A stretch of DNA of 64,000 bases from Octopus sinensis (taxonomy: Eukaryota), in NCBI RefSeq assembly GCF_006345805.1, contig NW_021833009.1:1-64000 (forward strand), written 5' to 3'. Under the pieces are notes generated by a model. It was not told the DNA's origin. It worked only from the letters and a program-made list of their open reading frames with translations, and did not search any database. Of the stretch, positions 1 through 64,000 are shown piece by piece (the stretch's first letter is position 1; each line of letters starts with the position of its first letter). Position numbers and translations under genes: made by a program.

Positions 1-12049: not shown

Positions 12050-13570
12050 TCTGAGTCACATGACGTGTGCACCAACTACAACAGATTTACCAATTCAAAC
12101 TATTTATTTTGTGAAAAGATGTAGGTCACATAACATATTCACATAATCTCACCAGACCTTCCTGTATATCTACGCGAAGCAATTGTTCGTCCGACGTTAT
12201 CTATAAAGTGGTAGATTTTCTTTGATCTCACAGGTTTGAATGCCATGGGGATAAAAATGTTCCAAAAAATTTATTATTTATTTTTTTACATTAGCCTTGT
12301 TCCCTGCGTGCCCATGAAATAAAGCCGACGACATATTGTTTGACGTATCAGTGATAGAATCTTACTCATTCAGCTTAAGTCGCACAAAAGTTTTTGCCAA
12401 GCCCCTTGTTATCGACGCGTACACATTAATGATTGTGAACAGGGAGTAGGGATTAGTTTCATATTTGATTTAAGCACAGCAATTAAAGTTCTATACCAAT
12501 TTGAAAGCTTGGAAACCACTGAAAATAACTTTGATAATTCTTCGAAAGACTAATCGATTATTGAATTAAAAAAATGACATTGGCGATAATTATTTGTATT
12601 AGACTTAAAAATTATAGTGTCTAATCCTATTAGATCGTGGAAGATGTAAATCTGGACATTCAAAATTCATATCTGTATTTAGAAATCTCACCAGACCTTC
12701 CTAGATAGAGTTCTAAGATCGGTCCCAGACTTCACTAGGAAGGTCCAAGGAAAAAACTGACACAATTTTCGAACTCAGGGGCTAATTTTTGTTAATTTGG
12801 TTATAAATATTATGTTATAAATTATTATTTGATTATAAATTATTGTTTTAAATTTTTCTAGTGGCTCCACGTGCTAAGGGCTTGAGGATCAATTTCGGAT
12901 CCACTTAAGTCCCCTACTGTAATACATCAAACCGCAAGTATCCTACTAAATTTGACGAAATACATCAAAAAAACAAACCGCAGTGGCGATTAACATACTC
13001 AATCAATTCTGTAAATAAAAGTGTTCATATTCAAGTCTAAAAATGCACTTTTATTTCAACGAAAAAAAACGCGAGTTCTCTGCTTGTGTGCAACCAATCA
13101 GCCTAATTTTTTCAGGAAAGCTGCATCCCATGATGATTGACTATATTAACTAGTTAGGCCTCCTCTGTATTTTTCGTTCACCTCAAACTAAGGAATCGTG
13201 TGATGTGGGTCTTATGACGGGAGACCAGCTGTGAAAATGAGAAAATAAATTAATTAAAAAATGAATCTATATCAATTTTGACGTTTTTTGACCGTTTTCG
13301 GAAGCAAAAATAGTGTCAGATGTTCCTAGATTTGAATATATTTATAGCTACTACAATAAAAGCTAAGGCACTGACGTCTATCCGTAATTAACTTTCAAAG
13401 GCTGAAGTTAGAACTGGGTAAGCATAATAGTCAATATTTTCATCGAGGTAATGCGTAATTTTTGTTTCTTGTATGCATCCAATAGAAACTTTAAATCTTT
13501 CTAGGTCGCCACAAAGAATATTTCTTGACTTAGATATTCAGCATGCATTGAACGAAAGAATCTTTAGGGC
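12050..13570 (-). mobile_element. RTE-like LINE APE endonuclease relic, fragmented
   Basis: LKILSFNAC...DLERFKVSIGCIQETK (about 13450-13560) and FTIINVYAS (about 12420-12445). Confidence 0.6.
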
Positions 13571-13720
13571 AAGCATATTCTCTGTATCTTCTGCCTTTTA
13601 CAAATGTTTCTTAACCGTTGTACGGAAAAGAGACGAGGCATGTGACCACCTCACCAAAACTATTAAATAAAATCTTAGTAGGATTTTAAAATAAATAATT
13701 TAATTATATTTTAAAATATA

Positions 13721-15239
13721 CAGTACCGCTCAAATGTTTCGGACCACCCTATTTTTCTCAATTTCCAAGTCAATCCTAAATTATTTTTATACGGTTCTTT
13801 AGAGAAACTTATTAGATAAGCTTAAATACATTTATTCTATTCTAAAATTTTCTTTAAATATTTTTGTTTGGCGCCAATTGAATATAATTGATTTTTGACT
13901 CGATCATATGTTCCGGACCAGTTGCAATCATATGTTTCGAACCAGTTAAATCTCTTTAAATTTAAATAATTTTTGATTCAATTAAAAACAAAAGACTAAT
14001 AAATAACAAATGCCGCGTGTTTCACTGGTTGATCGGGTCGCTATCATCACTTTTTTTAAGATGGAGCTTCACAAAGAGAAATTGCCGAAAAATTAAAAAT
14101 ATCCAAAACTGCTGTTCAAAGAACAATTTCCAGATATTCATCCGTTGGACTATATTCCGACAGACCCAAATCTGGTCGACCGAGATTGTTATCCCCAAGA
14201 TCTGAACGCAAATTAGTGAGAATTTCGAAAGCAGACCCCACAAAAACGGCAAATCAAATTAAATTTGATATGAAATTAAATTCTATTGTAAGCACAAATA
14301 CAATTAAAAGATGCCTACAAAGAAATAATTTGAATGGGCGAAAGCAATGCCCAAAACCAAGTCTTTCCATATGCCATAAAAAGGCTAGAAAAAATTGGTG
14401 CATTGAGAAATTAACTTGGAGCCAAAATGATTGGGGTAAAATTATTTTTAGTGATGAATGCAAAATAAATTTGCATTCAAACACAAAAAATTATGTTAGA
14501 AGGCCACCAAACTCTAGATTTGACTCAAAATATTGTTTAAAAACACGAAAATTTTCTCCTAGCATTATGGTCTGGGGAGCTATTGCTGCAAATGGATGGA
14601 GAAACATTGTCTTATGCATTAAAAATGTTGATTCCGCAGAGTATCAGAGAATTATAAATGTTGGACTCGAAAATTTTTATGATGAGACCATGTATCTCCA
14701 GCAAGACGGCGCTCCTTCCCATCGGTCCATGTCGACAATGAATTTTTTTCAAAGGAAACAAATAAAAATCTTAGAAACTTGGCCGAGCCAGTCACCCGAA
14801 CTGAATATTATTGAAAATATGTGGTCGGTACTAAAACAAAAACTTTATGATCTGGAACCAAAAGATCTTCCAGAGCTCTGGAATTTGACCAAAAAAATTT
14901 GGTACGAGATTGATAATTCGTACATTGAAAAATTATACAATTCACTTCCAGAGCGAATAAATGCTGTTATAACGAACAACGGAGGAAATATTAATTATTA
15001 ACTTTTATAAGTTTAATAAATTTTCGGTTTTTTTTAAACTGGTCCGGAACATATGATCGAGTATAAAATCGATAATTTTAAAATTGCGCCAAACATGAAT
15101 ATCTGTCCAAGTTTTTAAAATAGAATAAATGTGTTTAAGCTTATCTAATAAGTTTCTCTAAAGAACCGTATAAAAATAATTTAGGATTGACTTGGAAATT
15201 GAGAAAAATAGGGTGGTCCGAAACATTTGAGCGGTACTG
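13721..15239 (+). mobile_element. Full-length Tc1-family transposon with IR/DR-type ~204-bp TIRs, DD35E
   Basis: TA|CAGTACCGCTCAAATG ... CATTTGAGCGGTACTG|TA. TIRs 13721-13924 and 15036-15239, with the outer ~105 bp identical and repeated TGTTYCGGACCA motifs. Confidence 0.97.
14010..15001 (+). CDS. Tc1 transposase with one frameshift in a T-run near 14051-14057
   Basis: MPRVSLVDRVAIITFF/DGASQREIAEKLKISKTAVQR...SGRPR...IFSDECK...QQDGAPSH...WPSQSPELNIIENMW; 35 residues between the second D and the E. Confidence 0.93.
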
Positions 15240-15483
15240 TAATATACATTTTTAATTTGTTAACCTTCACAGAAATAGCATTAAAAAGGAAGTTCAATAT
15301 AATTTATTGATGTACGTTTCTGTCTCTTGGAAATTCGTGGAGGTATATCCAAAGAAATCTGCACTAGGTATCTCTTTTTTGTTGAAATATATTTTAGCGT
15401 ACTGTCTTATTGTCGATCATGATTTAAATATTCTTTTCGAAAGCTTTTCGAAATTATCCATTTTTTCTTTCTTTTCCTTGACC

Positions 15484-16689
15484 ATGCATCTGGATTATCA
15501 CAGCAAATTTTGCGTTGTTGAGCCAAGGAACATTCTCCTCCCAATGATAGACAACAGGAAGTGTTCCAAAATCTCTGTTAATGATATCAGGTGTCGGACC
15601 ACTACACACGCAGGTTTCACAAGAGCTCCAGAGGAGTACTTGTACTTAGAAGGCCATGTGAGTGACATGTACACACATGATCATCTTGTCATGAAGTATC
15701 AAACTTCTACATCTTACAACATGAGGATCTGGTTTTGGCAGACATACACTTGCGCGCACATTCGGCTTCAGTTAGCCCCTACCAAGGAAGAGGCACTACA
15801 CGCTGTTGACCAGTACAGAGCCGGAAATGTAGAGAAATACAAGAGTGAGCCTGACTACCCAGACGATGTGTCAAGGTTCTTTGTTGACGTGACAAACTAC
15901 ATGGAGTCTTTGTCTGTCTCTGTAACCCATTACATCATTGACCCTATGACATACCTACCAACAGGTACTGTCTTCAATGATGATGTTTGCAACACAACAG
16001 CATGTTATCTCAGCGACAAGAAATCCATATATGTCGAATTGTACAGAGATCAGTGCATTCAGCCAAGCAGAATCTCACTGTCTCATTTTGAAGAGGATAC
16101 CTACACTACCATATGGGACTAGTCATTTCATATTGACAAGACATGTTGCTTCCAGTACTGCGGGAATTACTACTGGTCCTCATACGAAGGGTTGATGATA
16201 AACGCGGTCGGGGATTGTCCCAAAATGTGTGTAGGCAGACCACATGTGATGAAACCAGGATGGAAATTGCAAGGTGAAGAACTCTCCATTGACATGCAAT
16301 TTAGAGTGCACGACTGTGAGATTCTTCTTTTAAGAACGAGGACTCATATGAGAGTGAACACAGCTGACCTTCATTACTTGACGCCAATCAATAAATCGTA
16401 CAGCCATGCATCAGGTTTTTACACTAAGATGGCCATGTAGGAGTGGATCAATCCAAGTGGTATGTTACATCCGTGCTGTCTTGGACCCTGGTGCATTAAT
16501 CAGCGTGACTGGACATCTGGCCTTGTGAAACCATACTGTATAGCAGACACCTTTTTCGTCAACGGGATATACATTGACCATGACCTGGAAATAGGGGTTC
16601 CTTATCGGGAGTATCACGCTGAATTCAACATCTCATCATTTGTGACAGACATTGTCCCTACATCTAACCTCGTGTGCTCTGCAGGCTAA
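15484..16689 (+). other. Endogenous viral element: rhabdovirus-like glycoprotein (G) ectodomain with in-frame stops
   Basis: ORFs 15307-16122, 16192-16440 and 16462-16689 share one frame. Motifs APTKEEALHAVDQYRAG, EPDYP, SVTHYIIDPMT, FNDDVCNTTAC, KTCCFQYCG and HDCE...VNTADLHYLTP are collinear with VSV G (TPSVEQCKESIEQTKQG, NPGFP, HHVLVDEYT, FINGKCSNYIC, KACKMQYCK, LCQE...ISPVDLSYLAP). No transmembrane anchor seen. Confidence 0.85.
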
Positions 16690-17749
16690 ATCAGTTCGAC
16701 TCCCTCGAGCAACCATCTTGTTGTATAGGCGTCAAAAATATTTCTGTACCAGTCTCTTGTTCTTTACAATAAAAAATTCTGTTCTGTATATTTGTCATTT
16801 TATAATATTTATCTTTACAAAATAGACTTTGAAATAAAGTTCAAATATTTTTTTTGAATTTTTTCGAAAGTATAACCACATAGGCTCGGTACACCTAGGC
16901 CTGTGACATAATAATTTATAAAAATAATATAACAATAATTAAATTCGTGTTCAGTTTAAAAAAAGTCTAAAAAAATATAACAATAATGATTAAAATTTGG
17001 TAGAAATTGATCATTTTAGATTTTAGGGCGCTAAAATACAAGATCGCCAAATCCGGGAACAAATAAATAAAAGTTTGCCATAAGAATATAAAAAATAAAA
17101 CTTTCTATCAAAAAATAAGGTAAAATTCAATGAATAAAGATAAATGAAAAGATTTCAAATAAGCGATATAAACAGATTGAAAGAATAAACTCGCAAATAT
17201 TACAAAATGATGAAATTTCAGATAATTTATTAATTAAAAGAAACTACATCGCAAAATATTCCTTCTAATCCAATTAAATAAAAAAATAAAGATTGACCAA
17301 ATAATGCAACAGGACAACAAGGTATGTCAAAAGAGTGCTCACACGTGCCACAATTTATTATGTTTTCTATTAATAATTGGGTAACTAAAAATTAAGATAA
17401 TTTTAATTAAAACACAATTCTACCTAGTAGCTTATAAACAGTGTAAATACCAGAGGGGATATCTCAATGATGGCAACTTGCGAGCAGATTTTGCAGATTC
17501 GAGCAGTTTGTTTCCTTGGAACTTTTGCTCCAGTAGATTTTCGAGCAGCTTGTTTAGTTATAGCCATATTTTTTTATTTCAGTTAGAACCGATTCAGGCG
17601 AGTTATTTTTGTTTTATATAGTTAAACAACATTATTCCGAATTTTTTCGAGTAATGCAAAAAAGTATCATTCCGAAAATTTTTTGGTTAAATCACTCACC
17701 ATTTTTAAAAATAAAAAATTAAATATTTTTAAAATAATATTTTATCAGC

Positions 17750-18400
17750 ACCATCAAATAATTGTAACTATTGCTTAAATTGATGAATTTTGCGAGATTA
17801 CAGACTAAATTACTAGTGTACTAATTAAAGAAAAAACAGATAACGATCCGAGTTTTTTCTTTCAATATGGTAATTTCGTAAGCAATCATCAATTGTTTGA
17901 CAAATTGAACTTGCATCACACGTCTCAACATAAATACAGTCAATCAAATATATATTGGTTGGGTTGTCAATCTTTTCAGCAATAATGTTCACATATTTTT
18001 TTTAAAGAATGTTGGGTTTCGTCTATTACTAAAAATATTTGACTCCCTTTGAAATATTCTTTAAGTTTTTCAACCTGTTTCACAAAAATAGTGGAAACAA
18101 GATTTCTGGAATGTGTCTCACTAGGCAGTTAAATCCCAAAGTTTCAAAAAAAGTTTGAAAATGGACATCCCTTAATTTGAACAGCGGAATATTTGTTTGG
18201 TCATCATTTCGACTAAACTAATCGCAAAAGACTCTTCGAAAATCACATCTTTCGCAATTAACTTCATTTGGACATTAGATTTTCCTGATTCTAATCTCTT
18301 TTTGTGTTTCAATGTTTGGCGATGTTGTTCAACGTTGAAACTTTTTCCATATTTAACAGGAACACAACATTTTGAATAATAAAGTCTCCCGTGATCATCC
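17750..18400 (-). mobile_element. CGGBP1-related hAT-like transposase relic
   Basis: LPSETHSRNLVSTIF...SQIFLVIDETQH...IYLIDCIYVETCDA resembles 'IP..STLR...IW.S.DETTD...YLL...LE..N'. Confidence 0.5.
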
Positions 18401-18499
18401 TCTTCGAATTCGTTAGGAAATTTGTTAATTATATTTTTTCTTTTTTATTTGATTTTTTGAATTTATATATTTAAGCGTGCTTAATTATTAATTTATAAA

Positions 18500-19096
18500 T
18501 TTAACAAAGCGTAATTACCAATGATCGTGCTGAATTACGAGTTGACACTACTATCCCTACCGAATCAAAAATTTAATATAACAAGCCGGACATTTTCCTA
18601 TACGACAAAAAATTAAACCACATATGGCTAATAGAGATTGGAGTGACGTGTGTGGATAATTTAAAAGCAGTTGAAGTTGAAAAACTTCATAAATATGATA
18701 TCCTGGCAAGTGAATTAGAAATCATTTACAAAGCCAAAGTCAAAATACTTCCGATTGTCATTACCTGGGATGCGATCACCTCCAAGTATTTTAAAATATA
18801 CATGGATTGGCATTAAAGACAGTGTTCTGGCATACATCCAAACGACTGCATTAAAGAAGACGTTGGAAGGAATGTTCGTAGAATATAAACATGGTTTCGA
18901 AGACGTAATGACTAAAGCATTGATTCTCAACAAAGATTATGCAGTGTGGAACACTCACCAAAGGGGAGCTAACTCGATGAAGAGGAGACATGATGAGGTG
19001 ACAGAAAACGAATACTCTGAGGAAGGACAAATTAATAGCAAGAGGATCACGAAAGATGATGGTGCTGTTCAGGGAGGCACAAGACCAGTAAATTGA
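18500..19096 (+). mobile_element. R4/Dong-type restriction-like endonuclease (REL) 3' end
   Basis: NKPDIFLYDKK...LIEIGVTCVDNLKAVEVEKLHKYDILASEL...VKILPIVITWD; frameshifted. Confidence 0.85.
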
Positions 19097-20395
19097 AAAA
19101 TTTAATTAATCTAATTTTTAATTTACTAAATTAACATATTTAAAATTATTATTCATTCTGAAAAGTGCGAGAAAGATGTTTTACGTTTTCATTTTATTTC
19201 TATATGATTCATATCATTTTTAAGATCTTGTATAACAATTCCTTCCGTGGCCACTATATTCGACTTAATTTTAAAGAAATAACTGAATTATTAATTATAC
19301 GGACGATAATGATGACATTATGTGCCAGCGATTAACTAATAAATTTTCAGGCATATTCCGACGGCGTAATTCCGCCTCTTACCTGTGACAGACATAAAAA
19401 ATATAAATAATCCTTTAGTGAAGAAGAACGCTATTTTATATAATTAAAAAAATTAATTTTCTTTTAAAACTAGGCATAAACCGATGATCCCAAAGCTTGG
19501 AAAGAAGTTGATTAAATGGACGGAGGTAATAGAATCTAAAAATACTTTTTCAAAAATCATTTATAAATGGTTTTGTGACTGATTCTTTAATATCAACTAA
19601 GGTAGCATTTTTAGTGGATGAGTTACAACTGAGTAATTTAAAAATTCTAATGAATTTTTAGATAAATTTAAAAAGAGACGTGGATTCGGATTGCGTAAAT
19701 TACACAGGAATATGCAAACAAATAAATATGTCGACGTTGAATCTTATTTTGCAAAATATAACGAATTTTCAAATGCATAAAAACCTGACAAAATCTATAA
19801 TCTGGATAAACTCGTTGTTTTTAAAATCATTGATTTTATTTGTTCAAATTGCTCATTTTTTACATTTGTAACAAAATTCTGAAAAACCAAAACTGGACGA
19901 CGGCAAAGTCGTGCAATTTTGATTCATTAAAAAATCAGCTCTTCTAAGTTGTTTTGGACGGAAAATGATAAATACAAGGATAAATCATCGTTTTTAAATC
20001 TTCTGAATTAGAGAAAATCAAACTACACAAATTTCACACAGCAAGTGTTTTCCAAATTTTCAAATGGATCTTCCCTGGAGCTTGGAAAATATTTTAAGTG
20101 GGCTTGTCTATTGACGTCGATTATTTGAAACCTCACTATACAAATAGTAATCACATTTTCAAATTTCAATTGGAAATGATTTGTTTAAACGTCTGTAACT
20201 AAAATAAAGAAGCCTCTCCTCTTAACAAGTGATGTTTCCTTGATTTGATACAGCTAGAGAAATCACGATTACTACTAAAAAGAGTTGCTATCCAACAGAG
20301 AAAAAAGACAGAAAATATTGACTAGACATTACCCTTATAATACTTTGGTGAATTAATAAGAAACAGAGAATTAAGAAAGCATAAAAATAAATAAA

Positions 20396-21574
20396 TCAAA
20401 CGCCAGACACAACAGATTGAATACGTCCACCCTCATCATCAGTCCCCACATCATCCACCACAGACTTCCCCAACACATCTAACAATACATCCAACAATCC
20501 TACCATTAATAACCCTCTCCTTATATCTCCTACTCAAACTATCCGCCTCCTTCCAATGCGGAGGAGTGGGCGGACTCCTTCCTCTCCCAGGCGATCGGTA
20601 CCTCTAAAATAACCCCTCCAAACAACCTCAGCCCCCCTCCCTTTAATAACACGACCAGAACGATCAACTCTATTCTCCCCGTAGTTATACTTTTTGACCA
20701 CAACAGGCCCATTCCGATTCCGTTTTAAGAAATTGACGGGGGTTTGGGGGATTTCGTCAGGATCGATGACAATTGAGCCATATTCCTCAGCATTGACATT
20801 TCCTCCCATTCCCTTCTCGGCTGCCCTGGCCATTTTCTCCTTAAACAATCTCCTTTCTTCTTTCCTCTTCAATTTAGCCTCTCTTCTTGCATTTCTTTCT
20901 TCTTTCCGCTTTATTTTGGCTTCTTTCTCAGCCTTCCGTGCTTTCTTTCTCACATTGGTCTGCCACACCATTTCTCCACACCCCTCAATCGTGACACTCG
21001 TCAACGGACGGTTGTGTTTGTCCGTCTCCAACGACTCAATTCGCCTAATCACGGAATCTCCTGAAATCACTTGTCCAAAAACCACGTGCTTTCTTACAAA
21101 TACACAAAAATATTTCAAAACCCGTCCAAATGAGGGCAGGGGACTGTCGTTATGAAAAATTGTGAGGCGTTTGTGTTGGGGCCCTTGTTGGCCATGGAAA
21201 GCAGGAAAGGACGGTCGTGTTTTACTAAAAAATTCTCGTCTAATAATTTCAGGTTTTTTTAGACTGACCGTCGAATTTCTTTCCGTAAATACTTTCTCCG
21301 TTGGTTCCGTTTCCCGTGATTATGTCGCCGCCTTGGATCATGAAGTTTGGGATCACTCTGTGGAATTGATTCCCTTCGTAGTGGAGGTTAACTCCTGTGG
21401 ATTTGCTGTCTCCCAATTCGCCTGTGCAGAGAGCTCGGAAATTTTCGGCGGTTTTGGGGACAATTGATTTAAAAAGTTCAAATATTACTCTTCCGGCTAA
21501 TATTTTTATTATTTATATTGAATTTAACCTTCTTGGTCACCAATATTTATATCAAAATAGCATCTCGGCTCCAT
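20396..21574 (-). CDS. PPIG: SR-type cyclophilin (PPIG-like), multi-exon
   Basis: [15 protein letters not shown]|[25 protein letters not shown]...[14 protein letters not shown]...[11 protein letters not shown], a K/E-rich linker, then [11 protein letters not shown]...RYRSP...TPPHWK as in PPIG. Confidence 0.9.
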
Positions 21575-21910
21575 GCTCCACAACGACCGGAATGAAATAA
21601 TATTATTAATTAAAATATTAATTATAAATATGTTATTTTTAATAAAAGAATTTGAAAATCTCCAAAGATATTAAATAATATACAAAAACTGTTGTACTTT
21701 AAAACTGTTAGATTTAAGCCAGAAAAAATTAATTTATAATTCAATAAAAAATGATTATATATTTCTAAAATAAAAATTAATTTAAATTTATTTAATTAAT
21801 GTTAACAAATAAATTATTAATAAAATAATAAAGACAAAAAATTCTTTGTTGGACAACATTTCAAGCCACCCAGGACGACCCAATTTATTATTAATTAAAC
21901 AAAAATCAAC

Positions 21911-22377
21911 TCACAACCGACCCATTTTGGCAAACGCAAAAATCTTAAGAGATACATAGGACAGGAAGGCAGCAAGTAATCCGAAAGTAGCAAGAATTGC
22001 CTTTCTCTGCGAACTATACATGCCACTATAAGCAGTATTCAATGAAAGGAATCCAACTGCCCCGAATACGACCATGAATGAGGAGGCTAACCCTTCAATT
22101 ACATATTGATGTTGTATTCCATTGGCTGTGCTGAATGTCTCCATCACTCTCCGTCCATTCTTGTCCTGTCTGACTCCCATAGCTGGGGGATCATTGGCTA
22201 TGATGAAGAATAGGCCTGTTTAGTTAGATTGGGGGACTCACCTCCGATTATGAGGGCATATATGGCCACCACTAGACCAAACACGTGGTAGTATTTCAAA
22301 TTTTCCAGAGGTCTTGGTTGGTGGAGTCGTAAGGGGGGTATGTTGAGTAAGGAGGGTAGAATGGAGTATGGCCACAT
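21911..22377 (-). CDS. OSTC: Oligosaccharyltransferase subunit OSTC/DC2
   Basis: IPPLRLHQP...VVAIYALIIGG|...NDPPAMG...QYVIEGLASSFM matches OSTC. 3' end ambiguous (see findings). Confidence 0.85.
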
Positions 22378-22639
22378 CACCACAAAGAACGATTGTTTAT
22401 TTTATTCGTCACTTAAATTTATTTGTTATTATTTAAATTAATTTTAAACTAAACCAAATTAAACTAAATTTACATTATTTTATTAATAATTTTCTTATTG
22501 TTCAATTATTTTGTTAATGCTTTATGCTGCGACATATACTGGCATGAGAGCAAACTAAACTTTTGTGCGATTAGCTTATTTGTTTCTGGTCTAGTTGGAA
22601 GGTGATTTTTACTGTCAAGAATGAAATTATCCAAAAAGT

Positions 22640-22920
22640 CATTCGAAATTGTGAAGTTCAGAAATTTTCGCGTCCTTTAAAATTTCGAGATTTTTTTAAC
22701 TGTAGATTGGAGATATAAATCTTCATGTGTTTGCTTCTTGTCCAAATGAACGTTTTCAAATAGACATGATAGATCTGAAAAGATTTTCAAAACGGTCATT
22801 TGACAATTATAGTAGGTTGGTTTTTTTAATTTTTTATAGATTTGCATTTGCACGGCCACTCTATAATAAGTCTGGTAAAGAAGTGTGTCGAAACTTAAGA
22901 TATTTGATTCGCCTAACTTA
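22640..22920 (+). mobile_element. Ginger/KRBA2-like integrase relic
   Basis: CPNERFQIDMIDL...YRFAFARPLYNKSGKEV is the rve core N-terminus. Confidence 0.7.
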
Positions 22921-25144
22921 ATTATGCAAATTTCTTCAGTCAGACAAAAGGTCCGAATGTAAAAATAAAGAAATAACACATAGATTAAAAAAATAGTTAG
23001 CCAAATTTTATTCTTTGTGGTTTTAATAAAATGAAATATATTGAAATTATTCCTAGTTCAAAGTTAATGTAACAGGCTGCCCATATGTATCGCATGGCCC
23101 ATGATAAAATACACTTGCACTGCAGTGGTATGCATATTGTAGAAGTTCCAACCATCGGACAGTGACAGGATTCATTCTTATACTTGAATACTGCTGGGAG
23201 AGGAGACACGAGTCGTCCTCACAATTTTAATACAATACTTGCGTGACTTCCCGACTAATTGCTGTGTCGTTATTTCAACAATAATTGAATAGGTATACTG
23301 AATGGAATAATGACCTAAGATAGCGTCAACAAATAGTCTTGCAATGAACGAGTTAAACAGAAAATTGGCTGATAATGTGACAATTTTGACTATAAAAAGC
23401 TTATTTGGTGTCATAGCACGTCGATCACCATTTCCAGTACGTTGCACACATGTCAACCATTAGTCTCTATGTGACTTTCCAAAATAGCATGAATATTTAA
23501 TTGATGTACCAGACCAGAAGAGATAGGAACTCTCGCCAGAGTCTAGCTATGACTTTTACCTCAATTTAGTTTTGGGATCTTTTCGCTGTGTTCTTCTAGA
23601 CTCTAAAGCATAATCTTCATTTTGTTTAGTGGAGTATTCACAAATAATGTTTCATTTAATTTTATTGATGACTGATAACAATTTTTATTGATGCATTCAA
23701 TTCTTGAGATAATTTTTATACAATTAAATGATGCCGATGTAAAATACAATGAATTGAAGTGGATATTGGTGATTTTTGTTACAAAAAAACTAAAAAAACC
23801 ACTATATTTTCCAACCTAAATAAGATTTAAACATTTTGAATATTGACAATCCTGTAGTATCCCTGACTAAAGATTTTGTAAAAAATAACTCTTCTTGAAA
23901 AATAGAATCATCATCGAAATATCTATAAAAAATTAATACCTTACATACACCCTTCGTCACTGAAAACCGGACAAGCTATTTTTGATGATTTTATTAATTA
24001 AATATGAAAAATCAAAAACTTAAGCTTAATATTTTAATATGTACAGTAAACAAAAATAAAAACTGAACAAGCATTTTCTCACGAATTTATTATGAAACAA
24101 TATCTAAAAAATAACTTCTATCACGGGTATAACTATAATTAACTGGCTTTGCCCGTGTTTGGTCTTTAATAAATAATAAATAAAAAATAAAAACTGACGC
24201 CAACTGATTCGTCAAGTTGGATTGAAAACTTTAAGAAATAAATCAAGGATTGTTCAATTTCATCAATTCTTCTTATAGTGTCGTTGCTTAATGAAATAGT
24301 CTTCAAAAATCTTTTTGTAAGATGTCGTTTATAAATAAAATATAGAACGAGGATGCCTGCTTTCAGCGTAGTGTCCCAACTAATGTTCAGTCACAAATTC
24401 CGTTTCCTACAAAATTCGGTTTTTAATGAAGGATGCGGAGAAGGAGACCGATTATGAGAGATGCAGTAGATGTAGGATGGAGTTTGATCATCTACGTGCG
24501 GAAATGACTTGATCAAGATCCAATTCAAGTCACGTACGTCCGACGGAAGTTGGACCGGAGCGTTTGTTATCGTGCGACCAATTTTCGGTTAATCCGTGTG
24601 CCTTTTTTCCCAATTCAATTATGATGTTTTCGCTTTTAAATGTTCAATCAAACGAAACAATTTTATTGACTTCATTCGAAAATATTTTACCACATTGAAG
24701 ACAAAGTGATTTTTTTTCTTTATTTTTTAAAAACTATTGACCTCTAACTTGAGAATTTAATTTTTTCAAATATTAACAACCAACCATCGCCAACCTGGCA
24801 GAATAAATCGCCCCCTAGCAACACACAGTCTCTGATGGAATGACTGGTCTTTGTTTTTACTTACATTTCCCACAAAGAGCTCAAAGATTTTTAAAATAGG
24901 CTTTTCTTTAATCTACCAGTTGGCCGAAACTGGAAATTTTGTTTCTGTCTTTGTTCTTAAATCTCCGTTGGCTCCAATCTAGCTTAATGAGTTGGCAAAA
25001 TCCAAGTTGACGGTCATTTTGAAGATGAAATATATCCTTTCATTTAGCACTCTTCTCCGGTCTTCGGAATGCTTTGATATTTTGACTATGCACAATTCAT
25101 TTTTTCAAAATTTATTTGACTCAATCAGCAAGGTCCTTGATGTA

Positions 25145-26501
25145 CACCCCTCGACATTAAAATTCGAACACTTAATTTTAAGCAAATTTTTAATCATTTT
25201 CAATAAAATAATTTAGTTGAGCTTCTTTATTTGTATTATTCTAACTATTTTAATATTTAAATATATATTGAAACATAATTTTAAAGAATAAAGCAAAAAA
25301 CGAGAATTTCATGACAAAAAAAACCGAATAAAATTTAATTAGTAGCTTGAATGCCTTCTTTTTCTGTTGTAAACTTCCAAACTACGATTTTTCATTGAGC
25401 TAACAAGTTTTCTGATGAATTCCATTGGGATATTTTCCCAAATTTCCGATATTTTTTGCTTTAGATCAATTTTTGTACTTGTTCTGCTTTCTGACGTATC
25501 ACTTGAAAGAAAGTTTTTAATGTGAGCCCAAATGTGTTCGATTGGGTTCATGTCAGGTGACTGAGGTGGCCAGTCGAGCAAATTAATATTTTGAGACGAC
25601 ATATATTCTTTAGTTGCCTTAGATGTGTGGCAAGGCGCATTATCTTGTTGGAATATATAGTCGCTCAATCCCATTTTATTCGCTGAATCTTCAAGATTAT
25701 TTGCCAGAATATTAATATATTCCCCAGAGTTCATTTTTCCATCAATAAAAACTAATTTCCCCATTCCGAAATACGAAAAACAGCCCCAAACAAGAACTTT
25801 CCCTCCACCAAACTTAAAACTAGGTATTATCTTCGCATATCTCAATTTATTTCCTTTTTTTCTGTATTGATACATTCGTCTTGAATGGGAAAAAAGTTCA
25901 AAACTACATTCGTCGGAGAAAATAACTTTCCTCCATCCGCTGTCGGAAATTGCAAGAAATTTTTTAGATATTCCATATCTGAGAGCAATATTTTTTGAAC
26001 TTAGAAATGGTCGTTTCTTTACAACTCGTCCATACAAACCTTTTGAGTTTAGAATTCTTGTTATTGTGCGTGCTGAGACTTTTTTTGTGTAATTTTTTCC
26101 ATTTCTGAAGACAAGGTAGCTGCGGTTCGAAAATTATCAGTTGATAATGATAAAAGAATCCTAATTTCATCTTGACTGAACTTGGGTGGCCTTCCAGATC
26201 CAGCCTTTCTGCACGTAATCCCGGTTTTTAGATATTTTTTAAAAATTTGTCCTTTTTTGAAATTATTCATTTCTGTCTAATAAAAATTGTATTCTGCGAG
26301 TTGAACAAAATACCGTTCGGAATTATTTGTCACTAGAAAACACGTTTCTGCTTTAATTTTGAAAATTATATGTTCGAATATATATTTAAATATATAAATA
26401 GTTAAAATAATACAAATAAAGAAGCTCAAATAAATTATTTTATTAAAAATGATTAAAAATATGCTAAAAATTAAGTATTAGGATTTTAATGTCGAGGGGT
26501 G
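25145..26501 (-). mobile_element. Tc1-family transposon (DD34E), frameshifted and probably lacking the first HTH
   Basis: TA|CACCCCTCGACATTAAAAT ... ATTTTAATGTCGAGGGGTG|TA with long imperfect TIRs. Transposase: SGRPP...VIFSDECSF...QQDNAPCH...WPPQSPDMNPIEHIW. Confidence 0.95.
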
Positions 26502-26519
26502 TATGTTTATTTGTAGAAT

Positions 26520-27660
26520 GGCATCCAGTCTATTAGGCTAAGAGCAACTGTTCAGACTCTCTTGTCCAAGTTGAGATTTGTGCAGCACTCAAATCAATTG
26601 GAGAAAGTCACAATGACAAAGGAATTGGAAAATGTCCACAGTGGATACAATGTATTGAGAAACAGATTCGTTCTGAATTTTTTGTACAATTGCTTCCATC
26701 CTGTACGTCTTGCTATAAAACTCAGGAACATAAGGTGTGAATCAGAAATACGTTGAAATACTCAACGCTTTTCACAGGAAACAACTCAGATCATTACTAT
26801 CCAATGAAGACCAAGAACCAAGACTTATACTTAGTTTCTAATGCAGAAAACCTAGAGACAATTATTACTACGGCCTGATGGGGACTCGTCGGCCACATTC
26901 TACGGATGGATCCCTCTCTTCCCGCTAATGACATTATAGAAACATATTTTCAATGTTCTGGGAGGCCAGGAACGACACTACCACTGGTTATAAGTAGCGA
27001 CCTAATGCATGGCGGATTGTCACTAGATAATGCAGACGATCTAGACCAGCGGTTCTCAACCGCGGCCCGCCACAATTTTGGTGCGACCCGATTAAAATTA
27101 TAAAAATATATTAAATATTTTTTGTTTTTATATTAAATATTTTGTACATTAATGTTTAAATAATATTGTTTGTGATGTCTGATAAACGTGTTAAACGAAG
27201 TAGAAAAATTATTCATGAAAATCGTGCATTTAACTTCGAACGGGAGGAAAAATTTTTCGTTTTCGAAGAAAATGGTAACGCACATTGCCTAATTTGTCAC
27301 TCTGTCATACGATGTCTTAAGACATATAATGTCGAGAGGCATTATTCAAAACATTCTTCTGAATATAATTCACTTCAAGGTGAATCAAGAAAAATAAAAT
27401 TTCAATCTTTGAAATCAAATCGCAAACTACAAACGAATTTGTTAAAACAGCCTCAAGTCTCGCATTGATTTTTATTACTTAATAAAGCCTTCTTTTCATT
27501 AATAACATAAAATATTTTTTGTGCGGCCCGCAAAGATATTCTTAATTATCGATTTGGCCCATGAGCTAAAAAAGTTGAGAACCCATGATCTAGACAGCCG
27601 TCAAAAATCGCAATCCTAAGAAGAGCCTGGAGATGTCTAACACAAAATTGTTCAAGCGAC
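26520..27660 (+). mobile_element. RTE-clade LINE 3' relic, interrupted by a hAT element
   Basis: LNAFHRKQLRSLL...WGLVGHILRMDPSLPAN...GRPGTTLPLVISSDL; resumes after the hAT insertion (AVKNR). Confidence 0.75.
27047..27587 (+). mobile_element. Internally deleted Charlie/Buster-type hAT element with perfect 8-bp TSD
   Basis: TSD ATCTAGAC at 27039-27046 and 27588-27595. TIRs CAGCGGTTCTCAAC and GTTGAGAACCCATG. ORF 27166-27468 encodes ENRAFN..EEKFF...HCLICH...YNVERHYSKH (N-terminal zinc finger only). Confidence 0.92.
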
Positions 27661-27789
27661 GAGAAAATTATGACATTGCTTTTCAATGGAAGCAGATTAC
27701 CGTCAAATAATATTCGATATTTCTCCACAAATTGTGTAGTTAATCATAAATATAGACAGAAGAAAATAAGTTAGTTATTTTATGTCAAA

Positions 27790-28450
27790 TGGATTTCCAT
27801 GATTATAAACATTTGACAACAAACTCAGAGAACGAACAACTTATGCACGAAGAGTATAATGGATGACAGATTCTTCATGTTCTGTAATTTGCACGTGTTT
27901 TATTTAAGACAATTAATAATTCGATATCAGAGATTGTTCAATCATGTGATTGGATGACTGTTTTCTTGCTTTGTTCGCGTGATTTCTAATATCGGAACCT
28001 CTAAGAATGTTTTTGTGTGCCTAATTAACTGATAGATGTCAATGGAGCACAGGAAACTGGCGATGGACCTCATTGAAATGATCATAAAGTGGATTCGGGA
28101 TGATTCCATTCAGGTCCTCTCTTCCTGTCATTTCTTGTAATCGACTCCGCGAAATATTCCCAAACATAATTAAAACGAAATTCTAAAGTATATGATTCGT
28201 TTTTCCTACCCTTTTGAGAATTCGGGTTTATTTTGGTTATATTTTGCAGATTTGATGTCTGGATTCTCTCAAGGTGTACTTAGAACCAAAGATGGCACCA
28301 ATTTTTCTGAAATATGCGTTTAGTGGAAAGGATTTTAGAAGTTTCTATCCAAAACCAAGTTTACTTAATCGAGAACAATTTCAACTTGAAAGTGTTTTAA
28401 TTAAAATGACAGTCAACTTAATAAAAAGACAACTCAATACAAAAAACCGA
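27790..28450 (+). pseudogene. Isolated TRRAP/Tra1-like gene fragment
   Basis: LCTKSIMDD...IIRYQRLF...ISNIGTSKN|MSMEHRKLAMDLIEMIIKWIRDD resembles TRRAP (TRKIIVEE...QRLG...IEQRRLAVDLSEVVIKWE). Has in-frame stops and a retained tiny intron. Confidence 0.5.
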
Positions 28451-28535
28451 CAAAATTTTTAACGTCCCTATAAGAATAAATATTGTCTTTGATCAATAAA
28501 ATGATTGTTTATAACAAATGAAAGTAAAGAAACAA

Positions 28536-29249
28536 CTAAAGAGTAAGTTTGCAGAGTTTGGCACTGGACGTTCTCTGAAGTGCATCCTCATTGGGCTAAC
28601 CATAACCACAGAATCATACCTCGTAGGATATCTTAATCTCTGGTGGAATGCCAAGCATTTCCTTAAGCTGCAGACTAAACATAAATTAGATAAAAAACCC
28701 GATATTTTTGACAATTTCTACCGACTTTTGGCAGTTTGTCCACAAAGTCAATTTGTTGGCATGACGTCGGACATTTATGGTGATTCCGTTAATGCTGTCC
28801 GTCAGTTCGTCAAACGAGTCCCGAATAAGTTCCATCGTCTTAAATCACACCGTAAAATCACCAGCAATTCCCAGAGCTTGTCACTCTTTGTATTGTCGGT
28901 GTCCTTACTGACGATTATACTCCAGAAGCCCCCCTTTGAGTTGGCGCTGTGTTCCCACATTGGAGGAATCCCCGTCTAATCCAGTCAGAGTGGTAAGATT
29001 GCCTTAAAGAGACAAATATCACTTCCCACTGTCATTTCCGACACCAGTTTTAATTGTTAAATGCCCTAACAGGTCATCAGGTTAGCCAACATCCAATATT
29101 CCTCGACTGATTCAAAAGTGCAGAGGATTTTCATTCGGTCTTTGTAGTCCATGCGGCGATCTGCGTCTATTAACCAGAATGTCCAGCTCGTGTTAAGTGG
29201 GTGGTAGTCTTCAGAATCAGACTAGCATTTAGCGACCACAACACACCAT
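28536..29249 (-). CDS. EIF4E: Translation initiation factor eIF4E-family protein, multi-exon
   Basis: M|SDSEDYHPLNTSWTFW...TFESVEEYW...GIPPMWEHSANSKGGFW...ELIRDSFDE...INGITINVRRHANKLTLWT...LGIPPEIKISYE. One apparent 1-nt indel near 29052. Confidence 0.9.
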
Positions 29250-29491
29250 TCAAAAACAGCAATCAAAATTCAAATTTTTTGAAATAAAATAAGCCAGAAT
29301 ACAACAAAGTTTTAATCATAATTTTAAGCTAAAAAGTGAAAGAACTGCTAAAACGAGAAATAATGAATTATTATTAACACGAAATTGAATAGGTTCTATC
29401 TTCGTCGACTTGGACCTGACCACCCACCATAACCACCTGCAGAGTCACTTCTATATAAAAAAACTTTAAAAAAATATTAAAAACAACTTTT

Positions 29492-30750
29492 CTAATTGTT
29501 AGATCTTTGTTTTCCAAATGAAGGGTCTCGCGGATCTTCAGAATTATCAGAATTACGGTTCCTAGAAGGCCATAAGTTAGCATAAATTGGTTCCCGGCTC
29601 TGGAAATTAAGAAATTGTTGCTGATAATATTCTTGTTGATATCTCCTTTGGGGATGCCCGTGATCTTCTCTTTTATATTGATTTATTGGTTCCTTAAGCT
29701 GATTTTGCTGTTGAGAAAAAGTCTCAGGGGTTACTCTGTCCACCCCAGAACTGACCCTTTCATAAACCAATAACTCTAAAAACAACGTGATTAGTCTACT
29801 TTTTGTTGATGAAAGTAAAACTGGAATTCCAATTTTAGAATTATAACATTTTTCTTCCACAAGAGTCCTTAGTGGCTCAACAAAAGCATCAATTTCGTTA
29901 TTTTTCAAGTCTAATTTTAAACAAAGTAATAACTTTTATACTTGGAGATCAACATGGATCTATAGTGAAGTCCAGTCTTCTAAGAAGCAGTTCTTTTTTA
30001 TGCTGATAGTCCATTTGAAAAAGTTTAGTCAATCTTCTTAATGTCTTTCATTGTTTTTGTTCATGTTGCTCCAAGCTAACATTTCATTCACAAATGGATT
30101 TGATTCGGATATATTCAGGATAATTTTAAACTTGAAATTAAAACAAATTAAAAATCTTTTCAGTAAAAACTAAAAAAACTTTTCGGTGGGGAGTTTTAGG
30201 GGTGAAATCATTAAATTGGTAAACAATATTTAGAATGTTTAAAATCGAGATCATGATTTGTTGATAAATTTTCGACATCATCAACAAAAGCCGAAGTCTG
30301 CTTATTTGAAATCGCCTGATCTTTTGATGGATGCAATTGTCAGAATAAGGACACAATACTGCACTGTCTTCATTCCCTCTGTCAGAGTCGGCTTGATTGT
30401 TTTGTGTTTTGATTATCTTGCACGAGGGAATTATTTTTCTTTCCCCAGAATTATCATTTTACTTTTCGTTGGAAAGCCATTGGAAATTTGTCGAGCTGGT
30501 TATTACCGTTTTGGGAGATCGCGAAGAACACCTAACTCATTCAAATAAATGAAAGAATAAATCGAATGTCTCAAATCTCTTTTGAGTAGTGATTAAGTAA
30601 CAGTCAACAGGATTTCTCTCTCCCCTAAGCAATGCCGAATTTTACAAGCACAGGACTTTTGGACTTAGAATGTGCCGAGAATGTGCCTTTTATTGTATTT
30701 CAAAGGTATATTCATTAATCATTTTTAGTATCTAGAGATTTTTAGCTACG
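29492..30750 (-). CDS. FAM98-like protein (divergent), boundaries approximate
   Basis: MDYQHKKELLLRRLDFT resembles FAM98 EYE.RR..L.KRLDVT; ERVSSG resembles RTSSG; Q-rich C-terminal tail. Confidence 0.4.
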
Positions 30751-31192
30751 ACCATAAAATGGTGGAAAACATGATAAACGAGCAGTATTCAAAGATGAGC
30801 AATGTCTTTACCACCAAGGCCGACAGCTTTGAAGTTTTCACCAACCTTGCCCATCTTTTCTTTTCTTTCATAACAGAGGCGATGATTAAGCACTTTATAG
30901 TTAATTGTAATGTTTACTGCCAAGATAACTCTAGAAAAGGGGTTAGACTATATTGTTAATCAGAGGGGTAGTGTGTTCTACTTTTTCGAAACAGAGGTTC
31001 CTGTTTTTTAACATTCAAAGAATTTTGCTCTGTGTCTTGAACAGTTTAGATTCTCAAAAGAGGTCTGGTCGTGAGTAGTCTTCATTATTTCCAGTTAAAA
31101 TATATTGATTCTACGCTATGATTTCCGGGGTCTTTTCAATCTAGCTAATTTGCTGCTGTGATAAAAATATTCCAATTGTTCTATTAAAATTT

Positions 31193-32129
31193 CTATTCCA
31201 TTAATTTCGCATTTTTTACCAAAATTTTTCGATGATATGATAACCTAAAAAATCTTGCCCGAACCGGATAATTAATGAAAATTAAACAAGAAAATTATTA
31301 TTAAACCAGGAAAGTGAACCCAAATAGTAATTCATTAATTATTATCTAATTACATTACACAGAATATTGGTAGGTTCCGTACAATATATACGGCACATTT
31401 GATTTACAGTATCATCTTTAAAGTGCAAGTATACGTCTTGAGCAAACTTTATTACAGAAAAATTTCTAGAACATTTTCAAAAATAATACTGGCTGACACT
31501 TGTAAAAAAATCATCTGATTCTGGGATCAAACTATAATAAGTCAACACACGCAATACGCTTTATGCTTCGCGATGGTGTGTGCACAAAATGTATTTGATG
31601 TTTGAAATCTAAGAGATTCAAATGTAACTAGAAAAACAACATAACATTAATTGATTCTGGACTATATGAGAATGGAACGAAGTATTTCTCCTTTGGCATA
31701 GTTCTATTTGAGATAAATGTGTCATCATACACGGTTGTCAACGATGCAAGATTTCCCAAAGTGTTCACGTGGATGTAGGTGAGACTACTGCAGTCTTTCA
31801 AATTTCTACCATAATTATAGTCATTTACTCACAAAGTCTCTAGTGGGATAAAGTTACCGTTATTCCCAAAACTGGCATCTCCAAGTTGAAACAATTTGAA
31901 GTTGCACAAGTTCTAGAAACAATAAACAGATTATCTACAAATCTGTGAGACTTTTGTGCATATCAAATTTGGTAAAAGAGTCTTCAAAAGATCTCATGCC
32001 CTTTAGAATCATAGTTGTAAGTGTCGAAGAAAAAGAATTTTCATAATCACAGTTAGTCACCTCCGAGGTCGAGAAATCGCAAATATCTCCCGAAATGACT
32101 GAAAAGACAAAGAAAATATAGGCCAGCAT
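31193..32129 (-). pseudogene. Secreted LRR-like gene, copy A (1-nt frameshift near 31895)
   Basis: Paralog of 36289-37213. Exon 2 lacks one T relative to copy B, shifting the frame. Confidence 0.6.
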
Positions 32130-32619
32130 TTGAAGGAATTACTTATAAGTTTATTGCCATTTCAATGTTAGCCACTCAAAATAAGACAAATAATACAACT
32201 AAACTTTACTAGAATTTTTAGATATAAACTCACGATAATAAATTTATTGAGAAAATTTATGAAGAACCATCGACGAGAATTAAAAACTTGACGAATCTGA
32301 ATTAAACTTAGTCAACCTGTTCAAGACTATAAACAAACATGCAGCCTTCATTTATAACCATCACATTTACTGAATGGCATTAAGACCTGAGAGTTTGAAA
32401 AATTGCTAAAAATATTCGCCGATCTTTAATGGCAATCACTTCTTTATTTTTTTAATTTCAAGAAATAAATTCGGAAGAGACCCGGAGTCACTTAATAAAA
32501 AGAGAAAAAAGTGCCCAATCATTTTTTAGCGAATTTGAAACACAAAGCAAATTTTATCTACACCCTTTTAAAAGAATAGTACTTTTCATTAATTATCACT
32601 TTTAAATAGTCATTTATTT

Positions 32620-33755
32620 GAATGCGTCGATCGTCTCATTTCCAACTCTCCTCTTTTGGTATTCACACAATAAAAATGACTTTATTTAGTCGTTTTGTGA
32701 CGACTTTGTCTTCAACTCCTAGGGGGCAAATCGTCGTTCTAGAGAGTTGACTTACTCTTTGCTGACCAAAATAGCCACGACGCTCTCCAATTTAAGTAGG
32801 AAATGTTGAGTCGGCTACACCACTACATCCCAGATATGATGTGTTTGTCTTTGACATTTATGCACATAATATTTCTCCAAGTCATCGCCTTGTGTAATTA
32901 TTGGTCTTAGTTGGACTGAGTATGTTATTTATATTCCTTATTTCATTCATTTTGAATATTACAGTGGGTGACAGTTCTGTGATGACTCAGAAAGAATTGA
33001 TTAAACGCAATTTGTCGGAAAATAACAAAAATACAAAATATAATCGGTTCATCACAAATAAACTAGACTTGTCCCCTGAACTTATGAAACTGAACAAAAT
33101 CCGAATGAATAGCCTTAAGAAGAAACTGCTCTCCACTAATAATCCGCATATACTTGGATCCTGCAATCTGCATTAATTGATATACCACTCCCACCAGGAT
33201 ATCCTTTAATAACACACACTCAAACACCTTTATAACACTCGGAATATTCCTACAACTCGCCATTTCCACATATTTCCCCACCAACACTGCACTCTCTATC
33301 CCAATCCTACCACGGAAACTCTCCACAAGTGACACCACTCGCACAAATTTCTCGGCAGGTCCAACCAAAAGGTCACTTTCACTACAATTCGACGACCTTT
33401 CAACAAGACACTCCAGCAAATCTATAAGTTAGCCAAATTTATACTAACTGTTCATTATGAGGAATATTGACCCTTTAAACTTATCGAATTGAGCATGTTG
33501 TTTTACTATAATAGCACTCAGCAGACTGCAGTGTCCATTAAATAGACAAAACTGGTCACTCCTTTCCCCAATAAGCATTAATAACAATTCTACCAAAGAA
33601 GGAGACAACAACCGAGTCTAAATATATTAAATAATCAACAATTCACATATTTTAGCCCCAATAAGTAAGACAGGAAATCCAAATGTATTAACCACAGAGA
33701 AACAAGTTTGACGACCCTCTCAATTATCTAAGGAATATAAAAAGGTGTTTTACTG
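32620..33755 (-). pseudogene. 5'-truncated duplicate of the 3' end of the large helical-repeat gene
   Basis: Near-identical to about 37700-38843 (ORFs 33063-33419 and 38151-38507 differ at 2 of 118 aa) but lacks the upstream exons. Confidence 0.7.
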
Positions 33756-33965
33756 ACGTTATTTATAAACATATTCGTGGTCAACGAAACAAGTTAAAGC
33801 AGGATCGGTACGTAGTTGATGGCTACAACTGCTGTCACATACCCTGGAAACAGGGGTCAACATGTGGCACTGGAACTAGCCTCTTCTACAAGCCGTACCT
33901 TGCTCTCCGAAGCTCAGGTTATGTTCTTGTAGCCTATGTGAATATTGTTAATCAGAGGGGTAGTG
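33703..33965 (+). repeat. ~263-bp direct repeat, left copy (host sequence, LINE APE fragment, host junction)
   Basis: Repeated at 35218-35482 with about 5-6 differences. The middle encodes FVVNETKLKQDRYVVDGY...GTGTSLF, an APE-like motif. Confidence 0.9.
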
Positions 33966-35217
33966 GCTATGGGAAGCCTCATGATGGCTATGGGAAGCCT
34001 CATGATGTCCCCGGGGGATACAGGCCCATTTCCTTGCTTCCCGCTATATCTAAAATCCTAGAAAGGATCATGCACCGAAGGCTCCTGGAGGAGCTGACGG
34101 TGGTTGACGCCCTCCCGGAGTTCCAATGGGGATTCAGGCAGGGTCGTTCATGTGGAGACTGCTTGTGGAAGGTGTCTTCCGAATGAAGAACGCCCTCCAG
34201 AAAAGGGAGTGTGGTATGTTAGTTAGTCTTGACATAGAAAAGGCCTTCGACTCGGTGTGGCACGACGGCCTGCGAAGTTCCCTCGCCACGTGTGGGGTTT
34301 CTCCGTGTCTAAGGCGCTGGCTGTCGGGGTTCCTCGAATCTCGCGGTCAGGTCGTGCGACACCAGGGGGTCTTTTCTAAAGTCGCAACAGTCCTTCGCGG
34401 GGTCCCTCAGGGTTCTGTGCTGAGTCCCACACTGTTTAATATCTTTATGGCCTCTGCACCTATGCAGTCAATGCTCGTACTGGAATGGTGATCTATGCAG
34501 ACGACATTATCCTCTGGGATCAGTCGATGAAACCAGAGTGTGCGTGTCGTAGGCTACAGGTTGCTGTGGATGAACTTGTAAACTGGTGTGGGAGTAGGGG
34601 TCTAAAGATGTGTGCGGACAAGTGCAGTGTCCTTAAAGTCTGTAAAAGGACGAGGGGTTACACTAATTTTATCCCTAGGTTATCGCTGGACGGGTCAGCG
34701 ATCGCTGTAGTTGATCGGACAACTTACTTGGGCGTGGTCTTCAAGCAGTCAGGTAAGTTCGATGATCACATTGCACGTACTAAAATGCGTGCAATGCAGC
34801 GATTAGGCGCGTTGCGTGCTTTCCACTTGAGGAGAGGTGCCTGGTCCGTGTGTTCAACGCCATGGTGTTACCCGTGTTAACCTATGGCGTGCACGCTTGG
34901 CACTTCTGCGAGGACAGGGAGAAGTACGTTGACGCGCTTAAGAAAGTAAGAAGACGAGCCATCCGGCTAGCCTATGGCTTAGGATGGCGTGATGAGCTCT
35001 CCAACGCCCAGGAATTGTCCCTCAAAGGCCTCTCTGAGGTCCTAGAGAAGATAATGACTGGGTGGCAGGTAAGACGGTAAGTCCTAACCTGTGGTTGTGT
35101 AGAGAGGCGAGCGTGTGTGCTGGACCGAAAAGGCAAGAATGCCGAAGGTCTCCTTATGTTACCTCACTAACAGCCTCTCTAACTAATTATTTAAAATAAA
35201 AAATTTTCCAAATTTTC
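33966..35217 (+). mobile_element. 5'-truncated Jockey/I-group LINE (RT domain to 3' end), frameshifted
   Basis: YRPISLLPAISKILER...QWGFRQGRSC...LDIEKAFDSVWHDGL...GVPQGSVLSPTLFNIF...YADD...TYLGV. GC-rich. A 21-bp tandem duplication (GGCTATGGGAAGCCTCATGAT x2) sits at the 5' junction. Confidence 0.95.
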
Positions 35218-35482
35218 CAAGTTTGACGACCCTCTCAATTATCTAAGGAATATAAAAAGGTGTTTTACTGACGTTATTATAAAACATATTCGTGGTCAAC
35301 GAAACAAAGTTAAAGCAGGATCGGTACGTAGTTGATGGCTACAACTGCTGTCACATACCCTGGAAACAGGGGTCAACATGTGGCACTGGAACTAGCCTCT
35401 TCTACAAGCCGTACCTTGCTCTCCGGAGCTCAGGTTTATGTTCTTGTAGCCGATGTGAATATTGTTAATCAGAGGGGTAGTG
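35218..35482 (+). repeat. ~265-bp direct repeat, right copy
   Basis: Matches 33703-33965. Confidence 0.9.
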
Positions 35483-38400
35483 TGTTCTACCTTTTCGAAA
35501 CAGAGGTTCCTGTTTTTTAGCATTCAAAGAATTTTGCTCTGTGTCTTAAACAGTTTAGAATGATTGGGAAAATATTTATACTCAATCCTTCGGTTATTGA
35601 CTTTTTAGTCCGAATAGTACTCATATTTGAACATCTCCTATTCATCCAGGTTAATTATGATAGGTATATTGTCCTGGAAAGTGATAACCTGAGTGCTCCC
35701 CAACGCTATATTTTTTGTAGATTTCCCTCGGAGGCAGTCAGTTACCTCCTCACCGATCTTCCCACTCGTTCTCAGCAGCATATGAATTTGATGATGTTTG
35801 TTTGTCTTTATGTATCGACAGAAAACATTTAAACACCCAGAGTGTCATAACGATAAAACATTGAAATCCACATTTGCCGAAACAAAGAGTCGTTTTCAAG
35901 TGTGTATGGATAAGCTGGAATATGGAAAGGCATTTTAGCACCCAGACGGTCTCATCACACCCAAGAATAAGCCACTGCCCTTTCGGACAATGTTAACCTC
36001 TGATAATCAAAATGAAAATTGTGGGAACTACAGTTAAGAGTCCACGTGACATGAATCACTCATGAAAACAATCGAATATGATAGAAAACTGTTCCTTTAG
36101 GGAGGAGACCTCCTTTTCCACTTGTCGTTCTTCGAATCGGTCAAAAGAGGTCTGGAGGTGAGTAGTCTTCATTATTTCCTGTTCAAATATATTGATTCTG
36201 CTCTATGATTTCCGGGGTCTTTCCAATCTAGCTAATTTGCTGTTGTGATAAAAATATTCCAATTGTTCCATTAAAATTTCTATTTCATTCATTTTGCATT
36301 TTTTACCAAAATTTTTCGATGATATGATAACTTAAAAAATCTTGCCCGAACCGGATAATTAATGAAAATTAAACAAAGAAAGTATTATTAAACCAGGAAA
36401 GTGAATCCAGTTAGTAATTCATTAGTTATTAATTACATTACACAGAACATTGGTAGCATCCGTACAATATTGACGGCAGTTTTGATTTACACTATCGTCT
36501 TTAAAGAGTAAGTTTGCGATTTGATTAATTCTTAGTACAGAAAAATTTCTAGAGCATTTTCAAAAATAATACTCTTTGACAACTGCCGAAAAATCATCTA
36601 CATTTGGAATCAAACTAAAATAAGCCAACACACAAAATACACTTTATGCTCGGTGATGGGGTGTGCACAAAATGTATTTGATTTTTGAAATCTAAAAGAT
36701 TCAAATGTGACTAGAAAAACAACATAACATTAATTGATTCCGGACTATATGAGAATGGAACGAAGTATTTCTCCTTTGGCATAGTTCTATTAGTGATAAA
36801 TGTGTCATCATACACGGTTTTCAACGATGCAAGATTTCCCAGAGTGTTCACATGGATGTAGGTGAGACTAGTGCAGTCTTTCAAATTTCTACCATAATTA
36901 TAGTCATTTACTCACAAAGTCTCTAGTGGGATAAAGTTACCGCTATTCCCAAAACTGACATCTTCAAGTTTAATCAAATTTGGAGTTTCACAAGTTCTAG
37001 AGACAATAAACAGGTTATCTACAAATCTGTGAGACTTTTGTGCATATCAAATTTGGTAAAAGAGTCGTCAAACGATGTAATGTCCCTTAGAGTCATAGTT
37101 GTAAGTGTCGAAGAAACAGAATTTTTATAATCACAGTTAGTCACCTCCGAGGACGAGAAAGTACAATCTTCTCCCAAAATGACTGAAAAGACAAAGAAAA
37201 TATAAGTCAGCATTTGAATGAATTAATTAGGAATAAGTTTATTGTCATTTCAATGTTAGCCACTCAAAATAAGACAAATAATACAACTAAACTTTATTAG
37301 AATTGTTAGATATAAACTCACGATAATAAAATTATTGAGAAAATCTATGAAGAACCATCTACGAGAATTAAAAACTTGACGAAAACTGAATTAAACTTAG
37401 TCAATCTGTTCAAGGCTATAAACAAGCATGCAATCTCCCTTTATAACTATTACATTTGACTGGATGATTTTAAGACCTGAGAGTTTAAAAAATTGCTAAA
37501 AATATCCGCCGATCTTAAAGACAATCACTTCTTTATTTTTTAATTTCAAGAAATAAATTCGGAAGAGACCCGGAGTCACTTAATAATAAAGAGAAAAAAG
37601 TGCCCAATTATTTTTTAGCGAATTTTAAACACAAAGCAAATTTTGTCTACACCCTTTTAAAAGAATAGTACTTTTCATTAATTATCACTTTTAAATGGTC
37701 ATTTATTTGAATGCGTCGATCGTCTCATTTCCAACTCTCCTTTTTTGCTACTACACAATAAAAATGACTTTATTTAGTCGTTTTGTGACGACTTTGTCTT
37801 CAACTCCTAGGGGGCAAATCGTTGTTCTAGAGAGTTGACTTGCTCTTTGCTGACCAAAATAGCCACGACGCTCTCCAATTTAAGTAGGAAATGTTGAGTC
37901 GGCTACACCACTACATCCCAGATATGATGTGTTTGTCTTTGACATTCATGCACATAATATTTCTGCAAGTCACCGCCTTGTGTAATTATTGGTCTTAGTT
38001 GGACTGAGTATGTTATTTATATTCCTTATTTCATTCATTTTGAATATTACAGTGGGTGACAGTTCTGTGATGACTCAGAAAGAATTGATTAAACGCAATT
38101 TGTCGAAAAATAACAAAAGTACAAAATATAATCGGATCTTCACAAATAAACTAGACTTGTCCCCTGAACTTATGAAACTGAACAAAATCCGAATGAATAG
38201 CCTTAAGAAGACACTGCTCTCCACTAATAATCTGCATATACTTGGATCCTGCAATCTGCATTAATTGATATACCACTCCCACCAGGATATCCTTTAATAA
38301 CACACACTCAAACACCTTTATAACACTCGGAATATTCCTACAACTCGCCATTTCCACATATTTCCCCACCAACACTGCACTCTCTATCCCAATCCTACCA

Positions 38401-38843
38401 CGGAAACTCTCCACAAGTGACACCACTCGCACAAATTTCTCGGCAGGTCCAACCAAAAGGTCACTTTCACTACAATTCGACGACCTTTCAACAAGACACT
38501 CCAGCAAATCTATAAGTTAGCCAATTTTATACTAACTGTTCATTATGAGGAATATTGACCCTTTAAACTTATCGAATTGAGCATGTTGTTTTACTATAAT
38601 AGCACTCAGCAGACTGCAGTGTCCATTAAATAGACAAAACTGGTCACTCCTTTCCCCAATAAGCATTAATAACAATTCTACCAAAGAAGGAGACAACAAC
38701 CGAGTCTAAATATATTAAATAATCAATAATTCACATATTTTAGCCCCAATAAGTAAGACAGGAAATCCAAATTTATTAACCACAGAGAGCCAAGTTTGAC
38801 GACCCTCTCAATTATCTAAGGAATATAAAAACGTGTTTTACTG
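35459..38843. repeat. Tandem segmental duplication, copy B
   Basis: Collinear with 30950-33755. Confidence 0.95.
36289..37213 (-). CDS. Putative secreted protein with an LRR-like segment, copy B (apparently intact)
   Basis: Signal-peptide-like MLTYIFFVFSVILG. Spliced through 18-28 nt introns and one longer final intron: ...TDL|TCETPNLIKLEDVSFGNSGNFIPLETL|NLKDCTSLTYIHVNTLGNLASLKTVYDD...NCRQYCTDATNVLCN. 3' exon tentative. Confidence 0.65.
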
Positions 38844-41789
38844 AAGGAATCTCTGCTATTAGTTTCCTGTGGACAGTCTTGGGAAGATTACACTCAAACA
38901 GAGCAGCCAGAACAACACAGGCACCATTACTATGATTCTACAGGATGAATATAACAGTAAACCATAGAATTGATTGCCAAGGACACAACATAATGTATGC
39001 ATATTATTTTCTGAACTCGAATAAATGCCACCAACACATCACAGAGGGACTTGGAACATTTCTGTGAGAATGACTGCTCATGTCTCATAAGGGGAAGAGC
39101 ATTGAGAGACATATATAAGGCCAGTTTTCATCAGAGATACAACAACTCTCATTTATCAGTTCTAACCCACTCCCCACAGACAAAAGCCAAGAAAGGAGAC
39201 CCTCGATTGTAGAAATATTCATTTCCTGTGACAGAATGCTCACGTTAGAAATTAAATGTTGTTTGAATGCCTTGTAGTACAAAGATATTATAGCTTTTGC
39301 TATCGAGGACAACTTTCCCCTGGCAATCTCAGTGTTTATAATTGCGACTGCGACAGAGAGCAAATCAACATGCGTAAATAAATCATTCATAGACATACAA
39401 TCCATTAAACCATATACTTTTCTAACAATGTTTTTCTATCACAATTCATTCAATACAAATCAACCGATTTAGACACTCTGAATATAAAACAAGTCAACTG
39501 TAACATCATTCTTTGATCAACACAAACATCCAATTGATGACATAACTACTATTTAAACATATAAAGTACTGTCTCTGTTAAATTCACAGTCCAATCACAG
39601 CATAAGTTGAGTTTGCTGAGAGATTTAGGCAATAAAAGGCCATTTTTTAGCATATTTGTAAAAAACTGATTTGGGGCTGATGAAATGAGAGCCTCAACAC
39701 AGTCTGAGTGAGTAATGAGCTGACTGAGCAGAGAGTCAATCAACTCTTCAGACTGTTTAACCGAACTCCCCCCACAACTCACAACCCAAAAAATGACCTC
39801 ACTGACCTTCCTCTTTTCCACATGACTCAATAACTCAATCCTCAGACAAGACACAATCTAAATAATCAAAATAAATACATAAATAAATATTTCATAATCC
39901 ACAACAGTCCCCTCTATCCCCTCTACAGTCTTGATAAGGTCAGCCGAGGATATGAGGAGATTGGTGTAGAGGGGGGACAGTTCAAGCAAGTTGGGGGACT
40001 TGAGAAAGTTATCAATATCGGGGATGATATTTGGAAGGGTTAAAGAAGAGATTATTAATTTAGCAAACGAGGAGACCATCTGTTGGTTCATAATGGGGAT
40101 GAGGATACTACTATTCGATAGTATAAACACAACATAGTCAGCCAACTCCATCTTTATCATTAATATGATTAAATACATGTTTTTCCAGATATTCCAGACA
40201 TTCAAAAACAGCATGGCGGAGTTCTCTGTCATCCCCAATTCCACTTTGTCGTCTTTTCCATGCACCACCAGCACCCACTCGACACTGCCCGACAGGGGAG
40301 AGGACAGTGGTGGCCAGTACTTTAGTCTTTACTCTAATAAGACAAGACTAGTGAGAATAAACAGCACAAATACACCATATTGTGAGTAGATTTACAATTG
40401 TCGATAAATTGATTGACAATTGCACTCATTTCCTCATCAAAGAAGACAGACATGTCAAACAGTGACTGAGTGGATGTACAAACACACTCAAAAAAGGGGA
40501 AAACACACTCCAACAGGGATAGAAAGGCAGTATATCCACCCACACCAACCTACACTCACAAATACCCCTCAGTACATATTTAAACAGACCAATACAGCTC
40601 ACACACAACGATTGACTGCCCTGTCCATGTTTTTTGAACAATTCACACAAAAACTCAACCAATCCCACACACTTCTCCAGCCGAATACGTATATATTCGA
40701 CCACCCTCACAGCAGTGGGGACAAATGAAGGGTAGGGCACACAACACGACACAATTCTCACATTTTATCAGAATATTCTACTTTGCAGGAGAAGGCACAC
40801 TCAGTCCTGTCTTGTAGAGCACGTCGATCAGTCTTTCTATGAATTTGGGACTTGTTCTGAGTTGGCCAGCCAAATCTGCCAGTTTGTCCAAAAGGACTGA
40901 GTTCTGGTGGAGGAGACACTGCCGGAGAATGACACTCAGATATGGCTCGATGATAGCCCAGTCAATATTACTTAAATACTCGAATAGTATTAATGTATTT
41001 GGACTATGTGAGTATAACTTTGTACTTTTCTATGTTCTTTACTGCTTGTTTTACTATATTTATCAAGTCCTTTCGAAAGGGCTCGTCTTTTGGTAAGAAA
41101 TCGGGGTTTAGAGAAGACAGAGTCCTCAAATAGCAGGCCAAATCATCCACCAATTCGGTAAAGTTTGACTGTACGTGAGAAAAGTAGATTATTGATAATT
41201 CTTTAATTAAATTGTAACATAAATCTCCATAGTTATATCTAAAATAAATATTAATAATAAACTTTTGTGTATGTTGATGTGTGTGCAATGTAGTGACAAC
41301 AAAAACACACAAATCACTGAACAAATGGAAGTTTAGTGAGACAAGACAGGCCATATGCTGCACAATCTGCTGTTCTGTGTCGTCAATGGGGGAACTTAGG
41401 ACAGCCGAGAGTATTTCATTAAGGAAGGACTCAACCTCGTCTTTGTAGCAAGAGTGAGTACACCTCACATCATAAAGAATGGAATACAGTCTGAACAATT
41501 CGTTAATAATCTGGAAATGAGTTCACAGGCAGGCCTACGAGGGTGTGTCCCACCAGATTATTCCACTGAATGACGACTATTTGTGTCAGTAATTGGGCGA
41601 GGGAAAAATGGACTGGTTGGAGCACGTGTTTTGGAATGAGCGCGAAATTTTGGAGGAATTTAAACTGATGTGGTGTGATATAAAATTACTATATTTTTTT
41701 GGTTCAATGTTAATATGATTTCCAAGTCTTTTTGTGATACATTTTTGATTATTGTTAAATGTGATATTTCTTCTGGTAAATATGAACAT
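37700..41789 (-). CDS. Large multi-exon helical-repeat protein of uncertain identity (weak INTS1-like motif)
   Basis: Chain of same-strand Leu/Ile-rich ORFs (41004-41498, 40426-40761, 39858-40274, 39549-39854, 39085-39405, 38151-38507) separated by tiny introns. RPACELISRLLTNC loosely resembles INTS1 RPAQDLLMSVCMNC. Confidence 0.55.
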
Positions 41790-41988
41790 ATTTTAGTTTT
41801 TAGATTCTTTAATAAATTTGAATATTAAATACATTTAGTTTTATTATTTTCTTTGATTGAATTTGTCCATTGCAATTTTGAAAGGATACCGAATCCGGCA
41901 TCACAAGAGACATTATTAAACACGTTAATTTATTACTTAATTAATTAAAATATAAATAATTAAAAATATCCTTAAATATAATAAAAAA

Positions 41989-43534
41989 TCATGATTTAAG
42001 ACGTATGTGATACTCCCCATTAAGTGCACTATATCGAACCCATGAAGATGACTTGTAGAATGCCTTATCAGTAATCGACAACGACCTGATCTATTACCCC
42101 CACGACTACCTCACATTGATCCCCGACAGTGTAAAGTTGACCAACTCAAACTCGACAATGATTGGTATAGACAGATAGGTAGTGCTACTGTTCACTAGTG
42201 TTGTGGGTAATGTGACTTGTGCACTGAGAGTACATGTCCGTTCTTTCTATATAAACATCATAATCACACAAAAATAAAATTATTTGATAATTAATTAAAA
42301 TATAAAATAATTTAATTAATTATATGGTTAATCAAAAATATAATAAAGAAGGTAACCGAAAGTCCGCGAATAGTCCACACAAGGCAGTTCTGGTTGGGAT
42401 CGTACTGACACGTCCCTCTACTGACCTTAATCTGAGGCATAAAAATATCAGAAGGCACAGGAAGAAGTATTTTAACCATTTTTGCAGCAATATTAATCCT
42501 ACTACTAACCTATCCACTACAACAACACAACAACCCTGCCCTGAATCACAAATTGTGACTCATTTCTCTCATATTTGGCACTCACATCGAAAGGAGGCTC
42601 ATTCTAGGCCAGTAGTGACACATATAACTGAGAGGGTGATTCGATAGGTCATTAACTCAAACTCTCCATCAGGGGGGATAAACTGGATCACATTCTGCCT
42701 CTCAAAATCAGCCAAGGAGACACACTGGTGGAACTTGACGTCCTCCAACATGACTGATTAGGCACACAATCTACCAGAATGAGGCCTCTGTTCTCCATAT
42801 TTGGGCAAAATGACTCGATCAGCGAACAGTAGCCTCAGTTCAGGCATTCCACTAAGTCTGGTTTTGAGTTTAAGCAGTCCTGTGACGTAGTTATGGACAA
42901 CATTCCCATTTGAGTGGATAAGGACATTACTCTTCTCCACCACGTCCAAATAGCACGTGTTGTTGGAGTACTGTAGGCCTGGTGTCCTCCAAGACACGGA
43001 ATCCGTCACGGAAGTGGGTGGTTTGGTGATGCGAGGTTTGCGGACAATGAAGGACTTGGAGATTGGTTTTATATATCTGTGGGTGTTGGAGGGGAGTACT
43101 CTCGAAGGATGCCTGGGTCGGTGGTTTGGGGGATCCCCCAGTCGACCAGTTCGTCTAATAGTTCATAGATCAAAGGGCAGTTATCAATTTCCGCAATGTC
43201 GGTAAAATCACGGAAATAGTGTTGGAATACACATATTAGTTGATGTAGGAATTCAAAGCACATTGCTGTATTTGTGTTGGTGTGGGTGAGAACGACGACT
43301 AGGGTTATATTGGCACAATACAGTAATAATTATTGTTTTTTATATATAAGTAATATGTGTCCTCGTCTATCAAGATGGGAGAATTGTGTCCTTCCTCCAC
43401 TAAAAGGGGGAATGATTTGATGCACTGTCCAGATATGTTGGGCATGTATTGACGACATATTAATGGCTATAATAGGTTAGGTTGTTTATTACTTCTGCTG
43501 AGTTGTCCAGAATATAAATAGCAGATATTGTCAT
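41989..43534 (-). CDS. AP1M1: Clathrin adaptor AP-1 complex mu subunit
   Basis: MTISAIYILD...IYELLDELVDWGIPQTTD...SVSWR...LSGMPELRL...LEDVKFHQCV...FIPPDGEFELMTYR...WVRY. An apparent extra base in a homopolymer near 43020. Confidence 0.9.
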
Positions 43535-43623
43535 CTGTTTGACTGTCACAACAATACACTTTATTTTTATATTCAATATATTATTAAACATTATTTATAT
43601 TAAGGTTTTCTAAATCAAAAAAA

Positions 43624-43690
43624 TGCTCCTTTGTGGATTCGAACCCAGGACCTCTGAGAACTGTCCTCGTTGTCCGAATGATTGACAGTG
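43624..43690 (-). other. tRNA-like 3' half (B-box GGTTCGAATCC) followed by a T-run; not a complete tRNA
   Basis: Minus strand reads ...CAGAGGTCCTGGGTTCGAATCCACAAAGGAGCA then T9. No matching 5' acceptor strand or D-arm; T-stem mispaired. Confidence 0.4.
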
Positions 43691-43826
43691 CCATAAAATT
43701 GATACAACAGATCTACATTTAAAAGTAATATTTAACATTAAAAAATATTAGTAATAACTTTAATCATAAACTAATAAAGTAAAAGCTTGATTCTAAATGA
43801 ATAATAAAGCAATTAACAGTCAATAA

Positions 43827-45620
<1,794 letters not shown>

Positions 45621-45737
45621 TTGGTCAACTAACGCACTAATAGTCATTAAATGAATAAATTAAGATTATTTATTAGTTAATTTATATATGGTTAAATATA
45701 GCATATTTAATAAAATAAATAATTGTCTGTGGGCTTG

Positions 45738-48700
45738 ATGGGTGTTGCATTCATCAGGTCATTCCTCGATGATGGAGATATACAAAAATATGGTGTGATT
45801 CCCTTATTCCCAATCGTAGAGTCACTGCCTTATATACTAAGAGTAGTACTGGAGTCGTGCTGTCGAAACTACGATTCAAAACAGATTAAAAGAAATGAAA
45901 TATTAAAAATAATAAATTGGAAGCAAACTCTCCAGTCTTGTCCTACCATTTTGTTTAAGCCTGCCCGAGTAATGCTGAAGGGCTTCACGTAATGAATTAT
46001 CTAATGAGTGTAGAGCCATTCCTATAGTGTGTGACATGGCCACTATTCGTGAGTCACTCCACACTCCACTTGTCACACATGTTAAACCACAATGCCAATT
46101 AGACATGTTTATTGACCATTCAATCCAATCAGAAGTGTATTAATTAATATAATTAAGTAGTGGAGGGAGCCACCTCAAACTGTTTGGAGAGACGTGTCCA
46201 TTCCACAAGAAGGAATGCTTATTGTTTGAGAGTATTTATAACCCCAGGTCAAACCATGCCAGCCAAGAGAACGAATTCAGAAAGCACTACGAGCAATATA
46301 GAATTCTCAAAGTAATCAATTAGTTAATTAATATTGCTCTTTGTGGGTCATTGATTAGTGGGCGGGTGAGACGTTTGATGACATTGCTGTGGTCCCTCCT
46401 GGTCTGGGAGTGCCCCACCACTTTAATGTCGAGTTAATGGCCCGTTTTATAATGGAGAAGGACAGCCAGGTGTACCCCGACAGTGTGATTGGGACTGATA
46501 GTAACATCTCCATTCTCAATGGACTGGGAATACTGAGTATTGGTTGGTGGTAGTCTCACTAACTCAGCCACTTGCTCTGCCCAGTCGGAGTGTGCTATAT
46601 TAGGGCTGGCAATCCACATGAGTCTCCTCCAAGTGGTGGGTTGTCGTATTTACGGACGACTCAGCCCCCACGTCACCTCCACTGACATTGTGTTGGGAAT
46701 AATTAGAGTCATTAATCACTCATTCATTCACAGGCTCTCAAAGATGAACTCAAATCGGACAATTTTGTCGAGTTCTTTGGTCCTGGGGTTTGTCTTCTCT
46801 CTGTTAATGAACGAATGACTATTGCCAACATGAGCAATGAATTTGCCGCCATTGCTGCCTTTTTCCCGCCAGATGACATACTAATTAAACACGTGGAATC
46901 AATTAGTTAATTATTTATTTAATTTGCAGAGGGAGGTCATGTGGGTAATAAAATAAAGCAGTACTTCCAATCAGCAGGGTTATTTAGAAGTGAGTGTTGT
47001 GGAGATGAAAGATTGGAATATTCTAAGGTAATTTTAATATACATATGTAGATTATAAATATTAATCTTGGTTTAATTGAACCAATTTGTACTTTCAGAGG
47101 GGAGAGGTGTCTTGTCCCTGAACTGCCCTCATTTATTAAGCAGAAAATAACGAGTACAGACATATCATCTGCCTCCATAATCCACTACACCAATCATACT
47201 GTTTCTTCGGTCATCCTGGCTGCTGGTTTTGTCCTATAAATAATTTGTATAGGGATTATGGCCAGAAATGCAGTCGAAGCTGGTCTTGCTGTAAAACCCA
47301 ATGTGAAGTGCAGTCTCCTACCAGGGAACTCAATGAGTGTGTCCTACTTACTTCTGAGTGGCACATATCACTACCTTTGCTCTCTCGGGTTTGTTTATGG
47401 TGATATATGCAGGTTTGTGCTGGTGGGGTACGGATGTAGTGATTGTGTGAGTAATTATGAGTCACTCAACTCGACTGATAATGTGTGGTAGTTTCTAGAA
47501 CATTCTAGAAGGGTCTGCTAACATTGGCGGTCACATCAAAGAGTTGTGAGTATTTGAAGCATCAGGATATTTTGCTGGTGTCTCCTTTGTTTGTGGTTGC
47601 ATATGCTCTCGTGGGGGATGTCTCGTTTGACTTTTCCTCACAGTCAATTGGTTAGTGTTTAGTATTATGTTAGGTCGACATTGGAAGAGTGGTAGACAAT
47701 TATTTCTATCAGATATATGGCCTACCAGAGAACAGATACAAGTTAATTAATTAGTGTTGATTGCCAATTAGACGAGTATTATTAATGATATCAACCCCAC
47801 TCTATATCAACAGACTAAAAAGAAGATACAAGTAATCTCATTGCTGATTGGTAGACTGGCTCAGTCGAGTGGAATAAAATAGACTCAGTGGGACATGCCC
47901 TCTTCCAGTGGAATCCCAGTCCCCCTCAGTCCTTCCATCCTATATTGTGCTTATATATAATCCTCACTATTAGGACTACACCAGTAATAATAGAATTAAA
48001 TCATTATTCAATTCTCGGGCAATATTGATTGTTGGTGATGATGTCACGTCTGGTTATATTGCACCTGCTGGGAGTATTCCGAGGAATAGTCCTGTCTCAC
48101 ACTTTTTACTTTCTACTGGGTTGGGTTATTGTTGTGTATTCAGGCTTGTCCCCCGTGATTTTGGGTCCTATGGGTCACATCGAGGGTCCCACCAAGTTAT
48201 GGTGAGAGGGATGTTCTGCAATCCAAAGCTGGAGAGATTATTGAAAGGGAAATGCCAATTTATTAGCAGTGTGAACTACTGTGGGTGTCAAGTAGTGCAC
48301 TACCCCTCCCTCGAGTGCCTTCCACTCTGGTCTGCCTGTGCCCGGTATAGCCAGGAGGGAGTGCCACTCATACTCATTGCTGGGCATAATTTCGGGAGTG
48401 GCCCACCGAGGGATTGGACAGCCAGAGGACTAGGAGTGATGGTATAGAGTGAGTACAAGTGTAGGGGATTAAATGTGTCATTGCTTGTTCCATGTCCGAA
48501 TGGGTGAGGTTTGATTTGATTAGTACTGGGATTGTGCCCCTGTGCTTTGCTGCAGGAACCACATCTGACACTCTGGGGTTGGTTGGGAATGAGTTGTATG
48601 AGATTGACTTTCCCTTTGTGGTTGAGCCTAATTGTATGGTTCGATTGAAAGTAATGGGTGGCCTATTCATTTTAGGTGGACTGTGAAATGGAGTGTTATG

Positions 48701-48792
48701 TCACACTTGAATGCAGAACTGATTTTGAAATAGCAATGTTGAACAATGGAGGGGCATTTCAATATTGCTATCGACAAATTTGTTCTCGATAA
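45738..48792 (+). CDS. ACO1: Cytosolic aconitase/iron-regulatory-protein (ACO1/IRP) homolog with degenerate active site
   Basis: [69 protein letters not shown]...[24 protein letters not shown] and NGG are collinear with human ACO1. Start approximate. Confidence 0.92.
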
Positions 48793-48823
48793 TCATCAAT
48801 ATATTATTTACTAATATGGGCGT

Positions 48824-51025
48824 TTAAATTTTTATTTTAAAGAATTTGAGTTTAAATCCCAACATTTCATTAAGGAGAGCAGTGAGAGTGGAGAATATGA
48901 GGACGTGGAGGACACTAAAGAGAATGGGATTGCCAAACACTGCAGATATTTTGAAGGACTTTTCCACATTCTACCTCATAATGCCTCCACTACTTTAATA
49001 ATCTGGAATGCAATGTCAAGAGCCTTAACTGTGAGCAAATACATTTCCTTCTTGTTAGGTTTCTGTTCGATGGATTGGTAGAGGTTGAACTGTCATGTTA
49101 TATCAACTGAGGACCTTTTCCGTTAACAGAGCACTCCCATTCTTGGCAGAGTTGTTGTAGTGTGTCTGGTCAGTGATGAACCTCAGCAAATATATGCCCA
49201 GGACGAATATCCAACAACACACTTCCCAGCTATATTTCGAGTAGAAAAAGTCATCTTTCAGTCGGTAGATCTACACCTGATTACATATTACATACTTGTA
49301 GTCCTAATGCACAAAAAAGTCCCAAAAACGTGTAAAATGAAAAACTTATGATTATCTGGATTGATCTCACCGGTCCACACTTCTACACACTCCCACTCCA
49401 CACACAACCTTCACATACGACCTCAGGGACAGCCACAACTTGACTTTCCTTAGAGAGTTCAGTCGGAAGTAGGGCACTCCGTTCTTCTGAGATCTCCTTA
49501 GGGATGTGACCATATCAAAGTATTTGTAGTATTTCAGTCTCTGCTAATATATGGAGACAGGAGACCTTTCTGCCTGATCTCTCAGCAATTGTCAGCAGGA
49601 AGGTAACACAGAGACTCAGCAAAAACTTTTGTAGCACAAAATATAGCAAACACAACTTATCCCTACCAGTAAAATAAAGATACGACATCAAAGTGAGATG
49701 AAAGGAGCCGACAGACTCGCCGATGACTGAGTAGATTGGGCACATTGTGGCCAGGATAAGAGAGGAGATCAAAGCAATGAAAAAGTAGGTCATGTCCTCG
49801 GGACTACTGTTGGCCCTGAGGACGATGATACTCCCAATCTCATTGGCAGTCAAATATTCTTTAGTACTAATACCATTCTCCTTGATGATACATCCGACTA
49901 TAATAACACACAACTATCACCTCTCTCTAATACGGGCTATAAATAGATAAGTTATACTACTCAACCAAGTCTTCCTTCTTTGGAGGGGGCGTTCTGTCTT
50001 CCTGGACTGACTCCTCTGAGGCACTTCCTGACTCGGATTCCCCTGTTTCTATCTCCGAGACCATCAATTCGTTGGTTAAGGTCCCTGATTTGGTCTAATG
50101 ACACAAGTCAACTTAGTTTCTCACTTTTTTGGGGACAGAAAGGGAATTCCTTGCATGGATATCAGGAGTTAAATTGTCCCTGACCTTGGGGGATTCAAGC
50201 TCATCGTCAGTTAGTCTAAAAAACTCGAAAAATGAAAACTCGAATGAATTTTTATCAAACATTCTTAAAAATGACTGATTTCTATTTTTAGTTCGATTTG
50301 GAGTTATTCGAGTACTGCCAGTTGGTTTGGTCTCTTCTGAATTCCTGGGCTTGTCTTTCTTCAATGCCCTGCAACGTTAGGGTACCAACAGTCACTTTTG
50401 GTCAAAGATCTGCGAGAGAATTGTGGAGAAAATAGTAAAAATTGAGAAAAGTAGAATAATTGTTTCAAATTTCCAATTCTGAGTTCATAAAAATGCCAAC
50501 CTCAATAAATTCGTTCTCCTGGAAAGTAGTTGTGAAGACTATGAGCCAGTTGATGACATAAAAAATGAGGACTACAATGAAGGGACACAGTCCTATCTGA
50601 GTAATCCACCATTTGTGGTTGAGGAATGGAAGGAAGGACTTGGAGATGCCTTGTCTGAAGGACCCGACCAAAGACACTCTCGTTTTCATTTTACTGAGAG
50701 TCGAGCCTGCCTCCAATGGGGAACCAAACCTGTGATCAAGTCAATGTCTATCATCTGTCTCTGAATTGAATTCTTAATAATATCATCGACTATTCTCTTT
50801 GAGTTTAAATTGTTTATTTTCTAAGTATAACAAGTAATGATACTACATCGTTAATTCTCTTCTCTACAGTGTGTTCCCACAGTTGTTTGTCGTAGCCTTT
50901 AAGCTAAGTATTATTAGAATGTGGGAATAAGTATAAGTGCACTCAATCATTACTTCTTTGTCGAACCATTCCTGAGTCTTCTGGACGAATGAGGAGTACA
51001 ACTTCTTTAGTTCATCAATTGGCAT
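48824..51025 (-). CDS. PHTF: PHTF (putative homeodomain transcription factor) family membrane protein
   Basis: EWFDK|LKGYDKQLWE, MIDIDLIT|GSTLSK, FLLTIAERS, RRSQKNGVPYFRL, GPVRSI and GNPILF...LLNEMLGFKL match PHTF1/2 motifs. Its stop lies 31 bp from the ACO1 stop. Confidence 0.85.
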
Positions 51026-51399
51026 ATTGAAGAATGACTACGTCAGCGAACATGCATTATTTAACCTATTAATCTGCCGTATACTGTCGTAGTATTACAT
51101 GGTTTTTAATTTTGTTTTTTTATTAAATATCTACTCATTTTGAGGCTATGTGGTCAATTATATGGTCACAAATATCAACATTGGTTGATTCTAAACGTGC
51201 GAACTAGAATATTTGGGAATATTTATTTTCTTAGTTCTTTCATTGGGTTAGGTAAGAACAGTTATATTACCAAAAGTGTAATTTTTCATTACGTCATGTA
51301 TTGATGGATATTTTTAAATTCAATTGGGCATTTAAATGTAATGATCAATTTAGATTAATTTTTTATCTGTGTAATCTATTAAAATCGTTAATTGATCAA

Positions 51400-52400
51400 C
51401 TAATGAGATTCTTTTATAGTCTGGATTAATCACAACACTGAGTTGAAGCCACTTGTCGGTTTTTGGATATTGTACTTAAAATTAAATCAAAGTAATTCTA
51501 ATTATTAAATCGATTAGAAAAATTGGCCACAGATACCACAAATTCGTCCCGTTAGATGGTCATACATTTGTAGATTTTTGAGCGACTAATAAATGTCTAT
51601 TTATTATCAAAATTGATCATTTTGATCACTATAATATCATATCTGTTATGTTTTAAGCATCTTAGTTACTGAAGATAGTGTCGCATGGTTTAATTATAAT
51701 GAGTTGTACTGCTTACTGATATAACAGAAAGGACTATCCAAACAAGAACATCTCCTAGAACGATAATCCTTATGACTCCTTGCTTCCAAGGATGGTAAGG
51801 ATCACCTGAGTAATTTAAATTGCTGTTTCTGGGTAATTAATAATTGTCAGTTTATGCCATTGCGTTCAATAAAATCTATGTTTGTCGAGGTATTTGCTTA
51901 GTTTTGTGAAAATTAGTTAGTAATGCTTGCCTATCAGATTTTGAGTTGGGTGGTCGCTAGAATGGCGAAAAATTGTCTGATAGGAGGGTTCTGCTATGGA
52001 ATGAAAATGAAGACTCTCTAGAATGCCAATATATTGCTTAGATATGATAATGTTCTAATTGTGTTTGCGAAAAGACCTGATTGTCAGGTTGAGGTTTAAG
52101 GAGCTATGTGGGTATATCGAGAGTTGTCCTTGCTTCCAAGGACTATTGGTCATGAACATGAGATCAACACTACTCCCTGCAATTGCATTTATTCCAGCTA
52201 TCTTAATTGAATACTCACTTTACACTTGTATTTTCATCGTAAGCTCATTAATGGCTATTCTCAGTAGATTATGAACTCAATAGGACTAAGATTATGATGA
52301 ACACATTACTGGACTCACTAATGGCTAAAGTCTATTTGCATGGCTTTGATAAATCTTTCTAAATATGATTAAAAAGGTCTCCAGGACTTAATAACTTCCC
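51400..52400 (-). mobile_element. Highly degenerate R4-like retrotransposon relic
   Basis: TFISRSKIYKCMT resembles 'ITCL..IYK..T'; otherwise stop-riddled. Confidence 0.3.
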
Positions 52401-53513
52401 ATTAAAATAATTACCTCAATTTAAGACTGCTTCTGCAAGAAAATTTGACGTGACCTATTTTATCCCAAATAATGAAATATCATTATGATTTGATACCAAT
52501 AAAATGTATTTCCAATATATTCATATACATAACTTAGCGATAATCGGATAGGATCCTTAAATAAGATTCTGATCTTTATTTGATTATTCTACTTGGATGA
52601 TTTTTAGACCCCCTTAAGTGAGGAGGTCCAGTTAAGGCGATAATCATTTCATGAAAATTGATCGATGTTTGGTTTAGTTTGGTATGACTTTCAAGCACAA
52701 CTCGAGAACTGAAAATATATGGTCTCACAATGAAATACAGTAATATGACTTATAATTAATTATTGCCAATAAGATGATTTATGAAAACATGTCTATAAGC
52801 AAGAGCTGTTGTTTTGTAAATTATCCTACATCGAACAAGATTAAATCGCCAACTTTTGTTAATTATTTGATTAAATTTTTATATTTTTATCTGGAGAAAT
52901 GAAAACAATCATATCGACAAACAATCTGCTAATTATACCTAAGCTGTTCTCTTATGAGTATTGCAATAACTAAAATGGGTTAATTAAGAAAATCTCATTA
53001 GAGAAATACATGTCTTTTTCACGATATTACAATATGGGGATTCATTTAGTTACAATAAAAGAGTTTGGAAACACTTTTTTGCAATAAAATAAAGATTAAT
53101 AGATCTATGTCATATAAAGTTGTAATGAAACAGGAACATTTACTAAGTTATGATAAAATTGTGTTTTTGAACTAGTTCTACTTGTCTTTGTACAATAGTG
53201 GAAAAACTTTATTTTTGTTCATTTTGGATCATATAGTTAAAAAACAAATCAAGTTGAAATTAAATACCATTCACTACACTGAAAAGTCAAAATCAGGCAA
53301 GATGACCATCGACTATTTCTCAGTCTCTTTAAAACTACTCAAAATCTTCCAAGAATGCTAACACAAACCACGTGAAGAGAAATCCAAGCATTAGCAACCT
53401 TTTCTAAAAATTCCGCAAATATGGTAAATGCATACAACGAAAGGCTGTGATTGATAGTTAATCAACGCCCTAATACTGAACCAATAACTTATCCAAAATG
53501 GCCCCCTAGGCCA

Positions 53514-53597
53514 GATGCCTGGGTCGGTGGTTTGGGGGATCCCCGGGTCAACCAGTTTGTCTAATAGTTCATAGATCAAAGGGCAGTTATCAATTTC
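53514..53597 (-). repeat. 84-bp copy of an AP1M exon segment (43108-43191)
   Basis: Ungapped match with 4 substitutions. Confidence 0.92.
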
Positions 53598-53699
53598 AAG
53601 CTAGTGAGAGGATTCAAAGTTTTTAGACTTTGGAGTCCATTTTCGTGTAAACTGAAAATTATGTCAGATGACCATGAACTCAAAGAAGATCTTAGAACA

Positions 53700-54310
53700 A
53701 CCAATGAAGTTAAACTAGAGTTTCGCAACTGAACATTGGAGGAGTATGAGTTAAATTTGACACCTTTTTAGTGAGGACAGAAAAAATGCGAATATTGTTA
53801 ATATCAATCAAGTTGCTGTTCATTGAAATGTGCGATGAGACACTTGATTTAGCATTGGAAATTGACTTGATGTCTCCTTGGTAAGTTCGTTTGGGTCTTT
53901 CGTTGTTTCTGTGTTGAATTGTTTGTTGGATGCAGAAAAAATGATATGGGAGCCGAAAATTTGAATTTTTATTTCTTAATAATAATTTTTTCAAAAGTGG
54001 AGCTAACTCGATGAAGAAGAGACATGATGAGGTGACAGAATAATCTTTGGCCTTGTCTTGTTGGTAAGGCTTTCAAATGTGCACTGTCCTGCATAGATAA
54101 TATCAGTAATATCGTTGATATTCAAATTTGACAGGGGACCAATATATTGTTTGATTGATGCGTCGATTCCATTTAAAATGTCATTTTTCAACAGTTGTCG
54201 TGGAATTCTCCTGGTTGGCACACGGAGCTTTTTTCCGGTTGTACGTATTCGCCCAATTTGGGAACAAAATTCTTCAAAACATTTTCCAAGATTTCAGCCT
54301 TCTGGGATCC
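53700..54310 (-). mobile_element. R4/Dong-like retrotransposon N-terminal ORF relic
   Basis: RRIPRQLL...NINDITDIIYAGQCTFESLT resembles the 'I..IN.LIYAA...Y' region of R4-like ORFs. Confidence 0.45.
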
Positions 54311-56184
54311 CAAAAGTGTGATTTTTCATTACGTCATGTATTGATGGATATTTTTAAATTCAATTGGGCATTTAAATGTCATGATCAATTTAGATTATTT
54401 TTATCTGTGTAATCTATTAAAATCGTTAATTGATCAACTAATCATATTCATTTCTAACCGACTAACAATACCTTTTATTTCAAGAAATAAGTTCGGAAGA
54501 GGCCCGAAGTCACTTAGTTTTAAAGAGAAAAAAGTGTCCATTCATTTTTAGTGACTTTGAAACATAAAGCAAATTTTGTCTAAAAAAGGAGGAATTCTGC
54601 CACTCATTTATTTAAAGAAAGGTGTCATCACCACCGAGAATTCACAAAGTTCAGACAAATGTTTGTTAGTATTAAATAATTCTTTACTCAGTAATTCTGC
54701 CTTTCCCAAAAAATTCTTTTATGAGAAAATGTTTCATAGCGATGACATTTTCTCAAAAATTAGAACTGTTTCAATCTTATATTAGAATCAGTTACGATCT
54801 AAATTTACTTTGTTTTGGACTATTCAAGAACGATTGTTTTTGTAACACAATTTAAAAAAATGTCAAAATTAATTAAAAATGGTTTATGTCAAATTGTAAA
54901 TAGAAAATGACTCTTTCTCGCTTTACAGCTTCATGGTTACTAACTAGTCTTGCCAGGGAAATCAATTGGACGGGCGGTACAATTATAAAATCAATCTTAG
55001 AGGTGTCACTATTTCCAATCGCGGGGATTCCAATATTGCATAGTTGTGTCATTACGTATTGTTCTGTCTTTAATGTGGTTAAAAATGTAAATTTTAATTC
55101 ATATCGTTTATCCAATTTCATAAGTAAAAGTTGCGTTTAATGGTGTGTAAAAGTATCAAATCACAAATGTCCCTATCAGTTTGCAGAGGAAATAATGTGA
55201 TTGTATTTTTATTACAACAAATAGAGAATGAACAAAAAAAGAATCCCCCGTCTCTACAAAATATAACAAATCACTGACAGCACAGACTTTCTCCTCTGAC
55301 CGATGATCTACACATGCAAACACATTTTAAATATTCCCATAAATAAAGAAAAACCAATTATAAAAGTAGAAATTAAGGATATTTCGAAATTGTGAATAAT
55401 TCTAGCTTTTAACAAATATCTTCTTTCCTATGCAGTTATGAAGAGTAAGGGTGTTAGTACTGACTGCACCCAGATGTTCCCCAGCTGATGAATTCAAACA
55501 AATTATTGTAGAGACTGTTATTTTCCGTTTGCATTCTGTCATTGTTTGACATGAACATAATAATTTGTTCCTCCCGAGGGTATGATTTGTTTATCCATGG
55601 GCTGAACATTATGAAATATGAACAGTTAATTTCATTTAATCGGGAAAGGAAATTTTCTCAGAGAGGATTTATTTTGTCAGTTCATATGTGAACGTTACTA
55701 TTAGTTCGATTAACGTTGTATTATCCTTCAATAAAAATGATTATAATCAATGAATGCTCATGACTGAGTTCATTTATAATAGTAAACGTTGTATTATCGA
55801 ACTGATTTCATATGTGAACGTTTACTACTCAGTCATTGAGCATTCAGAGTATTTTTCGCTCTTGGTAAGATTGAGAGTACCCGTGATCTTTTCATAAAAC
55901 GAATGGGTCCATTAGACGTTGACGGGGAGATTATCTCTCCCTGGCGTCTATCGAATGCTGGGTTCACCCGTAAACGTGTACTTCTGACGATGCTAGGCTC
56001 GTTAGAGGGTCTGGTCTTCAAAAATCAGTTGCAGATGCACCAATCGTAGATAAATCAAAATTAAGATGGTTTAAAAAATACAAAAGGTATACAAAAACGA
56101 ATATGAAAATGTCAAAATAATAAAAAAGATTGACTTTGAAGGAATAAAATCAAAATAAATCATACAAATGATAAAATTTCAAAT

Positions 56185-56477
56185 TCTGAAATCAAAAAGG
56201 GATCTCCTTCCTATCCGGCCTTAGAAAGGCGTTACGTGGTCCACCAAATTCACTTGGAGATTTCGACTGGATTTGGAACGCCGAGGGGGCACCTAATGCT
56301 CACCGAAAAAGGACCAATAGCTCTCCTACCCCCTGGACATCGTCGTCGCAGGACGATGCACTTTGCATAGGATTGAACCTTCCGGAGGATCTCCGTCAAA
56401 GTGCGTCGGGATCACATGCTAATTAGTTCGGTCTTAACTGTGGTCTTGGTGTTTAATAAATAAATAAATAAATAAAG
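56185..56477 (+). mobile_element. GC-rich SINE-like or LINE 3'-UTR-like element ending in (TAAA)n
   Basis: GC-rich island with an internal hairpin CATCGTC-gtcgcag-GACGATG and a (TAAA)5 tail at about 56457-56477. Confidence 0.45.
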
Positions 56478-56939
56478 GAAGTGAAAGTTTATAATGATTT
56501 ATTCCTTACAAATCAAATTAAATAAGTATGTAGCAAAGTACACATAAAACACCAACAAACTATGCCAACCATGCGTATCAGCGTGTTATAATTTATTGGC
56601 CTTACCTTTAAAAATAGATTAACCATAGTGTAATAATTTTAATAAATATGAATTTTATTTATATTTTCAAAAAGATTCTCATGCCAATTCGCTAATCTAA
56701 CATTCTATTATATAGAGCTCTTTTAGTCATTCCGGCACTGGCCACACGAGCAGGCAGTGCAATAGATCATCCTCTTTCTTTTGTTCATCGTTTTGCATTT
56801 TCTGCAGATCTCATCTTCTCTTGCAGTTTCTTGGATGTTCTTTTCAGATTTTTCCTTTCTTTTTTCTTTTCTTTTTTTCCTTCTTCTTAGACACAATAAA
56901 TGGAACACACCATTACAACGTCACAGTGAAAGATCCATA

Positions 56940-57576
56940 TTTTCACGAATTCTTTTCTTTACTTTAGCTTTGAATGAACAATAGACAGACATCCAATTTT
57001 TGAACGTCCTTCTTTACGACGACAAAATAAATTAAAATTTGACTCATCTATCCAAATTATAGTTCTTCCTTTAGATCTCGCATTCAAAAGACGTGTTAAA
57101 TAATCCATTCTTTTTATTTTATTTTCCTCTGTATTCATGTTTATTGTGATTGGCCGAATTGATTTCAATGAAATTAATTGTCCATCAAGCCAATTTTTTA
57201 CTGTATTTACACAAACAGTAACATTGAATTGAGCTTGAATTTTTTCAGTACATTCGACCAGTGAGATCTGGCAATCACATTCAATCCAAGTTAATAGAGC
57301 AGATATAATTTCTTCACTTTTTTTACTCCAAATCTTTCCTCCTTTAGGAAGTAATTCAATTTTTTTATTTTTAATCCAATAATATGCGGTCCTTTCTTTC
57401 ACTCCAAAAGACCTGCATAAAGAGCGCCAATCTCCATCTCTATCGTGTGTGTCTATGATCAATTTCCGTGTCTATGATCAATATTTTCCGTAATGTCCTC
57501 TTCCTTGTCTGTTTATGCAAATGTCTTCTGTACCATTTTCTTGTGAATTTTCGGAGGCTTCTGGATTTTGTGCCAT
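56940..57576 (-). mobile_element. IS630/Tc1-like transposase relic with internal deletion
   Basis: HTH region, then IIWIDESNFNLF (first catalytic D), jumping directly to FKAKVKKRIRE (post-catalytic helix). Confidence 0.75.
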
Positions 57577-57659
57577 TTTTAATTTAATTTTAAACGCAAA
57601 AATACTTTATATATATTGTTTAAACGCATTAATGTTGCGTCAAGGTTATACAAAATGAA

Positions 57660-57890
57660 TTTGTAAAATTGAATTTCCTGCTAGCTAAAGTAATATTCCT
57701 ACTAGCAAAATTGATTTTCCTAGCCGCAAATTTGATTTCCCACTTGCAAAACCGATTTTCATGACCGCAAATTAATTTTCTTGATTGTAAAATTGACTTT
57801 CTTAACCGCAAAAATCATTTTTTACTTGCAGGAATGAGTTTACTGACCGCAAATTAAATTTCGTATTTGCAAAATAGAGTTGTAAATGGT
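57660..57890. repeat. Degenerate ~21-bp tandem array with alternating CCGCAAA/TTGCAAA units, upstream of the transposase
   Basis: About 11 units, e.g. CCGCAAATTTGATTTCCCAC / TTGCAAAACCGATTTTCATGA. Probably a subterminal repeat. Confidence 0.75.
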
Positions 57891-58439
57891 ATAGAGACTT
57901 TAAATATATATTAGATAAACTAAGGAATCCTGGGTTATCATTTTTTTCAATATCTAGATCGAATTCGAGTTACTTTCAGAGTCCAAATATCGACATAATG
58001 TCAAAATTTTGCAAACGACATGTCAATGAGACGATCAGATTGTTAATTAATGGAAAAATTGTTTTGATTGTGGATGAGACTGATGTCGGTAAATAAAAAT
58101 ATGTAAATATTCTTATTAAAAAAATAACGGATTCTCAAATCAGCTATATATCGATTGTAGAATGCATCATTATATGTCAAATTGTGGATGATACGATTTG
58201 AAGTGCAAGTGTTTAGAGGAAAAATTTTTACTTGTTATTAACTGGCATGGCAAAGTATACGATTTCAGCCAGAGAAAAGCTAAGCAATTTTTTTGCAATT
58301 TTTGTTTTTTCGACAGAGAATCTATTCATGACGACTCTTTATTTTGTTAGGAATTAACTGGGAGATCAATGGCTAGTGATATTTTTGATTTTTTTGGCTT
58401 TTTACGTGACAATCGTATTCACTGGGATCAAGTTGGATC

Positions 58440-58861
58440 TATTTGTAGATATTAAAATAAAACAACGTTCTAGTTTTGTCAGATTGGTGAAAGAAATAGC
58501 AATTATTCTTCCCCAATTGTATGGAGTTTACCAGAATTATCGATGAGTAAAGCAATATCATATAATGCAATAAGACCATCATCATTCCTTTTATTATCAG
58601 CAGTAAATATATTTGCCCATTTCTGTTGATTTTTATGTTTTTCATCATTAGGAGTTGTAGTGAAACCGTATTTTATATACATAGCATTTTCCTGATGAAT
58701 TTTTCTACAAAATAACACGAGTTTTTAGAATAGGCTTTCAATTCTAAAAATCTAAATAATAATTTTCATTGCCCCCTTTAAATTTATATTGCATCCCAGT
58801 AAACGATTTAGTCATAAACGCCCCCTTAATAATTTTGTATCGCCCACTTTGGGAAACCCTG
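58440..58861 (-). mobile_element. ZBED5/Buster-type hAT relic with one TIR
   Basis: TIR CAGGGTTTCCCAAAGTGGGCG at 58861 with flank CTTTAGAT. YIKYGFT..PNDE and ALYDIALLI..SGKLHTIGEE motifs. Confidence 0.75.
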
Positions 58862-59099
58862 CTTTAGATGCTCCACTTCTTTTGTCCTGGCTTTAAAACG
58901 TTTGCAGTGTGTTCGCTCTTTATCATATTCTGTCTCTATTGCATGTAGATAATGTTTAATAGAATGTGAAGGGAATAATCGCTCAATTAGGTATTGCACT
59001 TTGTGCGCCTCTACAATGCATTTATTTGTGAAACCTATCTTACTATACAACTCGTTCTGTTGGGGGATCTCCCCTTCAAAAACTAAAAAACTTAAATCC

Positions 59100-59480
59100 T
59101 TTCACCAAAAGCAACTGCGTATACTATGTGGGGTACAATGGCCCACACGGATCAACAATGGTATACTTTACTGAGAATATTCAGTGCACATTGGAGGCCC
59201 GTTGGAGACTGTTTGAGCATGTCCTATGTATAAACCCGACGTCACCCGCAAATCTGAGTATGGAAGAATACTTTACTGCAAGTGGAAAGAAATTTCGGGG
59301 CGTTCGCGTACTAGAGATGTTGAACGCAGACCTCAACTCAATCAACTGCAAGTTCAAAAATGGGGACAATCTGAACATAATGAAGAGTTTAGCATGCAAC
59401 AGGGAAGGGTGGACAAGGATTATGAAAAAATCGTTTAAGTGCCGCACGTGTGGAAACATAACTAGTATGTTCTACGGCAG
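59100..59480 (+). mobile_element. RTE-clade LINE 3' relic (same family as 26520-27660)
   Basis: ARWRLFEHVL.INPTSPANLSMEEYF...FRG...ADL...LACNREGW. Confidence 0.75.
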
Positions 59481-59926
59481 TTGCAATTAATAATAATACA
59501 TAAACCAATGAATGCACATTTTCAACAAGTAAAAGAACAGGAATCAACTGATTGTTATTTCTTCTGTATAGTTCTAGTTTTTTCAACCTGAGACATGAGA
59601 CAGTCACACTATAGTGGTTTATTTATTAAATAATAGTTATTTTGGTAACAGGAGAATTGCAGTGGCAATGATTACATATTCCATCAGTTGAAAAGACATA
59701 AGGCGATTCGTCCACGCCTGTTATAAGGAAACATTTCTTAGCTTTCATGTGGGAATATGCAAACAAACTTAAAACAATTTTAGAACTAAATTATTTCCCC
59801 ATAAATGAAAAGAAATCTCAATTTATCATTCTGTGTTAATTAAACTAATCTCTACAAATTATTAGAATTATTAATTAATAATAAATAAATAATAAATATA
59901 ACCACAAATAGTGAACACAACCCACA

Positions 59927-61295
<1,369 letters not shown>

Positions 61296-61394
61296 ATTTA
61301 ATTTAATAAAATTATAAATTAATTATAAATTAAATACTTAATTGGTAAAGCAATTAAGGAATAGATATGAATTTCCAAATAAGATTATAATAAA

Positions 61395-62730
61395 ATGAGT
61401 GTTTCAGTGGTGTGTGACAATGGAACTGGGGTATAGAATGATATATATAAAAGTATGTAAAATGTGGGTACAACACGGAGAACATCCCTCGACACGTATT
61501 CCCAGCAGTAGTAGGATTCCCAGTAATCCGAGCAGACGTGAAGCAGGACAGTAGAGTGCGAATAAAAGTAAGAGTGTGTGTGAGTGAAGGACGTGATGGT
61601 GGGGTGGGAGGCAGCGGACAACCGTGCATACCTGTCTCTGAAGTACCCAATGGAGAACGGGATAATCCGTGACTGGGAGTGCATGACCCACCTGTATGAC
61701 TACACATTCGGAGTGGACTGCCTCAACCTGGAGTGCAAGGACACACGGATAATGCTGACGGAACCCCCCAGCAACCCCCTGAAGAACAGAGAGAAGATGG
61801 CGGAGGTACTCCCCGCTGACCACCCCAGCTCATGTTCGACAAGTACAACTTCCACAGTATATATGTGGCCATTCAGGCAGTGCTCACTTTGTACGCGCAG
61901 GGTAAGGAGGTGTGTGATTGCAGGACTGTTTACTGGGATTGTGTTGGACGCAGGTGATGGAGTGAGTCACGTCTGTCCTGTCTATGAAGGGTGTTCTATT
62001 CCCAGTGCCATTATGAGACTCAACCTGGCTGGGAGGGATGTCAGTTCTCGTCTCCTCAAGGTTGGGGGGTGCCCTCACTCTAGCTCGTCCAACTCAGAGG
62101 ATACAACCTCAACAGTCATGCCGACTTGCAGACTGTTGGAGAAATGAAGGAACAGTTGTGCTACGTCGCCTATGACATTGCCAAAGAACAGAAACTGGCC
62201 ACCGACACTACTTTTGTCAGAGATAGCTACACGGTTGGCCTCTCTCCTCACTCACAGTTGCCTGATGGAAGGACTATCTCCATCGAGGAGGAACGCTTTA
62301 TGGCTCCTGAGATCCTCTTCCATCCTCAACTCGTCGATATTGAACAGGGCGGAGTCCATTCCTTATGCTTCCAGTCCATCAATGTACAGAATGTTCTCGA
62401 ATGTTCTAGAAATGTGACATCGACGTCAGGACCAGTCTTCTTAAGGAAATCAACCTATCCGGAGGCACTACCATGCTCCCCGGATTCCCCTCTCGCCTAG
62501 AAAGGGAAATTAAACGTCTCCACTCTGAGAAAGTGGGCACTGCCAATGTTGAGTTGTCTTGTCATTGGCAGAAGACCCCCATTAACATTAAGGACCCCCC
62601 TTATAGGAAGAACTTGGTCTTCCAGGGGGCCGCAGTCCTGGCCGGGGTCATTCAGAACAATGACTCCGCCTGGGTCACCCAACAGGAGTATAGAGAGCAG
62701 GGAGTCAGGTGTATGGCTAAACTTAAATAA
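61395..62730 (+). CDS. ACTR2: Actin-related protein 2
   Basis: VVCDNGTG|[73 protein letters not shown]. Confidence 0.95.
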
Positions 62731-62801
62731 GATTAATTTAATTTAAATCAGGATATATTTTAATTGGTTTTAATATAATAAAATAATTAAATATTCTGGT
62801 G

Positions 62802-64000
62802 ATGTTAGACGAGTCTTTTACTATTGGTGAACAGGCCAAGCAGAACGCACTAGCATCCATCAAAAACCTGTTTCAAGTACAACTAGTGAGTCATGTCACA
62901 GGACCCCAAACAATTAGACCGACTGGACCAAATAAAACTAAGAAATTCACAAAATCTTGTATTTATATAAAATAATGCAGAAAAATGCGGAATCAAACCT
63001 AAGAAAGTTTATTGAATGTTATGTCAGTGATATTCGAACTGCCATTGATTTGTTAGAGACATCAAAGTCCAGTTATAACCAAGTCCTCGACTGGTTGTCC
63101 TCCCTTCCCTAAAGACCAGCATGAACTCCATTGGGGAACAAGTCAAGGATTCTGTCCTCACATCCCCCGCCTTTGATAAACTTGCCCAGGAGAACATTGA
63201 GTATGAAAAGGTCACTTTTCTCCCACAACGACCTCCTAGTTAAAGTCAGCACTGTCCAATGCAGAAATCATCAACAAGGCCTCCTCCATGTTTGAAAATG
63301 CCCGCCAATTTATTAAAGCAGAGAACTTTCTGAGCGCACACGCAATGTAATTATTCCATTCTTTCTGGAACGTTCTGGAACATTCTAGAATGTTCTGGAA
63401 TGTTATTGTGGTTATTTAGATTGATGGAATTGGAGCAATGTGGGCTCAATCTGGTGTCTGAGGGGGAACTGGATGGGAGGATCCTCACGTTCTTTGAAGA
63501 CCTGGACAATATTGTGGAGGAACTGTTTGGAAGTCTGACAGTAGTGATTCGAAGACTGGTCCTCCACCTGAGGAGGTCTCCCTCTTCTGTGGTGACAGCA
63601 ATCCGCATAATCGAACGAGAGTGCAAGTATGTGTTTATATTAATGCAGAATTGATGCCAGTTTTGAGGAACTGTTCGAAAGGACAAACTTTAGACCAAAA
63701 GGACGACCAAAATGCCTGAGAAAACGTTTTTTCTCACTGATTGGTGAAAACATTGTGGAACGAGTGGAAGGGTGTCAAGTGGAGGACAGAGGGGAGGAGA
63801 CGTGGATCCTAAAATACCTGGAGAGTGTGGTGGAGGTGACGAAGGCGGACCTGTGTGTGATAGGAGTATATATAGTGGATAACCAGGCGTACAGTGAGGA
63901 ATGTTTTCCCCGTGAGTACAACATGTTGAGTGAATACAGTGAGTGCTACCACAGGGTGGTGAGTGAGCGAGTATGTGTTGAGAATGAGGAGTAGTTGGAG
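62802..64000 (+). CDS. EXOC3: Exocyst subunit Sec6/EXOC3, 5' part (runs off the window)
   Basis: ALASIKNLFQ|DPKQLDRLDQ, LMELEQ...L...FFEDL, LRRSPSSVVTAIRIIERE and GRPK match EXOC3 motifs. Confidence 0.85.

Follow-up and report, generated by a model that had tools for sequence, protein, structure and literature searches.

A gene in the window, by which we mean the whole 64,000-nt stretch of Octopus sinensis assembly G000 analyzed here (contig C9480), encodes a member of the AcnA/IRP family that appears to have lost its aconitase activity. Our best explanation, in which we place roughly even confidence and which draws on sequence comparison, is that the product is an IRP-family pseudoenzyme that would act as an always-open, IRP2-like RNA regulator with altered specificity. 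The features on which this reading rests are collected in Table 1.

Table 1. Features of the IRP-family gene in the window, in order of position
Feature	Position	Strand	Remarks
IRP/AcnA-family gene, predicted pseudoenzyme	45738..48792	+	19 exons; 861 aa in intact copy L019
Exons 1-5	45738-45988, 46014-46136, 46161-46223, 46248-46311, 46359-46542	+	
Q86 equivalent	45978..45980	+	Lys
63-nt exon, phase 2-2	46161..46223	+	CPFH at 46195-46206; site of the 73-aa insert of IRP2
DSNI	46497..46508	+	D205 kept; H207 is Asn
Exons 6-10	46568-46707, 46734-46905, 46930-47027, 47051-47225, 47253-47388	+	
R269 equivalent	46740..46742	+	Lys; contact of IRE loop U17 in IRP1; alignment near gap
P368-C437 segment	47081..47188	+	36 residues versus 70; S371 is Thr; invariant SGPKRP and K379 lost
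HYTN	47183..47194	+	C437 is Tyr; RNA contacts T438 and N439 kept
Exons 11-15	47413-47482, 47509-47650, 47674-47741, 47772-47831, 47855-47946	+	
GYGCSDC	47426..47446	+	C503 and C506 kept; M504S as in IRP2, copepod IRP1B, and Gordionus
One-base deletion (frameshift), window copy	47917..47918	+	L019 has extra A, L020 extra C; runs X3 and X4 show A
Exons 16-19	47974-48119, 48144-48441, 48465-48650, 48676-48792	+	
TSGYIAP	48046..48066	+	D678G, H679Y, S681A; P682 kept
SHRG	48175..48186	+	R713 kept
GPPRDW	48400..48417	+	S778P, S779P; R780, D781, W782 kept; PPRDW also in rotifer P0390

The window is part of a second, compact genome that is distinct from that of the octopus host. Within the assembly searched (2.72 Gb in 13,516 contigs), the host IRP gene lies on C15, has long introns and all catalytic motifs, and gives exon matches 83-98% identical to the Octopus bimaculoides protein. 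The 18 introns of the window gene span 23-47 nt, with a median of 24.5 nt. Dicyemids inhabit cephalopod kidneys and have a median intron of 27 nt (excerpts of PMC6543705), and comparable introns among 51 animal genomes are attributed to Dicyema japonicum and myxobolids only (excerpts of PMC13644364). From these intron lengths and the known introns and habitat of dicyemids, rather than from a marker gene, we infer that the compact genome is likely that of a dicyemid worm. Chromidinid ciliates are further residents of cephalopod kidneys (excerpts of PMC12953835); a ciliate source is unlikely, since the genes stop at TAA or TAG under the standard code and the named carriers of the insert described below are animals.

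Upstream of the IRP gene, an IMPDH gene (about 43900-45600, plus strand) ends approximately 135 nt before the IRP start, and IMPDH fragments that are 95-97% identical occur on at least four other small contigs. The presence of a second parasite species in the assembly was weakened by the five IMPDH loci checked on other small contigs, all copies or fragments at 95-97% identity with the IRP gene beside none of them, so that one lineage is likely. Elsewhere in the window are a Mononegavirales polymerase fragment (5237-5749, minus strand; PF00946, E 7e-45) and a weak match to a rhabdovirus glycoprotein (15256-16119, plus strand; E 7e-4), both probably remnants of viruses endogenized in the parasite genome, as well as Tc1-type transposases, reverse transcriptase, an adaptor medium subunit, a kinase, an actin-family gene, and Sec6 (14060-14998, 25342-26133, 33692-34877, 42761-43329, and 59902-63991).

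The exon model was derived from protein-guided spliced alignment together with spliced contigs, with several single junctions taken from summed gaps. It starts at the ATG at 45738, ends at the TAA at 48792, and yields the four-domain AcnA/IRP architecture, with matches to PF00330 and PF00694 and a full-length alignment. Spliced contigs covering the gene were present in four runs (X1 to X4) from two studies, and we judged them to be transcript derived because the introns are absent. Summed gaps agree with the model in 5 of the 10 records compared (three exactly and two with one added base), and the remaining five represent an approximately 95% identical form differing by two to nine letters. 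At 48436-48464, records of the diverged form omit 29 letters versus 23; the GT at 48436, upstream of the modelled donor, may serve as an alternative splice site. Two other, more distant contigs (X1 record 2 and X4 record 24) have loose ends suggesting that an orthologue may exist in another lineage; translated by eye, the end of X4 record 24 reads DINAGL versus SVTTDH of IRP1, as if D678 and H679 were lost there too.

The initial annotation described the exons as open and collinear to the C terminus, which does not hold for the window copy: a base is missing near 47917, and the spliced frame ends soon after this frameshift. Copy L020 has the base near 47917 and lacks another at 48485. Because the 47917 frameshift is absent from two other copies and from the spliced contigs, it is likely an assembly error, and the frameshifts of the window copy and L020 alike are likely long-read or assembly errors. 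After 16 differences in or beside introns were set aside as alignment noise from the 40 examined (of 102), 15 of the 24 scored differences were silent and 9 were not, giving a pN/pS of about 0.17 (p = 3e-5 versus neutral site counts). The gene is under purifying selection, as this excess supports. Taken together, the spliced contigs and the silent excess indicate that it is not the ordinary pseudogene, neutral and unexpressed, that the initial annotation had allowed for.

Dispersed 3′ fragments of the IRP gene with introns kept occur at C7755:257237-257726, on C8331 (about 53500-54000), and on C10781 (L057:3283-4498), and were possibly captured by mobile elements. We rejected these matches as full orthologues, since they are 3′ fragments only. 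Those on C7755 and C8331 are degraded, with five frameshifts each, and show the local look of decay.

Using IRP1 numbering anchored on 2b3x, we found that Q86 (now Lys), H207 (Asn), C437 (Tyr), D678 (Gly), H679 (Tyr), and S778 and S779 (both Pro) are lost and that R536 and R541 are gone, while D125, H126, H178, D205, E302, C503, C506, R713, and R780 are kept. We take Q86, H207, R536, R541, D678, H679, and S778 to be catalytic or substrate residues. Retention at catalytic and Fe-S sites (9/18) resembles the background of 146/260 among positions that do not vary across 29 intact relatives, so the catalytic and Fe-S sites are under no special constraint any more. Two of the three Fe-S ligand cysteines remain, and C437 is Tyr in both the DNA and the spliced contigs, which run gap-free through 47051-47223 (X1 record 3, with one silent difference; X3 record 15, to 47202); splicing therefore does not restore this residue. 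The cluster ligands are C437, C503, and C506 (excerpts of PMC4184891 and PMC7181819), and mutating any one of them turns IRP1 into a constitutive RNA binder (excerpts of PMC7181819).

These comparisons support a protein that is predicted to be enzyme-dead as an aconitase. The initial annotation had placed HYTN and GPPRDW as in Table 1 and had also named DSNI, GYGCSDC, SHRG, and TSGYIA (the last at 48046-48063); all six motifs are present, and the catalytic losses that it read from them and its retained C503 and C506 were correct on mapping to IRP1. A separate mitochondrial-type aconitase with intact motifs and a likely targeting peptide is encoded on compact contigs C10363 and C12596, which answers whether another intact aconitase is present and, along with the residue changes, supports the proposal of an enzyme-dead protein in a reduced parasite. 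An intact parasite IRP1 was not found among the best candidates from PF00330, PF00694, and a domain-4 query in a parasite part of the assembly that is possibly incomplete.

The gene further carries a small exon at the IRP2 insert site, the skipping of which would preserve the frame and the CPFH of which aligns with that of bat IRP2 (P0157). Contigs of all four runs cross this exon and no skip joint was listed among them, contigs being prone to drop rare forms. Isoform pairs with and without the segment exist in lamprey (962/905 aa), amphioxus (958/895 aa), and brittle star (945/894 aa), and exon position and phase are identical in these pairs and in the host cassette. The host cassette exon (C15:13344485-13344580) corresponds to the PNPGGG half of the IRP2 insert and the parasite exon to the CPFH half; no host CPFH was present in the 17 kb scanned around the host cassette. 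Our first guess, that CPFH marked an IRP2 orthologue, was weakened because 68 of the 223 long proteins fetched have the motif and 43 of these are catalytically intact. Since CPFH is also found in invertebrate IRP1 isoforms, it is not diagnostic for IRP2. A phmmer search of the insert segment alone against PDB returned chance-level matches only. The Cys of CPFH is presumably C201 of the IRP2 insert. In the literature, C201 is a proposed heme binder (excerpts of PMC2267205), iron-dependent degradation in cultured cells does not need the insert, and the 73-aa insert is described as unique to IRP2 with an unsettled job (excerpts of PMC2267205 and PMC3048577).

According to the initial annotation, the IRE pocket is retained in this protein, and this proved true in part. 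Ten RNA contacts are kept, namely T438, N439, P682, R713, R780, D781, and W782, together with N298, E302, and R688, which we take to be RNA contacts as well; the altered ones are R269K, S371T, S681A, and K379, which falls inside a deletion of approximately 34 residues. The shortened segment is contiguous in the spliced contigs (X1 record 3 and X4 record 19). In IRP1, the residues that touch the IRE are S371, K379, and R269 at the loop, T438 and N439 at the backbone, and S681, P682, R713, R780, D781, and W782 at C8 (excerpts of PMC3048577 and PMC4184891). The C8 pocket thus keeps five of its six residues, all five of which are also kept in bacterial AcnA, and none of the loop contacts is unchanged. 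The four altered residues weigh most for IRE affinity (excerpts of PMC4693282 and PMC7181819), and their mutants lose 8- to over 100-fold in affinity (excerpts of PMC4693282). Overall, retention of RNA contacts (10/14) is not above the background of 146/260 invariant sites (p = 0.19). The change of all four residues and this background-level retention count against our best explanation.

We considered it somewhat unlikely that the protein has a role independent of RNA, working through CPFH and C503/C506 as a protein scaffold or to sense heme, metal, or redox state. Such a role would suit the conservation of that motif and both cysteines, the change of four residues for IRE specificity, the 34 residues lost from the loop site, and a retention that is alike in all domains (37/74 to 40/64), but it does not explain a local pattern in which RNA contacts persist beside lost catalytic residues: T438 and N439 next to lost C437, R780 to W782 next to lost S778 and S779, and R713 next to changed R712, with R688 persisting as well. 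Candidate targets bear on the same question in both directions. Canonical IREs were not found upstream of the three distinct parasite-type ferritins (C7755, C2502/C12622, and C8901), as an RNA-independent role would allow, nor were they found at SDHB or eight NRAMP loci; the initial annotation had suggested looking for such hairpins in ferritin and transporter UTRs. Rfam IRE scans found none either, with 82 of 1,029,844 candidates scored genome-wide. Speaking against a sensor or scaffold, a CAGUGA hairpin precedes the mitochondrial aconitase gene.

This hairpin lies at C10363:45107-45122 (minus strand; L026:5108-5123) and at C12596:49035-49050, and consists of a CAGUGA loop on a 5-pair stem approximately 35 nt upstream of the likely aconitase ATG in both copies, with a chance expectation of 0.072 per 8 kb strand. 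The bulge carries U rather than C and the lower stem is weak; the element matched none of the Rfam IRE models and, when folded, is no more stable than shuffled sequences (z = -1.5 and -0.1). We regard this U-bulged hairpin, the one candidate target found, as a lead only. A figure caption has the ACO2 IRE first appearing in chordates (excerpt of PMC4041422), and an earthworm ferritin IRE has been modelled with a bulged U (excerpts of PMC4184891). In the host, an IRE-like hairpin (L058, C12:72175357-72175394) scored 29.9 bits versus a cut-off of 34 bits. For FBXL5, which controls vertebrate IRP2, a search with PF01814 (hemerythrin) matched nothing in the assembly, not even in the host, and so was without power.

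Binding of canonical IREs in the manner of vertebrate IRP2, the version put forward in the initial annotation, is improbable: the C8-pocket residues are mostly kept, R269K and S371T are conservative, and the segment 47240-47488 scores 49.3 bits on IRP2 versus 40.0 on IRP1, but S681 is Ala, the K379 region is deleted, and no C-bulged IRE was found at the candidate targets (ferritins, SDHB, and NRAMP loci). Least probable is a decaying pseudogene or a still-working aconitase, since the single frameshifts of the window copy and L020 lie at different sites that are each absent from other copies, spliced contigs hold the 47917 base, and most scored differences are silent, while for all the extreme branch length and the persistence of D125, H126, H178, D205, R713, and R780, the losses of C437, S778, H207, R536, R541, D678, and H679 speak against catalysis.

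Phylogenetic placement of the protein shifted with the sequences included. Its branch is of extreme length; it groups with Gordionus and copepods when these are in the tree, joins bat IRP2 at 100/98 once other long branches are left out, and joins lamprey once IRP2 is left out (trees after the first included one IRP2 row only). In AU tests, a constraint with IRP2 was not rejected (p = 0.27) and placement with spiralian IRPs was borderline rejected (p = 0.026 and 0.053). These values and the 100/98 grouping favor a true orthologue of vertebrate IRP2 that arose by an old duplication rather than by independent invention, a history that we nonetheless find doubtful given the mobility of the branch. 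Copepod and rotifer proteins are likewise drawn next to IRP2, and with the query removed, the vertebrate genes (IRP1, IRP2, and lamprey) come together as a single clade (SH-aLRT 96). Moreover, the 23/81 derived residues in common with IRP2 fall within the 0.19-0.35 range between other dead lineages, and a single lamprey gene makes both isoforms. Long-branch attraction is the simplest reading of the shifting placement. An independent origin is the likelier history, though unproven, as the trees cannot place the gene; of the initial claim of an independent IRP2-like protein, the likeness was strengthened by the CPFH exon, and the independence stays at that grade.

Similar losses recur among relatives. 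Of the fetched proteins, 16 of the 77 that carry the insert have lost S778, versus 0 of the 162 that lack it (241 proteins of at least 780 aa, 2 of them without the RDW motif). These counts are not independent, because insert-bearing sequences served as the queries in assembling the set, which also includes isoforms of the same gene. The 16 proteins represent about three lineages: the copepod IRP1B group, Gordionus, and the rotifer Didymodactylos. At the same site, human IRP2 has Asn and bat IRP2 has Ser. Vertebrate IRP2 (IREB2; PDB 6vcd_A; bat P0157) resembles the window protein in having an IRP fold without aconitase function, a domain-1 insert with CPFH, GYGCS at 503-504, and several residues in common. 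However, its insert is 73 aa rather than 21 aa, the PNPGGG half being missing here, and it keeps C437 and the R269, S371, K379, and S681 that are all changed in the window gene, which has far more active-site losses. Invertebrate IRP1/cytosolic aconitases (octopus, oyster, amphioxus, and lamprey) belong to the same family, reach 38% identity, and have the insert at the same place with the same intron phase, but they have all catalytic motifs and both insert isoforms, whereas the window gene is predicted to be dead and is seen in the included form only.

The closest parallels in CPFH insert and S778 loss are copepod IRP1B (Lepeophtheirus P0171 and Tigriopus P0162), Gordionus P0043, and rotifer Didymodactylos P0390, the last also having PPRDW and a lost NRNFEGR motif. 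Unlike the window protein, these keep all three Fe-S cysteines and R269, S371, K379, and S681, and with IRE contacts intact they are better candidates than the window gene for canonical IRP2 mimics. Engineered IRP1 cysteine mutants and human C506S are comparable in that they bind RNA constitutively once a single Fe-S ligand is lost (excerpts of PMC7181819), whereas the window gene is natural and fixed and its RNA-binding site is also changed. Our literature search, with most subscription papers outside its reach, returned nothing about IRP2-like pseudoenzymes of invertebrates or an IRP from a dicyemid. Salmon louse IRP1A and IRP1B have reportedly been the subject of a paper. That paper, Piccinelli and Samuelsson 2007, or the supplements of others may already cover copepod IRP1B and invertebrate inserts.

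Returning to an always-open RNA regulator with altered specificity, we propose that without C437 a cluster could not close the protein, which, judging from IRP1 biochemistry, would stay in its open, RNA-binding shape. A hairpin would be held mainly via domain 4 (R713, R780, D781, W782, P682, and R688) together with T438 and N439, and the remodelled loop site may read a diverged loop or bulge. Iron or heme might be sensed via CPFH or C503/C506, setting protein amount or activity; this is the weakest step. As to history, the splice form with the insert would have become fixed in the parasite's single IRP gene and catalysis would have been lost, a course parallel to those of vertebrate IRP2, copepod IRP1B, and the nematomorph and rotifer proteins. 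A more far-reaching version, which we advance as a speculation and think rather unlikely, has IRP2 invented on five or more occasions (in jawed vertebrates, copepods, nematomorphs, bdelloid rotifers, and dicyemids) by fixing an ancient CPFH cassette and dropping catalysis, with the dicyemid's only IRP gone furthest: its Fe-S ligand lost and its RNA site rewired in step with a U-bulged mitochondrial aconitase element rather than ferritin.

That a CPFH exon and lost catalysis occur together repeatedly in unrelated invertebrates suggests that the insert functions in a non-enzymatic regulatory state, and the 21-residue insert of the window gene would offer a natural minimal version for testing this. 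The protein as a whole may likewise serve as a natural test of which IRP residues are required for RNA binding, and it would show how a parasite of roughly 30 cells manages iron with a single, enzyme-dead IRP.
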